From Candidatus Bathyarchaeota archaeon (GTDB lineage: Archaea; Thermoproteota; Bathyarchaeia; Bathyarchaeales; Bathycorpusculaceae): a stretch of DNA of 64,000 bases. The notes under the pieces are model-generated. The model had not been told where the DNA came from and did not search any database. It worked only from the letters and a program-made list of their open reading frames with translations. Each line of letters starts with the position of its first letter. Positions within the stretch are counted from its first letter, which is position 1. The DNA is taken from contig OY970280.1 in NCBI GenBank assembly GCA_963715865.1, positions 544,001-608,000 of the forward strand, read 5' to 3'. Of the stretch, positions 1-64,000 are shown in pieces. The position numbers and the translations under genes are program-made.

Positions 1-1
1 T

Positions 2-1153
2 TTGGGTATATTTGCAACAGCCACAGCAACCATAAAAACTCGTTTAAGCCAAGAAGCGCCAGGAAGTATTAAAGTTAACAAACCGAAGGTCCTTTTTCTT
101 AGCATATGGGCAATCGGCATCGGCATAGTTCTGGCTGTGATTGGCTCCATACTGGGCAGCACCTATGCAAAAAACACAATAATAAACTACGCAGGCTTCG
201 GAATGCTATTAACGGGAATATGCGTTTTTGTCCTCGGCATATTCGGAACAGCGTTAGCAACCCTACAAACTCGCTTAAATGAAACTGAAAAACAATCAGG
301 CGTTAAGGTCGATAAACCAAGGTTTCTATTTTACAGCATATTATCGATTGGCATTGGAATAGTTCTAACTGTTATCGGTTTCATTGTAGCTGGCTCTTAC
401 GCAAAAGAAACAATATTGAACTACACTGGTTTTGGAATGCTACTAGTAGGGATAGCCATCTTCAGCATAGGCATATCAGGAACGGCTATAGCACTCATAA
501 ACAACCGCTGGTGCCTAACTGGAAAACGCACAAGCGAGGGCAGACCAAGAGTTCTATTGGGAGGCATATGGGCAATCGGCATTGGCTCAATGTTATTCAT
601 TAATGGTTCATTAATAGCTAGTTCCTATGCAAAAAATACGCTAATGAATTACGCTGGGTTTGGAATGTTTCTAGCAGGTACAGGCGTTTTTGTTTACGGG
701 ATATTTGAGACGGCTCGAATTTCTGCAATGGGTTACTTGAGTAGCAGGCGTAACAACACTTGTAACGAAGATGTTGAAGATTTGGCTTTAAAGAAAAGAG
801 AAAAATTTTCTAAGCGCTCGAGAAACTTTTGGAACTATCTCGTAACCACGCGTGCCCTTCTTAACATTGCAGGCATAATGGTTGCTATGGGTTTGCTTTT
901 CTTTAGTCTCTGGCAACTGGACCTTATCGTCTCGGGTCCAGTTTGGTGGGAGTCTAGCCCCAAGGGCCAGGGATGGAGTTGGAGCGGTCCTGGTGCATAC
1001 GCAAACGATTACTTCCAATGTTTCCTCTGGAAAACCACTATTGGACAGGCATATGACACCTTGTTTTTAATGATATTCATTTCGTTCATAGTGCTTTTTG
1101 CAAGCGCATTCTTCTGGCCACGATGGCGAGTCAAAAATAATGAATTAAATTAA
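2..1153 (+). CDS. Polytopic membrane protein with ~75-aa tandem repeats (5' partial)
   Basis: Three visible repeats of KP(K/R)xLF..I..IGIG..L.VIG......YAK.T..NY.GFGMLL.G; strongly hydrophobic. Confidence 0.8.
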   Translation: MGIFATATATIKTRLSQEAPGSIKVNKPKVLFLSIWAIGIGIVLAVIGSILGSTYAKNTIINYAGFGMLLTGICVFVLGIFGTALATLQTRLNETEKQSGVKVDKPRFLFYSILSIGIGIVLTVIGFIVAGSYAKETILNYTGFGMLLVGIAIFSIGISGTAIALINNRWCLTGKRTSEGRPRVLLGGIWAIGIGSMLFINGSLIASSYAKNTLMNYAGFGMFLAGTGVFVYGIFETARISAMGYLSSRRNNTCNEDVEDLALKKREKFSKRSRNFWNYLVTTRALLNIAGIMVAMGLLFFSLWQLDLIVSGPVWWESSPKGQGWSWSGPGAYANDYFQCFLWKTTIGQAYDTLFLMIFISFIVLFASAFFWPRWRVKNNELN

Positions 1154-1801
1154 GGAGTCAAACCTAAGTAACAACATGCTTGCTTGTTATCGTTATTACA
1201 ACCAATTTTTCTCGCTTCTTAAGCTTTCATCATTTAAAGCTATAGAAGTGCAGTTTCTATCTTTAAGATACTAACATTCTACCTTGCGAGCGCCCATTAG
1301 TTTAAGCCCTTGACTGGCAAATTAATAATATATTCTATATTGATCATATCATTTAACTAATTTACTAATACGAACAGCTAATTCTACTTGAAATTCTGAA
1401 AGAAAAGGTTAGGTGAGTTTCCTACTCAACGATTGGAAAATAAAAACCCCTAATCCAGGAAGAGAGGGGAAATTTGGTTCCCAACCGTTGAGTAGGCGCT
1501 CACCACCAAGTTAATGCTTGCTCGCTTGATTTAAATTTTAGCCAACCAATCAAGCGCGTGTGATTGGACAATGTGAATACTAACAGCATATTTTTCTTTG
1601 CGCACTCACCAGCTCCGCCACCTGTAAGATAAGACAAATTATTCTTTGCAAGTTACGTTACGGTTCAAAAAAGAGAAAAGGAAAATAAAGAAAAGTCTAT
1701 TTCGGCTTTTTAAACAGTTTAACCCATTCCACCTCGCGAACAAACTCAAAACTTTCCTCGATTTAACATCACATATTCTATCGCATCTTTAGTGATTGTT
1801 A

Positions 1802-1826
1802 TGGTGCGAGGGGTGAGACTTGAACC
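1802..1826 (-). repeat. tRNA-Leu-like 3' fragment (T-loop to CCA), putative degenerate att site
   Basis: Reverse complement GGTTCAAGTCTCACCCCTCGCACCA vs tRNA-Leu 3' end GGTTCAAGTCCCACCCCCGGCACCA (22/25), same orientation. Confidence 0.65.
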
Positions 1827-2039
1827 GTAAAAACGGATTCGCCTTGGCCAAATTAACTGACTGTTTCCAAACCACTGAGAGAATAAGTGCAATTAATAAA
1901 GTTGCTATAGAGAAAGCTTTTCTTACCGCCGACCAATTATACATTATTTTTCCTCTTGCAAACTCTTTCTTTGTGATTAAATTAGTAGGCAGTATAGATG
2001 AAATTTGGGTTTATCGGGGATTATAGATATTAGGTTAGC

Positions 2040-2495
2040 TTGTCCTTTACTATGTGTTGGTTTGTTATGAAATTTAAGTTACAGATATTTACTCAAGATG
2101 ACATTGAGGACAATTATTTGGGGAGGCGCTATCGCTTTGCTGTGGTTGACTCAGACAAGTCTAAGGGTTATCCATCTAATTTCATCTGCTTGTTGCCTTC
2201 TCAGATAAGCGTTGAACAGAAAAAGAACAGTGTTTTCTCAAAGCTTTTCGGAGAAAAATGTGAAGAGCAAGCTAAAACACTGTTAACGCATGCTTTAGTG
2301 AGTGAAAACAATTCCGAAGTTAAAACTGAAATTGAACGAAGACTAAAGCTGCTTGATCCTAAAACAGTTAATCAAATAAAATGTAGTTCATGCGGAAAAC
2401 TCTTCCAGCCCCGGCGAATAAGAAGGCTTAAACGGAATTTCTGCCAAGACTGCATGAATAGAAGTTATGGCAACCGAGGAGAAGAAACTCAATAA
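2040..2495 (+). CDS. Hypothetical protein with C-terminal Zn ribbon
   Basis: CSSC...CQDC motif; start may be the ATG of MKFKLQ. Confidence 0.7.
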   Translation: MSFTMCWFVMKFKLQIFTQDDIEDNYLGRRYRFAVVDSDKSKGYPSNFICLLPSQISVEQKKNSVFSKLFGEKCEEQAKTLLTHALVSENNSEVKTEIERRLKLLDPKTVNQIKCSSCGKLFQPRRIRRLKRNFCQDCMNRSYGNRGEETQ

Positions 2496-3398
2496 AACAT
2501 TTTTCCAAGTGTTTTTTCACCAAGCTAAGTTCGGGGTCTCCTACGTCAAAATGTATATCCTTTAGATTTCTCCAAGTGAAATCCTTACTTCTGCCTTCAT
2601 CGTTAGGATCTACCCAAAGAGAAAGAGATAGTCTAACTCATTCTCTTAAACAAACTGAAAGGAAAAAAAGCAATACAGCACCCCACCCGTAACAGGGTTA
2701 TGCTGTTTCAAAATATCGACATATTCATGCGGTCGAAATATGCTTTAAATTTTGAGTTGAAACTATGGGAATACGGGCGCATCAGACATTAGTACGGGGT
2801 GAAAGAAGATGGATTATACTCCTGCCAAGACGTGGTTCGGAATACTTGGTGTTTGCATAGTCTTCGCAATCATGCTTTGGTTGTTAATTTAATGATTAAT
2901 GATTAATTTAATGTCTAAGACCCCCAAAAAGCTAGGTTGCGATAGAAGATTTTCTTATCAACCGAAAGGTAACAACCACACGGAATAGATGAATCAACCG
3001 AAGAAGTAACAGAACCTTCGCATGGGTATATTTCCTTTGATAAGGAAGGTAAATCACCCCCTCAATGTACTCTGTAAAACTATGGAAAATCAATCAGCAA
3101 AAACCCCCTATCCCTTGACCTTAGCAAACGAAAAGTAACAGGGAGACGAAACCGACTCAGAGGTAACAGAACCCTTTTTTTGGTTCTGTGAAATCTTCGT
3201 CACTCGACCTGAAATGAAGCCTTCTCAGAATTTTTGTGAAAAATCGTCACCTACTGATAGGAGGTGTTTCTAACCATAAATTTTAGGCAGACAATTTATT
3301 AGGCGTTCATGAGGTTGCGTCTTTGGTGTAAGTTAGGGCTATTGATATGGCGTTGCCTTTGCCGGTGTCGTTTTGTTGAAGTGTGTTGCGTTTTTTGG

Positions 3399-3611
3399 TT
3401 ATTGAACGTCTCTGCTTTTTCTCCAGTTGTCTGGGTATTGATAGACTGTTTTGGGGCCTTCCTTCCAGATTGTGTCGTAGACCTTTAGGAATTCTTGGCT
3501 GGAGAGTCTTTTGTGCTTTTGAATTTTAATCATGGCTTGAACCGTTTCTTCGTCGGGGTTGTTCCCGTTTTGAGAAAGCTTTAGTTTTTTGAGCAATCTC
3601 TTTTTGAACAT
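3399..3611 (-). CDS. Small basic hypothetical protein
   Basis: 70-aa ORF co-oriented with neighbour inside the putative element remnant. Confidence 0.45.
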   Translation of the reverse strand: MFKKRLLKKLKLSQNGNNPDEETVQAMIKIQKHKRLSSQEFLKVYDTIWKEGPKTVYQYPDNWRKSRDVQ

Positions 3612-3620
3612 TTTTTCGCC

Positions 3621-3827
3621 TCAGAACAGTTTGAATTTTTTGCGTGTTGCTCTTTTAACCCTGCATTTTGGCATTGGAAAATCAACGCCGTAAGCTTTTT
3701 CAAGTGCTTTTCTGCATTTTTCAGCAAATTCGCCATCAAGATTTTGGGTGAATTTTTGGTTTATCATTTTTTTCTCTGATTGAGCACTGGAGGAACAGAA
3801 TATAAAAGCAGTATTTCTAGCATACAT
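3621..3827 (-). CDS. Small basic hypothetical protein
   Basis: 68-aa ORF; start uncertain. Confidence 0.4.
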   Translation of the reverse strand: MYARNTAFIFCSSSAQSEKKMINQKFTQNLDGEFAEKCRKALEKAYGVDFPMPKCRVKRATRKKFKLF

Positions 3828-3829
3828 AT

Positions 3830-4207
3830 ATGCCGAAAATGGAAATATTGTTGGAATCGTTGCTTTTCAGAACGAGAATATGTTGGCAATTGGATGTTGC
3901 GCTATATGCAGATACCGTTATTGTTAAAGATAATATACTAAATCGATTGAAAACCTCAAACTTTGGAGCTAAAATTCCCAGGCGGCATACCGATAGTCAT
4001 GTGGGTACGGTTCAATATTGGAAAAAGGGTTTGATTTATGCTCATGATACTCTCATCCACCAAGCGTTTCATCTATTACAGAAAAGAGCATCTTATTATT
4101 TATGCTCGGCTAAAACAGAAGCTGAAGCATGTGTACTAATTGAAGCAGGATTTGAGTTTGTGTGTGATTTCAATGGGCATAAAATATTCAAGAAGAAAAA
4201 ATATTAA
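3830..4207 (+). pseudogene. C-terminal remnant of a tyrosine integrase
   Basis: Tail AKTEAEACVLIEAGFEFVCDFNGHKIFKKKK resembles the tail of the integrase at 19856-21157 (LITAGFEFVRFD...IYRKRK); ends next to the tRNA-Leu 3' end. Confidence 0.6.
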
Positions 4208-4257
4208 ACCAAGTGAAATTTATCGCCAAGACAAACTCCTCGTACTTTTCAACATAG

Positions 4258-4377
4258 TGGTGCCGGGGGTGGGACTTGAACCCACGAAGGCCTGCGCCAG
4301 AGGATCTTAAGTCCTCCTCCATATCTTAGGCAATCTGAATCTGGCCGCCTATTTAGACCTGGCTCGGATACCCCGGC
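4258..4377 (-). tRNA. tRNA-Leu(UAA) with 32-nt D-loop intron (4321-4352, position 21/22)
   Basis: GCCGGGG acceptor, GAGGA-CTTAAGA-TCCTC anticodon arm, long variable arm, encoded CCA; intron removal gives canonical D-arm TCCGAGCCAGGTCTAAGGAG. Confidence 0.93.
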
Positions 4378-4768
4378 ACCAGCAACGTAAGTGACAACAT
4401 GGTATTGTTTAAGTTTTTTGCATCCGCCTTGCTTGCTGTTTCTTTGTTTGTAGCACGAAGGTGACAACATAACATTATATTATGATGAGTGAAGCAATAT
4501 TTGCCAGTTGAGGAACACGCTCTACTGTGGCATCTGTGCTGGTCTTTAAGAAACTGCCAAAGGGTTGTCTGAGATAACATCAAGGGGAACTTTTTGGCAA
4601 GTGCTAACGGCTAGTCTGAGGTCGCTGTGGGGTTTAGACTCAACTTGGCTTATTTTTTTCTGCCTATAAATCACTCTTAACACAGGATTCGCTAATTTTT
4701 TGCTTGAAATTATGTTATGCTTATATGCGGGGATTGTTGTATTTTGTTTTTAAGGAGACTGAAAAAGG

Positions 4769-5047
4769 ATGCCCGCTATAGAAGTTGGCAGAATATGCGT
4801 AAAACAATCAGGCCGAGAGAACGGCAAAAAATGTGTCGTAATAGATGTAATGGATAAAAGTTTCGTTTTAGTAACTGGTCCAAAGAAAATTACAGGAGTC
4901 AAGCGGAGAAGAGTCAACATAAACCATATTATGCCTCTCCAAGACAAGATTGAAGTTAAACGGGGAGCATCAGACGAGGAAGTTGCCCAAGTTTTAGAGG
5001 CTGCAGGCAAACTGCAAGATATGACGCAGACCGTTAAAACCGCGTAA
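4769..5047 (+). CDS. rpl14e: 50S ribosomal protein L14e
   Basis: [46 protein letters not shown]. Confidence 0.95.
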
Positions 5048-5110
5048 TTTTAAACTTTAATTACCTCAAACTTCTTTTTCTTACAACATGTTAGGAGAGA
5101 AAACGTATAG

Positions 5111-6157
5111 ATGCCTAGAATAATCCCTCCATGGGAAATCAAACGTGAACTGTTGACTAAAGCAGAGGACACGACCAACCCAAAGTATGGGCACAGGCCC
5201 TCTGAAAGACCAGCAAAAGAATACATCCAATACGGCACAATAAACCTTGACAAACCAGCTGGTCCAACAAGTCACGAAGTTGCCGCATGGGTAAAAAAAA
5301 TCATGCACCTGAACAATATCGGCCACGGCGGAACTCTAGAGGCTTAAGCAACAAGCCAGAGAAATCCCAAAGTGACCGGCATTTTACCCATCACCTTAGA
5401 GGATGCTACGAAGGTGGTTCAGGCGTTTCTCTACAGCGGCAAAGAATACGTTTGCGTAATGAAACTTCATGGAGATGTTAAAGAAGAACAAATTAAACCG
5501 GTTCTCAAAGAATTTGAGGATGAAATTTACCAGCGTCCACCTTTGCGTTCCTCAGTTAAACGGCAACTAAGAACCAGACGCATATACTACATAGACTATC
5601 TGGAACTTGATGGGCGCAATGTTCTTTTCAAAGTTGGCTGCGAAGCGGGAACATACATACGCAAACTCTGCTTTGACATCGGCGAAATCCTAGGCGTCGG
5701 CGCTCACATGCAAGAACTGCGCAGGACACGCTCAGGATCATTCATTGAAACTAGCGCTACAAAAGTTACCTTGCATGATGTGGCTTACTGGTTTGGGGAA
5801 TGGGAACAGAAAAAAGACGAAGCAATCCTGCACAAATTCATTGAACCTATGGAAAACGCGTTAACTTTGCTTCCGAAAATTGTGGTTCGTGACTCAGCTG
5901 TTGATGCACTTTGTCATGGTGCAAACTTGACTGCTCCAGGCGTATTGTCGGTTGAAGCAGGCATCGAGAAAGGTTCGATTCTGACTATTTTCACGTTGAA
6001 AGGTGAAGCAGTGGCGTTGGCGAAAGCGCTTGCCTCGACCGAGGAAATGTTAACTTTAAAGCATGGTGCTGTTGCTGCTCTCGAGAGAGTGCTGATGCTG
6101 AGGGGTACTTATCCGAAGGTTTGGAAAAGCGGTAACGTGAATGAGCAGAGACAATAA
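5111..6157 (+). CDS. cbf5: H/ACA RNA-guided pseudouridine synthase Cbf5; join(5111..5339,5364..6157), 340 aa
   Basis: LDKPAGPTSHEV, GHGGTL|D|PKVTG after splicing, C-terminal PUA domain. Confidence 0.95.
5340..5363 (+). other. 24-nt BHB intron in cbf5 mRNA
   Basis: CTCT/AGAG central helix, AGA and AAA bulges, GGCTT/AAGCC inner stem; contains in-frame TAA; removal rebuilds the catalytic Asp codon. Confidence 0.92.
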
Positions 6158-6764
6158 GGGCTTTGAACATTATTTTGCATCTGCGCCTAAGTCTGAAGCA
6201 AGGTTCGGTTTAGTTCGAACTTGTCTGTGTGGAACATTCTTCGAGTTTTTGACTGCTTCAAGCGTTTTTTCGAAGAGACGAGTTGATTTAGGCACCAGAC
6301 TATTAATCGAATCGATGGTTCTGCCGAAAGCAGGCTATGTTCTTGATATTGGTTGTGGGTATGGTGTTGTTGGGATAGTTGCAGCCGCTCTTAATGCAAA
6401 GCTAAGTGTAGTCATGACGGATGTGAACATGAGGGCTGTGCGTTTGGCAAGAAGAAATGTTGAATTAAACCAGGTGGTTAATGCTGAAGTGCGTTATGGT
6501 TACTTGTATGAGCCTGTTGAAGATTTAGTGTTTAGTTGTGTTCTTTCGAATCCCCCTGTAAGTGCGGGTATGGACACGGTAAAAGCCATAGTGAAAGAAG
6601 CCCCAAAAATCATGGCAGATAAAGCCAGTTTCCAAATGGTTATTCGATCTAAAATCGGCGCTAAAGTGTTTCCTTCCGTTTTCAACGAAACCTTTGGGAA
6701 CTGTACGGTTCTTGCAAGAGAAAGCGGGTTCCGAGTGCTCATGGGGCAGCATTTGGCAGTGTAG
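6141..6764 (+). CDS. Class I SAM-dependent methyltransferase (RsmC/MTS-like)
   Basis: VFSKRRVDLGTRLL, VLDIGCGYG, SNPP motifs. Confidence 0.88.
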   Translation: MSRDNKGFEHYFASAPKSEARFGLVRTCLCGTFFEFLTASSVFSKRRVDLGTRLLIESMVLPKAGYVLDIGCGYGVVGIVAAALNAKLSVVMTDVNMRAVRLARRNVELNQVVNAEVRYGYLYEPVEDLVFSCVLSNPPVSAGMDTVKAIVKEAPKIMADKASFQMVIRSKIGAKVFPSVFNETFGNCTVLARESGFRVLMGQHLAV

Positions 6765-7223
6765 GTTTATTTGTTAGTCTTTGTCAAAACAAAACTACAG
6801 TAATGCCAAGGAAATATGATATGCTTTGCTAGCATGCCTCTTAATTGGTTAATGAGGTCCCAGTAATGATAGCAGCAATTTTGCTTTGGTGTTTGAGTAG
6901 TAAAATGAGGGGAGGGGGTAGGGCCTGTTAGGCAAGTTTTAACCTCATTACAAAGCTCATTCACGGGCTGAACAGATAACCAGCCAGCGTTGGCGTATTG
7001 GATAAATACCCGTTTTAACATTGAATGTTTGCATGCAAGGGGCTAAACTAAAGCGGTCATAGCGCCTTAAAGTCATTCTTTCGCCATTCTTAGTGTCTCT
7101 GGTTGCTACTACGCTTCATTTTGGCAGACAAACAGTTTACGTTTATCTGACAAGGACTTATATGGTAAGCTTCTTGCATTTAACCAAATTGACCATAAAT
7201 CAGCGGTTTACAATGGTGACAGC

Positions 7224-7445
7224 TTGATGTCTGATGATAACAAGAGAGAGCGCATCACAATTCGACTTACGAAAAGGTATCTTGACTTGTTAAACTTGTT
7301 AATTGAAAAAGGCGTTTACAACAGCCGTAACGAAGCCATCAGGGATGCGCTCAGGATCCTTTATGAGTATCATGGGTTGAAAGTTTCGCCAGAAAAAAAG
7401 CATGCGTTTAATCAGGCTAAAGCGAATGATGTTTCCAAGGAATAA
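7224..7445 (+). CDS. Ribbon-helix-helix (CopG-like) transcriptional regulator
   Basis: RITIRL...LDLL...G.YNSRNEAIRDALR. Confidence 0.85.
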   Translation: MMSDDNKRERITIRLTKRYLDLLNLLIEKGVYNSRNEAIRDALRILYEYHGLKVSPEKKHAFNQAKANDVSKE

Positions 7446-7708
7446 GTTTGACTTTAAAATGCCTCGTGGCTAAAGCTGATGCTTCAGATAAGTATTGACT
7501 GCTGCTGCGAAACGGGGCGTTAAAGGCTCATGCGTCACCTGAGACCACAGCGCCTACTGCCACAGCCGATGGAGTCACGGAGCAGGACAAGGCGAAAGTG
7601 CGCAACTTGGAAAACACAGGATTTGATGGCTGAATACTTTGATTTTCAAGAAAAATCGCTGTTTTCACCTTAAAATTACTCGCCTTTTCTTTGCGGTAAA
7701 CCGTAAAA

Positions 7709-7996
7709 TTGAATAAGCCTTTTGTGCCATACAAAAGGAAACAACACAAGACGCAGGTGGTCAATGTGAAACTGAATAAGACTGATGAATTAGTCGTTAA
7801 AACCTTAAAGACTGAAGGTAAAGCGTTAACTCTTCAAGAAATAGCGGACAAAACAGGCGAAACAACCAAAAAAATCTTCAAGTCACTCCGCAAACTCTTC
7901 GAACACGAAATCATAGAAACAAACGCACACAAATACAAACTTACAGGCAAAAAACCCGACGGCGCCAAGGAAGACGAGCCTGAATTACCAGAATAA
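7709..7996 (+). CDS. Winged-helix DNA-binding protein
   Basis: LTLQEIADKTGETTKKIFKSLRKLFEHEII HTH pattern. Confidence 0.7.
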   Translation: MNKPFVPYKRKQHKTQVVNVKLNKTDELVVKTLKTEGKALTLQEIADKTGETTKKIFKSLRKLFEHEIIETNAHKYKLTGKKPDGAKEDEPELPE

Positions 7997-8004
7997 AATT
8001 AAAA

Positions 8005-8080
8005 GGAGCCTCGAGCGGGCCTTGATCCCGCGGCCTGCTGCTTACAAGGCAGCCGCTCTACCGGGCTGAGCTATCGAGGC
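8005..8080 (-). tRNA. tRNA-Thr(UGU)
   Basis: GCCTCGA/TCGAGGC acceptor, GCTGC-CTTGTAA-GCAGC anticodon arm; atypical T-loop ATCAAGG. Confidence 0.9.
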
Positions 8081-8157
8081 ACATGCAGTTCTTAGTTTAC
8101 ACCATGACATAAAAGATTAACCAAATAAAAGTTACTGCTTCTCTTTAAAAATTTCAT

Positions 8158-8463
8158 TTACTCTTCATTAACAGTTACAGGATAGACGCCATCACCTTTT
8201 TGACCAAAATAAATTTTGTATTGTGGGTCTGTATGGTGCTTGATTATATGTACCTTTATCAATTTTCTACCATTATAAAGTTGATAAGTAGCGTTCATAA
8301 TTCGGTCATACCACTCTTTTTCATTTAGTCGTAAAACAGCTTTGCCAATTGTTTCAATTCCATCGTCATCATTTAGAACAAAAGTAATCTTTGACTCCCT
8401 CGTCATCCAATTTTCAGGGCTGCTAAGATTATACCACCAAGTGTCTTGATTTCCAGTGGACAA
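8158..8463 (-). CDS. Hypothetical protein
   Basis: 101-aa ORF downstream of hsdR. Confidence 0.55.
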   Translation of the reverse strand: MSTGNQDTWWYNLSSPENWMTRESKITFVLNDDDGIETIGKAVLRLNEKEWYDRIMNATYQLYNGRKLIKVHIIKHHTDPQYKIYFGQKGDGVYPVTVNEE

Positions 8464-8627
8464 CTTTTTTGATGAAAGTATTTTAAGTTCTTTAATTCTA
8501 CCTTCCCCTCTTATATTTAGAGCTTGGTTGTTTCTTAAGCCTTTTTAAAATTTTATATAGTACTTCCAGACGCTCTATTAGCGCTTGGCTATCAAGAATA
8601 CCATTTATATTAAAAACAGTCGAGGCT

Positions 8628-11600
8628 TTAGGAGAGTGTTTCTGCCAAGTCTTTGCACACTAGTTTTGCTTGTTCCAGTACAGTGTCGGTTGCTTTTTCT
8701 TGTTTGTCTGGTGGGTAGCCGTATTTTTTGAGTATGTGTTTGACCAGTACTCTCAGTTTTGCTTGTACGCTGTCTCTTATTGTCCAGTCTATGGTCACGT
8801 TTTTCCTTACTGTTTCGACGAGTTCTCTAGCCATGGTTTTTAGGGTTTCGTCTCCCATGACTTCTTTGGCGCCTCGGTTGTCGGCTAGTGCGTCGTAGAA
8901 TGCTACTTCGTCTTCGGTTAGGTTTAGTTTTGTTCCTCTTTGTTGTTCTTCTCGCATTTTTCTTGCTAAGTCAATAAGTTGTTGGATTACTTGGGCGGTT
9001 TCTATGCTTTTGTTGGTGTATGCTTTGATGGCTTTGTCGAGGAGTTCTTCAAAGCTGCGGGCTTGGATGAGGTTCTTTTTCTGTCTGAACCGGATTTCGT
9101 CGTTGAGGAGTCTTTTGAGTGCTTCAAAAGCGAGGTTCTTTTGCGGCATCTCTTTTACTTTTTCTAAGAACTCTTCGGATAGGATGGAGACGTCTGGTTT
9201 TTTGAATCCTGCGGCGGCGAAGATGTCGATGACTCGGTCGGATATGATGGCTTTGGATATGATTTGTTTGATGGCTGTATCTACGTCTTCTGTTTGGGTT
9301 GTTTTGGTTTCGGTGTTTTTGACTATGGCTGCTTTTACTGCTTGGAAGAATCCGACGTCGTCTCTTATTTTGAGTGCTTCGTCGTTTGGTACGGCGAGGG
9401 CAAAAGCCCATAGCAGTGTGCTGACTTCTTTGAGGTATCTTTCTTTGCCTTTTTCTTGCTTTAGAATGTGGTCCATTGCTTGGAGCATGATTGACATTCT
9501 TTCGTTGGGTGATGCTGGGAAGAATCTCTTGTAATCGAAACCGTGGAATAGTGCTGAGACGATTTCGTATTTTTCCTGCATTTTGGCTACTGCGATTTCT
9601 TGTGGGATGCCTGTTAGTTTTTTGTCGCTTTCCGTGTATTCTGCGAGGGCTTGTCTTAGGTCGTTGGCTATGCCGATGTAGTCAACGATTAAGCCGCCTT
9701 GTTTGTCTTTGAAGACTCGGTTGACGCGGGCGATTGCTTGCATGAGTGTATGTCCTCGCATTGGTTTGTCGAGGTACATGGTGTGGAGGCTTGGAGCGTC
9801 AAATCCCGTGAGCCACATGTCGCGGACTATGGCGATTTTCATGGGGTCAGATGGGTCTTTCATGCGTTCGCCTAAGTCGTGTCTGCGTTGTTTGTTTCGG
9901 ATGTGTTCTTGCCATTCTGGTCCGTCGTCTGCTGAGCCTGTCATGACTACTTTTAGGATGCCTTTATCGTCGTCTTTGCTGTACCATTCTGGTTTGAGCG
10001 CTCTGATTTCGTTGTGCAGGTCAACGCAGATTCGTCGGCTCATGCAGACAATCATGGCTTTGCCGTCTAAGACTGATACTCGGTTATCCCAGTGGTCAAC
10101 TATGTCTTTGGCTATGCGTTTGATGCGTTCTGGGCTGCCGACGACTTTTTCGAGTCGTGACCATTTGCTTTTGAGGTATTCTTTGCTGTCGATTTCTTCG
10201 CCTTCAGTGACTTCCTCAAATTCTTCGTCTATGTAGGGTCGTTCTTCTGGTTTAAGTTCGAGTTTGGCGAGGCGGCTTTCATAGTAGATTCTTACGGTGG
10301 AGCCGTCTTCTACTGCTTGTTCGATGTCGTAGATGTCTACGTATTTGCCGAAGACTGCTGGTGTGCTTCGATCCGCTTTTTCTATGGGTGTTCCGGTGAA
10401 GCCGATGAAGGTAGCGTTGGGAAGTGCGTCTCGGAGATATTTTGCGTATCCGTACTTTAGAGCTTCTTTGTCAAGGTTCTTTGGAACTTTAAGTCCGAAG
10501 CCGTATTGGCTTCTGTGTGCTTCGTCAGCTATGATTATAATGTTTTTTCTTTCCGATAGCAAGGGGTATTCTTTGGTTTTGCCTTCAGGGAAGAATTTTT
10601 GGATTGTTGTGAATATGATTCCGCCTGAGGAGACTTGAAGTAGCTCTTTTAGTTTTTCTCGTGTTGTTGCTTGTTCGGGTTTTTGCCTTAGTAGTTCGTG
10701 GCATCTGCTAAAGGTTCCGAATAGCTGGTCGTCCAGGTCGTTTCTGTCCGTTAAGAGAACCACTGTGGGGTTTTCAAGCTGAGGCTCCAACACCATCTTG
10801 CCCGTATAGAAAACCATGGTTAGGCTTTTGCCTGAACCTTGCGTGTGCCAAACGATGCCGGCTTTCTTATCTTTCTTTGTGGCGTTGACTGTTGAGGTGA
10901 GAGCTTTTTTGACGGCGTTGTATTGTTGGTATTGGGCGATTTTTTTGGAGATTTTGACGCTGCCGTCTTTCTTTTCTTTTTCAGCCTCGAAAACCACAAA
11001 GTGCCTAACCAAGTCTAACAGGGTTTCTGGGTTAAGCATGCCCTTTAGAAGAACCTCAATTTGGGGTGCAGATGTTGATGTTTTTTTGGTGTTGATGGTT
11101 TTCCAGGGGGAGAAGCGTTCCTCTTTAGCGGTCAAGGTTCCTGCTTTCGCGTAGGTTCCGTCGCTTATGACTAAGACTTCGTTGTACCTGAAGACTGAGG
11201 GAATCTCCTGCTGGTAAGTTCCAAACTGCTTAAAGGCAGTCGAAATTGTTGCGTTCTCGTCTGCAGGATTCTTCAGCTCGATCAGAACTAAGGGCAGCCC
11301 ATTAACGAATAAGACAATGTCTGGTCGTCGGTTGTGGCGCTCCTCAATAATCGTAAACTGGTTAACAGCCAAAAACTCATTATTGCTTAAGTTTTGAAAA
11401 TCAAATAGCCAAACTAACTCGTCCTTTATGCTTCCGTCCGCTCTTTTGTACTGAACATTAACTCCACTTGTTACTAACCTGTGGAAAAGCTGATTGTTAA
11501 CCACCAAATCTTGGCTCTCAGTTCTCAAAATCTTCTTAATAGCCTCATCAATCGCACTGTCAGGAATAGACCTGTTAATTCGCCTAAGAGCATCCACGCA

Positions 11601-11751
11601 GCCTGCTTACAAGCACGACCTCACTGTACTTTCGCTCTTCCGCAGGGCCTCCTTCAGAAATATCAGGACCATAACATAAGCCATAACCAAGGTCTCTCAG
11701 CATGCCAAGGCAAGCGTCTTCAACTTCTGATTCAGTTATTATTTTAGACAT
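8628..11751 (-). CDS. hsdR: Type I restriction endonuclease subunit R; one extra base near 11594-11595
   Basis: [41 protein letters not shown]; N-terminus [14 protein letters not shown]... starts at ATG 11751, out of frame by +1. Confidence 0.93.
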
Positions 11752-13070
11752 AATGATGCCTCCACGTTTTCTTTCTGAATAGGAATTCTGATTTTTCCAG
11801 ACATGAGCTTCGGTAACAATAAATCTCGAATTTCCGAAAGGACTTTCGTTTCGACTTTTATCCCGCTTATTCTCTCCAGTATCGGAGCTAACAGTTTGTC
11901 CATTCTTTCAAGGGTTTTATCGTCTGGAACAATTACTTGTGAAGCTGTTAAATGGTGTCTTTGGATATGCCCCATGGTGGTTGCTTTGCCAGCGGCTATT
12001 TGTCGGAATTCTGGTAAGTAGTGAAGAACCCAATAATAGAAGAACCATTTTGAGTATTTTGAAGACGTTACCTTAAACAAGTGTTGGTTTAAAGCGCCCT
12101 TACCAAAGCCCCAGATAACCACTTCTAAACTGCCAGACCACGAAAACAAAACGTCGCCATTATTTACAATGTACTCTTCGGGTAGGTCAAGATTCGCTTT
12201 GTCGCTTGATTCCGTAATCCCCTGTCTTAATTCCCTAATTTTAATGACTGGCAAATATTCTTCGCCCTCTCTGGCGGGAAATTTCTGCAGCGCGAGTCCA
12301 TTAAGAAAATCGGCAATTTCATCTATGGGTTTCACTTTCCACCCTTCTGGAACCTCTTTGCCCAACTCTTCGCTGAAAACTATTTCTCCGCCTGATGATT
12401 TGTAGGGCTTGCCTTCTTCATTGGGAAACTCAAAATCGACAAACCAACGCTCATAAGCAGCTTGTCCAATCCCTTCGAGTGTGGTGTTCATTTTTTTGTT
12501 TAGGTCAATTTTACAGTTTAATACAGACAGTATTCTAGCTATTTGTTTCTGTTCTGCAAGAGGCGGAAGCGGTATCTTAATGCTTGTTATCGCTTCTGAA
12601 GAAATGTTGGCTTGATTAGCACTACCTGCAGCACTTTTTGCGAGATAGTATTGAACCTTTTTTGTAGATAGAAAAAGGTATATGTAATCCTTGTCTGCAA
12701 TTGCTTCATCTACTATTATTTTGGCAATTCTTTGATTCAATAATGCTGGATTATTAGAATTAAATCTTGCGACCTTTCCAACTGCGGAGGCGAATTGGTT
12801 TACATGTGACCCTGTCATCGATATTAATATGTCACCTTTTTGCAATAAGAAAGGTTTTAGCTTTGTATCTACAAAGCCACCATAGCATTTAATTTCTTGA
12901 AATGTTACCTCTGGAGGAGTTATATTTTTAATTTTTATAACGGCAATGCCCTTATTTGTAAAATCTGAAGATTTAAAAGCGAAGCCATTTAAGACTTTAA
13001 CAAATTCGCCTAAGCTCTTTAATTCCCAGCGTTCGGGAAGAATAATGTTTAAGTCAGTTTGAAAAGTCAT
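11739..13070 (-). CDS. hsdS: Type I R-M specificity subunit S
   Basis: Two TRDs joined by PLPPLAEQKQIARILS...WF; C-terminal RDLLLPKLMSG. Confidence 0.93.
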   Translation of the reverse strand: MTFQTDLNIILPERWELKSLGEFVKVLNGFAFKSSDFTNKGIAVIKIKNITPPEVTFQEIKCYGGFVDTKLKPFLLQKGDILISMTGSHVNQFASAVGKVARFNSNNPALLNQRIAKIIVDEAIADKDYIYLFLSTKKVQYYLAKSAAGSANQANISSEAITSIKIPLPPLAEQKQIARILSVLNCKIDLNKKMNTTLEGIGQAAYERWFVDFEFPNEEGKPYKSSGGEIVFSEELGKEVPEGWKVKPIDEIADFLNGLALQKFPAREGEEYLPVIKIRELRQGITESSDKANLDLPEEYIVNNGDVLFSWSGSLEVVIWGFGKGALNQHLFKVTSSKYSKWFFYYWVLHYLPEFRQIAAGKATTMGHIQRHHLTASQVIVPDDKTLERMDKLLAPILERISGIKVETKVLSEIRDLLLPKLMSGKIRIPIQKENVEASLCLK

Positions 13071-13082
13071 TATCGAACGGTC

Positions 13083-13695
13083 TCACGTTTTCTTTTTCAT
13101 TTTCTTTTTAGATTGGATTTCATCTAATTGATCTTCACAGAAGTCATTTAATATCAAACGTTTCATTGCTTGAAAGGTTTCAAGGACTTGGCTCTCACTC
13201 TTGCCACCAACCGTTATTACTTTTCCGCTCGAAAAGACTAAACATGTTACTGCTGTGCCTAGAGGCTTGTAGATTAAACCGGGAAATTGCTCTGGTTCAT
13301 AAATCGGAGAAGGAGAAGACAAGCTCTCATAGAGCCTCTCTAAATCTATTTTTTTGCCACCACAAACCGTTCCAACACCTACAACGTTTTCAATTCTTAT
13401 CCATTCCACGTTCTTGCTACTAATTATAGAGCCTATTTCGTCAATTTTCTTTATAGTATCGAATATGGCTTGTTTTGCAATTTCTTCAGTTTTGGCTCCA
13501 TGGCTTGAAATTTTCCCGCTTTCAAACATGATGATAGTAGGATTGGGCTTTTTTTGCCTATAAATTAACCCAGAGAAAATTTCTGGATTATATTCTGCAC
13601 CTGGGAGTGCCTCCACTAAAGCTTCGATGTCAATTGAACTTTGCATTTTTGCGGAAGCAATTATGTTAACTATTTTCAGACTTGTACGACCCCAT
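13083..13695 (-). CDS. tbp: TATA-box-binding protein paralogue; one extra G after the likely ATG
   Basis: Two TBP repeats: YNPEIFSGLIYR...FESGKI..GAK and YEPEQFPGLIYK...VFSSGKV..VGGK; upstream LKIVNIIAS strand is in frame. Confidence 0.88.
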
Positions 13696-13753
13696 TTTTC
13701 TCAAATATTTGAATTTTTGAGTATTATGCTGTAGAAAAGAAGCTAGTCTAACA

Positions 13754-15346
13754 TTAGATATTATATCCAAGCTCTCCTAAGTTCTTTTTTATTTTTTCTT
13801 CCAACCGCTTAGACTGTTCAAACTGCTCCGAGAGATTAGTTGTCAGACTTTTCATTTTTTCTTCAAAATCTTCTTCGTTTCCTTCATCTTCTTCAGTGCC
13901 CACGTATCTACCAGGAGTTAGTACATATTCTATTTGTCTTATTTGTTCGATTTTTGATACGTTAGAAAATCCAGCAATATCTGTGTATTCTATTTTAAGT
14001 CCTTCTATGGGTTCGCCTCTCCAAGCATGATAGGTATCCGATATTTTTTTGGTGTCTTCAGCGGTTAGTTCTCGATGTCTTCTGTCAACCATTATTCCTA
14101 GTTTTCGGGCGTCTATGAATAGGACTTCTCCTCTTCGGTCTCGGAATTTGTTGTTTTGTTTGTCTCTGGCTATGAACCATAGGCATGCTGGTATCATAGT
14201 GTTATAGAATAGCTGTGAGGGCAATGCAACCATGCAGTCTACTAAGTCTGCTTCAACTATGTTCTTGCGTATTTCTCCCTCATTTGACGTGTTCGAGCTC
14301 ATAGAGCCATTGGCAAGGACAAAGCCTGTAATCCCTCTCGGCGCCAAATGGTGTATAAAGTGTTGCACCCATGCAAAGTTGGCGTTTCCAACGGGGGGAA
14401 CACCAAACTTCCACCGGATGTCTTCTCTGAGCATTTCGCCTTTCCAGTCAGAATCGTTGAAGGGGGGATTGGCAAGAAGATAGTCGGCTTTTAGGTCTTT
14501 ATGGGCGTCGTTTAGGAAGCTGCCCTCGTTATTCCAAACAACAAACTTCGACTCGATGCCTCGGATGGCGAGGTTCATTTTGCACAGACGCCAAGTTGTC
14601 TGGTTTGACTCTTGACCATACACGTTTATGTCGTCAAGTCTTCCTTGGTGGACTTGAACGAATTTCTCGCTCTGAATAAACATCCCTCCCGAACCGCAGC
14701 AGGGATCAAAAACTCTTCCCTTAAACGGCTCAATCATGGCCACAAGCAACTGCACTATGCTTCTGGGCGTGTAGAATTGCCCGCCCTTCTTGCCTTCAGC
14801 ATCCGCAAACTGTCCAAGGAAGTACTCGTAGACTCTGCCCAGAATATCTTTGCTTCGACTTTCCTTATCACCCAAACCAATCGTACCGATTAAGTCAATC
14901 AATTCGCCAAGTCTCTGCTTATCCAACGCTTCTCTCGCATAATTCTTGGGCAAGACGCCTTTCAGGGAACTGTTATCACCTTCAATCGCATCCATCGCAT
15001 CGTCCACAATTATGCCTATTGTTGGCTGCTTGCCGTTCTTCTGCAGGTTATGCCATCTTGCTTTTGGAGGAACCCAGAACGCATTCCGCGCCTTGTACTC
15101 GTCTTTGTCTTCGGGGTCAGCGAGTTTTTCAGGGTCATTCTTCAACTCGTTATAGGCTTCTGTGAAGGCGTCGGAGATGTACTTGAGGAAGATAAGCCCC
15201 AAAACAACATGCTTATACTCAGCCGCATCCATGTTGTTTCGCATCTTATCCGCAGCCGTCCACAACTTCTGCTCAAAACCCAAATTAGCTCCGTTGGAAC
15301 CGTTAGCTTGTTTTCCATTCAAATTCTTTCCTGCCAAGCCCTGCAC
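13754..15346 (-). CDS. hsdM: Type I R-M methyltransferase subunit M
   Basis: [32 protein letters not shown]. Confidence 0.96.
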
Positions 15347-15487
15347 TCTTCCAGACCTCTTTGTGGTTGTTTGTGTATATAGAGGTGTCGAAATAGGGTT
15401 GCAAGTGGTTTTTCAATAGGTGTTCATAAGCCTTCAAATGGAAGAAGTTTTTGCCATTTGGAAGGAAAAAATAACTCTTCAAGCTTG

Positions 15488-15784
15488 TTAGGTTTTGATT
15501 AGTTCTGGTGCGTATTTTTCTAGTGTGTAGTGGATGCCTTTGTGTTCGTATGTTCTGACGATTTTTGATAATAGCACTGCTAGGTCTATTAGTGGTCCTT
15601 CGTGTTCTTCTTCGCCGACCCATGCCAGTTCCTTTAAGGCTTGTTTAAGTGGAGTTAGTTCTTTGATGGTTTTCACCTCTTTTGTTTGCATGCGTCCTGG
15701 CCATTTGAGCGGACAGGCTATAAAGTTTTGTGTGAGGGTAGCATTGGTAAGAATTCTTACCATATGGAAGAAAAAAATTACCAA
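15488..15784 (-). CDS. Hypothetical protein (start uncertain)
   Basis: Protein-like C-terminal ~70 aa upstream of hsdM. Confidence 0.4.
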   Translation of the reverse strand: MVIFFFHMVRILTNATLTQNFIACPLKWPGRMQTKEVKTIKELTPLKQALKELAWVGEEEHEGPLIDLAVLLSKIVRTYEHKGIHYTLEKYAPELIKT

Positions 15785-16534
15785 TAACGTTTTCGAAATA
15801 CTTAACCATATATTGAGTCAACTGCTCAGCAAGCATGCACATAAGAAAATGGCAAAACTCATAGGGACAAGTCACGGAATTTTAGTGGAGGTGATGCATT
15901 GAAGGTTTTTTGCAGGCTTAATTGTTTGAACAAAACTTTTACGCGATCGAACAAATCTAGCCTACTCCTCAATTGTCTCGACAAAAGAATCCAGCCCTCT
16001 CACCACAAATTTACTATGTTCAACTTGCTTGTTTACAGCATCAACCATCCTCTTGGGAGGGAAAAGTGCGCACTCAAAAATCAGGCTTAATAGTTGCAAC
16101 TATTGATTTTTGATTAGTCGCAACTAAAAAATCTAGATTAAGCTATATAGGGGGCTATAATTTCTCAGAGCACTAGAGTTCAAGGTAGCAGTAAACAGCA
16201 GGAATACACAGACAGCAACACTCAGCAACCAGCCGCAACCAAAAAGACCCAAATTACAAAACCAACCCTCAAACCATCCAAAAAAATCTCACACCATTAA
16301 AAACCCTTTTTCAAGAAACCTTATTATCTTTCAACGTAATCCTTATATTAGCGAAATCCGCTTCTAATGCAATTCAGCAAAAATGGGTTATACCATCAAC
16401 ATGATGCAACTCCCCACCACATCGATGAGGAGTGAAGGGTGAACTGACTTCGCAAACACGCGCGAAGATCAAAATGACACCATGCATAGGCCAAACAACA
16501 ACGACGCAACACACACATACGAAATATGTTTCAC

Positions 16535-16561
16535 CAAACGCCAAACAAACACCACCAATGG
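16535..16561 (+). other. 5' arm of 23S processing stem with BHB-like motif (pairs with 19584-19610)
   Basis: CAAA-CGCC-AAA-CAAACACCACCAATGG pairs with CCATTGATGGTGTTTG-AGCG-ATA-TTTG (one C.A mismatch in the central helix). Confidence 0.75.
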
Positions 16562-16564
16562 CCC

Positions 16565-19580
<3,016 letters not shown>

Positions 19581-19855
19581 AGTCCATTGATGGTGTTTGA
19601 GCGATATTTGCGTGAGACAGTTTCGGTGTGGAGTGTGATAAGTTATGTTTGGTCCTGTGCATGGCGTATGTCATAATTTTGATCTATTTCAATTATAATC
19701 AGCATTCTAACTTAATTTACTTCAATTGTTTACGTTACGATAAATTCAAATTTCTAAACCAGCACAAGGCTTCTTGAGCATGCATGAGTGAGAAAAAGCG
19801 GGGTATCTTCCATTTAGAAGGTGACGATTTTTTGCGGAAATAGACCATTTTTCCA

Positions 19856-21157
19856 TTATTTTCGCTTCCTGTAGATCGGCACGTTAAGCGCCTGGTCGAA
19901 CCGCACAAACTCAAATCCAGCTGTTATCAATTCATCTTCTTCTTTGGGTGTCTGAGGTCGCTTAGTGACGTATTCAGCATTTGAATAACTGCCATGCTGA
20001 TATCGGTCAGTATTTGAAACGCATTTATGCCCAGTAAGTTTCTTAACTTCGTATATGTCGCCTGTTCTTTCAAATTCCCGTGAAGCTCGCCAATGTCGGC
20101 ATGTATGAAAATGTATCTGCAGCAGTCGGGGATTGCCCGTTATCCTCGCCATTTTTTCCCTTGTTCGGTTGAAGGTTTTACGCTGGGATACAAAGAGGGG
20201 GTTAAAAACGTGCTTGCCGTGATTCTTTTTAAGGTTCTTAACCATCGCTATAGTTTTCTCTGGTACTTTAACGGTTCTTGCTTTGCTGCCTTTTTCTGGG
20301 TGGTTGATAGCTATAGTGTTGTTTTTGTCGTCGATGTCTGTCCATTCGATTTTTCTTATTTCCCCTACTCTCGCGCCTGTGTCTTTTGCTACCTGTAGGA
20401 ATGTTGCGGTTACTTTGCTGCAAGCATTGATCAGTAAGTCAATTTCTTCTTCCTGTGGATAGAAGGGTTCTTTCGGTTCATAATGTGTCTCTAAGGGTTC
20501 CCACTCGATTTTGAAGGCTTTAGTAAACGCTTTGTACGCCTTAACTGCGTTATATTTAGTGGCGTCCGTCCATTCTTCAGTGCAAAAAACGGTTTCGACC
20601 GTTTCAGGGTTTCTTAGGTCCGCGCCTAACTTCACTATCCTAGTAAGATACAGCGTACGGTTCTGGATTGTTGACAGGGCCTTGTTGCGTTTCTTCATTT
20701 TCCATTGAAAGTCAAAGATTAAGCCTTGCTGGGTTTGGTCTATTTCACCCGCGCAAACAGTCTTCATTTCTGCTTGCGTGTCCAAGTTTTTCGTCTCCTT
20801 ATCGTTGTCGACGCATATTTGGCAAGTAGTAGCTATATCGTTGGTGCTTTTTAATTTCATCGATTCAATAGTTTGAGCTTGTTGAAACGCTTTTCTGGCA
20901 TTTTCAACGTCAACTGGATCGCTAAACTTGTAACTGCAATCACGGCAGCTCCATCGCTGAATAGGTTGTCCAAACATCGGTGTCCTATGGCCATCACGCC
21001 AGACTTTTTTGCTGCCGCATTGTGGGCATAGGGGGCTGGTGCCGGCGTCCCCTTCAAGGGGCGACTTACAAGATTTGGAACCGGCTTTACCAAATATGCA
21101 ATCTGGGAGAGACGCCTTTGATGTAAGCTCAGCCATTCCCTCCCACCTCTTCAGCAC
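19856..21157 (-). CDS. Tyrosine recombinase/integrase with N-terminal Zn ribbon
   Basis: CPQC...CRDC; catalytic residues in DTGARVGEI, HFHTCRHW, LTGHK, DRY. Confidence 0.92.
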   Translation of the reverse strand: MLKRWEGMAELTSKASLPDCIFGKAGSKSCKSPLEGDAGTSPLCPQCGSKKVWRDGHRTPMFGQPIQRWSCRDCSYKFSDPVDVENARKAFQQAQTIESMKLKSTNDIATTCQICVDNDKETKNLDTQAEMKTVCAGEIDQTQQGLIFDFQWKMKKRNKALSTIQNRTLYLTRIVKLGADLRNPETVETVFCTEEWTDATKYNAVKAYKAFTKAFKIEWEPLETHYEPKEPFYPQEEEIDLLINACSKVTATFLQVAKDTGARVGEIRKIEWTDIDDKNNTIAINHPEKGSKARTVKVPEKTIAMVKNLKKNHGKHVFNPLFVSQRKTFNRTREKMARITGNPRLLQIHFHTCRHWRASREFERTGDIYEVKKLTGHKCVSNTDRYQHGSYSNAEYVTKRPQTPKEEDELITAGFEFVRFDQALNVPIYRKRK

Positions 21158-21306
21158 TCAAGCGTTAATGAGATTGGCTCAGCTTGGAGAATGATGGCTC
21201 TGATTTTTTCCGCATAAACGATTGCCTGCTTATTGCAGTCGGATTTCTCAATCTCAAGGAGCAATCGGTTGATTTCGTTTACCTGAGGGTCGGTTAAGGC
21301 CTTCAT
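21151..21306 (-). CDS. Small hypothetical protein (51 aa)
   Basis: MKALTDPQVNEINRLL...; overlaps the integrase start. Confidence 0.45.
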   Translation of the reverse strand: MKALTDPQVNEINRLLLEIEKSDCNKQAIVYAEKIRAIILQAEPISLTLEC

Positions 21307-21313
21307 TTTTTGA

Positions 21314-21532
21314 TTAAGCCTCACAGTCGTATTCGTCGATTTCGTTTTCTTCAAAATCCTTGGTGTGTGCTTTGCCGTGGAGTTTGCCTTGGCATTTGCA
21401 TTTGCATTTTTTCTTGTCTGATTTCGCCTTGTAGCAGCCAGAACTGCATATACCCCTCCAAGCATCAGCCTCAGAGGCTTCCTGTTCGCTTTCATTTTGA
21501 AGGGTTAAATCGCGGGATACAGCTCTGGCCAT
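21314..21532 (-). CDS. Small Cys-rich protein
   Basis: CSSGCYKAKSDKKKCKCKCQGKLHG metal-binding-like motif. Confidence 0.5.
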   Translation of the reverse strand: MARAVSRDLTLQNESEQEASEADAWRGICSSGCYKAKSDKKKCKCKCQGKLHGKAHTKDFEENEIDEYDCEA

Positions 21533-21547
21533 CGGTTAAGCCTCAGT

Positions 21548-21835
21548 TTACTTGAAGAATTCTTCGTCTCGGAGTTTACGGCTGACTCTGATATAGCCAT
21601 GTCTCCTGCAGAAATCGAGGATTTTGTTTAGCTCCGGATCGTCGCCAGACGCATACTCTTTTTTGAAGCCCACCCTTCCAGTTTGTACACGGATTTCAAA
21701 CATTCCATCAGTTGCGAGGAGCTGGTAGAAACCCAGCTTTTCTCCAGCATATTCCTCAAGGACATCCCAGTCCTCAATGATGTTTACCAAGTTGTTGTCA
21801 CCTTGAACTATCGTGAAGCCTGAATTCAAAAACAA
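21548..21835 (-). CDS. Hypothetical protein of the integrase operon
   Basis: 95-aa ORF co-oriented with the integrase. Confidence 0.65.
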   Translation of the reverse strand: MFLNSGFTIVQGDNNLVNIIEDWDVLEEYAGEKLGFYQLLATDGMFEIRVQTGRVGFKKEYASGDDPELNKILDFCRRHGYIRVSRKLRDEEFFK

Positions 21836-22137
21836 TCTGGCACCTTCAAGGAAACTCCTCGTAACCCCCCTTCACGGAGTTTCCTTGTGAGGGGGTCTCA
21901 CGGAAACTACCCAAAACAGTCAAAACAAGCTTATGTTGCTTCTGTGATGTTGAGAAAAATTGCCTGTTTTATCTCAAAAAAACAATATAAGCAAAATTTC
22001 TTACTTTTCTGGTTGACGTAGAAGAGTTAGCTTCTACTACTTGCCAACGGGATGTCCTTCAAAGAACCGGATAAGATTGGACGCCACAGGCAGTTAGACC
22101 CGGGTTTAGCTAACTTTCTACGTTACTCACTTATAAC

Positions 22138-22803
22138 CTAAGAACCACTCAATATTGAAGCGAGCAATCTGCGTTCTGCTTTTCTTCGATGTTCTATTAA
22201 AGCAGAGCTTTTTAACCCTAATTTATTTGCAAGTTCCTTTGACCCGATTCTTCTTGGAACATCATAATACCCCTCTTTGAAAGAGGTAACAAGCACTTCC
22301 CTTTGTTTTTGTGTCAAGCAGGAAAGAGGTGCACTCGGAGAAAAACTTGCATCTGTAAGCAATACTACTTTATAATGCAAACCGATGTTTTCGAAGGCTT
22401 TAAGCAAAGTCTTGAGCTGCTTGGGTTTTCCCAGAAAAGTCATCCTAATCTTGCCATCAGTTATTTCTAATGGAGTTAGGAAGTAGCCTCCAAACGACAA
22501 CCCAGAAGACGTGAGTTTTTGCTGCTTGGTGCCTTTGGGCAATTCACCTTTAACAAAATAGGTAAACCCACCATTTTTATCCTGTTCTAAAAGTTCAATC
22601 TTGGCGTTAGTAAGATGAGTGTAAGAGAGCATGTCTTCAATTTTGAATGAAGGGTCTTTGAATTCTATTCGCATAACTGCTGCGAATTCTTTGTCGTTAA
22701 ATCTTAAAAGACGCAAGATTTCGTTTGACTTTACCATATGGACAGGGGTGTTCGGTAATTTCTCGATTTCTGTTTCTGAAATCTCAAGGACCATTTTTCG
22801 CAT
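22138..22803 (-). CDS. Regulator with C-terminal HTH_10 (Bat-type) domain
   Basis: LTQKQREVLVTSFKEGYYDVPRRI....LA..LG......EH.RKAE. Confidence 0.88.
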   Translation of the reverse strand: MRKMVLEISETEIEKLPNTPVHMVKSNEILRLLRFNDKEFAAVMRIEFKDPSFKIEDMLSYTHLTNAKIELLEQDKNGGFTYFVKGELPKGTKQQKLTSSGLSFGGYFLTPLEITDGKIRMTFLGKPKQLKTLLKAFENIGLHYKVVLLTDASFSPSAPLSCLTQKQREVLVTSFKEGYYDVPRRIGSKELANKLGLKSSALIEHRRKAERRLLASILSGS

Positions 22804-22929
22804 GAGTCTTGAGTATCTGTGATTTGATAATAAGGTTTGTGAATGAAAATTGCTGAAAAAGCCGACCTTAAGCGGTACAACTGTAATCCGTTACGATGCG
22901 ATTAAGGTAGCTTCATAAAAGGTGAAAAG

Positions 22930-23625
22930 ATGAACAATGAAATCAAGAAAACAGTTGTTGAAGCTGTCGATTTAAGAAAAACCTATACTATAGGAAAGAT
23001 TCCAGTTGAGGCATTACGTGGAGCGAACCTTCGAGTAGAAAGTGGCGAGTTTCTCTCAATTTTGGGTCCTTCAGGAAGTGGAAAATCAACTCTTCTCAAT
23101 CTAATTGGAGCATTAGATAAGCCAACTTCAGGTAGACTGCTCATCGATGGAGTTGACCTCTCAACACTCAACGATAATCAATTGACTGATGTAAGACTAA
23201 GGATTGGGTTTGTATTCCAATTCTTCAACCTCATTCCGAGATTTTCTGCTCTGGATAATGTCGAATTACCCATGTCAATCGCTGGTCTGAACAGAAGTGA
23301 ACGGAGAAAACGTGCAGAACAACTACTCGAAAATGTAGGATTGCGAGACCGTATGAACCATAAACCAACTGAACTAAGTGGTGGTCAACAACAACGTGTT
23401 GCAGTAGCAAGAGCATTAGCAAACAACCCTACTTTCTTGCTAATGGATGAACCAACAGGAAATGTAGACTCAAAGACTGCAAGTGAAGTTATTGCATTAG
23501 TTAAAAAACTCAACAATCAAGGAGCAACTATAATCATGGTAACACATGACCAGCGTCTTGCAATGGAAGCAAATCGTACTGTCAAGGTTCTTGATGGAGT
23601 CATTGCTTCGGATATGGTGAATTAA
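22930..23625 (+). CDS. ABC transporter ATPase (LolD/MacB-like)
   Basis: GPSGSGKST, LSGGQQQRVAVARAL, DEPTG. Confidence 0.95.
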   Translation: MNNEIKKTVVEAVDLRKTYTIGKIPVEALRGANLRVESGEFLSILGPSGSGKSTLLNLIGALDKPTSGRLLIDGVDLSTLNDNQLTDVRLRIGFVFQFFNLIPRFSALDNVELPMSIAGLNRSERRKRAEQLLENVGLRDRMNHKPTELSGGQQQRVAVARALANNPTFLLMDEPTGNVDSKTASEVIALVKKLNNQGATIIMVTHDQRLAMEANRTVKVLDGVIASDMVN

Positions 23626-23626
23626 C

Positions 23627-24937
23627 ATGCAAACAAGAGATGTGTTTTCATTTTCCTTCAGTGCTATTAAACTGCGAAAACTTCGCGCTGGTCTTACAAT
23701 ACTTGGCGTTGTCATTGGTATCGCTGCAATTGTAGCATTACTTTCGATTTCGCAAGGTCTTCAAACTACTATCACAAATCAAGTGGAAAAGGGTTTAGGA
23801 GCTAACACTCTAATAGTCACTTCTGGTACAGGTGGAGTTTTAGGGAGTGCATCAGGAGGTCTTAGCGGTGGGTCTCTTATTCCTTCAGCTCCATCATCTC
23901 TATCGGGAACAGCTTCGGCACCTAGACTGTACCTAAACTATACTAACGAAATACAGGCACTTTCACCAGATATTAAATCAGCGGTGGCTGTAGTTCAGCA
24001 GTCGGGATTCATCCAAAACGGAGACAAAGTCATCCAAATCAGTGGTGGAATCGTAGGCGTCAATTTCTCGGAGTATGTCGATACATATGGCGACACCTTC
24101 AAAGCAGAGAGCGGAGCTATACCCTTGAGTCCTTCGGATAATGATATTGTTATAGGTCAACGTATACATGACCCATCACTGAACGGGACAATATTTGCAG
24201 ATGTCAACAATGAAGTTAATGTGCTTTGGACAAACACAACTCAACTTCCATACACAAACCAAACTTATACTGCAAAGGTTGTAGCAGTGCTTCCTAAAAT
24301 TGGAGGGTTCCAGATTAGCGGTCCTTCAGACACTGGTGTTTATATTCCGATCGCAAAAGCTCGTAGCTTCTTTGGGACAGATGAGGCATCTTCAATTATT
24401 GTTACATTAAAGAATAGTGACAACACGACAATCACAAATGTTTCGAAACTCATAACCAACTACTTTGATAACCAAGTCACTGTCACCTCTGCTGCTGATA
24501 TTTCATCCACCATATCGACCTTATCTTCCACATTGAATCTTTTCCTTGGAGGAGTTGCAGTCATTTCGTTGTTTGTCGCAGGGATTGGCATAATGAACAT
24601 TATGATAGTCTCTTTGATTGAGCGAACCCGTGAAATAGGAATACTCAAAGCATTAGGAATGAAAAGCAGAACGGTTCTCGCCATCTTTCTGGGTGAATCT
24701 GTAATAATTGGCGTAATCGGAGGAGTTGTAGGCATCATCCTAGGTTGGGTCTTATCAAACGGTGTTGCTCTGGTCTTCAGCGCTGGAAGTAGCGGGATTA
24801 CAATAAGTCCCATCTTGACGCCTGAAGTAGCTCTGCTTGCGTTAGGATTCGGTGTATTGGTGAGCACAGTATTTGCTTTGTATCCAGCTTGGAGAGCTTC
24901 AAAATTGAGACCAGTAGAAGCATTGAGATACGAATGA
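23627..24937 (+). CDS. ABC transporter permease (MacB/FtsX family)
   Basis: LTILGVVIG, GIGIMNIM...ERTREIGILKALG, PAWRASKL.PVEALRYE. Confidence 0.95.
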   Translation: MQTRDVFSFSFSAIKLRKLRAGLTILGVVIGIAAIVALLSISQGLQTTITNQVEKGLGANTLIVTSGTGGVLGSASGGLSGGSLIPSAPSSLSGTASAPRLYLNYTNEIQALSPDIKSAVAVVQQSGFIQNGDKVIQISGGIVGVNFSEYVDTYGDTFKAESGAIPLSPSDNDIVIGQRIHDPSLNGTIFADVNNEVNVLWTNTTQLPYTNQTYTAKVVAVLPKIGGFQISGPSDTGVYIPIAKARSFFGTDEASSIIVTLKNSDNTTITNVSKLITNYFDNQVTVTSAADISSTISTLSSTLNLFLGGVAVISLFVAGIGIMNIMIVSLIERTREIGILKALGMKSRTVLAIFLGESVIIGVIGGVVGIILGWVLSNGVALVFSAGSSGITISPILTPEVALLALGFGVLVSTVFALYPAWRASKLRPVEALRYE

Positions 24938-25042
24938 GTGAAACCGAAGGTCTAACACATTGACTATGTCGAGGAGTTCAAGAATCTCCCTGTTTCTTTC
25001 CTTTCTTAATCCCTCATTGCATCTTTACCAATCAGAGGCTGT

Positions 25043-25453
25043 TTAGAGATTGTCTTGATCTTTTTCAGGCAGCACAACGTTTAGAAGCGCTAATAAGATA
25101 TGTGCTGCTTGCTTGTCTGTTGCTTGGTCAAGGATATCTTGCATGCTGTGTTCTTTGAGAAACATAGCAAGGTAAGCTTTCATTCGCAGTTCGTAACTCA
25201 TCTGGCCTTTGGAATCCTCTTTTGCGGGTTTTGTTTCTCCAATGTAGCCCTTTTCCTGCAACGAGTGCAGCCGTTTGGTTAGGCTTGCGTAGTATGTTTC
25301 CTCGAGGCCTTCATATTTGCCTATTTGCTTGAGTAGTTGCTTGATCGTCTGGGGACTTTCTTTGACGAGGATATCAAAGATGGCATCATTAGCCCTAGCT
25401 GCTCTGTCAACAAACACTTCAAGCTCGGTGCCTTTGTTTTTCTTCCGCGCCAA
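25043..25453 (-). CDS. Winged-helix-like protein
   Basis: IFDILVKESPQTIKQL...LTKRLHSLQEKGYI. Confidence 0.7.
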   Translation of the reverse strand: MARKKNKGTELEVFVDRAARANDAIFDILVKESPQTIKQLLKQIGKYEGLEETYYASLTKRLHSLQEKGYIGETKPAKEDSKGQMSYELRMKAYLAMFLKEHSMQDILDQATDKQAAHILLALLNVVLPEKDQDNL

Positions 25454-25782
25454 AGTTTTCAGTTCGCCTCCAACGCTGAGAGCAAAAATTAGGGCTTTCG
25501 GAACTAGCTTATCACATTATTCGTGGCTGTTTTTGCGTTTTTGACCGAGGCAAAATCTTTCTTCGGCTAGAAATGCCTTGGGTAAATTTTTTCTGGAGAC
25601 CCTATTTATGCAAAATTTGAGTTTGGATGGACCAAGTTAGGTTGGGTCTGGGTTTTTTGCCGCGTTTTGACGGGGTGTTTTCTAGCCGAAGAAACGTTTT
25701 TCCCATCACATTTCTTCGGGTGAAAAAGCAAACTGAAAGAAAAAAATTTGTTTGCGGGGGCGCTTCCAAAAGCAGATTTAGA

Positions 25783-26040
25783 TCATATGCGTTTTTCGCT
25801 GCAAACTTGCTTGGCGGTTTTGTTTCTTGTCATTGTGATAGTTATGATTTCTTTCTCAGCTGTTTCTCTACTTGCGAAGTCTAACTCAAAGTCTTTTTTC
25901 TCATGAGGCTCAATTTTACCATTAAGTTTGGTAGGCAAGCCTAGGTCGTAGTGTTTGTAGCGGTATTCTTGCCTTTTCTTATAACGTTTCTTTATCCAGC
26001 GCACTCGAAATCTTACCAACTTCAAAATCTCCAAGAACAA
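25783..26040 (-). CDS. Small basic hypothetical protein
   Basis: 85-aa ORF. Confidence 0.35.
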   Translation of the reverse strand: MFLEILKLVRFRVRWIKKRYKKRQEYRYKHYDLGLPTKLNGKIEPHEKKDFELDFASRETAEKEIITITMTRNKTAKQVCSEKRI

Positions 26041-26377
26041 CCTGAAATCTATCTTTGAAAGGCCTCAAGCTCGTGCTTATGGTTCGGATCGCTTAAAAGA
26101 TAAGTGAACAAACTGCTCAGCTGCGCAGTGGAGAGGTAAGTGAAAGTGAAAATCTATGTGCATAATTGACTTTTTAGTGAGGTTTGCTGAGGCTCTGGAC
26201 CATTTTTAAGGAGAAAAGAAAAATGATAGCTTGCTAAAGGCTATTGCTTTTCGTGAATTTTAACCAGAGCCTTCTCAGCCTTATCTCTTCTCCATTGCTT
26301 TCTAGAAACTAAAAAAGGGGGAAATGTTGTTTCTGTTTGGCGTTTTTACGGTCGTTTCCTGAGCATCAGTATTATTG

Positions 26378-28303
26378 CTACTTTATCTGCCTAGGCTCAA
26401 CAGCATAAACAGATCGTTTCCTAAGGAACAGTAGTATTACTAGAGCAAGGGTTATGATGATTAGAACGAATAGGCCGGCGATTGCAGGAACAAAGTACTG
26501 TTCAGAGACTGGCATTGGAGTAGATGTGGGTGTTGGTGTTGCTGGATTAACCTGAACTGCACTGGTTTCTGCACTAGACCAGCAGTAGGCGTTGTTTCCT
26601 TCGAACCGTGCCACAAATGTGTAGGCGCCTGTGCTTGGAGGAGTGAAACTGTACGTGAATTGTCCTGCGGAGTTTGTGGTTGTGTTGCCGAAGTCTGTCC
26701 AAGTTCCATCTGATGCAATATAGCTTAAGATAACTGGAACCCCACTTACACATGGGGATTGCAGTGTCGGATTTTGTTGGCTGAACGGAGACTCATCAGT
26801 TACCGAGCCCGAGAGGACTACCGCGCCGCTCCCAGCAGTCATATAATTCGTGGAAGCTGCGAGAGTTGTGGTTGTAGGACCTGCGCCAATACAGTAAACA
26901 TAGTGAAGCTCTGCGGTGACGTAGCCATATCCATCAGCAATGGTAAGCTTTTTAGGCTCATAAGGAAATGCCATTTTCCATACTAGGTTGCCTGTAAAAG
27001 CATTCACACAAAACAAAACCCCTGGGTAAGTGCCTGGAGCGGGATAGCCCGTGACGGTAGAGGCCCAAGAGGGAAAGTAGATATTACCGGCAGCAATGGT
27101 AGGCTGTAACCAGTCCATGCTTCCTTCTGCTTTGAATGTCCATAATAGTGTGCCGGTCGTTGCATTCAAAGCATAGAGATTCCCCTCCTCGCCACCCGCT
27201 AAGTAAACTATGCCGTAGGCACTGGATATTTCATCCAGGTAGGCGCTTGGAGTAGCAACATACGTCCACAGTAGGTCTCCAGTCGTAGCGTTCAAACAAT
27301 AAAGAGTGTTCGTGTTGCCCGATGGTTCGTAAACCCTGCCATCAACAACGTTTATTGTTTGCCAAAAAGTCTCGTTAGCAACGCCTGGCGTGAATTTCCA
27401 TATCAATGTGCCAGTTGTTGCATTAAGACAGTAGATATTGTCAGCCCCGAAATCACCAAAGTAGACTTTTCCATTGTCGACACAGAGGGCATGCTCCCCC
27501 ATACTAACTGAAAAATTCCATAATTCCACCCAATACTGATCCCCACTTGCTATCGTATTCACACACCCATACGCTCCTCTTTCTTCGTAGCAAATGACAT
27601 AAGATGGGCCAACGCCAACATCAGTTTGCACAGTAGCATATATCATTGAACCATTGACAACAAGTACTCTCGTCATCCCAGTTGCTGGCAAAACAGTAAG
27701 ATCTTGACCAGCGGGCACCGTGGAATTCCATATTTGCGGAGAGCTCCACAGCAGAGCTCCTGTATTTTCACTGAAAGCGTAAACACTAGTATCGCCTGCA
27801 CCCGACCCTACGTAAACGATGCCATTGAGCGGTGAGACTGAGACAAATTCCGCCCCAAAAGCCCAACCGGTTGGGTTTTGGGCTTCCCAAATTATGTCTC
27901 CCGTATAGGCATCACGACATTCTAGAGTATTTCCCTCGGCCATAAAAACTCTGCCTTTGTCGATGGCACACATTTCAGCTGAACGATCGACACGCCATAG
28001 TATGTGGGTGCTGTTTGGCGCGTCGCTTGGCGTGTAGGATGTACCCTCCTGGTCATAAAGTTTAGATAGGAGCCAAGGATAGTTTGTTACGCCAGACTCT
28101 GGGCGATATTCGCCATTAGGTGTTGTAGTTATAAGGTTTATCCAGCTGCTCGGCGTCGCTGCCGGAAAAGGCCCCGTAGTTTGAGTAGTCGCTGGCGGAA
28201 CGCTGGCCGCAGCTTGAGGAATAGCAGTCATAAACGTTGAAGCAGCAAACATCAGAATCAAAGCAATCGTAATAGTTGCAATTTTATTTTTAGCAATTTG
28301 CAT
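26378..28303 (-). CDS. Cell-surface PQQ-like beta-propeller protein with Ig-like domain and C-terminal TM anchor
   Basis: Signal peptide, repeated LNATTG.L.W motifs, Ig-like C-terminal region, PT linker, TM helix. Confidence 0.9.
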   Translation of the reverse strand: MQIAKNKIATITIALILMFAASTFMTAIPQAAASVPPATTQTTGPFPAATPSSWINLITTTPNGEYRPESGVTNYPWLLSKLYDQEGTSYTPSDAPNSTHILWRVDRSAEMCAIDKGRVFMAEGNTLECRDAYTGDIIWEAQNPTGWAFGAEFVSVSPLNGIVYVGSGAGDTSVYAFSENTGALLWSSPQIWNSTVPAGQDLTVLPATGMTRVLVVNGSMIYATVQTDVGVGPSYVICYEERGAYGCVNTIASGDQYWVELWNFSVSMGEHALCVDNGKVYFGDFGADNIYCLNATTGTLIWKFTPGVANETFWQTINVVDGRVYEPSGNTNTLYCLNATTGDLLWTYVATPSAYLDEISSAYGIVYLAGGEEGNLYALNATTGTLLWTFKAEGSMDWLQPTIAAGNIYFPSWASTVTGYPAPGTYPGVLFCVNAFTGNLVWKMAFPYEPKKLTIADGYGYVTAELHYVYCIGAGPTTTTLAASTNYMTAGSGAVVLSGSVTDESPFSQQNPTLQSPCVSGVPVILSYIASDGTWTDFGNTTTNSAGQFTYSFTPPSTGAYTFVARFEGNNAYCWSSAETSAVQVNPATPTPTSTPMPVSEQYFVPAIAGLFVLIIITLALVILLFLRKRSVYAVEPRQIK

Positions 28304-28466
28304 TTTTTTGTTCTCCTTTTTTCTGTATTGTTTTTCGCATTTTTTTTCTTTCCTTTTTTCTGTGAGACACTATTGGTTTGGGTTGTGTATATATAATTTG
28401 TGGCACTAAAGTGGTGTCTCAATTTGTGTCTCAGAAAGTATCATGTAAGCGTTTTAGAAGATTTTT

Positions 28467-28679
28467 GTGGCACCAAAGAGGAAAAACAGAATGCAGAAAG
28501 GTAAAGGTAGATTCATCAACAGACCCACAAGAACCGGAGGACGTAATTATGACAAATTCTTCATATATATTCCAACAGAAGTTGCAAGAGATGGAACATT
28601 TCCCTTCAAAGAAGGAGAAGAAGTAGCACTGCACATAGAAAACAAAAGGGTAATAATAGAGAAAACAGAACGAAATTGA
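28467..28679 (+). CDS. AbrB/MazE-like DNA-binding protein
   Basis: FFIYIPTEVARDGTFPFKEGEEV.L.IE. Confidence 0.65.
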   Translation: MAPKRKNRMQKGKGRFINRPTRTGGRNYDKFFIYIPTEVARDGTFPFKEGEEVALHIENKRVIIEKTERN

Positions 28680-29028
28680 AATAAATTCAGCAGTTCCGTC
28701 TATATTATAGAGTATATTAGAGAAAATTCTGAAAAAAGATATTTTCATAACATTTGATAAAGCACATGGGAAGAGTTCTCTTAAACAGGTTGCAAGGTTG
28801 AATTCATTATTGACCCATGACTAAGCCCTAAAGCTAACACATTTCCCTTTATACAGAGGGGATATAAACTGCTCCGAGCACTAGAGTTCCAAGGCTTTTT
28901 ACAACATAAAACAAGGTTTAACTTTCATTATATGAAGTTTGTGTTGATGAAGACAATCTTGCTGTTTGCTTGATAACCGTAATTGATATTAACCGATTAT
29001 CTAAAGTATCAGAAAAGCAGCTCCTAAG

Positions 29029-29283
29029 TTGGTGACAAACGTCTTCAACATACTAATCGCCATCATCATACTGGTTTTAGCCATAGTGTTAGATTTGGTT
29101 CTTGGCGACCCATCACCAAATTATCCTGCCAAATGGGTTTTCAAGTTGCACCCAACCGTCTTGATGGGCAAATTCACTAAAAAAATCGAACCCTACTTCA
29201 AAAACAAAGACCCAAAAATAGAAAAGCTCCTAGGCGTTTTCTTGGCGTTAACAGTAAGTGTTCATTCAATAGGTTGGCTGTGA
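29029..29283 (+). pseudogene. cbiB: Truncated CbiB/CobD (adenosylcobinamide-phosphate synthase), N-terminal ~75 aa only
   Basis: LAIVLDLVLGDP...HPTVLMGK signature, then similarity is lost and a stop follows. Confidence 0.75.
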
Positions 29284-29708
29284 ACTTGAAGGCTTTGCTG
29301 GAAACCTTTCGCTCTTTCGATTTACGTTTTACCGTGTTAGTATAAGATCTCAAGTAGGCGCACTAAAGTAATATTATCAAACTCTTAAGACACTTTTCCA
29401 TCTACTGAAGATGGTGATTACGACAAGAAACGAACAAACACTTTGCCTTCGAGATAAATTAAATTAAAAAAGAAAGAGGTTTTGCTTGAGGTTTTGGCGC
29501 TATGGCTTTTTTCTCAGCATTAGTAAGCCGACCTAAGCGCTTGGTCCTGATTGACTATGCACTTTCTGTTCTTACTGTTATGCCTTGGAATTGAACCAAA
29601 ATTACTTTTCGCTAAACACTTGAAATCAATGCTTTCCTACGGATGGTTAAGAGATAGTCGATAAAAATAGGAAAAATCAAAATAATACTAAGCCGCTAAA
29701 AAAGTATT

Positions 29709-29900
29709 ATGAAATTTGACGGCTTTCCGGGAGAAAAGACGATCTTATCGTTTAAGATAGCAAATGGTGTGGACTGGTTAACCACTCATCGCCTCATCAT
29801 CCAAAAGGAGACGCATAACCCGCGCTTTAACATCATGGAGAGGCAAGACCCTGAAATGTACCTTTTACGCGATTTTGAGAAAGCCGAAATAAAAGGATGA
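29709..29900 (+). CDS. Small hypothetical protein or fragment
   Basis: 63-aa ORF. Confidence 0.35.
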   Translation: MKFDGFPGEKTILSFKIANGVDWLTTHRLIIQKETHNPRFNIMERQDPEMYLLRDFEKAEIKG

Positions 29901-30052
29901 AAAGAAGCCCCCACCTCAAGGGATAAGATTACTTGGGGAAATCTATGGCAAAGCAAATTTTAAGGCACTGTGATTCTGCATATAACTTAAAAGAACACAG
30001 ACATAATAGTCAGTTGCTCTGGATGAAAAAAGCTGAAAAAGAGTGAAAACTC

Positions 30053-30544
30053 ATGGAAGAATCAAAACTTAGAGAAATTGCAAAAGAGTATCTGACAAGA
30101 GAATTTGAGAAAAGTCGCTTTCATATGCCATTTGAGATTTTTCATGGGAAAGGACCTCTTACCATGCATCTTAGGAGAAAGTTTCACGGAGATGATTTGA
30201 CCACAATTCCAAACTTTGATGTTGCCAACGTAGAGCCTGATATTGCAGGAATAATAATTTCCTCAATTAATGACCAGAAATTATGGATAATTGCAGAAGT
30301 GAAAGCCAACGAGCAATCAGTTTCGCAAGGCGACCGCAGACAAGCTGTAGATTATGCCAATGCAACGAATGCTTTCAAGGCGTTTCTAATTTCCGACGGT
30401 CAACTAGGGCAAGATGTTAAGAAAGACCTCAAGGTTGGTCTGCACAAATATAATGGCATGTTTGAAACTGGTCAGAAAGGTAATGGTTATTTAGTCTTTA
30501 TCAGATATTTAGAGAGGACTGGACAGTTTGCCCCAAATCGATGA
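30053..30544 (+). CDS. PD-(D/E)xK nuclease-like protein
   Basis: EPDIAG...IAEVKA...RRQAVDY. Confidence 0.7.
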   Translation: MEESKLREIAKEYLTREFEKSRFHMPFEIFHGKGPLTMHLRRKFHGDDLTTIPNFDVANVEPDIAGIIISSINDQKLWIIAEVKANEQSVSQGDRRQAVDYANATNAFKAFLISDGQLGQDVKKDLKVGLHKYNGMFETGQKGNGYLVFIRYLERTGQFAPNR

Positions 30545-31499
30545 CATATCTCCAAGAAATGAAGAAGCTAACGGAACAAATATAGCGAGAGCGAAAGAAG
30601 AAGACGCACTCGATACGAATGGCGAAGCAGAGAAAGTGATGCCAGAAAAAGGTGCCAAACGGTTAAATGATTTGAATGGAGCCACTTGGCTTCAGTGGTC
30701 AAAATCAGTTTGGCGGTTTAAAACTCCCGTCCTCAATAATTTTGGGCACCCCGCTATTTTTCCAGATTTTGTGGCAGAGAGACTTATAAAAATCTTCACA
30801 AAAAAGAATGACTTAGTATTAGACCCTATGGCTGGCATAGGAACAACTATTTGGGTTTCCAAGAAACTCGGTCGGAATGCAGTCGGGATAGAACTATCAC
30901 CCAAATACTGTGAAAAAGCAAACTCAAGATTGAAGGATTCGCAAATAACCAGATTTTTGTCTGAGAGTTCTCTTCAGAAGACACTTGCAGAAAAAGAAGA
31001 GCCGATAACCGCTGGTCTCTCTCAAAAGATAATTTGCGACGATGCTCGAAATCTCCTAAAACACGTTTGTCCAGATTCAATCGATTTTTGCGTAACTTCT
31101 CCACCATACTGGATTGGTCTTCATGGCGTAAATGGAAAATACACGGGACAGACCCAGAAGGAATGGAAAATTTATGGCAATAATGAAAAAGATTATGGGA
31201 ACATCGAGGACTATCAGAAATTTGTTGATGAGCTTAAGAGTCTTTTTTTAAACGTGTTTAAAGTCTTAAGAGAAGGCAAATACTGCGTTGTTATTATTCA
31301 GGATTCCAGAAGAGGGTCTACCGTATATCCTTTGCATATGGATTTCTGTTACGCAATGAAATCAATAGGATATAGCTATCAAGACTCGATCATATGGGAA
31401 CACCCAACTTATACTACACGCCCACTGGGTTACCCTTCGACATTTGTAATATCACGTGTTCACGACTTTATAATGGTTTTCAGAAAACCGAAGCTGTAA
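30528..31499 (+). CDS. N4-C/N6-A DNA methyltransferase
   Basis: HPAIFP, VLDPMAGIGTT (motif I) precedes TSPPYW (motif IV). Confidence 0.9.
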   Translation: MPQIDDISPRNEEANGTNIARAKEEDALDTNGEAEKVMPEKGAKRLNDLNGATWLQWSKSVWRFKTPVLNNFGHPAIFPDFVAERLIKIFTKKNDLVLDPMAGIGTTIWVSKKLGRNAVGIELSPKYCEKANSRLKDSQITRFLSESSLQKTLAEKEEPITAGLSQKIICDDARNLLKHVCPDSIDFCVTSPPYWIGLHGVNGKYTGQTQKEWKIYGNNEKDYGNIEDYQKFVDELKSLFLNVFKVLREGKYCVVIIQDSRRGSTVYPLHMDFCYAMKSIGYSYQDSIIWEHPTYTTRPLGYPSTFVISRVHDFIMVFRKPKL

Positions 31500-31548
31500 T
31501 TAACAAAATTCATATAGCAAAAACTCTGCATATGCAGTTTAGAGTCCC

Positions 31549-32766
31549 TTGCAACATAAATCAGAAGAATGCTATTTCATTGGCTTGTTAATAGGCAGAG
31601 GGTCATTAGAGAACAGTACTTCACTCTTCGCACAGAGCGAACCCTATGGCAAATACGTACTACGCGTTCCGTCCTTTAAACACTCATCTCTTGGAAAGGC
31701 AATAGTTCAAACTCTAATATCTCATCCCAATGGACTTGATTCTAAAGAAATAATTGACAAAACGCCTAAATTGAAGGCTAATCTCAGTCTAACCCCAAAG
31801 GTCGTCGGTCAGTTTTGCGGAAGGAACCTTCAGAACTGGCATCCAATCAGTTTAGAGGTTAGCAGGCCCCTGCTTGAAAGAAAAGGGAAAAAATGGGCAA
31901 TTAGCGACAAAACCTTGGCGAATAGGTACTTGGAAGAACAAGAAAAATACTTTGAAAGAAACAAGAGGAGCTTAGATTTTGTTCTTAATTACATCCAGGA
32001 TTTTCTGAAACAACTCTCAGTTAATGTTTATGTTCTTCCACCTGAACCTGGGCCATTTAACATGGAATACTTCTCAATAGAATGCCACATGCCACCAGTC
32101 TTTTTTAAGATGCTAAACTCCAAGTATGGTCTGTCTTTAGGGGATGCGTACAGACACCTAGAATTGCCACCCCCAATAGCGTGTTCTTCGCTTGAAGAAA
32201 AACGTGAATTCATTCGAGGCTTGGCGGATTCAACAGCCCATTTTGACTTGGGTCCGTATTGGTACGGAACAGGAAAAAAAGGACTATGGCAAGTTAGACT
32301 AACGCTGCTTGCGGATTCAAAACCTGAACTTGCCGTACAAATCTGTCGCCTATTGCAGGAAGATATCGACTTACCCGTACTTTCAATAAACCCTATAGAA
32401 GGCGACATGCCCAGTAAGACTAAATATCGAGGCGGACGCGAAAGGCACATAATAATATGGGTTACAAATATTAGAAGGCATTTTCCCGCCCCATTCTTTA
32501 GAAATGAATGGAAAGAAGAATTCTTAGAAGAGTGTTGGCAACAAGACCAAGCTGTTCTCAAGCAGCTCGTTGGAACGAAACGCAGGATTGTCAGAAGAAT
32601 GCTTTCAACGTGTCCTCGAACAACTGAACAGCCTCCATATGCCTCCTTCTGTATTCCTCACGGATGCAACAGACAAAACCAGAAAACCAAGAACTCATCT
32701 CAGAGCGTGCTAACAAGGAAAATAAAGGCTGATAAGTCCGAATCAGATACGCCTAAATCTACTTAG
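31549..32766 (+). CDS. LAGLIDADG-fold-like protein with helical/wHTH insertion
   Basis: YFIGLLIGRGS and REFIRGLADSTAH resemble the two LAGLIDADG helices. Confidence 0.55.
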   Translation: MQHKSEECYFIGLLIGRGSLENSTSLFAQSEPYGKYVLRVPSFKHSSLGKAIVQTLISHPNGLDSKEIIDKTPKLKANLSLTPKVVGQFCGRNLQNWHPISLEVSRPLLERKGKKWAISDKTLANRYLEEQEKYFERNKRSLDFVLNYIQDFLKQLSVNVYVLPPEPGPFNMEYFSIECHMPPVFFKMLNSKYGLSLGDAYRHLELPPPIACSSLEEKREFIRGLADSTAHFDLGPYWYGTGKKGLWQVRLTLLADSKPELAVQICRLLQEDIDLPVLSINPIEGDMPSKTKYRGGRERHIIIWVTNIRRHFPAPFFRNEWKEEFLEECWQQDQAVLKQLVGTKRRIVRRMLSTCPRTTEQPPYASFCIPHGCNRQNQKTKNSSQSVLTRKIKADKSESDTPKST

Positions 32767-32995
32767 CGTGCAACCATCTCAACTATTTTAGCCTTCCCTA
32801 CGATTTTTCACTACTGAAAACTCCCTTTGGCCATGACTATCAACTCGAATTTCGAGTACGTAGTAATTACTGAGTACATTCCAGACCTTATGATGTACGT
32901 AGTAAATAGCTTCCGCTAAAACAATAAATTAAATGCCGAAAAAAAGACTGAAAAGAAGCTCCCTTTCAGCTTAGTTTTCAAACCCGGGAGATTGT

Positions 32996-34564
32996 TTAAT
33001 TTTGAGCCTGCCAAAACAGATAAACTTTTGTCTGCAGAAGCATTCCAACAAGCTTTATCAGCTTAGCCATCTTCGGCAAATCCGCATTTTCAATGGATGC
33101 TACGTATTCAGATGTTTTCCCAAATGGCTGATGTCTACTGACTGCGAATTCCTTCTTGAAACGCGGATGCTTATTCCTGATGAATAACTCTTTGAGCTTT
33201 CCTATTTGTGCAGGATTTAATTCCTCGATTTTTGAAAATACGTACCGGGAACTACCTAACAGTTGCAGGTCAAAGCCAAATATAGAGAGCAGCTCCGAGA
33301 TTCGCAAGATGCCCTCGGTCGGCTGTTGTTCCGCTATTCTCTGCATGCCCGCCTTTTCGGCAAACGGGTTATACTTAGCCATGACCGCAACCATCTCCAC
33401 GTAAGGAGTGCCGGCTAAAGGCAGAGTTTCGCGGATTAGTTTGGCGCCTAAGCCGATTGTTCGGTATTTCGGGTGAATGACAACGCGGTTGATGATGCTG
33501 AGTTTCTGGTTTAGTTCTTGCATGGTCATGTGAGGCAGCATGAGGCGGCGCCCAAAACATGTGGGCGGTGGATAGCAGTAGACGATTACGCCGCAGAGTT
33601 CTTCTCCTCGGACTAAACGAAAGATTTTCCTTGGACCTACAACCAAGTGTCCTCGGTAGTGAAAGCTGGCGAGTTTGTGCCAGTCGGCTATGGTTCCCTG
33701 TTCTATCTTCATTTCTCGGATTAGACTGCATTCAGCCGCGGCTTCGTTCGGGTAATAGTTGATTTGGATCTCTTCTCCGAACCGCTTGTGCACATGGACG
33801 CTTGGTTTCAAGTCCTCAAGTAAGTCGCTGTGAGTTGTGGCTGCTATGACTGCTTTGCCTTGTTGGCGTGCGATTTTCTGGAGGTTGAACGCGATAATTT
33901 TGGCTGTATCCCTGTCCAAGCAGGCTGCGAATTCATCTGCTATCCACCACTGCTTTCCGTTTTTTCCACTCTCGATTAACTTCGCGATTCGGTAACGGTA
34001 TTTCTGCCCGTCACTTAATTGGCTGTATGTACGTAGGAAAAGAAAAGCATCATTCAACCCAACCCTGCTCAGCAATTCTAAACCTTCCTCAACTGTGGCG
34101 CCTACGGTTTCGATTAAGGGCTTTTCAAGATCCACGGTAACCTCGGATAAGTCAGCCGCTTCATCGCCAAGGTCTGCCCTGATTGCTCGCAGTAAGACGC
34201 TTTTGCCTGACCCAGAATCCCCCGTGATATACATGATGTCTCGCGGTCCAATCTTCAACTCAGCATCCAGAACCTTGAACTGCTGCGCCTCGTCAATGCC
34301 TAAACCGAACGCTTCAGCAACAACAAGGCTTCTCGGAGTAGGCTTAGTATGCGTCTCGTAGCTTATGTTAAACGTGAACTTGCCCGCTGCCCTATCATAA
34401 ACTCTGCGGAACTGCCTGATACGGAAAAACTCGTCACGCCGCCTCGCGATTCGACATTCACCATTAACCTTGCGTTCAGCCAGTTTCTTTCTAACACGAG
34501 TTAAGTCAGATTTACCTTTCCTCAATCTGCATAGCCTCCGCTGACACCAATTAACAATGCACAA
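32996..34564 (-). CDS. ABC-ATPase / GNAT acetyltransferase fusion (true start probably near 34460)
   Basis: GDSGSGKS, LSDGQKYR, IADEF, TTHSD; GNAT motif A RVVIHPKYRTIGLGAKL. Confidence 0.85.
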   Translation of the reverse strand: MCIVNWCQRRLCRLRKGKSDLTRVRKKLAERKVNGECRIARRRDEFFRIRQFRRVYDRAAGKFTFNISYETHTKPTPRSLVVAEAFGLGIDEAQQFKVLDAELKIGPRDIMYITGDSGSGKSVLLRAIRADLGDEAADLSEVTVDLEKPLIETVGATVEEGLELLSRVGLNDAFLFLRTYSQLSDGQKYRYRIAKLIESGKNGKQWWIADEFAACLDRDTAKIIAFNLQKIARQQGKAVIAATTHSDLLEDLKPSVHVHKRFGEEIQINYYPNEAAAECSLIREMKIEQGTIADWHKLASFHYRGHLVVGPRKIFRLVRGEELCGVIVYCYPPPTCFGRRLMLPHMTMQELNQKLSIINRVVIHPKYRTIGLGAKLIRETLPLAGTPYVEMVAVMAKYNPFAEKAGMQRIAEQQPTEGILRISELLSIFGFDLQLLGSSRYVFSKIEELNPAQIGKLKELFIRNKHPRFKKEFAVSRHQPFGKTSEYVASIENADLPKMAKLIKLVGMLLQTKVYLFWQAQN

Positions 34565-34637
34565 AAACAGCGATTATCTTGCTACGCCCGTGACCTGGCG
34601 CTCCTTCAGCTTCTTGCGAATTTTTTGAAGCTTAGGC

Positions 34638-34886
34638 CTAAGTTTTTTGCCCAACAAAAATACCCATCACTGTGCCAGTAAGCCCAGTTATTGCCGCGAA
34701 AACTTCACTATTCCACATGCCGAGAAAAGCCATGCATGCAATCTCAAGAGCTGACAAGCAAAAAATCATGCCCATGATAAATTTTACACATAAAACAAGC
34801 GTTTCATTCGGCTCCTCGATAATAACTGGACGCCCAGGAACCCGACGCCGACGGGTTAGGGCACGCTTAATCAGGTCTGCCATCAA
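34638..34886 (-). CDS. Small two-TM membrane protein (holin-like)
   Basis: Two hydrophobic helices; located at the end of the virion operon. Confidence 0.55.
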   Translation of the reverse strand: MMADLIKRALTRRRRVPGRPVIIEEPNETLVLCVKFIMGMIFCLSALEIACMAFLGMWNSEVFAAITGLTGTVMGIFVGQKT

Positions 34887-35295
34887 CGCTTAACCTCTGC
34901 TGAAAGATGCGGCGCTGAAAAGTCCGCGGGCGTCTAAGCGTACGGTGCCCGCCCAGCATGAAGCTGTTAACAAGCTTGCCAGCCACATCTTTAGGAATGT
35001 GCTCTTTAACCAGCACCGATATATCGACTGTCCAACCAAGCGGAATAGCCGTATAATCCAAGTCAAACAAGCCGTCAGCATAACGAAAACTATTCTGCGC
35101 AAGGACGATATGCTTAGCTTTCACACCTAAAACACCAATGAAAATTCCCCAGCTTCGAACAGGCACATCAATCAGCGCACCACTACCGCTACTCTTGCCA
35201 ACACTAGCATCACACCATTCAACACAGATCAAGTCGCCTACACAAAGCGATTCAAGCTGCTTCTTCAAATCCTTCTCTTTTTCTTTGTTTTCCAA
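34867..35295 (-). CDS. Hypothetical viral protein
   Basis: 142-aa ORF, LICVEWCDAS motif, overlaps next gene. Confidence 0.7.
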   Translation of the reverse strand: MENKEKEKDLKKQLESLCVGDLICVEWCDASVGKSSGSGALIDVPVRSWGIFIGVLGVKAKHIVLAQNSFRYADGLFDLDYTAIPLGWTVDISVLVKEHIPKDVAGKLVNSFMLGGHRTLRRPRTFQRRIFQQRLSVDGRPD

Positions 35296-35438
35296 ACCTT
35301 TTCACCATTCAATTACAATTACCATGAAACAGCAAACAATACCTACCGAAAAAACCGCCAAAAACTAATATACCCAAAAAAACACGCTAGAAAACAACAA
35401 GAACACCACGTTATAGCAAACTTTACGAAGAGAATACT

Positions 35439-36422
35439 ATGAATAAAAAACAATTAACAATATGCGCTATTTTTGCCATAGTCCTTATTATTGGAGCCTA
35501 CATCACTGGGAGCAGGATGCTGCCTGCGTCTAACCCAACTTCCAACCCGATTGAGAATGATTGGGTAGGAATTAGTGTGCATTCTCTTTCAGCGAATGAG
35601 GCTCAGCTGGTTAATGAGAGCGGTGCACGTTGGATACGTATAGATGCTTCAGACGATTTTGGAACGGCAGTCGCAAATGCAAAAGCATACAACTTAAAGG
35701 TTCTCGGAATACTTGACAGTTGGATGTTCAACGGAACAAGCGCATTTACACTTGAAGAATGGCGTAATGCTGTCACACATTACGTTTCAAATTACTCTAA
35801 TAGCGTTGATGCATGGGAAATCTGGAATGAGCCAGCAAATCCAACTTACCCACTATTGAACTTGAATATTACGACCCAGCAAAACATGAGCCGCATCGTT
35901 GAATTTTATTACTCAATGGTGCAGACAGCTTCACCAATCATCCGCCAATACGACCCAACCGCAAAAATCGTACTCTTCGGAGGCTTAAACCTGTGGTCAG
36001 GAAACGACCCTAACCTCGCACTTGACAAGGAGTTTGCCCAGCAACTCGCAGCCATGAACATTACACAGTACGGTGACGCAATCTCAGTCCACGCTTATCC
36101 TTGGATGGAGCAAGTTCAGCCGTGGATTTGGGAAAAATACGATGAATCACTAGCATATTACCGCGGACTTTTCACGAATAAATCTCTTGAGATATGGGTA
36201 ACTGAGACTGGACAACCAATAGAATCCGGCGGAGAACAAGGGCAGGCGCAGTACATGACTGATACCCTTCAACATTTCCAAGGAAACATCACACGCTTAT
36301 TCTGGTACTCGCTAGTAGATAACGCTGCAGACAAAAAAAGCTTCGGATTAATCGGAAACGCGTCGACGCCACGACTTGCCTACTACATATTACAAAAACA
36401 ATTAACAGGTAAATCAGATTAG
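35439..36422 (+). CDS. Membrane-anchored clan-A-like glycoside hydrolase
   Basis: N-terminal TM; WEIWNEP (acid/base) and IWVTETG (nucleophile). Confidence 0.85.
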   Translation: MNKKQLTICAIFAIVLIIGAYITGSRMLPASNPTSNPIENDWVGISVHSLSANEAQLVNESGARWIRIDASDDFGTAVANAKAYNLKVLGILDSWMFNGTSAFTLEEWRNAVTHYVSNYSNSVDAWEIWNEPANPTYPLLNLNITTQQNMSRIVEFYYSMVQTASPIIRQYDPTAKIVLFGGLNLWSGNDPNLALDKEFAQQLAAMNITQYGDAISVHAYPWMEQVQPWIWEKYDESLAYYRGLFTNKSLEIWVTETGQPIESGGEQGQAQYMTDTLQHFQGNITRLFWYSLVDNAADKKSFGLIGNASTPRLAYYILQKQLTGKSD

Positions 36423-36552
36423 TAAAGAAATGAAAACTCGAAAACCGCATACTCCAGAAAATAGACCTAGAAAACGGGTTACCACGTACATCCTAAGGCT
36501 CTAAATGTACGTAGTAAACGGTCCAATAACTCACTTCAACAGCTAACACTTA

Positions 36553-38166
36553 TCACTTCAGTGAAGTAAGCCCATACAGATAATCAGCCAGCTGAGGCTT
36601 CTCCTTACCCAGATTAGCTGTTATCTTAAGCGTCTGAGGCTCAGACGTCTCATCAAGCTGGTACTCAACGTAGTCGATGCGGAAATCATCGTCCACATCA
36701 TCATTAGGCAAAGTAACATGAACTTTATCGCCTCCTAAAAGAGGCGTAGTACCATAATCGAGGACGGTGCTACTAATCGTCAGAGACACTGCAGGATCCT
36801 TAAAATAAGCAAGAAGCGCTTTAGCCCGCAAGTCACATTCATTATCGCTTGCCAAATCCGTATCCGTCTCAGCATACTCCCTCAAAGCATAAGCACTTTG
36901 ACTTGCAGCATCCTCTTCAACGGCACTATATTTCATTCCGCCAAAGTATAAGCCGTCAACCCAGAAATCTCCTGAGCCTGAAGCGCTTCCGTCACTGAAT
37001 AAGCATGATATTTCAACCTTCTTTATCTGCGTCCAATCAAACCCAGTTTGGTTTACCCCCGGCACCCAGCTATCAGCGTTCGCTTTTCCAACATCAACCG
37101 ACGTGGTACCCCATTGCGTATTACCGGTGAAATTCTGGGCTTGAGTCATTTGCTTGTTGTTGATGTCAAATAGTGTAATTGCTCCTCGGCCACTAAGCAC
37201 TGTTTGTAACAGGTTGAAAAATGCTAATTTAGGATACAAATTAGCGTTTACTTCATACCCTGAATTAAACGTGAATATGATTGCGCCGTAAGCATTGTTG
37301 ACAATGTGACATTTAATACTGCTTGTTCCAATGGCTTTAACAGTGCTATCCTGCGCTACAGTAACGCCATCGCCAAAGGCTGTCCAATTGCCTTGTGGTG
37401 GGCTCAGTATTTCAGTCCAAGCATCCTTATCCAAGGGAGTGCTTTTGTCAGCTACGCCATACACGGTAATTTTGTTTCTAACACGCGAAATATCTATGCT
37501 GTAACTGCTCTGCTCTATGCTTTCACTCAAATCCACAGAGTTACTTTTGCTGTTTACTGGGAAAAACTCGAACTTGCCATCAGGCGCCACACGAAAGTCA
37601 AAGCCGATAACCCCGTTTTGGTCAGCGCTCCCAGCTATGTACTTTAAAATATCAAAAACCTGCTTGTCACTATACTGCAAATCAAGATACTCAGTGTTTG
37701 TGTCTTCAACAAGTTCAGTACTGTTGCGCGAATGACTTAAACTTGTATAGTTATCAATTAAATCTTTTACTATGGCTTCGCCCTTTTGATTCAAGTATTC
37801 TTTTGTCACTAACTTGCGGAAAAGTTGCTCACCCCAGCAACGCCCAGTCACATGCACATAAAACTCGCCAGATACACTAGGCGCATTGGGGTTCTCCTGG
37901 TACTCCACGGCTTCTATTCTCAGCGAAATAACTGCAGGAGCATTAGCTCCACGTCCAAGGCCGATACCGCCAGTTTGACCAACCAGAATCGGATACGTGC
38001 CATTAATGCTATACTTACTATTCCAATTCTGCAAAAGAAGATCAAAACTGCTAACCTCCTTCGTCGCACCACAATGAACCAAAAGCTTGACAACATCTTC
38101 AGGTGGAACCGCAACAGCCAAACCCAAACTAATTATTACGTTTGGGAGATCAACACTACCACTCAC
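36553..38166 (-). CDS. Tail tip/hub protein
   Basis: Follows the TMP-like gene; FDFRVAPDGKFEF, SRVRNKITVYG, carbohydrate-binding-like central region. Confidence 0.65.
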   Translation of the reverse strand: MSGSVDLPNVIISLGLAVAVPPEDVVKLLVHCGATKEVSSFDLLLQNWNSKYSINGTYPILVGQTGGIGLGRGANAPAVISLRIEAVEYQENPNAPSVSGEFYVHVTGRCWGEQLFRKLVTKEYLNQKGEAIVKDLIDNYTSLSHSRNSTELVEDTNTEYLDLQYSDKQVFDILKYIAGSADQNGVIGFDFRVAPDGKFEFFPVNSKSNSVDLSESIEQSSYSIDISRVRNKITVYGVADKSTPLDKDAWTEILSPPQGNWTAFGDGVTVAQDSTVKAIGTSSIKCHIVNNAYGAIIFTFNSGYEVNANLYPKLAFFNLLQTVLSGRGAITLFDINNKQMTQAQNFTGNTQWGTTSVDVGKANADSWVPGVNQTGFDWTQIKKVEISCLFSDGSASGSGDFWVDGLYFGGMKYSAVEEDAASQSAYALREYAETDTDLASDNECDLRAKALLAYFKDPAVSLTISSTVLDYGTTPLLGGDKVHVTLPNDDVDDDFRIDYVEYQLDETSEPQTLKITANLGKEKPQLADYLYGLTSLK

Positions 38167-38178
38167 GATTTCACCTAC

Positions 38179-39180
38179 TTACTCAATACCCCGACGAAGC
38201 AATCCTGCCGCACCCGCACTCTGAATATTACTCATAACTCCAGGCGTCGCAGCAGCAGAAGCATTAAAGTTCTGAACGCTTGAAGCTGCCGAATTCATCT
38301 GCGAAGCAAAATAAGCCACCGCAACAGCCGCGGCAATAATCACAGCTATCCCCACACCAGTCAACGCTAGAAAAGTAGCCTGACTAATGTTCAATGCGTC
38401 CTCCGCAGTAACCGCAATCCACGTAGCCGCCGTCTTAATGTTCATAGCTACAGTTGACGCCATACTAGCAACCACGCTTCCAGTTTCCGTCGTCGTATCC
38501 AACGCTTCCGCCGCCGCCTGACCCTCCGTCGCACTTGTCGCTGCAACAGTTGAGGCAGCATTAGCCGCTTGCGACGAAGTATCAATCGTAATCGACGCAG
38601 TGTGGCCTTGCGTAAAAAGGGTGGCGTAATTCATCATGCGAGCAACCTGGCTCACAACAGTCACCACCGCGAGAGCATCACGCACATACTTAGTTGACTG
38701 CGCATCAAGCAAGCCAAAATCAGTCCCAAGCGTGGTTATGCCTAAGCCCAAACCGCTGACGCTGCTTATGCCCCTGGCAACAGTCGTAAGCTTAACCGTA
38801 GTCGCTTCAGCCTGAGTTCCCAAATCATCAAAACTTGATCCAGCAACCTCAACGTCAGCGCCCATTTCAGTCGCGGCAACACCAACCTCATTAAAACTCG
38901 TTTGAATAGGTGTTGTATCAACAGGCGGAATAATTATGGGCGGAACATCTACGGGCGCAAAACTGATTGTTATCGGTGAAGCTTCAACCTGAGCCTTAAC
39001 GCTTGCTGCGTCTTCCGCTACTTGGTTAATTTCTGGAGAAGCCAAATTCTCCACGTTAAGCGTCATCGGCGAACTTGAAATTGCAGAAGCCATCGATGCG
39101 GCGCCGCTGCTAATTTCCGCAAACTGCGACGTAGCCTCATCTACAGCTCGAATCGTTACAAATATTTCACCCATGCTCAT
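38179..39180 (-). CDS. Short tape-measure-like protein
   Basis: N-terminal IFVTIRAVDEATSQF, Ala/Thr-rich body, hydrophobic C-terminal segment. Confidence 0.6.
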   Translation of the reverse strand: MSMGEIFVTIRAVDEATSQFAEISSGAASMASAISSSPMTLNVENLASPEINQVAEDAASVKAQVEASPITISFAPVDVPPIIIPPVDTTPIQTSFNEVGVAATEMGADVEVAGSSFDDLGTQAEATTVKLTTVARGISSVSGLGLGITTLGTDFGLLDAQSTKYVRDALAVVTVVSQVARMMNYATLFTQGHTASITIDTSSQAANAASTVAATSATEGQAAAEALDTTTETGSVVASMASTVAMNIKTAATWIAVTAEDALNISQATFLALTGVGIAVIIAAAVAVAYFASQMNSAASSVQNFNASAAATPGVMSNIQSAGAAGLLRRGIE

Positions 39181-39548
39181 ACTGAAGCCTCCTCTGCAGC
39201 CTGCTGCAAAGCTGAATCCATTATTGAAATAAGTTTAGACGCGTTTTCCTGCAGAGCACGAGTCAAGAAAAGACGCGGCATAATGCGTCTTGTGCCAAAC
39301 TCCTGAAAAAGCGCGTAGGGTACGTAGCAGCCAACTTTAACCTGGTACTTATCAACGACTTGTGCGTAAATGTTCTGCATAAGCCTACCGGTTTTGACGG
39401 GCGCAAGCTGCTTCGCACGAAGCATAATTTCCTGAGCAGTCTGCATAAGAGCCTGCTGAATATGATCCTGCATACCCGCACCTAACACGTCCATGTTACG
39501 CGCAACGTCTTCTGCACCATCAATTGTAACTTGGAATTCAACGCTCAA
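39177..39548 (-). CDS. HK97 gp10-like tail/neck protein
   Basis: AKQLAPVKTGRLMQNI...YALFQEFGT..MPRLFLTRAL. Confidence 0.85.
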   Translation of the reverse strand: MSVEFQVTIDGAEDVARNMDVLGAGMQDHIQQALMQTAQEIMLRAKQLAPVKTGRLMQNIYAQVVDKYQVKVGCYVPYALFQEFGTRRIMPRLFLTRALQENASKLISIMDSALQQAAEEASV

Positions 39549-39550
39549 TA

Positions 39551-40068
39551 CTAATGCCTCTTCGCCTTTTCCATTTCGGCTTTTACTTGTTTATCCTGCT
39601 CACTTAAAATGAGAAGAAATTGGCTGATTGCTTTCGCTGGCTGTTCACGCAGTTGCAGCGGCGTCCAACCGAATTCCTTACAAAGACGATACTCCGTTAA
39701 GGCTGAGCTTGGTTTGCCTCCGCGGATGGCTCGGATAAAAAACGTGCCTCTTCAACGTTAACCGCATTAAGCCTATTGACCAGTTTCGCAAACAATTCGC
39801 CTAAGCCAATCGGAACACCATTTTCTTCAGCAAGTAGTTTTTCAAGCGTAACAGGCTTCGTTTCAGGCTGCTCCTTAAGGCCTGCCATTACAGTTTCAGC
39901 TTGAACCGCAACGTAATCACTGCTCTGCACCTGACCCGTCATTTGACTGTACTTCGTGTACTTCTGAATGATGCGGCTACGCTTCGCCCACGTAATTTCA
40001 GCGAAAACGTATTTGCCCTGGTACTCAGCACCGAATCTGCAGTCTAACTCTATTTTTTCAGTCTGCAT
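39551..40068 (-). CDS. Tail assembly chaperone G (39697-40068) with predicted -1 frameshift extension GT to 39551
   Basis: T TTT TTA heptamer at 39736-39742; -1 frame reads ...LTEYRLCKEFGWTPLQLREQP...KRH*. Confidence 0.75.
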
Positions 40069-40079
40069 TTCTAGTCACC

Positions 40080-41156
40080 TTAAGTGATAACTGGTTCTTG
40101 TGCTGTGAACGCCGCTTTTACTGAAATAAGATCCTCAACTTTCGTCGGCGATTCTATCTTATCCCACTTGCAATGCGTAAATAAAGCGTTGCTCGTACCG
40201 CCCAAGCCAAACTTCAAGCTGAATTCAAAATCGTGCGTTACCTCAAGATACTGCGTCATATCTTCAAAATCAAGCGTTAATTCGCCAGTTAAAACCCGAT
40301 GACGCTCCTGCAAATACTTAAGCAAATCAGCGACTAAATCTTCAGTGTACGCACCTGCGGCAACAGTATAAGTATTAACCAAATTGTTTAGCATAGTCAA
40401 ACTGTTGCTTGCGATTGAATCAATTGTGTTCCACTCAGCACCGTTGGTATCTTGAATTTTAACCATGTCTCCAGCGGTGAATAACATGCCATCCGTAACC
40501 GGAACTACCTTTTGGTTAGCTGCTGCGGTTCCAGTTAGTAAACTCGTATTGTTTTGCCGTATCACAGGCACACGTTTAAGGTTGTTTTCAATGCTGAACT
40601 TCCAATCAGTCACCGTATCAAGTACGACCTGAGAAGTACCGTCTGCGGCTCCTTTACTCACGTAACTTTCATTAAACGCAACTGCGCCGCCATCTTGGCT
40701 GTACGTTGCTCCCGGAATCTTCGCGCTTTCAGGATCCAAGTTTTGCCCAATGATATCTACAGTTGCTTCAATAGCTTTTTCAACGCTACATCCAACACTT
40801 GCCTTATCCGAGATGCATCCCATATGACGCAAATCAACAATTTGACCGCTAGCCACTTTGTCATAAATAAGCTCAGCAGTGAACGGGTCAAGCGTCATAA
40901 CGTAGTTTAGAAACTTAGTTGGATTAGCGCTGGGCAGAGCATAAACCACTTTCAAAGCCACCTGCTTCAAACCTTTCTTTATCGCCGTCAAATCTCTTGA
41001 ACCGATACCTCGAAGCTTAATCAGTCCCGGATTAACCGAAGGCTCAACGTCCGTGATGTTCTCTATACCTGACATTGCGGGACTCGCCGGTATCCTTCCG
41101 TATGTTGTTTCGCTCACGTAGTAGAATTTTGCTTCATGCGCTCCATATTCACTCAT
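40080..41156 (-). CDS. Tail tube protein
   Basis: FYYVSETTYG.IP...GIGSRD; immediately upstream of the chaperone. Confidence 0.75.
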   Translation of the reverse strand: MSEYGAHEAKFYYVSETTYGRIPASPAMSGIENITDVEPSVNPGLIKLRGIGSRDLTAIKKGLKQVALKVVYALPSANPTKFLNYVMTLDPFTAELIYDKVASGQIVDLRHMGCISDKASVGCSVEKAIEATVDIIGQNLDPESAKIPGATYSQDGGAVAFNESYVSKGAADGTSQVVLDTVTDWKFSIENNLKRVPVIRQNNTSLLTGTAAANQKVVPVTDGMLFTAGDMVKIQDTNGAEWNTIDSIASNSLTMLNNLVNTYTVAAGAYTEDLVADLLKYLQERHRVLTGELTLDFEDMTQYLEVTHDFEFSLKFGLGGTSNALFTHCKWDKIESPTKVEDLISVKAAFTAQEPVIT

Positions 41157-41183
41157 TTTTTTTGTTTACTCCTTTTTTTTATA

Positions 41184-42533
41184 TCACACTTGTGATGTGA
41201 CTATGCTCCTTGGATAAAACTTGCACTTAACCTGAATCAACATCCGCGCAAGATTGAAATCTTCACCTTGACTCTGCTCAACGCTGATCACAACGTCACC
41301 TATGCCCGGTATCCTGCGTCTGCAAGGCGACCCGTTAGCGTACGTATATTCGGTATTCCAAAGAGGCGCAAGCACGTCATACATGTGAATTATGCGTTCA
41401 ACCTCCGCCTTCAAACTCTCACGCCTCAAAACGTTATCGCCAACAGCAGCACCCGCAGCTTTCGCAACTATTTGCACGGCTACATCCTCAAGCTTAAGCC
41501 ACAACTTACGCGTCACACTGGAACTGCCTAAACTGTAGCAGAAAACAGCGTTTTTCTCTTTCATCTTGAAAAAGTCTAAGGCTCCCGGTTGTGCTCCAAG
41601 CGCTAACTCAATCGGGTTATTACTCCAGAAAATGTCTGTTTTATCAATGTCGTGCTGCCACTCACCCATCAACGTCTGCAGAATAACAGTGCTTCCCTGC
41701 ATCGTGCTCATCGCCGAATTCAAGTAATAATGCAGAAACGCTAAACTTTGACTTGCTTTTCCGTCTGTCTTGCCGAAGAAGTACTCGTAAGGCTCAAACT
41801 GGATAACCTCTGCACCAATGTTTCTACAAAGGCATGCATGTCGAATCAACCAGGAAATAGGCATGTTCTGCGGATCGTTTACAGCGGAGTATTCAGGAAG
41901 CCTATGCCGCGTCTCCCAATACCAGCTCTGGACACTTCCGCCCCAATGCGTAAACAGGCCTTTCACGAGGTTAAAGCCGTCCCAAGGTTCAAGCTCACCT
42001 GAATTAGTAGAAAAGCCAACAGTTACAACATCCTCAAATCCAACAATGTACCCTTGAATATCTTGAAAAACATGATCAACCTTATACTCTGCCCAAAACA
42101 CTTTCAAACCGTGTTCTTCACAAAAAGCAAGAATAGATGTGACATAATCCGTTGGAAACGTCTGACTATACGCTATATACCAGCTTTTAACTTCAAAAAA
42201 CCTCAGCCATTTAACGTTCGCTACCGCCATGACCTGCAAAATCTGGTCAGTAGTCAACTGCGTAACGACATGATCAGCGTACGGCCCACCCTCAAACGCA
42301 GTTAACATAATCGGAATACCCGTCGGTCCTCCAAAATTGTCAGTGATCCAGTCGAGCAAATCCTCAAAAACCTCGTTCCCGTTGTATTCAGGCAGCAAAA
42401 CGATATTCGCGTATTTACCATCATTAGCAGCTATAATCTGCGCGTAAACAGCAGCGACGTCGGGAATGTGAATATCCCCTGTTTTCTCGCTAACATGATA
42501 AACAATCGTATTCAAATTTACCATATCATACAT
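41184..42533 (-). CDS. Two-domain virion protein: hydrolase/TIM-barrel-like N-terminus plus possible tail-completion C-terminus
   Basis: Sits just before tail tube; C-terminal ~170 aa have tail-terminator-like size; aromatic-rich N-terminus. Confidence 0.45.
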   Translation of the reverse strand: MYDMVNLNTIVYHVSEKTGDIHIPDVAAVYAQIIAANDGKYANIVLLPEYNGNEVFEDLLDWITDNFGGPTGIPIMLTAFEGGPYADHVVTQLTTDQILQVMAVANVKWLRFFEVKSWYIAYSQTFPTDYVTSILAFCEEHGLKVFWAEYKVDHVFQDIQGYIVGFEDVVTVGFSTNSGELEPWDGFNLVKGLFTHWGGSVQSWYWETRHRLPEYSAVNDPQNMPISWLIRHACLCRNIGAEVIQFEPYEYFFGKTDGKASQSLAFLHYYLNSAMSTMQGSTVILQTLMGEWQHDIDKTDIFWSNNPIELALGAQPGALDFFKMKEKNAVFCYSLGSSSVTRKLWLKLEDVAVQIVAKAAGAAVGDNVLRRESLKAEVERIIHMYDVLAPLWNTEYTYANGSPCRRRIPGIGDVVISVEQSQGEDFNLARMLIQVKCKFYPRSIVTSQV

Positions 42534-42741
42534 CTACTTGAATAAGTTCAGTTTTCTGATAAGGGTCAAACAATCTCTTGTAAGCGTTCTTGAAATCTTT
42601 GAACGACTTGAAAACACCGAGATTCGGCCTCGGCAGAGGAAACTGCACAACTGTTGTCCCATCGTCAAAGGTTACTCCGACTAGAAGCAAATCAATGTCC
42701 TTTTGAGGAAGATATCTTCTCACTAGCTTGAACGCTTTCAA
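42526..42741 (-). CDS. Small hypothetical protein
   Basis: 71-aa ORF overlapping the next start. Confidence 0.55.
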   Translation of the reverse strand: MKAFKLVRRYLPQKDIDLLLVGVTFDDGTTVVQFPLPRPNLGVFKSFKDFKNAYKRLFDPYQKTELIQVDV

Positions 42742-43189
42742 AAACTAATTACCTCGCTTCTCCTTCTAATAACTGATAAATTGCACATGCAGTTTTAGCG
42801 AAGCATTGCTGCAGTCTTTTATTCCTTTTTCTTGTCCTAAATAACACGCTTTTTCTGGCACGTTTATTACCGCACAGTCACGCTTTATCATTCGTCGGAA
42901 TTACCGTACTGCGCACTTCAAAAACAATGTCAAAACCGTTTTGACTTACTACGAAAGTGTCAAAGGATGACTTGTATTTTTTCACAGCCAAATCCTAATC
43001 GCCTCCTCATAACTAGCGTTTAAATGATTTTGAACATCCGAATATTGAACATACGTTACGGTCATATTTTCACCTTGTTAACGTTCACCACGTACATAAC
43101 CAAGGCCTAGAATGTACGTAGTATAAAAAAAGGGAGAGGCCACGCTCATGTGGGAATCATTGGCAAAACGATTTTCCCCTAAGCAGGGT

Positions 43190-43654
43190 TTAACCCGAAG
43201 CCGCTATGGTTGTCGTGTACCCGTAGCTTGTGTTTACAGGAGCATTAGCCAAAACGCTGTCTGTTGCAACTACCGGAATCACTCCGCCTGGAGGCGTATT
43301 CACTGCGCCTAAGAAGTCTATGCCTGCGTAAATGTAGGTGTTCGCGTTAGTTGGAGACCACGCCGACTCGGTAAATGTCCAATTACACGGCGAGTTACCC
43401 ATGTTCTTCATGTAAAACGTGTAGTTCATGCTGCTGTCAGGCGACAAGGTTCCCCAGCTAATTGATGTTAGCGGCTTAGACGCTGCTGTATCTGTGTAGG
43501 CTGCGCAATTAATTGTTTTTACGACTCCAACGTTTCCCGCGTTAGTCACGTTTATTTGAGCGAATATCAAGCCAATTACAACGATAAGCGTGATAACGGT
43601 TCCAATAAGTACGGCTGTTGCAACTTCATAGTTGCTTGACGGTTTCTGAGTCAA
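43190..43654 (-). CDS. Membrane-anchored secreted beta-rich protein
   Basis: N-terminal TM helix; ISWGTLSP, NMGN. Confidence 0.65.
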   Translation of the reverse strand: MTQKPSSNYEVATAVLIGTVITLIVVIGLIFAQINVTNAGNVGVVKTINCAAYTDTAASKPLTSISWGTLSPDSSMNYTFYMKNMGNSPCNWTFTESAWSPTNANTYIYAGIDFLGAVNTPPGGVIPVVATDSVLANAPVNTSYGYTTTIAASG

Positions 43655-43680
43655 TTCAATTCACCTCCGATAACGGTTTT

Positions 43681-43968
43681 TTAGAAAAGCCAACTTTGCC
43701 TTGTGAAATAGGTTCTTTCTTTGACGTAGACGGAACTGAGTTTTGTTGCCGCTGGAGTTGAAGTTGGAGGAGTTGGAGCTGAAGGAATAGGAACAGATGA
43801 TCCAGCCCATTCTTTCAAAGCCAAGATCGCTCCTGCAAGGATAGCGCCGACTACTAAGCCGATTGCGAGCCTGCTGGTTGGAAACCCAGCATAAGCCCAC
43901 CCTGCAAGCGTAGACAGAACCACGCCAAAGAAAACCACTATTGCTTGCTGTGCATCATTCAAAGCCAT
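43681..43968 (-). CDS. Small two-TM membrane protein (holin-like)
   Basis: Two hydrophobic segments, Pro/Thr tail, SD GGAGGTGA. Confidence 0.6.
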   Translation of the reverse strand: MALNDAQQAIVVFFGVVLSTLAGWAYAGFPTSRLAIGLVVGAILAGAILALKEWAGSSVPIPSAPTPPTSTPAATKLSSVYVKERTYFTRQSWLF

Positions 43969-44031
43969 TTAATCACCTCCAATGTACGTGGTAAACAAAA
44001 AACAAAGAAAAAAAAAGAAAAACTAAGGAAG

Positions 44032-45111
44032 CTACAGTGTAACAGCCGGCATCACAGGAATGGGGAACAGTCCGAGTATGCGAAAGTTCTTCACGAATCC
44101 CGTATATCCCGCGTCTGAATTAAGCACATACAACGAGATAACATCGTTCATATTGACTGCAACTTGTTGGCTGTATTCGTAATACGTTGTTGTGCTCATC
44201 CCACAATCAGATCCTACTGCTACTCCGTTTTGGTATAATTTACCGGATACCCAATGACCAGAAGTTCCAGCCTTCTCTGAAAAGTTAATCCTAATCGTAC
44301 CCTTGAAGTATCCAACATTAAACTCTTTGACCTTATGGTAAGTCTGCCCATCAGGACCATTTATCTCAGCATCGTTTGACAGCAAAATGTTTGTTACAGA
44401 ATCAGCGTAAGGCCCACCAACAGCAGCGTACAAAACTGGTAACAGCGCTGGCAATATAGCCGGAATATTCGTGTCCAATTGTGTAGCGATGTCTGCTGGA
44501 ATAAGGTCAGTTTTAGTCTTAACCGCAGCTACGTTTCCGCCAGTTTCCAACGCGACAGAAGCACCGATCAAATCAGTCTTGGCTTTAATCGCTGGAACAT
44601 TGGTGTCAAGTTGAGTAGCTGTATCTGCAGGAAGAAGATCAGTTTTCGCTTTGATTGCTGCTACGTTGCCTCCTGTCTCGAGAGCAATACTTGCGCCGAT
44701 AAGGTCGGTCTTGGCTTTGATAGCTGGAACATTGGTGTCTAACTGTGTACTTGTATCTGCTGGTAATAGGTCGGTTTTAGCCTTGATGGCTGCAACGTTA
44801 CCCCCTGATTCAAGAGCAACCGACGCGCCTATCAGGTCTGTTTTAGCCTTGACCGCAGCTACGTTTCCGCCGCTTTCCTTAGCAACAGTAGAATCTTTAG
44901 CTACCGTAGAATCCTTGGCAACGGTCGAATCTTTGGCTAAAACTGTAGAACCTTCAATTTGACTTAAAGTTGCTCCTACGCACGTCGCACCGCCGCCTCC
45001 ACCGCCTGCAGCAACCGCGACGTTAAGGTTCCCGTTAGCATCCGTGCTTAGCTGCTTTATTGATCCATCAGGATTAATTACTTCAATTTTAGCAACTACT
45101 TCTTGACTCAT
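44032..45111 (-). CDS. Fibre-like virion protein with internal tandem repeats
   Basis: AKDSTV x3, then ~3 x 44-aa GASVALE.GGNVAA.K.KTDL.PAD..TQLDTNVPAIKAKTDLI. Confidence 0.7.
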   Translation of the reverse strand: MSQEVVAKIEVINPDGSIKQLSTDANGNLNVAVAAGGGGGGATCVGATLSQIEGSTVLAKDSTVAKDSTVAKDSTVAKESGGNVAAVKAKTDLIGASVALESGGNVAAIKAKTDLLPADTSTQLDTNVPAIKAKTDLIGASIALETGGNVAAIKAKTDLLPADTATQLDTNVPAIKAKTDLIGASVALETGGNVAAVKTKTDLIPADIATQLDTNIPAILPALLPVLYAAVGGPYADSVTNILLSNDAEINGPDGQTYHKVKEFNVGYFKGTIRINFSEKAGTSGHWVSGKLYQNGVAVGSDCGMSTTTYYEYSQQVAVNMNDVISLYVLNSDAGYTGFVKNFRILGLFPIPVMPAVTL

Positions 45112-45119
45112 TTTTCATG

Positions 45120-45233
45120 TCACCTCGTCGCCGCAATGGCAATTTTAAGGTTTCCATTTGCATCAGTGCTTAACTGTTTTTGCGTGCCGTCAGGATTGAC
45201 TAGCACAAATTTCGCTACGATTTCTTGACTCAT
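45120..45233 (-). CDS. 37-aa mini-paralogue of the fibre N-terminus
   Basis: MSQEIVAKFVLVNPDGTQKQLSTDANGNL vs MSQEVVAKIEVINPDGSIKQLSTDANGNL. Confidence 0.65.
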   Translation of the reverse strand: MSQEIVAKFVLVNPDGTQKQLSTDANGNLKIAIAATR

Positions 45234-45259
45234 TTCAAACTTCAACTCTTTGTTTTTCT

Positions 45260-46024
45260 TTAATCGACCATTAAAGGTCTTTTCTGCGGAACCTGACTCG
45301 CAAGCTTAGATTCGCCGATTTTAGCGACCGTAGCAACGTTTGTTAAGGCTCCGCGAAATTCTGATTCAAAAGCTTGAATTGCAGCAAGGTAAACTTCCTT
45401 AGTTACATTAGCCCTAGTCACCAAAAGATCGCCAAGACGGTAATCGAAAGCGCCTTGCAGCGCACCGCCCGAAGCCGTAACAAGAATTCTACGGCACGCT
45501 AAAGCAACAGCCGCTTGAATGCAAGCACGGTACTTTTTGCTTTTAGGATCAACCTGATCCGTCAAGCTGTCAACGTACCCATTAGCAAAGTTGATATGCG
45601 ATAAAACAGCGACTTGAGCTATAGGAAGCCCAAACACCATAAAAGTTTTAGACGCTGAATCAAACGTCATCTGCAAAGCGTTCACTACAGCCCGCTCATC
45701 AGCATAAACGGCAGCACCTGCTTTAAGAGAATCCACAACTAAAGCCGGGTAATCTTTAACTTGCGTAAAATTGGATAATGTACCCGTAACTTGAATCATC
45801 CATAAACCTGTCGGAGCATCGCCCGCGAGATTATACAAAAACTGATACATCCCAACGCTTTTTTTCGTTAAGTTAGAAAGACTTTGCGTCGCGACAGTTC
45901 CACCATTCGGATCAATGATTATTACAGAAACTGTAGTCGGATCAAACAAACTTCCATTTTGATCCTTGAACGTAAATATTTTGGCGACTGTACCGCCAGG
46001 ATTCAAACTTTCACTCATCAACAT
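45260..46024 (-). CDS. Head-tail adaptor-like protein with N-terminal Ig-like domain
   Basis: Directly after MCP; YADERAVVNAL...HINFANGYVD. Confidence 0.6.
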   Translation of the reverse strand: MLMSESLNPGGTVAKIFTFKDQNGSLFDPTTVSVIIIDPNGGTVATQSLSNLTKKSVGMYQFLYNLAGDAPTGLWMIQVTGTLSNFTQVKDYPALVVDSLKAGAAVYADERAVVNALQMTFDSASKTFMVFGLPIAQVAVLSHINFANGYVDSLTDQVDPKSKKYRACIQAAVALACRRILVTASGGALQGAFDYRLGDLLVTRANVTKEVYLAAIQAFESEFRGALTNVATVAKIGESKLASQVPQKRPLMVD

Positions 46025-46104
46025 TACCTGATTATTTTGATTATTTTGATTTTAAAAAATAAAAAAAAGGGAGTAAAGTTTTTGTGCTTTTTGTGCTATT
46101 GCGT

Positions 46105-47093
46105 TTAGCTTGTTAGACAGTTCGTAATTTTGGCTATGCATTCACCGTTCGTGATTACCGGCGCGTATCTTGTCGTTAAAATTGGCTTAACAAGTTCTTT
46201 GCTCTTGAGCAATTCAACATCAGTGGTCAATGGGCGTTTTAATTCTCTGGTGCTATTGAGGAACAAGCCTGTTCCTTATGGCTACCATCTAAGAAAAATC
46301 CAAGCGGCGCTTGCACTTAATCATAAAAGGCTGCTATGGTTGCCTTCTGATTAATATATGCCGCGCTTAGGTTTTTGCCCGTACTGATGCAATACACTGT
46401 ACCCGCAGGCACAACGTTGCTCCAGCAAAGTTCCCATTCGCCAAGCATCTGCATTGGTTTCTGGGTAATTGGGCTGATAACGTCGTGGTATAAGCTGTAG
46501 TTCGGCAAGTTTTTGATGTCTCGTTTTTGCACTGGATTGCAAAGTATCGTATCCATCAGGAAGTCAGCTTTATTGATTAATGCTTCTGCATTATTGAAAT
46601 CTTCCATACCAGGCGTGCCTGCCTTCGTGAATTCAGTGCCTGTGACAGTGATAGTTTTGCCTGTGCAAGCGTTACTGTTTGCTCCTGGGCATGCCAGATC
46701 AATGACGCCTGAGCAATCTAATTCGATTTGGAAGGCCAACCGCCTCGCAAGTCTTTTGAGTTGCTGGTTAATCACTGGTAGGTCAACGTCTTCAACGACT
46801 TCCTTGGGGATTTCAACGGATTCGCCGCGTTTATACGGGCTTATGGTAACGTAAGACATCGGTGTATAGTCAACTGGAACTGCAGTGCCAGGCGCGATTT
46901 CGCTAATTCCCGTGCTTCTTACACCTGCTTCTTTAACGTAAGTTTTTGTCCTTCCAGATTTTAAGACGTCGTCAGTGAACAGCCGCTTCGTTATCAAGTT
47001 TGGCATAGTCAACTCAAGAATTACCTGATGCAATTCGGGGTACTGAATGGCTGCTGAATCAACAAATGCTAAAGCATCTTCATTAAAACTCAT
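46105..47093 (-). CDS. Major capsid protein (HK97-like); complement join(46105..46241,46289..46310,46356..47093), 298 aa
   Basis: Follows protease and cement genes; ISPYKRGESVEIPKEVVED...LARRLA; spliced C-terminus AAYAPLGFFLVKRPLTTDVE...TRYAPVITNGECIAKIT. Confidence 0.88.
46242..46288 (-). other. MCP intron 2 (47 nt, canonical BHB)
   Basis: TTTT/AAAA outer helix, TCTT/GAGA central helix, AGA and ATT bulges, TGGT/ACCA plus AGGAACA/TGTTCCT inner stems. Confidence 0.9.
46311..46355 (-). other. MCP intron 1 (45 nt, canonical BHB)
   Basis: GCG/CGC outer helix, GCAT/GTGC central helix, ATA and AAG bulges, TTAATCA/TGATTAA inner stem; in-frame TAA. Confidence 0.9.
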
Positions 47094-47114
47094 GTTTGTT
47101 TTTTCCTCCTGTGT

Positions 47115-47564
47115 TTATCCGAAGATTATCTGCACTTGAGCGTTGGCTACTCCGCCAATTACTACAACGCCCCTTCGGTTTTGCTGAGCGTTGATGGCTG
47201 CTGCGACTTTAGTTTCATCTATGCCGCTGGTGTCAAGATCTCCGGCGACATATGTGTGCATTAAAGCGATACCCGCGTTGCCTGATGTGATGACGTTGCC
47301 TGCTACGAGAGTTACGCCTGACGTGTTTTTGCAGCGTATTCTGTGGCCGAAAACGTACACGTTGAGAGCTCCGTTTCCGCCTTTCGCAACTGACTGAACG
47401 AATCCGACAAACGCTGGATTTGCGCCTGCGCATAAGCTAACTTTGTTGTCGCTTGAAACGTAAACTGGGTCGCCAACTGCTGGGCTTGTGTAACCTGAAT
47501 CAGGGAAGAATGTCTGCTCTAGGTCTGGAACAACTTTTGGTCCTGAACCTTCAAAATAAGCCAT
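47115..47564 (-). CDS. Capsid cement/decoration-like protein
   Basis: 149 aa, Gly/Ala/Val-rich beta pattern, between scaffold and MCP. Confidence 0.65.
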   Translation of the reverse strand: MAYFEGSGPKVVPDLEQTFFPDSGYTSPAVGDPVYVSSDNKVSLCAGANPAFVGFVQSVAKGGNGALNVYVFGHRIRCKNTSGVTLVAGNVITSGNAGIALMHTYVAGDLDTSGIDETKVAAAINAQQNRRGVVVIGGVANAQVQIIFG

Positions 47565-47566
47565 TT

Positions 47567-48646
47567 TTATTCCTCCTCTTCCTCGTGCACAGTTAAGTCG
47601 GCAGTTAAGCCGCCCATGCGCTTCGCAGCAGCCGCCAATTCAAGGCCTGCTTTTTGCAAGTTACCTTTTCTGGCGAATATGTTGTTTAGCCTTTGAGCAT
47701 CATCTAAGGGAGCATTCAAGCTTCCAACTGTACCTTTACCTGTTGGTTTAGGTCTAGGCACTAATGCTGCTACTGCCGCTTTAACGTCTGCTTCCAATTT
47801 TGCTTCATGTTTAGTCATTGCTTCCGCGATTGCAGCTTTGCATGCATCCAGAATTTGCGTTGTGTTCTTAGTCATTTCCTGCACAAAATCGTCGTACGTC
47901 AATTCCGCGCCAGCTTTCGTTGGCGCCATTGGAACCTGTGGTGGTACTATCGGTGTTTCTGGTGGTTCTGTTGGTTTTGCACTCATTTGTTTTTTTTCTC
48001 CTATTTTTATTGTTTGGTTAAACTCGGGTTTGCCGAGCTGTACCTTTGATTTAAGCTCCTTGATGCCGCATGGACACTTTGACTTATCCGCGCACTCGCA
48101 GACTGAAGCTATCAATGTCTTGCGCTGCGATTCATCCATTGCAGCAGCGAACCCTTTCGGACGGAACTTACTGTTTTTATATGCGCCCTCTGCAACGATG
48201 GAAAGTTCAACGCACTGCGGCTTATGCACTATCTCGTAAGCACCAGCACACAAGTGAACCATAACCATGTTGTCGTCTCTTGTTCTGCCACTGCACAAAC
48301 TGCAGACTATTTCGTTGGAAACAACTTTAGGGCTCACCATAGTCAAATATTTTTTTTGAATCTGCGTTAAAAGCACGGGGTCGCTGGAAACTTCAGCCTC
48401 AAACAAAACCTTGTTTCCATCACGCCGAGCTTTCCTAACCAAGCCTTTAACGTCGCAAACGTCAGTTCCATGATCTATTCGAACCTGCACGCCAGTAAGC
48501 GTAGCCGCAAAATAATCCAAATCTTCCGGCGGTACCTGCCAATTATTCTTGTTAATGGAAACGTCGATAGCTTCGCCTTCGATAATTATGGTTTTTTGGA
48601 TTTCATCAAGGCTTGCCTGGACGTCCACATCGTATTTTAATTCCAT
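47567..48646 (-). CDS. Prohead protease-scaffold fusion
   Basis: VRIDHG...VKG, VELSIVAEGAY; coiled C-terminus. Confidence 0.75.
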   Translation of the reverse strand: MELKYDVDVQASLDEIQKTIIIEGEAIDVSINKNNWQVPPEDLDYFAATLTGVQVRIDHGTDVCDVKGLVRKARRDGNKVLFEAEVSSDPVLLTQIQKKYLTMVSPKVVSNEIVCSLCSGRTRDDNMVMVHLCAGAYEIVHKPQCVELSIVAEGAYKNSKFRPKGFAAAMDESQRKTLIASVCECADKSKCPCGIKELKSKVQLGKPEFNQTIKIGEKKQMSAKPTEPPETPIVPPQVPMAPTKAGAELTYDDFVQEMTKNTTQILDACKAAIAEAMTKHEAKLEADVKAAVAALVPRPKPTGKGTVGSLNAPLDDAQRLNNIFARKGNLQKAGLELAAAAKRMGGLTADLTVHEEEEE

Positions 48647-48693
48647 TTTTGCTTTACCCGCCCATAACTTTCAAAAAACGTCTTTCTAGTGCA

Positions 48694-50075
48694 CTAGAAA
48701 GTGATTTTTGTCGGCATTTGCTTTTGATTTCCCTGGTTCTCGCCAAAATTATCGAAAGTAGATTGCTGCGGCTGCTTCAAGTTACCGCTGATCGTTTCTG
48801 GTAAGCCAAGTTCAGCGCGGGCTTCCGTGTTGCCCATAAGCATGCCATTATATAAATCGAGAACACGCTGCATTTTCACGTCTGTCGGCGGCTCCCAAAT
48901 AGGCTTCCACTTCATCCTCGGAATTTTATCCGCAGTTATCAGGCTTTCAGGAAAATCGCCGCGCAAAATTAACGGAAACAACTGCGTCTCGTAAACGCCG
49001 CTTTTGTGTTTTTGGCGCATTCTGAGCCGCGTAATAAATTCCTGCATGACCACTTCCGCAGTTGCTCTATTCGTGCCTTCACTTTCGCCTAGGAATATTT
49101 TGGGTACGCCAAGCTGGGAATCACGCTGCCGCTCCAAATATTGAATCCACCATTCCACCCTAAGATCGCGAGTCATCGAGCCCTGAGGCGTAACCTTGAC
49201 CTCTCCACTCAAAACCAAATCCGTACCTTGATCGCGCTGTGACACTTCGATCCAAAAGCGCCTGCATTTTTTCAGCGCTCCACGGCTGCTGCTGCACCTA
49301 CAGCTCCGTCTCCACCGCATGAAAGCACAAGCATAGGCTTCGTGTAAACCTTCATTATTTTAGCCATATCAACTTGAAAATCATCAATCAAGGCTTGAAC
49401 ATGAAGAATTGAACGTAACGCAGAAGTTCCATAGGCATTTTCAAACCGCCACGATTTAACACCATTTAAAGTCCTGTAAATTTCTTCAGGATCAAAAATG
49501 ACTGGTGGATAAGAAGTAAGTTGAGCATAGCCAAAAATGTTCTTATAGCAATCTTGGCGAATTCGCATATCGCACGGATCCAAAGTTTTCAGCCATTCCA
49601 CGCGGCTTGAATCTTCATCCATGCACGGCTCCGTATAGCTTGAACCAAAGACCAAAGCATCAGTTTCCTCACTGCGCATAGTTGAAAGTAGATCATGCGA
49701 CTCAATCCATTCTTCCAAAAAATCTCGGAAAGTAGCTGTTCCGCCTTCGAGAACAAAGCCGTTAGAAATTGTTAAGATTAACCTAACATCAACGATAGCT
49801 TGAATTCGCGGAGTAAACGAGTACAAAGCCTTGTACTTCGGCAAATCCTCGATTGGAGTAACTCCCCAAATGCGATCCCAAAGCGACGTATAAGGACTGC
49901 TGACAAAGCCTATACCAGCCGCCTTCAAAGTGTAGTTGTTAACGTACTGCATAAGATTCCAGTCGCCGCGCCAAGCCACAGGAACTTCCCTTTCACGCTG
50001 CGCAACGGCTATTTCATTTGGCACGTTACGCAGCGGATTAGGCATAGTCAGCGACAAATCTTTCCTAAGCGGCAT
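48694..50075 (-). CDS. Portal protein; frame broken near 49250-49300
   Basis: Continuous portal-like sequence across ORFs 49272-50075 and 48694-49320 (LKTLDP, YGTSALRS, LGVPKIFLG, EARAELG). Confidence 0.82.
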
Positions 50076-50089
50076 TTACATTTTTTCAC

Positions 50090-50302
50090 CTACTGCTTTT
50101 TCCTCGGTTTCTTTTCTTCTTCAACGTCGGCGGTTATTTGCAAGTCATCCAAAACAACGTCTTGCATCAAGTCAACACCGTTAATTTTTACGTGCAACTT
50201 ACCCATCCGCACGTTTGCAACTTCAATACCAAGAACCTTAACGATTTCGTCCTTGGCATTTGCAGACAACAAAGTTTTTTCCATTTTAATCATCATCATC
50301 AA
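50090..50302 (-). CDS. Small hypothetical protein
   Basis: 70-aa ORF between terL and portal. Confidence 0.5.
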   Translation of the reverse strand: MMMMIKMEKTLLSANAKDEIVKVLGIEVANVRMGKLHVKINGVDLMQDVVLDDLQITADVEEEKKPRKKQ

Positions 50303-51630
50303 CTATTTTTTTCCTGATCACTGCGACGCCAACGCCTGAGGAAGGCAACGGAGACCGCGCAGCACCATAACACGCCAAAGCCATGCTCCAGAAGACATCA
50401 TCATGCCCGCCTTCAGGATGACTAAACCGCAAATGCCCCGTCTTCATCAACTCGTACTTTTCAATGTTCAATTCAGCCGTCAAATCAACATCTTCAATCT
50501 TTCGGGCTGGAACATAAGGAATCTTCACTTCACCGCCACGCATCTTCTCACGCAATATCGTGGCCATCTCCTCTTTGACTTTGAACCGTGAAAGTCACGC
50601 CCAGCAACGCCCTGGATTCCGCTGCGCACCATATCCTCAACAATATAGTTGCCAACACCGGTAACATCCGCATACACGGCTCGAATCGTTTTCCAACGGT
50701 CCTGCAGGCTCTTAATGTACCCGATTACTGAAGCATATTCGGTCTTAAGCGGAAAACGGTGAACATGAATCACCCGCAACAACGACCCTTGCTTCTCAAC
50801 CACCAGGACCACACTGAAATCCTGTTCCTTGCCAAAATCTACGCCAACATAAAACTCGCCTTGAGGCAAGGCCTGAAAATCAAGAGGCTGCAAGTTACTG
50901 TCAATACAGGTAACAATAAGGCTCTGCGTAAGCCAAGCATCAACATCCTCAACGAATTCAGCCATAAACTCCCGCTGAAAACGCTCAAACGGCAACTGAG
51001 ACCGCATCTCATCAATAAAACTCTGCTTAACAAGCCCGCTGCGCACAACATCCTCGCAGGTTATAGCATGCTTACTAAAATCTTTGCTCTGACACATACG
51101 GTAAAAAACGCTGTCTTTACTCCAAGGCGTGCTCAGGCGATCAAGGCGCCATCCGTCGTAGATAGCATCGGATAAAGCACATTATAGAAAACGAGCTCAT
51201 CATCCTTGAAGAACGCGCTCTCGTCAGCAAATAACTTGGTGCGCAGTGTAACCCCTGAGCATCTGAGGACTATTAGGCAAAGCAACAATACGCGATACCA
51301 TTCTTGAACCGAACAGTCGTTCTTTGCAACTTATCAACAAGTATCAATCTGCTTTTCTTTCGGTAAGCTCGCCGAGAAAGTCTTGAATGCGATCGGACAT
51401 AATCATGCTCTGCCGCAACAGTCGGCGCCACAATCAACGTCAACGTCTTCGGATAGCGTCAAGCGCAAACCAAATCGCCCTCAAAGCAATACACGTGGTT
51501 TTCCCAGCTTGCCTACTCCAGCGAACACAATCCGCTTGCTCTCATCCCGCAGAAGCTCAGCCTGATAAGCCTTAACATCAAAGCCAAAGAAGTCCCCAGC
51601 AACAAACAAAACTGGATCTTCAGGAGTCAC
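50286..51630 (-). CDS. terL: Terminase large subunit; many single-base frameshifts
   Basis: Reconstructed SRQAGKTT, LIVAPT.RQS, DESAFF, STPW, REFMAEF, YVGVDFG..D, HDDVFWSMALA. Confidence 0.88.
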
Positions 51631-52045
51631 TGAGCTTTGGAGCTGCCTCCTGCTGGTTTTGCTGCTCCTTGAACTGCTTGATTTCCTTGATTTCCGCGCT
51701 CAACTGATTGAGCTTCTTGATCTCATCAACCAACTGCTCCAACTTCGCTAAATCCTCATTAAACTGACGCTCATCATACCCTCGCGCCAAATTACCCATA
51801 ACCAACGCGACATGAGCTGCAATATGAGCCCACATCTGCCGTTGCTTAGGCGTTATCAATTCCTCTTTCCCACCAACCCTTTGAGAAGTAACCTTGCCCA
51901 CAGCAATTGATGTTGCAAGAGTAAACAACTCATCCAACTTATCAATCCACTTTGACCTGAGGACTTGCGTATCACGCCTCGCGGTTCGCTGAAGCTGGAA
52001 AATACGCCTCTTAACCAGAACAGTAAACCCAGGATTACCCCTCAC
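51620..52045 (-). CDS. Possible terminase small subunit
   Basis: Helical 141-aa ORF overlapping the terL start; positional call only. Confidence 0.45.
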   Translation of the reverse strand: MRGNPGFTVLVKRRIFQLQRTARRDTQVLRSKWIDKLDELFTLATSIAVGKVTSQRVGGKEELITPKQRQMWAHIAAHVALVMGNLARGYDERQFNEDLAKLEQLVDEIKKLNQLSAEIKEIKQFKEQQNQQEAAPKLSDS

Positions 52046-52134
52046 ACTCTCTATCTCCCAAAGTTTTTTTTAGGTCTTCACACGTCAATAAAGCCTTCCA
52101 GACCTGTTATTGACGTAAAACAACCCAATTTTTT

Positions 52135-52380
52135 TCAACGTTGAAAACTCCCTTGGCCGCGAGAATTAATTAGAACCTCGCCTTTTTCCACGTCAGGCAC
52201 ATCGCTGAGGTGAACAGGTTGAGCTAAGAGCGATAGAACATCTTCCCGAGAAACCTGACTAACAGTTTCACAGACAATCCTATCGTCATAACTTCGCAAA
52301 TAGATTACTCTGCGAATTTGCCTCTGCAACAACTTATCCTTGCTTCGTTTATGTACCATAAAAACTCTTCCGTACGCCAC
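52135..52380 (-). CDS. Small hypothetical protein
   Basis: 81-aa ORF at the head of the late operon. Confidence 0.55.
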   Translation of the reverse strand: MAYGRVFMVHKRSKDKLLQRQIRRVIYLRSYDDRIVCETVSQVSREDVLSLLAQPVHLSDVPDVEKGEVLINSRGQGSFQR

Positions 52381-52662
52381 TCAAAGGCGGCACAAGAACA
52401 CTACTATAGAGGTCAACCCTGAGAAAAACAGTAAGCCCGCCTTGGGAGAGAGACTTACCGCTTTTCCCAAGGCTGCCTATGTACGTAGTAAACCTATCAC
52501 CGCATCCTCTTATATAATTTGCTGTGCCCCAAAACAAGCCCCAAACCCAAAAACCGCCAAAAAACGGGGATTATTCACCGAGTTTCTTCCCTTGCTAGGA
52601 TACTGTAAACTTATTTGTCATGGTGTAGATTTTTTAATGTCTTGAAAATTTCGGATGATAAA

Positions 52663-53199
52663 TTACATATTCTCTGGTTCGATTCCCATTTTCAAAACTA
52701 TATACAAGATTCCTAAAATGCCTATGAATAACAGAACAGAAGAGCTAACAGTTAAAAGAAAAGTCAATTTTAAACTGGGAACTGTTTGAGTAGCATTATC
52801 AATGGTCGCAATTCCGAGTGCCATCATCGAAAAGAAAAAAGAAAAAACTAAGCATACTAGCGAGCTAAAAATAGCCCAAACAGCTTTTCTTTTGTAGTTC
52901 ATAATTTTGTGTTTTCTACTCTCAAGTTTTACCCAGTTGCTAGTTTGGTTAGCTAATCGTTCATCTATTTTGTCAATTTTCTGGTCAATTGAAGTTAAAA
53001 AGTAAACGCTAATAGCCCCAAATAACCCAATTATAGTTGCATCTGCTTCAACCAAAGCTTTCAAAGCATCGGATGATAAGAATATAGCCAAACCGAAAGG
53101 AATTAAATATGCAATTCCTACCGAAACAATAGCTACTAAAATTATTATTGAATTGACAATTTGAATTATTCTTAATCCTGTTGATGTACTGAATTTCAT
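52663..53199 (-). CDS. AT-rich four-TM membrane protein
   Basis: Four hydrophobic segments; lower GC than its neighbours. Confidence 0.65.
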   Translation of the reverse strand: MKFSTSTGLRIIQIVNSIIILVAIVSVGIAYLIPFGLAIFLSSDALKALVEADATIIGLFGAISVYFLTSIDQKIDKIDERLANQTSNWVKLESRKHKIMNYKRKAVWAIFSSLVCLVFSFFFSMMALGIATIDNATQTVPSLKLTFLLTVSSSVLLFIGILGILYIVLKMGIEPENM

Positions 53200-53529
53200 G
53201 TTTTCTTGCTTTTATTGTTTAAGTATTTAAAAACTATCTTGTAACACAAGAAAATCCACCCTTTTTCTTAGTTTATTTTTCTTTTGAGGTTGATTAAAGT
53301 TGAGTTACATTGGTAGAGGCGGTTCAAGTTACGGCAAAAACATTAGGAGAGCGCAAAGGTTTCATGCTAGACGTAGCAACACAACAATTCAATTGAAGTT
53401 CTAAGACGAATTGGTTTTCTAAGTTTTGACGAAAAAAAGGACTGGCAGAATCTTTACAGTCTACTCTCCAAGTTCATCCACACTCCAGAAGAGTTTGTTA
53501 CTCGTATCGAACATGGAGGCAAATTTGAA

Positions 53530-53784
53530 TTGAAGGGAAAGATTACATGTGCAGCAGCCACGTATTTTAGCGAAAAACAACTAATTGAGTGGTCTAACTG
53601 CTATCAAAAAGTTTTCGCCATATTGCTAAAAACCATTGCAGAATTTCATCCCGAAGCCTTTGAGACCGAATCTGGAAGAATTGCAGTTAAATATGTCAAG
53701 TCGGAATTGGATGGATGTGAAAAACAGATAACTGTCTCGAAAAAGATTAGGCAAATATTGTCAACAATCCACGATTCTGATTAA
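53530..53784 (+). CDS. Small hypothetical protein
   Basis: 84-aa ORF. Confidence 0.45.
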   Translation: MKGKITCAAATYFSEKQLIEWSNCYQKVFAILLKTIAEFHPEAFETESGRIAVKYVKSELDGCEKQITVSKKIRQILSTIHDSD

Positions 53785-54308
53785 TTCCCGCTACTACTGC
53801 GAGTAACCTCTTCCTCAGTCTCACCATACACATCAAAAGCAAACTTTGTCAAAGCCCAACGATGCCCACGCTTCTCAAACAGCACATGACCAGTCTCAAC
53901 ATGCAAACGCTTATTCATCCGCACAATCCTACGGCTCACATCATAATACGCCAAATCATACTGAGCGAGCTCTGCAGCCACATCCTTCGGAAACATGCCA
54001 TTATCACCACTCGTTTTTACTAAATCAAAAATCGCTTCATCAACCTTATCGACAAAAGCAAACTTCTCAAGCATAGGCGTAGCAAAACGCATAAACCCAG
54101 CACTCTCCAGAGCGTTCCGAATAACCCGCAAATCACCCTTAACCTCAGCAATCTCAGCCAAAGCCCGCTTCAGCAAAACCTGATTATACTTGATTCTGCC
54201 AATTTTCTCCTCTGAACTACGCCCTTTTTCAGCCTTTTGAACAACATTTTCGCCAAAACCCTGTTCATCCTGTTTAATCAAGGAAAAACCCTCCATCAAC
54301 AACACCAA
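53781..54308 (-). CDS. Coiled-coil plus winged-helix DNA-binding protein
   Basis: IFDLVK....GMFPKDVAAEL....YYDVSRRIVRMNKRL. Confidence 0.65.
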   Translation of the reverse strand: MVLLMEGFSLIKQDEQGFGENVVQKAEKGRSSEEKIGRIKYNQVLLKRALAEIAEVKGDLRVIRNALESAGFMRFATPMLEKFAFVDKVDEAIFDLVKTSGDNGMFPKDVAAELAQYDLAYYDVSRRIVRMNKRLHVETGHVLFEKRGHRWALTKFAFDVYGETEEEVTRSSSGN

Positions 54309-54506
54309 AAATATAGCGTCCGCAATCAGGACTAACCACTATCAGAAACCCCCAAGCCGAAAGCATGGACTTTTCCCATGCCTTCCACAAGCATTTTTCA
54401 ACATGAAAACGTGGTTTACGCAACCTTTCACATCCAAAAACCCAACACTACGTACATCAGACAGGGCACAGAAAACTCTACCACGTACATACGCCAGTCT
54501 ACACCA

Positions 54507-54542
54507 GCGGGCCCGCCGGGATTCGAACCCGGGAACCTCTGC
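54507..54542 (-). repeat. tRNA 3' half (att core candidate)
   Basis: Reverse complement GCAGAGGTTCCCGGGTTCGAATCCCGGCGGGCCCGC = T-arm plus acceptor 3' strand; no 5' half upstream. Confidence 0.8.
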
Positions 54543-54624
54543 AGGATAGGCTCCTGAATGTACGTAGTAATATACTAATGATAATATACCAAAAGGTAAG
54601 CCCTTAGAATGTACGTAGTAAATC

Positions 54625-55479
54625 TTAAGACACATAATCTTTACCTCCAGAACCCTTAGGCGCCCTCTTATCGACATCAACATCAAAAAGCTCAGTTAGA
54701 ATCCCAGTTATCTTCTGAAGCGCCTTATCGCTCTTCTCCAAAGCATCAAGCTTCTGCAAAGCCAAATCAATAGCATCCGAAAAACTGGCAATAACCTCAA
54801 CCGCATCCGGATGCGTCCTGTCACCAACCTTAATCACAATGCCATGGCTCAACTCAAAATCGCGAATAACCATATACGGCAACCGCTCACCGCTACTGTA
54901 AGGAAAATGCCCGCTCTTAGGCCTGATACGCTCCAAAACAGGATTCAACAACTTCATGTCAGTAAGCAGGCCAGTGTTAACGAACGCGTCACAAAACAAC
55001 TGCTTCGCCTTACCCAAGTTACCAGGCCGCCGAACATGCAAAGTAACCGTACCACTCTCAAACCAAACCACACGCCCCAAACGGCACTTCCAAACAAGAA
55101 ACCTATTTCGAGCCTTACTCAACACCCAACCAAAACCAACCCCGCACCGCTCAACGTCTAATTTAACAACACGCCTTAACGCTTCACTTAAAGCGCCATC
55201 AAGCCTCACCTTAGCCTTAAAACAATGAAAACTTGAACACTTTGAACCTCGTTCATTTCGATAGTAATACTTCCACTCCCACTTAGTCTTAGAAACATAG
55301 TTGTGATAGCGCTTGTAGCTTAAATCTAGCAATTTGCAGATCTGTTTAGGAGTCAACAATGGATCAGAATGCCCATCGCCATCTAAAACGTCAAAGATTT
55401 GTTTTCTAATATTATTACTATTACTACTCTTACTGTAAGAGTTCAAACCGCGTGAAGTGGTGTCCGGTAGTTTAGCCAA
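54625..55479 (-). CDS. Hypothetical protein with N-terminal HTH
   Basis: LLTPKQICKLLDLSY HTH-like segment; 284 aa. Confidence 0.7.
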   Translation of the reverse strand: MAKLPDTTSRGLNSYSKSSNSNNIRKQIFDVLDGDGHSDPLLTPKQICKLLDLSYKRYHNYVSKTKWEWKYYYRNERGSKCSSFHCFKAKVRLDGALSEALRRVVKLDVERCGVGFGWVLSKARNRFLVWKCRLGRVVWFESGTVTLHVRRPGNLGKAKQLFCDAFVNTGLLTDMKLLNPVLERIRPKSGHFPYSSGERLPYMVIRDFELSHGIVIKVGDRTHPDAVEVIASFSDAIDLALQKLDALEKSDKALQKITGILTELFDVDVDKRAPKGSGGKDYVS

Positions 55480-55859
55480 AAAAATGCAGCTCCGCTAAGT
55501 TTGCTCCTTCAACTTTTCAATCCGCTTAGCAAAATCAAGCAGGTTCTTCTCATCTAAGCCTCCAGGATAAAGGACGTCGACCTGAACCTTCACAATCCTG
55601 ATCTCTGTAGCGTAAGGGCTAGACTTAGGCGAAACATCATAAAACCTAACTCTATCTCCTCCAGGTATAGCACGTTTACATTTCAGCTAGCCTGTTTCTG
55701 GCCATCTCAGCAGCCTTACGATTACGGCAGATAGCAAAAACAACTATTCCAGCAGCCGAAACAGTGCTTTTGAAAACTACATAAACAGCATTAGCCATTA
55801 GAGATAGCCTCCTGGTTGCCAAAAACAAAAAAAGAAAGAAGGGAAATGATTACGCGGGT

Positions 55860-56930
55860 GATATCGCCACGAGGATAATCTTCCATTTAGACATGGATCA
55901 CTTCTACACCGCGGTTGAGGAGCGGGAACGTCCTGAAATTAGGGGTAAACCTGTAATTGTGGGCGCTGATCCTAAATGGGGCAAAGGCAGAGGCGTCGTT
56001 AGCACAAGCAATTACGAAGCCAGAAAAGCTGGCGTACGCTCAGGCATGCCAATTTCCCAAGCTTGGAGGCTTTGTTCAGAAGCGATTTATTTACCTCCGA
56101 ATTTTCCCTTGTACATTAAGGTTTCAGGCGAAATCATGGACATAGCACGCAAGTACGCGGATAAGTTTGAGCAGTGGGGAATTGATGAGGCTTTTTTGGA
56201 TGTTACAAGCAAAGTTAAAGATTATGCTGAAGCAGAAGCCTTGGCTCGAAAAATAAAGCAGGAGATTAAAGAGAAGCAAAGCCTCACTTGCTCCATAGGT
56301 GTAGGACCAAACAAGCTTATCGCCAAAATCGCGAGCGATTTTCAAAAACCTGACGGTTTAACAATTGTTAGAGAAGAGGAAGTGGAAAAGTTCCTTGCGT
56401 CGTTGCCGGTGCGTAAGTTATTGTGGGTTGGACGTAAAACCGAGGCAAAGCTGAAAGCATTAGGTGTAAACACTATCGGCGACTTGGCACGTTATGACCC
56501 TTCAGCGTTAACCTCAATGTTTGGTGTGATGGGTTTGCAGATGCATTTGATGGCAAAGGGCATTGACCGAAGTGAGGTTGAGGAGAGAACTGGCGTTAAA
56601 AGTGTAAGCCATGAGACCACGTTCGAGGAAGACACTGCAGATTCTGCTGTCATTTTACAAGCGTTAGAAGCGCTTTGCGTGGAAGTTCAAAAAGCAACCG
56701 AAAACCAACATTTACTCTTCAAAACTGTTACGTTGAAAATTCGTTATGAAAACTTTGAAACCCATACCAAAAGCAAAACCCTGCCTTTCCTAACCAACCG
56801 CCTCTATGACCTACAAAAAACCGCGAGAGAACTACTCTCTACTTATTTGCGGAAAGACCGCAAAGTCAGGCTCATCGGCGTTAGAGTTTCAAGCTTAGTT
56901 TCCGGAGAAAAGCAGAAGACGTTAATTTAA
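55860..56930 (+). CDS. dinB: DNA polymerase IV (Y family); start uncertain
   Basis: IIFHLDMDHFY, STSNYEARK.GV.SGMP, GIDEAFLD, KIASD..KP.G. Confidence 0.95.
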   Translation, partial: DIATRIIFHLDMDHFYTAVEERERPEIRGKPVIVGADPKWGKGRGVVSTSNYEARKAGVRSGMPISQAWRLCSEAIYLPPNFPLYIKVSGEIMDIARKYADKFEQWGIDEAFLDVTSKVKDYAEAEALARKIKQEIKEKQSLTCSIGVGPNKLIAKIASDFQKPDGLTIVREEEVEKFLASLPVRKLLWVGRKTEAKLKALGVNTIGDLARYDPSALTSMFGVMGLQMHLMAKGIDRSEVEERTGVKSVSHETTFEEDTADSAVILQALEALCVEVQKATENQHLLFKTVTLKIRYENFETHTKSKTLPFLTNRLYDLQKTARELLSTYLRKDRKVRLIGVRVSSLVSGEKQKTLI

Positions 56931-57478
56931 AGGTCAGTAACCATTTCTGATACTAAGTGTTGACCAAACGTTTCTTCACTGGCAACCTCGCTGAGAGTTT
57001 TTCTTGCCCGCACAAGACGCAAAAGCTTACTTGATAAATCCAGTTTTTCACGAGCGTAGCCGACTGCTAAAAGCAAGAGAACCTCAAAGTTTTCAGGAAC
57101 CTTAACCGCTGCCTTAACTTCCTTCTCATTAAAGCTTCCAACGTAGCAGGTGCTTAAGCCTTCGCTGGTGGCTGTTGAAATCATGTTCTCCACTGCTAAG
57201 GCAACGTCGATGGCGTACCAGTCGGGCGAAGCTTTCTTGTCGCCGCAAGCAACAATCACGACTGGTGCTTCAGCAAGGAATTTTGCGAATCTGCCCTTTG
57301 AGAGGATTTTTCTTTTCTCGTTGTCAGTAACTGCAATAAAATGCCATGGTTCAATATTTCTCGCTGAAGGCGCAAGTCTGGCAGCCTCCAAAATTGTCTC
57401 CAGCTTTTCTCTTGGCACAGGCGTGTCTTGGTAGACGCGGATTGACCTTCTTTCCTGCACAGCCTCAAAAACGTCCAT
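56927..57478 (-). CDS. Nitroreductase family protein
   Basis: RRSIR.Y...APSARN..PWHF. Confidence 0.92.
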   Translation of the reverse strand: MDVFEAVQERRSIRVYQDTPVPREKLETILEAARLAPSARNIEPWHFIAVTDNEKRKILSKGRFAKFLAEAPVVIVACGDKKASPDWYAIDVALAVENMISTATSEGLSTCYVGSFNEKEVKAAVKVPENFEVLLLLAVGYAREKLDLSSKLLRLVRARKTLSEVASEETFGQHLVSEMVTDL

Positions 57479-57612
57479 AACATTCCCTTACTAAACTAGA
57501 AATGAATTTCACGGTATATTAGCTTATCAGAGTCTACGCTTCATACTTTGTCGGGTCTGGCACGCCTGCTTCACGGAACGCTTTATTTGTGTGGAGGGTG
57601 CTATTTCACTGT

Positions 57613-57676
57613 GGGGGATGATGTCGCCGTCCCAGTCTGATAGGGAAAGATGAGGAGCTTATGACGGACAGACCCC
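57613..57676 (+). ncRNA. Candidate C/D box sRNA
   Basis: GATGATG - 13 nt - CTGA - GATGAGG - 13 nt - CAGA, closed by GGGG/CCCC. Confidence 0.45.
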
Positions 57677-57921
57677 GACGACTTATTGTCAAATATTTCA
57701 TGGTATGCTCATAGTATTGTCATCACCCGATTGTTAATAGGGGATGCTCGCAGTAATTGTATCCCACGATGGTTAACAGAGAACTACCCGAAAGCCAAAT
57801 CCCACGAAGAGTTAACAGAACCGCTGGGCGAAATATTAATAAATCTCACGGGAAGATTACATGGTGCTACTTCCTAGTGGATGGCATTCCGCGGAACGGA
57901 GTTTTAGGGAGCACAAAAACT

Positions 57922-58566
57922 ATGTCACAAAATAATACAGCTAGCCAATTAGTCCTTAAAGGAACAACTACAATAGGCGTCGTCTGCAAAGATGGCGTAA
58001 TATTAGCTTCAGACACCCGAGTAACCATGGGCTTTTTCGTCGCTCACAAATTCGGGAAAAAAGTCTACAAAATAGATGATCATTTGGGCATGACAATTGC
58101 CGGAACCGTCGCAGATGCCCAAAGAGTCGTGGATATACTTACGGCTAACGCGCAACTCTACAAGATTGACAAGAACAGGCCAATGCCAGTCAGCGCAGCT
58201 GCCAGGCTTGTTGCTAACTTGCTGTTTTCCGCACGTTACCTGCCTTTAGCAACACAGGTTCTAGTCGGCGGCATAGATGACACTGGACCGCACGTGTACA
58301 ATCTAGACCCGTTCGGAAGCTTAATGGAGGAAAAGTCGGTTTCAACTGGTTCAGGTTCACCAATCGCTTATGGTATACTCGAGGATAAGTACCGTGAAGG
58401 CATGACCCTTGCTGAGTTGCTGCCAACGGTTGTTAAAGCTGTTAATGCGGCTATGAAGCGGGATGTTGCAAGCGGCAACAGTTACAATATCACGGTAATC
58501 GACAAAAAGGGTTACCGAGAATTATCAGACGAAGAAAAAAGTAAACTTCTCAAAGCAGGAAGTTAA
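57922..58566 (+). CDS. psmB: Proteasome subunit beta
   Basis: LKG|TTTIG propeptide cleavage site, GSGSPIAYG, RDVASG. Confidence 0.96.
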   Translation: MSQNNTASQLVLKGTTTIGVVCKDGVILASDTRVTMGFFVAHKFGKKVYKIDDHLGMTIAGTVADAQRVVDILTANAQLYKIDKNRPMPVSAAARLVANLLFSARYLPLATQVLVGGIDDTGPHVYNLDPFGSLMEEKSVSTGSGSPIAYGILEDKYREGMTLAELLPTVVKAVNAAMKRDVASGNSYNITVIDKKGYRELSDEEKSKLLKAGS

Positions 58567-58571
58567 ACACT

Positions 58572-60497
58572 GTGGCGCGCACCCAAGAAAAAGAAAAAGA
58601 CAAGATAGAAATTAGCCAATACATTTTGGAAAAAGTTCCAAGAGAGGCAGAAGTAACCAGAATCGAATACGAAGGACCCATGCTAGCGGTTTACACAAAG
58701 AAACCTGAGATTTTAGTTGACCAAAGCAGCATAGTGGCAGAAATCGTCGGTGTGATTCGCAAAAGAATAGTCATTCGCCCCGACCCTTCAGTTAGAACAC
58801 CAGAAATTGAAGCCGAAAAAATCGCTCGTGAACTAATCCCTCCTGAAGCCGAAATCACCGACATAAACTTTGACCCAAGCCTTGGCGAAATAATAATTGA
58901 AACAAAAAAGCCCGGCTTGGTGATTGGAAGAAACGGCGCTGTTTTGCAGGAAATTATAAAGAAAACCAAGTGGCGCCCCCATGTTTTGCGGAGTCCACCG
59001 ATTAAGTCGAAGATTGTTACTCACATGCGGCATTATCTTCACTCGGAAAGCAAAGAGCGAGAAAGAATCCTTCGCACTGTTGGCGAGAGAATCTTTAGAC
59101 CAAAAATTTACGATGTCGGCGACATCCGAATGACTGTTCTCGGTGGAGCACAAGAAGTTGGTCGCTCAGCCTTTCTAGTTAAAACACGCGAAAGCAGCGT
59201 ACTCTTAGACTGCGGCATTAACCCTGGTTCAAATCGGCCTTTTGAAGCGTTCCCACGCTTTGATTCGCCAGAATTCCAGATTGATTCTTTGGATGCTGTG
59301 GTTATTAGTCATGCTCACCTTGACCATTGCGGTTTAGCGCCGTTCCTATACAAGTATGGTTATGACGGACCAATTTACTGTACTGCGCCAACTTCAAATT
59401 TGATGACCATGCTGCAGTTGGATTATTTGGACGTAGCCAGCAAACAGGGCGTTACTCCATATTATGACCAAAAGGACGTGCGTGAGTGCGTTTTGCACAC
59501 GATTCCGCTTAGGTACGGTGTTGTCACCGACATTGCACCCGATATTCGCCTGACTTTACATAATTCAGGTCATATTTTGGGGGGTGCAATGGTTCACCTG
59601 CACATTGGCGAAGGCTTACATAACATTGTTTACACGAGTGACTACAAGTTTGCGAGAACTATGCTGTTGGAAGCTGCAGCAACGGAGTTTCCGCGCATTG
59701 AAACAGTGATTACTGAGAGCACTTATGGTGGAGCAGAAGATTTTATGCCTTCCAGGGTTGAAGCTGAAGAAGCTATGACACGCGTCATTAACCAAACTTT
59801 GGAACGCAAAGGCAAAGTCCTAATTCCAGTGCCAGCCGTTGGCAGAGCTCAAGAAATCATGCTTATCATCGACGGTTACATGAAGCGCGGCTTAATGAAG
59901 GAAGCCCCAGTTTTCATCGAAGGCATGATTAGCGAAGCTACAGCCATTCATACCGCCTACCCAGAATACTTGGGCAGGGAAGTCCGCCACAGCATTCTAC
60001 ATGAAGGAATTAACCCATTCCAAAGTGACTACTTCACCATCGTGGAGCACCCGAGCGTTAGGCAAAGCATTATGGAAGGGGAACCATGCATTGTTTTGGC
60101 TACTTCAGGCATGCTTGAGGGTGGACCAGTAATAGAGTACTTCAAGAACTGGGCTGGCGACGAGAGGAACACGATAATTTTTGTCAGTTACCAGATTGAA
60201 GGCACCATGGGCAAAAGAGTCCAAAAAGGCGTTGGTGAAGTAACAATGATGGACAATGAAGGCAAAATGGCAGCGATACAGGTTAAAATGAAGGTAGAAT
60301 CAATTGAAGGATTTTCAGGTCACTCAGACAGGCGGCAACTGGTTAATTATTTGACTCATCTTACACCTAAGCCTGAGCGAATCTTTGTTTGCCATGGAGA
60401 AAAACAGAAGACTATAAACTTTGCTAACTACTTGGATAACAAGTTAGGCATTAACACCGTTGTTCCTGCAATTCTAGAAACTTTTAGGCTGCTGTAG
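58572..60497 (+). CDS. KH-domain beta-CASP ribonuclease aCPSF1
   Basis: N-terminal KH domains, SHAHLDH, TESTYG, FSGHSD. Confidence 0.96.
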   Translation: MARTQEKEKDKIEISQYILEKVPREAEVTRIEYEGPMLAVYTKKPEILVDQSSIVAEIVGVIRKRIVIRPDPSVRTPEIEAEKIARELIPPEAEITDINFDPSLGEIIIETKKPGLVIGRNGAVLQEIIKKTKWRPHVLRSPPIKSKIVTHMRHYLHSESKERERILRTVGERIFRPKIYDVGDIRMTVLGGAQEVGRSAFLVKTRESSVLLDCGINPGSNRPFEAFPRFDSPEFQIDSLDAVVISHAHLDHCGLAPFLYKYGYDGPIYCTAPTSNLMTMLQLDYLDVASKQGVTPYYDQKDVRECVLHTIPLRYGVVTDIAPDIRLTLHNSGHILGGAMVHLHIGEGLHNIVYTSDYKFARTMLLEAAATEFPRIETVITESTYGGAEDFMPSRVEAEEAMTRVINQTLERKGKVLIPVPAVGRAQEIMLIIDGYMKRGLMKEAPVFIEGMISEATAIHTAYPEYLGREVRHSILHEGINPFQSDYFTIVEHPSVRQSIMEGEPCIVLATSGMLEGGPVIEYFKNWAGDERNTIIFVSYQIEGTMGKRVQKGVGEVTMMDNEGKMAAIQVKMKVESIEGFSGHSDRRQLVNYLTHLTPKPERIFVCHGEKQKTINFANYLDNKLGINTVVPAILETFRLL

Positions 60498-60972
60498 GCA
60501 AAGGCTCATTTGAAACTGGCGTTTTTTCCCGCCAAATCCTAATATTTTTTGGACAAATAACCACTCGCTCTTCACCTAGACGTGCAATGTCGCCGCCGAT
60601 GGATTCTGTAAAGTCATAGAGTTCGTTTACCGCGCTTTTTACGTCGTCGATACTTTTATTTGCAAGAGGAGTAACTCGGAGAATGATTATGTTTCCGTTT
60701 TTAACTTCGTTTTTTATATTTTCTATGTCGGTTAGTTCTTTTAGAGGCATGGCTTTTAGGTAGGTTTTGTTCAGGGTTTCAGCGACTTCTTGTTTCTGCT
60801 CTTCCCGGGGCTCAACGGTTTCTTGTGCAGGTGCCGGTTGCTGAGGAGCGGTTGCTTCTTGTTTCGGTTCCTCGGAGACGGCAGTTGTTTCTTCTTTGGG
60901 TTCTTCAGGAGGCACGGCTGGTTTTTCTGGTTCAGGTTGTTGTTTGGATTTGCGGAATAGGCTGAATTTCAT
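60484..60972 (-). CDS. sepF: Cell division protein SepF family
   Basis: VKNGNIIILRV...GGDIARLGEERVVICP. Confidence 0.8.
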   Translation of the reverse strand: MKFSLFRKSKQQPEPEKPAVPPEEPKEETTAVSEEPKQEATAPQQPAPAQETVEPREEQKQEVAETLNKTYLKAMPLKELTDIENIKNEVKNGNIIILRVTPLANKSIDDVKSAVNELYDFTESIGGDIARLGEERVVICPKNIRIWREKTPVSNEPLPTAA

Positions 60973-61140
60973 TTTCCTCTCTCAACCACATATTATTAGG
61001 GTTGCAACAGTTAAGCGTTTCTTTAACTGAATCCTAAATGGTAATACGCGTGAATATTTTATTTATGTTTTACTAATCTGTATTAGCAATCACAGGTTGA
61101 CTGAAAAGGGCAAAGGCGAGGCTTTGGCGTTTTTACTTAC

Positions 61141-61509
61141 TTATGCTAAGAGAATTATAAGATTATTTGCAACTACTATAACTAGAAATGCAAGGATACC
61201 AGCATAGGCAACTTTCAAAAATTTGCAAGAATATTTGAAGGATTTCGTGCTTTTATTTTGAGTTTTCATAAGGGTTTTGTTCGCCAAAATATATGTAAAA
61301 GCTATGAGTATCGTCGCTGCAAGCTTGATCACTAAAAAGGCTCCAATGTTTGTGCTAACTATGCCTGCCATGAAGGGGTTTAACTCGGCAGCTCCAAAGT
61401 ATAGAACGCCTATAACGGTGGTTAAGCAGTCTATGGAGCCCATGAAGATAAGAAGAAAACTTGTAAGTGACTCTCTCCTCAGCATGTATACGCCTTCTCC
61501 CTTATTCAT
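61141..61509 (-). CDS. Small membrane protein (DUF5658-like)
   Basis: DCLTTVIG...ELNPFM...IKL. Confidence 0.75.
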   Translation of the reverse strand: MNKGEGVYMLRRESLTSFLLIFMGSIDCLTTVIGVLYFGAAELNPFMAGIVSTNIGAFLVIKLAATILIAFTYILANKTLMKTQNKSTKSFKYSCKFLKVAYAGILAFLVIVVANNLIILLA

Positions 61510-61703
61510 CAGGCGATTATGATATAGTTAAGTCTTTATGAGTTAAGCTTGCCGTTCTCGATATATTCCAAATTGCAAAACATGCGCTATTTTTATGCGA
61601 TAGTTGTCAAGAGTTAGAGAGCTATTGAAGGCAAAAAGACACAGCATCTTCGCATAAGCCTTATATTTTAAATGTTAAACCTTCTTGCTGGAAGGATTTA
61701 GGC

Positions 61704-62783
61704 ATGCACAAGAAACTCTTGATTCCTGGCCCAACAGAAGTCAGCCAAGAAATACTTAATGAGCAAACTCATCCTCTTATAGGTCACAGAGATAAAGAAT
61801 TCTCAGACTTATATGGTGGAATAACCGCTAAACTAAGCAAATACTTCGAGTTACCTGCAGATTTCAAACCCACAGTCACCACTTCCTCAGGCACACTTTG
61901 GTTTGACATTATCGGAAGAAGCATCGTAAAACAAAAAGCGTTAGCATGCATAAACGGCGCTTTCTCTCAACGATGCGCTGAAACCCTACGTGCATGCGGC
62001 AAAAACACTGATTTCTTAGAAGTTGAATGGGGCAAAGCCGTCAAACCGGAAATGATAGCTGAAAAACTTGACAGCGGCGAATATGACACATTAACAGTAT
62101 GCCACAACGAATCCTCCACAGGTGTAAGAAACCCAATAAGCGAAATAGGCAAACTTGTACGCAAAAAATACCCAAACATAATCTACGCAATCGACGCTGT
62201 TTCCTCAATGGCAGGAGACAAAACACTACCCCGAGAAATCGGCTGCGACATAATTTTTGCTTCAACACAAAAATGCTTCGCTCTGCCACCAGGATTAACC
62301 GTTGCATTAGTTAACGACCGAGCAATTGAGAGAGCTAAAGAAGTTCCAATCAGAGGCACATACACGGATTTGGTTGAAATCTTCGAGTTTGAGAAAAAAC
62401 ATCAAACACCCTTCACCCCATGCATCCCCTTACTCTACGCTTTGAATAAACGCATGGATCTTTTGCTGGAAGAAACATACGACCATGTTTACCAGCGCCA
62501 CATGGAAATGGCTCAGTATACACAGCAATGGGCAAAAAAACATTTTGAAATGTTCTCTGAATCAGGCTACGAATCAATAACCGTAAGCTGCATAAAAAAC
62601 ACACTTGGCAAAAGCGTTAAAGAACTCAACCAGAAGCTCGGTGAGAAAGGCTACATGATATCCAACGGTTACGGGAAACTAGCTGAGAAAACCTTCCGCA
62701 TCGGACACATGGGCGAATGGAACCTAGCAGGAATCAAAGAAGTCATAAGCCTAATTGATTCGATTTGGGGATTAAAAACGTGA
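61704..62783 (+). CDS. Class V PLP-dependent aminotransferase
   Basis: LLIPGPT, HNESSTG, DAVSS, STQKCFALPPG, FRIGHMG. Confidence 0.93.
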   Translation: MHKKLLIPGPTEVSQEILNEQTHPLIGHRDKEFSDLYGGITAKLSKYFELPADFKPTVTTSSGTLWFDIIGRSIVKQKALACINGAFSQRCAETLRACGKNTDFLEVEWGKAVKPEMIAEKLDSGEYDTLTVCHNESSTGVRNPISEIGKLVRKKYPNIIYAIDAVSSMAGDKTLPREIGCDIIFASTQKCFALPPGLTVALVNDRAIERAKEVPIRGTYTDLVEIFEFEKKHQTPFTPCIPLLYALNKRMDLLLEETYDHVYQRHMEMAQYTQQWAKKHFEMFSESGYESITVSCIKNTLGKSVKELNQKLGEKGYMISNGYGKLAEKTFRIGHMGEWNLAGIKEVISLIDSIWGLKT

Positions 62784-63679
62784 CATTCAAAATCCTCATA
62801 AGCGACAAAATATTCGAAGAAGGTATAAAACTTCTCGAAGAAAAAGGCTACCAAGTCACACGAGCATGGGATACTCCAAAATCCGAACTTCCCAAAATAA
62901 TAGCTGACTATGACGTATTAATCGTAAGGTCAGCAACCAAAGTTAAAGGAGAACTATTAGATAACGCAAAAAAACTCAAAGTAATCGGACGTGCAGGTGA
63001 AGGCTTAGACAACATTGACTTCAAAAAAGCCAACTCCCTCGGCATCGCCTTGGTAAACACTCCGCATGTTTCCTACATGAGTGTTGCAGAATTAACAATA
63101 GGTCACTTACTGGCGCTTGCAAGAGGCATCGTGCAAGGAACTGTAAGTTTGCGTGAGGGAAAATGGGAAAAAGAAAAATTAATTGGAACAGAAGTCAACG
63201 GCAAAACTATTGGAATTATCGGTTGTGGCTACATTGGAAAAACAGTTGAACGCTTAGCCATATCATTGGGCATGAAAGTACTCGCCGTTGAAGAATGCGT
63301 CTATGACCGGTTTGTGCCCCTAGCTGAAATGTTGCCACAAGCAGACTTCATCACAATCCACGTGCCCTTAACGCCTCACACTAAGCACATGATTTCCACA
63401 AAAGAGTTTAACATGATGAAAGACGGCGTAATGCTAATTGACTGTTCCCGCGGTGGAGTAGTTGACCAAGAAGCACTTTACCAAGCATTAGTGTCAGGAA
63501 AAGTTAAAGGTGCAGCATTGGACGTTTTCGAGGATGAACCGCCGAAAAACAGCAAATTATTAACGCTAAACAATGTGATTGCTACGCCGCATGTTGGTGC
63601 TCAAACATATGAAGCCCAGTTAAAGGCAAGTGTACAAATAGCTAAAAGAGTTATAGAAGCGCTGGAAAAAACACCTTGA
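62765..63679 (+). CDS. serA: D-3-phosphoglycerate dehydrogenase-like
   Basis: IVRSATKV, GIIGCG.IG, RGGVVD, DVFEDEP, TPHVGA. Confidence 0.9.
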   Translation: MGIKNVTFKILISDKIFEEGIKLLEEKGYQVTRAWDTPKSELPKIIADYDVLIVRSATKVKGELLDNAKKLKVIGRAGEGLDNIDFKKANSLGIALVNTPHVSYMSVAELTIGHLLALARGIVQGTVSLREGKWEKEKLIGTEVNGKTIGIIGCGYIGKTVERLAISLGMKVLAVEECVYDRFVPLAEMLPQADFITIHVPLTPHTKHMISTKEFNMMKDGVMLIDCSRGGVVDQEALYQALVSGKVKGAALDVFEDEPPKNSKLLTLNNVIATPHVGAQTYEAQLKASVQIAKRVIEALEKTP

Positions 63680-63689
63680 GCTGAAACGT

Positions 63690-64000
63690 TTGGTAGACAT
63701 TAGACCCTTCAAAGCCATACGGTACACGCAAAAAGCTGGTAATCCAGAGAACCTCATAACTCAACCGTACGATAAAATAGATGCTGAAATGCAAAAAGAA
63801 TACTACCAGAAATCACCGTACAATTATTGCCGACTGATTCTGCCAATGGAAGAAAACAAGTACCAAGTGGCGCAACAGCGGATTCAGCAGTGGCTAAAAG
63901 AAGGCATATTAGCCAAGGAAACTGAACCAGCAGTTTTCGTTTCACGCCAAGAATTCACCTTGGACGGCAAAAAATTCGAGCGCACAGGATTAATCGCTGC
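63690..64000 (+). CDS. DUF1015 family protein (3' partial; not in the ORF track)
   Basis: TTG start: MVDIRPFKAIRY...QPYDKID...SPYN; usual neighbour of serC-serA. Confidence 0.8.
   Translation, partial: MVDIRPFKAIRYTQKAGNPENLITQPYDKIDAEMQKEYYQKSPYNYCRLILPMEENKYQVAQQRIQQWLKEGILAKETEPAVFVSRQEFTLDGKKFERTGLIA

What the first reader, a model, noticed from the sequence alone, without database searches (positions are those of the whole stretch)
46105..47093. Viral major capsid gene split by two tandem BHB introns: capsid expression tied to host tRNA splicing
Seen: the MCP ORF stops at 46317, but an MCP-like C-terminus continues in another frame to 46105. Between them are two inserts, each a complete bulge-helix-bulge. 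Intron 1 (46355-46311, 45 nt, in-frame TAA): GCG-GCAT-ATA-TTAATCA...TGATTAA-GTGC-AAG-CGC. Intron 2 (46288-46242, 47 nt): TTTT-TCTT-AGA-TGGT...ACCA-GAGA-ATT-AAAA. They flank a 22-nt micro-exon. Cutting after the 2nd nt of each 3-nt bulge (the EndA rule) gives AAY|APLGFFL-V|KRPLTT and an 897-nt ORF (298 aa). Structured 45-47-nt inserts cannot be indel errors. Known: EndA and RtcB splice BHB introns in tRNA, rRNA and crenarchaeal cbf5 mRNA. I know of no report for a head-tail virus capsid gene. Inferred: virion assembly is gated by host splicing, as a lysis switch, a host-range lock or host domestication of the provirus. The unspliced RNA would give a truncated 258-aa MCP.
Basis: partly seen in the sequence, partly recalled or inferred. 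Interest (0 to 1): 0.95.

Follow-up and report, generated by a model that had tools for sequence, protein, structure and literature searches.

The report
tRNA-type introns split viral capsid gene
The major capsid gene of a virus integrated in a peat-soil archaeon (Bathyarchaeia) is interrupted by two tiny introns of the kind normally cut out of tRNAs. Related viruses carry such introns at four sites in the same gene, so the capsid protein can only be made after the host's tRNA-splicing enzymes repair the messenger RNA.

Summary

**The inserts.** On the minus strand the capsid (MCP) reading frame is broken by a 45-nt insert (46355-46311) and a 47-nt insert (46288-46242), which flank a 22-nt micro-exon. 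[quoted passage not shown] Cutting by the BHB rule gives an 897-nt, 298-aa ORF. Its junctions (AAY|APLGFFL-V|KRPLTT) match contiguous 298-aa homologs, and DNA alignment to intron-less relatives shows gaps of exactly 45 and 47 nt.

**Relatives.** I found 31 MCP loci from Bathyarchaeia MAGs, IMG/VR and metagenomes with about 21 distinct BHB introns at four sites. Each of the 15 spliced explicitly gives a full ORF by the same rule. Intron-sharing genes show strong purifying selection on the downstream exons (dN/dS 0.01-0.05).

**The host.** It encodes a catalytic EndA, a His-less EndA paralog and RtcB. Its own cbf5 gene, in this window, carries a 24-nt BHB intron.

**What is not shown.**
- No RNA data could be found, so splicing itself is not demonstrated.
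- This copy of the provirus looks defective, with the terminase and portal genes frameshifted.

This scan has noted BHB introns in cellular mRNAs on other DNA, but not in a viral gene, and I found no paper describing one.

The parts
46356..47093 (-). MCP exon 1 (738 nt, codons 1-246, ends ...GCG GCA TAT = AAY)
   Evidence: ORF list and splice reconstruction. About 90% identical to P0001/L001 MCP by tblastn. PF25209 and PHROG major head protein hits.
46311..46355 (-). Intron 1, 45 nt, in-frame TAA. BHB1 as a whole spans 46370-46300. Outer helix is CUAAGCGCG : CG(C)CGCUUGG. Central helix is GCAU:GUGC. Bulges are AU|A and AA|G. The inner stem starts with 7 bp UUAAUCA:UGAUUAA.
   Evidence: Exact 45-nt gap against intron-less relatives. 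Own BHB scanner. MFE fold. Outer helix 9/9 pairs here against 3-6/9 in 14 intron-less clade members.
46289..46310 (-). Micro-exon 2, 22 nt (GCGCCGCTTGGATTTTTCTTAG, encoding APLGFFL plus the first base of V). Its 5' half pairs with exon 1 in BHB1. Its 3' half forms the outer and central helix strands of BHB2.
46242..46288 (-). Intron 2, 47 nt, frame-shifting. BHB2 as a whole spans 46298-46237. Outer helix is UUUU:AAAA. Central helix is UCUU:GAGA. Bulges are AG|A and AU|U. Inner helix is UGGU:ACCA plus an internal hairpin.
   Evidence: Exact 47-nt gap against relatives. BHB scanner. The same site carries 13 other distinct BHB introns in 23 other loci. The exon/intron pair UCUU:GAGA here replaces UCGU:GCGA or UCGU:GCGG elsewhere, which is compensatory.
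46105..46241 (-). MCP exon 3 (137 nt including the TAA stop; last two bases of the V codon, then KRPLTTDVELLKSKELVKPILTTRYAPVITNGECIAKITNCLTS)
   Evidence: Matches the C-terminus of P0001 and other homologs. dN/dS 0.057 against L050/L001 downstream of site D. The PHROG major head profile extends to the C-terminus in homolog P0023.
47115..48646 (-). Intact upstream head genes: a 359-aa protein in the position of a protease/scaffold gene (no family match) and a 149-aa virion structural protein
   Evidence: tblastn with L001 proteins: 86% and 70% identity, single frame. phrog_4588 hit for the 149-aa protein.
48757..51624 (-). Portal (frameshift near 49317-49248) and large terminase (7 in-frame stops, at least 3 frames): apparently broken packaging genes of the same provirus
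5340..5363 (+). Host cbf5 pre-mRNA BHB intron, 24 nt (CUCU-AG|A-GGCUU...AAGCC-AGAG-AA|A). Removing it restores GHGGTLDPKVTG. It shows that this host has a cellular mRNA needing the same splicing.
   Evidence: distribution in relatives.

Best explanation
These are two genuine archaeal bulge-helix-bulge (BHB) introns inside the coding sequence of an HK97-type major capsid gene of a head-tail provirus of a Bathyarchaeia archaeon.

Proposed mechanism. In the pre-mRNA each insert, together with 7-13 nt of upstream exon and 4-10 nt of downstream exon, folds into a helix-bulge-helix-bulge-helix motif. The host splicing endonuclease cuts after the second base of each 3-nt bulge. That enzyme is probably an alpha2-beta2 EndA built from a catalytic subunit and a His-less paralog. 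RtcB then joins the three exons (738 + 22 + 137 nt), giving mRNA for the 298-aa capsid protein. Unspliced or half-spliced RNA gives only truncated products (258 or 269 aa) that lack the conserved C-terminal ~50 residues.

The introns belong to a wider set of short BHB introns that come and go at four sites of this capsid gene family. Site D, the site of intron 2, is a hot spot. I regard them as most likely mobile or selfish passengers tolerated because the host splices them efficiently, not as a purpose-built switch.

Shown here: the anatomy, the exact junctions, recurrence, covariation, selection on downstream exons, and presence of the host enzymes. Inferred: that cleavage and ligation actually occur in vivo, which enzymes do it, and the selfish-versus-regulatory role.
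For: (1) Junctions. Excision by the BHB rule gives a 298-aa ORF whose junctions match contiguous homologs. DNA gaps against intron-less relatives are exactly 45 and 47 nt.

(2) Recurrence. tblastn plus my own BHB scanner on 129 related loci found inserts at four sites:
- Site A, after aa 28: 30, 31 and 57 nt.
- Site B, after aa ~200: 24 nt.
- Site C, after aa 246: window only.
- Site D, after aa 252/253: 26-68 nt.
Every insert has a BHB whose cut sites reproduce the insert length. All 15 spliced genes give 297-303-aa ORFs. Pattern scans added 16 more site-D loci, making 24 loci and 14 distinct introns from at least 4 sequence families at that site.

(3) Covariation.
- The inner helix is CAGCG/CGCUG in L043 and CGACG/CGUCG in L044.
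- The exon/intron central helix is UCUU:GAGA in the window and UCGU:GCGA elsewhere.
- Synonymous exon changes complete the outer helices only in the intron-bearing gene.

(4) Selection. Between genes that share an intron, the exon downstream has dN/dS 0.014 (L043/L044; 15 synonymous against 1 non-synonymous change, behind a frame-shifting 68-nt intron) and 0.035-0.054 (L035/L040/L046). For site A, pairs sharing that intron have ω about 0.02-0.09 in the regions measured, most of which lie downstream of the intron.

(5) Host machinery. There are two EndA-family genes. One has Tyr/His/Lys and is most similar to the Sulfolobus and Aeropyrum catalytic subunits. In the other, by eye, Thr stands where the catalytic His would be. 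RtcB is present.

(6) Host precedent. The host's own cbf5 gene has a 24-nt BHB intron whose removal restores the catalytic GGTLD motif.

(7) Fold. The MFE reproduces the motifs, z = -3.5.

(8) Capsid identity. PF25209 matches all 18 homologs tested, PHROG major-head families match, and the gene order is terminase, portal, a 359-aa protein in the scaffold/protease position, then MCP.
Against: - No RNA-level observation exists.
- The window's exact introns were not found in any other assembly, so for site C this is a single example.
- The provirus carrying them appears defective in TerL and portal. In this copy the capsid gene may no longer matter, and its low dN/dS against relatives mostly reflects older history.
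- The outer helix of BHB2 is only four A:U pairs and is not in the MFE.
- A crude genome-wide scan found no excess of ORF-joining BHB motifs in host genes, so mRNA splicing is not widespread in this cell.
Confidence: 0.86

Rival explanations
1. Regulatory gating. The introns are kept because they make capsid production depend on host EndA/RtcB activity, acting as a timer or lysis switch, a host-range lock, or a means for the host to control a domesticated provirus.
For: - Both introns must be removed to get full-length MCP.
- Within the roughly 7-kb loci examined, introns were found only in the MCP gene, not in neighbouring head genes.
- Every in-frame intron carries an in-frame stop, so read-through proteins are never made.
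- Exon flanks are tuned for the BHB.
Against: - Presence is patchy. The 25 other members of the window's clade, and sister genes of most intron-bearing genes, lack introns. L043 (intron+) is closer in nucleotide sequence to L025 (intron-) than to L044 (intron+).
- A second provirus in the same host has an intron-less MCP.
- EndA and RtcB are constitutive housekeeping enzymes (general knowledge).
- The MCP-only pattern has an ascertainment bias, because loci were collected through MCP.
Confidence: 0.15
2. Dead gene. The inserts are disruptive insertions in a decaying provirus. They are not removed, and the BHB resemblance is incidental.
For: TerL and portal of this provirus are broken. No RNA evidence exists. 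The window's two introns are unique to this assembly.
Against: - The two inserts fit the BHB rule to the nucleotide, with exon flanks synonymously adapted.
- Exon 3 is intact and conserved.
- Thirty other loci have the same kind of insert, with purifying selection downstream.
- The inserts are not repeated elsewhere in the genome and have no target-site duplication, so they are not a MITE or IS element.
Confidence: 0.06
3. Translational bypassing. Ribosomes hop over the 45- and 47-nt gaps, as in phage T4 gene 60 or the yeast mitochondrial 'byps', without any RNA cutting.
For: The gap sizes (45-47 nt) resemble the 50-nt gene 60 gap. Each gap contains a hairpin, and the first has a stop codon.
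Against: - Take-off and landing codons do not match: TAT before gap 1 against CAA at its end, and gap 2 starts inside a codon.
- No stop codon directly follows a take-off codon.
- Intron lengths at one site range from 26 to 68 nt.
- The conserved feature is the two 3-nt bulges spaced by 4 bp, which is the EndA signature.
Confidence: 0.03
4. Assembly or sequencing artefact.
For: The genome is a single-contig MAG. Some related long-read MAG loci (L021, L047, L049) do show scattered frameshifts.
Against: Errors do not create 45-47-nt structured inserts at BHB-exact positions. Analogous introns occur in independent assemblies from MAGs, IMG/VR and JGI metagenomes.
Confidence: 0.01

Closest known systems
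cbf5 pre-mRNA BHB intron of Crenarchaeota (Watanabe 2002; Yokobori 2009, PMC2738675)
   Same: A short intron inside a protein-coding sequence. It is recognised as a BHB-like structure by EndA, its exons are ligated, and it is patchily distributed among relatives. The host here has one in cbf5 itself.
   Different: Here the gene is a viral structural gene, not a cellular housekeeping gene. Two introns stand 22 nt apart, and the gene family has four insertion sites with many unrelated intron sequences. PMC2738675 reports the cbf5 intron only in Desulfurococcales and Sulfolobales.
BHB introns of archaeal tRNA and rRNA genes, including non-canonical-position and 'transposed' tRNA introns of Thermoproteales (from my own knowledge: Marck & Grosjean 2003; Fujishima 2010)
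   Same: The same hBHBh' geometry, the same cut rule, the same size range (tens of nt), presence/absence polymorphism, and the same enzymes.
   Different: The substrate is an mRNA that is translated. The exon parts of the motif are constrained by codons and are met through synonymous choices. No sequence similarity to other introns of this genome was found.
Self-splicing group I introns in phage genes, such as T4 td/nrdB and Staphylococcus phage Twort (from my own knowledge)
   Same: Introns interrupt virus genes, are patchily distributed among related viruses, and must be removed from the RNA for the protein to be made.
   Different: Those are ribozymes of several hundred nt, often with a homing endonuclease, and do not depend on host enzymes. 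The introns here are 24-68 nt, have no catalytic core (no Rfam hit), and depend entirely on host protein enzymes.
Phage T4 gene 60 translational bypass (from my own knowledge)
   Same: A ~50-nt non-coding gap inside a phage gene, containing a hairpin.
   Different: Matching take-off and landing codons and an adjacent stop are absent here. The BHB geometry is conserved instead.

Membership tests
Archaeal BHB (EndA-type) intron | Two 3-nt bulges on opposite strands separated by a 4-bp central helix | tested here: met
   BHB1 is GCAU:GUGC with bulges AUA and AAG. BHB2 is UCUU:GAGA with bulges AGA and AUU. The same holds in all inserts found in relatives.
Archaeal BHB (EndA-type) intron | Flanking outer (exon-exon) and inner (intron) helices, h and h' | tested here: met
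   BHB1: h is 9 bp with one bulged C, and h' starts with 7 bp and continues after an internal loop. BHB2: h is 4 A:U pairs and h' is 4 bp plus a hairpin. The h of BHB2 is not in the MFE. Some relatives have h of only 1 bp (relaxed HBh'), which crenarchaeal-type EndA is known to accept (general knowledge; PMC2724299 abstract).
Archaeal BHB (EndA-type) intron | Cutting after the 2nd nt of each bulge gives a precise, functional exon junction | tested here: met
   Junctions equal the alignment-defined boundaries to the nucleotide and restore a 298-aa ORF matching homologs. The same is true for 15/15 intron-bearing genes. The cut rule itself is taken from established knowledge.
Archaeal BHB (EndA-type) intron | Host encodes splicing endonuclease and RtcB ligase | tested here: met
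   PF01974 matches twice, at 100 and 80 bits. PF01139 matches at 593 bits. Subunit character.
Archaeal BHB (EndA-type) intron | Base-pair covariation supporting the helices | tested here: met
   Compensatory changes occur in h' (L043 against L044) and in the exon/intron central helix (window against others). D1 family stems vary with pairing kept. No formal test such as R-scape was run.
Archaeal BHB (EndA-type) intron | Removal from RNA in vivo, or cleavage in vitro | not testable with these tools
   No RNA run was listed for this stretch.
HK97-fold major capsid protein of head-tail viruses | Sequence-profile membership and position in a head-morphogenesis gene module | tested here: met
   PF25209 scores 28.4 bits for P0001 (cut-off 27) and matches 18/18 homologs, best E 2e-12. 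PHROG major head protein families match. Gene order is TerL, portal, a 359-aa protein in the scaffold/protease position, a 149-aa protein, then MCP.
HK97-fold major capsid protein of head-tail viruses | HK97 fold (spine helix, A and P domains) | tested here: inconclusive
   The AlphaFold2 model from 18 sequences had mean pLDDT 52 and pTM 0.46. A long helix at 106-134 is compatible with a spine helix, but the model was too poor for a fold search.
T4 gene 60-type translational bypass | Identical take-off and landing codons flanking the gap, with a stop codon right after take-off | tested here: not met
   Gap 1 has TAT before the gap, CAA at its end, and ATT as the next codon. Gap 2 begins within a codon.
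Group I / group II self-splicing intron | Ribozyme core | tested here: not met
   The inserts are 45-47 nt. Rfam matched only the LSU rRNA and one tRNA in the window.

The most novel reading that the evidence does not exclude
BHB introns are a recurrent, selected feature of the capsid genes of a whole family of Bathyarchaeia head-tail viruses. They spread to preferred sites (a hot spot at FFV|IKRP) by an RNA-level route such as reverse splicing into the abundant late mRNA. They make virion production depend on host EndA/RtcB, so they act as a real control point or host-compatibility filter for these viruses. This would be the first case of a virus using the archaeal tRNA-splicing pathway for its own protein genes.
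Probability: 0.2. Interest if true: 0.92.

Novelty: new variant of a known kind. Interest (0 to 1): 0.85.

Why it matters
In print, enzyme-dependent (BHB) splicing of archaeal protein-coding RNA rests essentially on one gene, cbf5.

Here the same mechanism is needed to express the main structural protein of a virus. It recurs at four sites and in about 21 intron variants across an uncultured virus family of Bathyarchaeia, one of the most abundant sediment and peat archaeal groups.

The consequences are several:
- **Virus-host dependency.** It would be a new kind, with capsid synthesis requiring the host tRNA-splicing enzymes.
- **Intron evolution.** It offers a natural system for studying gain, loss and site preference of BHB introns. 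Intron-plus and intron-minus alleles share about 90% nucleotide identity, and exon codons are tuned to form the motif.
- **Annotation.** Gene callers truncate or split such capsid genes, so viral MCP annotation and virus detection in archaeal metagenomes will miss or mis-size them unless BHB introns are modelled.

Tried and rejected
- **RNA evidence.** No RNA holder was listed for 45900-47300 or 46105-46700. Only small-share peat-metagenome DNA holders appeared.
- **Other copies of the window's introns.** None in the genome or in 129 related loci by blastn-short. None in IMG/VR for an intron-1 pattern. None in metagenome contigs for a pattern spanning both introns and the micro-exon.
- **Genome-wide scan of the host.** I looked for BHB motifs whose removal joins long ORFs. 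There was no excess over frame-shifted decoys at six threshold sets. This is a crude test and would miss relaxed motifs such as the cbf5 one.
- **Introns in neighbouring virus genes.** The window provirus against L001 over 12.9 kb shows no other intron-like gaps. An all-ORF tblastn over the loci gave well-supported events only in MCP.
- **Structure.** The AlphaFold2 model of the intron-less homolog had pLDDT 52, so no fold search was done.
- **aEF-2 intron.** Earlier scan notes report one in other Bathyarchaeia. aEF-2 of this genome is uninterrupted.
- **Exact look-up of spliced products.** I did not look up spliced protein products in the protein collection to find RNA-derived contigs. The spliced sequences have no reference id and would have had to be pasted.
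- **Rejected readings.** MITE or IS insertion (single copy, no target duplication), self-splicing intron (too small, no Rfam hit), intein (the insert has a stop or shifts the frame), and programmed frameshift (45-47-nt inserts, not ±1).
- **Pattern syntax.** Two DNA-search runs failed on syntax and were not counted.
Full report
**1. The observation**

On the minus strand an ORF starts at 47093 and stops at 46317 (258 aa). Removing 46355-46311 (45 nt) and 46288-46242 (47 nt) joins 738 + 22 + 137 nt into an 897-nt ORF of 298 aa.

A protein search with the 258-aa ORF found 35 homologs. Most are 296-300 aa and cover only the first 95% of the query. The best is P0001, 96% identical over the part compared, 298 aa, from a Bathyarchaeia MAG. 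It reads ...NLSAAYAPLGFFLVKRPLTTDVELLKSKELVKPILTTRYAPVITNGECIAAITGCATS without interruption. Across both junctions that is the predicted spliced product.

DNA of P0001's gene was fetched from five independent contigs, and four were aligned. Relative to the window they show two gaps of exactly 45 and 47 nt. The bases at the gap edges do not allow the boundaries to slide. The junctions defined by homology alone therefore coincide with the positions given by the BHB rule, which is a cut after the second base of each 3-nt bulge.

- BHB1: cuaagcgcg-GCAU-AU|A-UUAAUCA ... UGAUUAA-GUGC-AA|G-cg(c)cgcuugg.
- BHB2: uuuu-UCUU-AG|A-UGGU ... ACCA-GAGA-AU|U-aaaa.

The MFE fold of 46372-46228 is -42.1 kcal/mol, against -29.9 ± 3.5 for shuffles. 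It forms BHB1 entirely, and the central and inner helices of BHB2. The 22-nt micro-exon is fully used. Its first 11 nt pair with exon 1 in BHB1, and its last 10 nt form the exon strand of BHB2.

**2. What the gene and the element are**

The window is archaeal. It holds an archaeal LSU rRNA at 16559-19585, and the genome is one 2.35-Mb contig.

The gene is a major capsid protein:
- PF25209 matches all 18 homologs tested (P0001 28.4 bits, cut-off 27; best E 2e-12).
- PHROG major-head families match, and in P0023 the match runs to the C-terminus.
- The neighbourhood is a head-tail virus module: TerL, portal, a 359-aa protein in the scaffold/protease position, a small structural protein, MCP, then tail tube.

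An AlphaFold2 model from the shallow alignment was too poor to use (pLDDT 52).

**3. The same thing in relatives**

Using an alignment of 18 homologs I collected 44 loci from GTDB species genomes, nearly all Bathyarchaeia MAGs, and 80 from IMG/VR.

tblastn plus my own BHB scanner found further inserts. Every one has a BHB whose cut sites reproduce the insert length.

| Site | Position | Loci and insert lengths |
|---|---|---|
| A | after residue 28 (HIIEL\|TMPA) | L069 57 nt; L075 30 nt; L106, L112, L115 31 nt |
| B | after residue ~200 | L101, L104 24 nt (11-bp outer helix) |
| C | after residue 246 | window only, 45 nt |
| D | after residue 252/253 (FFV\|IKRP) | window 47 nt; L034, L035, L040 27 nt; L045 29 nt; L046 26 nt; L043, L044 68 nt |

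After excision, all 15 genes give complete 297-303-aa ORFs.

Pattern scans for site D added 10 IMG/VR and 6 metagenome contigs. That makes 24 loci and 14 distinct introns from at least four unrelated sequence families at this one site.

Loci L021, L047 and L049 show scattered frameshifts without inserts. I set them aside as errors or decay.

**4. Evidence that the introns are removed**

*(a) Covariation.*
- The inner helix is CAGCG/CGCUG in L043 and CGACG/CGUCG in L044.
- The central helix, which pairs exon with intron, is UCUU:GAGA in the window and UCGU:GCGA or UCGU:GCGG elsewhere.

*(b) Exon tuning.* The outer helix of BHB1 has 9/9 pairs in the window, against 3-6/9 at the same codons in 14 intron-less members of its clade. 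For BHB2 the figures are 4/4 against 1-3/4. All the differences are synonymous.

*(c) Selection.* Between genes that share an intron, the exon behind it evolves under strong purifying selection in the spliced frame.
- L043/L044: dS 0.72, dN/dS 0.014, behind a frame-shifting 68-nt intron.
- L035/L040/L046: dN/dS 0.035-0.054.
- Site-A pairs: ω about 0.02-0.09 in the regions measured, most of which lie behind the intron.

*(d) Host enzymes.* The host has the enzymes needed.
- The L130 product (184 aa) is most similar to the Sulfolobus tokodaii and Aeropyrum pernix catalytic EndA and keeps Tyr/His/Lys.
- The L131 product (183 aa) is an EndA paralog in which, by eye, Thr stands where the catalytic His would be. 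That fits a structural subunit of an alpha2-beta2 enzyme, which is an inference.
- RtcB is present.

*(e) Host precedent.* The host already depends on this pathway for a cellular mRNA. Its cbf5 gene (window 5144-6127, plus strand) contains a stop, and a 24-nt BHB intron at 5340-5363 restores GHGGTLDPKVTG when removed. cbf5 is the one archaeal protein gene for which BHB splicing has been shown experimentally (PMC2738675).

**5. What argues for caution**

No RNA run holding this stretch was listed, so splicing is inferred, not seen. The window's two intron sequences were found nowhere else.

The provirus itself looks damaged:
- TerL matches the L001 protein in three frames, with 7 in-frame stops.
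- The portal is split by a frameshift.
- The MCP, the 359-aa upstream protein, the tail tube and a 449-aa tail gene are intact.
- The indels are not in homopolymers and cluster in TerL, so I read them as decay. Only raw reads can settle this.

A second, divergent provirus in the same chromosome (about 1.70-1.71 Mb) has intact TerL and portal matches and an intron-less MCP.

**6. Function**

A quick maximum-likelihood tree shows patchy presence:
- The window's 26-member clade is otherwise intron-less.
- Site D is occupied in at least three separate clades.
- Site A is occupied in two.

L043 (intron+) is closer in nucleotide sequence to L025 (intron-, 90.7%) than to L044 (intron+, 87.5%). This pattern of frequent gain, loss or exchange is what one expects of dispensable, mobile elements, so I prefer that reading.

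Two observations leave room for more:
- In the roughly 7-kb loci, introns were seen only in MCP. That pattern carries an ascertainment bias, because loci were collected through MCP.
- Every in-frame intron carries an in-frame stop. There are about five independent cases, and I estimate chance at roughly 0.01.

**7. Comparison with what is known**

The mechanism is that of tRNA, rRNA and cbf5 BHB introns. Every structural criterion I could test was met, and only the in vivo or in vitro cleavage test is missing.

The other kinds considered fail:
- Translational bypass of the T4 gene 60 type fails its defining test, because the take-off and landing codons do not match.
- Self-splicing introns and inteins are excluded by size, stops and frame.

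Full-text searches returned no paper reporting a BHB intron in a virus protein gene. Neither of the two Bathyarchaeia virus/provirus papers I searched by term mentions introns or splicing. Subscription journals are not covered.

Earlier notes of this scan report BHB introns in cellular mRNAs of other archaea (EF-2, queE, ahcY, uppS and others), but none in a viral gene. The EF-2 case is not present in this genome.

**8. Verdict**

The core interpretation is supported at about 0.86: these are BHB introns, and capsid expression needs host splicing. The purpose is unproven.

This is a new variant of a known kind. It is of high interest both for archaeal RNA processing and for archaeal virology, and it has a practical consequence for annotating capsid genes in metagenomes.

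Noticed in passing
window 5144-6127 (+), intron 5340-5363: The host cbf5 gene carries a 24-nt BHB intron with an in-frame TAA, and removing it restores GHGGTLDPKVTG. Among 20 relatives searched, 10 of the 11 same-genus genomes with a match show no stop in cbf5, and the eleventh (71% complete) matches in two pieces with two TGA. Three genomes of other families have one stop and a 12-24-nt longer match. PMC2738675 reported cbf5 introns only in Desulfurococcales and Sulfolobales.
   Followed up: partly
window 50292-51624 (-) and 48757-50075 (-): The large terminase of this provirus matches its intact homolog in three frames with 7 in-frame stops, and the portal is split by a frameshift near 49317-49248. 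The provirus is probably defective, unless these are assembly errors.
   Followed up: partly
genome C1:~1,697,000-1,714,300 (outside the window): A second, divergent head-tail provirus lies in the same chromosome. It has single-frame TerL (24% identity) and portal (46%) matches and an intron-less 313-aa MCP, 44% identical to P0001.
   Followed up: partly
L034, L035, L040, L162, L166, L069, L075, L101/L104, window 46311-46355: Every MCP intron whose length is a multiple of three (24, 27, 30, 45, 57 nt) contains an in-frame stop codon, so unspliced RNA can never give a full-length capsid protein with an insertion. There are about five independent cases, and I estimate chance at roughly 0.01.
   Followed up: partly
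window 54507-54542 and 8005-8080: ARAGORN with introns allowed joins a tRNA-Thr(TGT) 3' half at about 54507-54542 to a 5' part 427 nt away. The complete tRNA-Thr(TGT) is at 8005-8080. The half copy next to a 284-aa ORF (54625-55479) may be an attachment-site remnant of the provirus.
   Followed up: no
L021, L047, L049 (MCP genes in MAGs): These MCP homologs have several frameshifts without inserted sequence. They are either indel errors of the assemblies or decaying proviruses, and I left them out of the intron counts.
   Followed up: no
L020 of relatives search: G020:C66:1639-4203: In one relative, cbf5 matches in two pieces 1.6 kb apart inside a single 873-aa open frame. This may be an intein or a large in-frame insertion.
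   Followed up: no
genome-wide (aragorn -i): Only 44 tRNA genes were found, and several isoacceptors are missing. About eight have short predicted introns. Non-canonical or multiple introns probably hide the rest, which fits a broad-specificity EndA.
   Followed up: no
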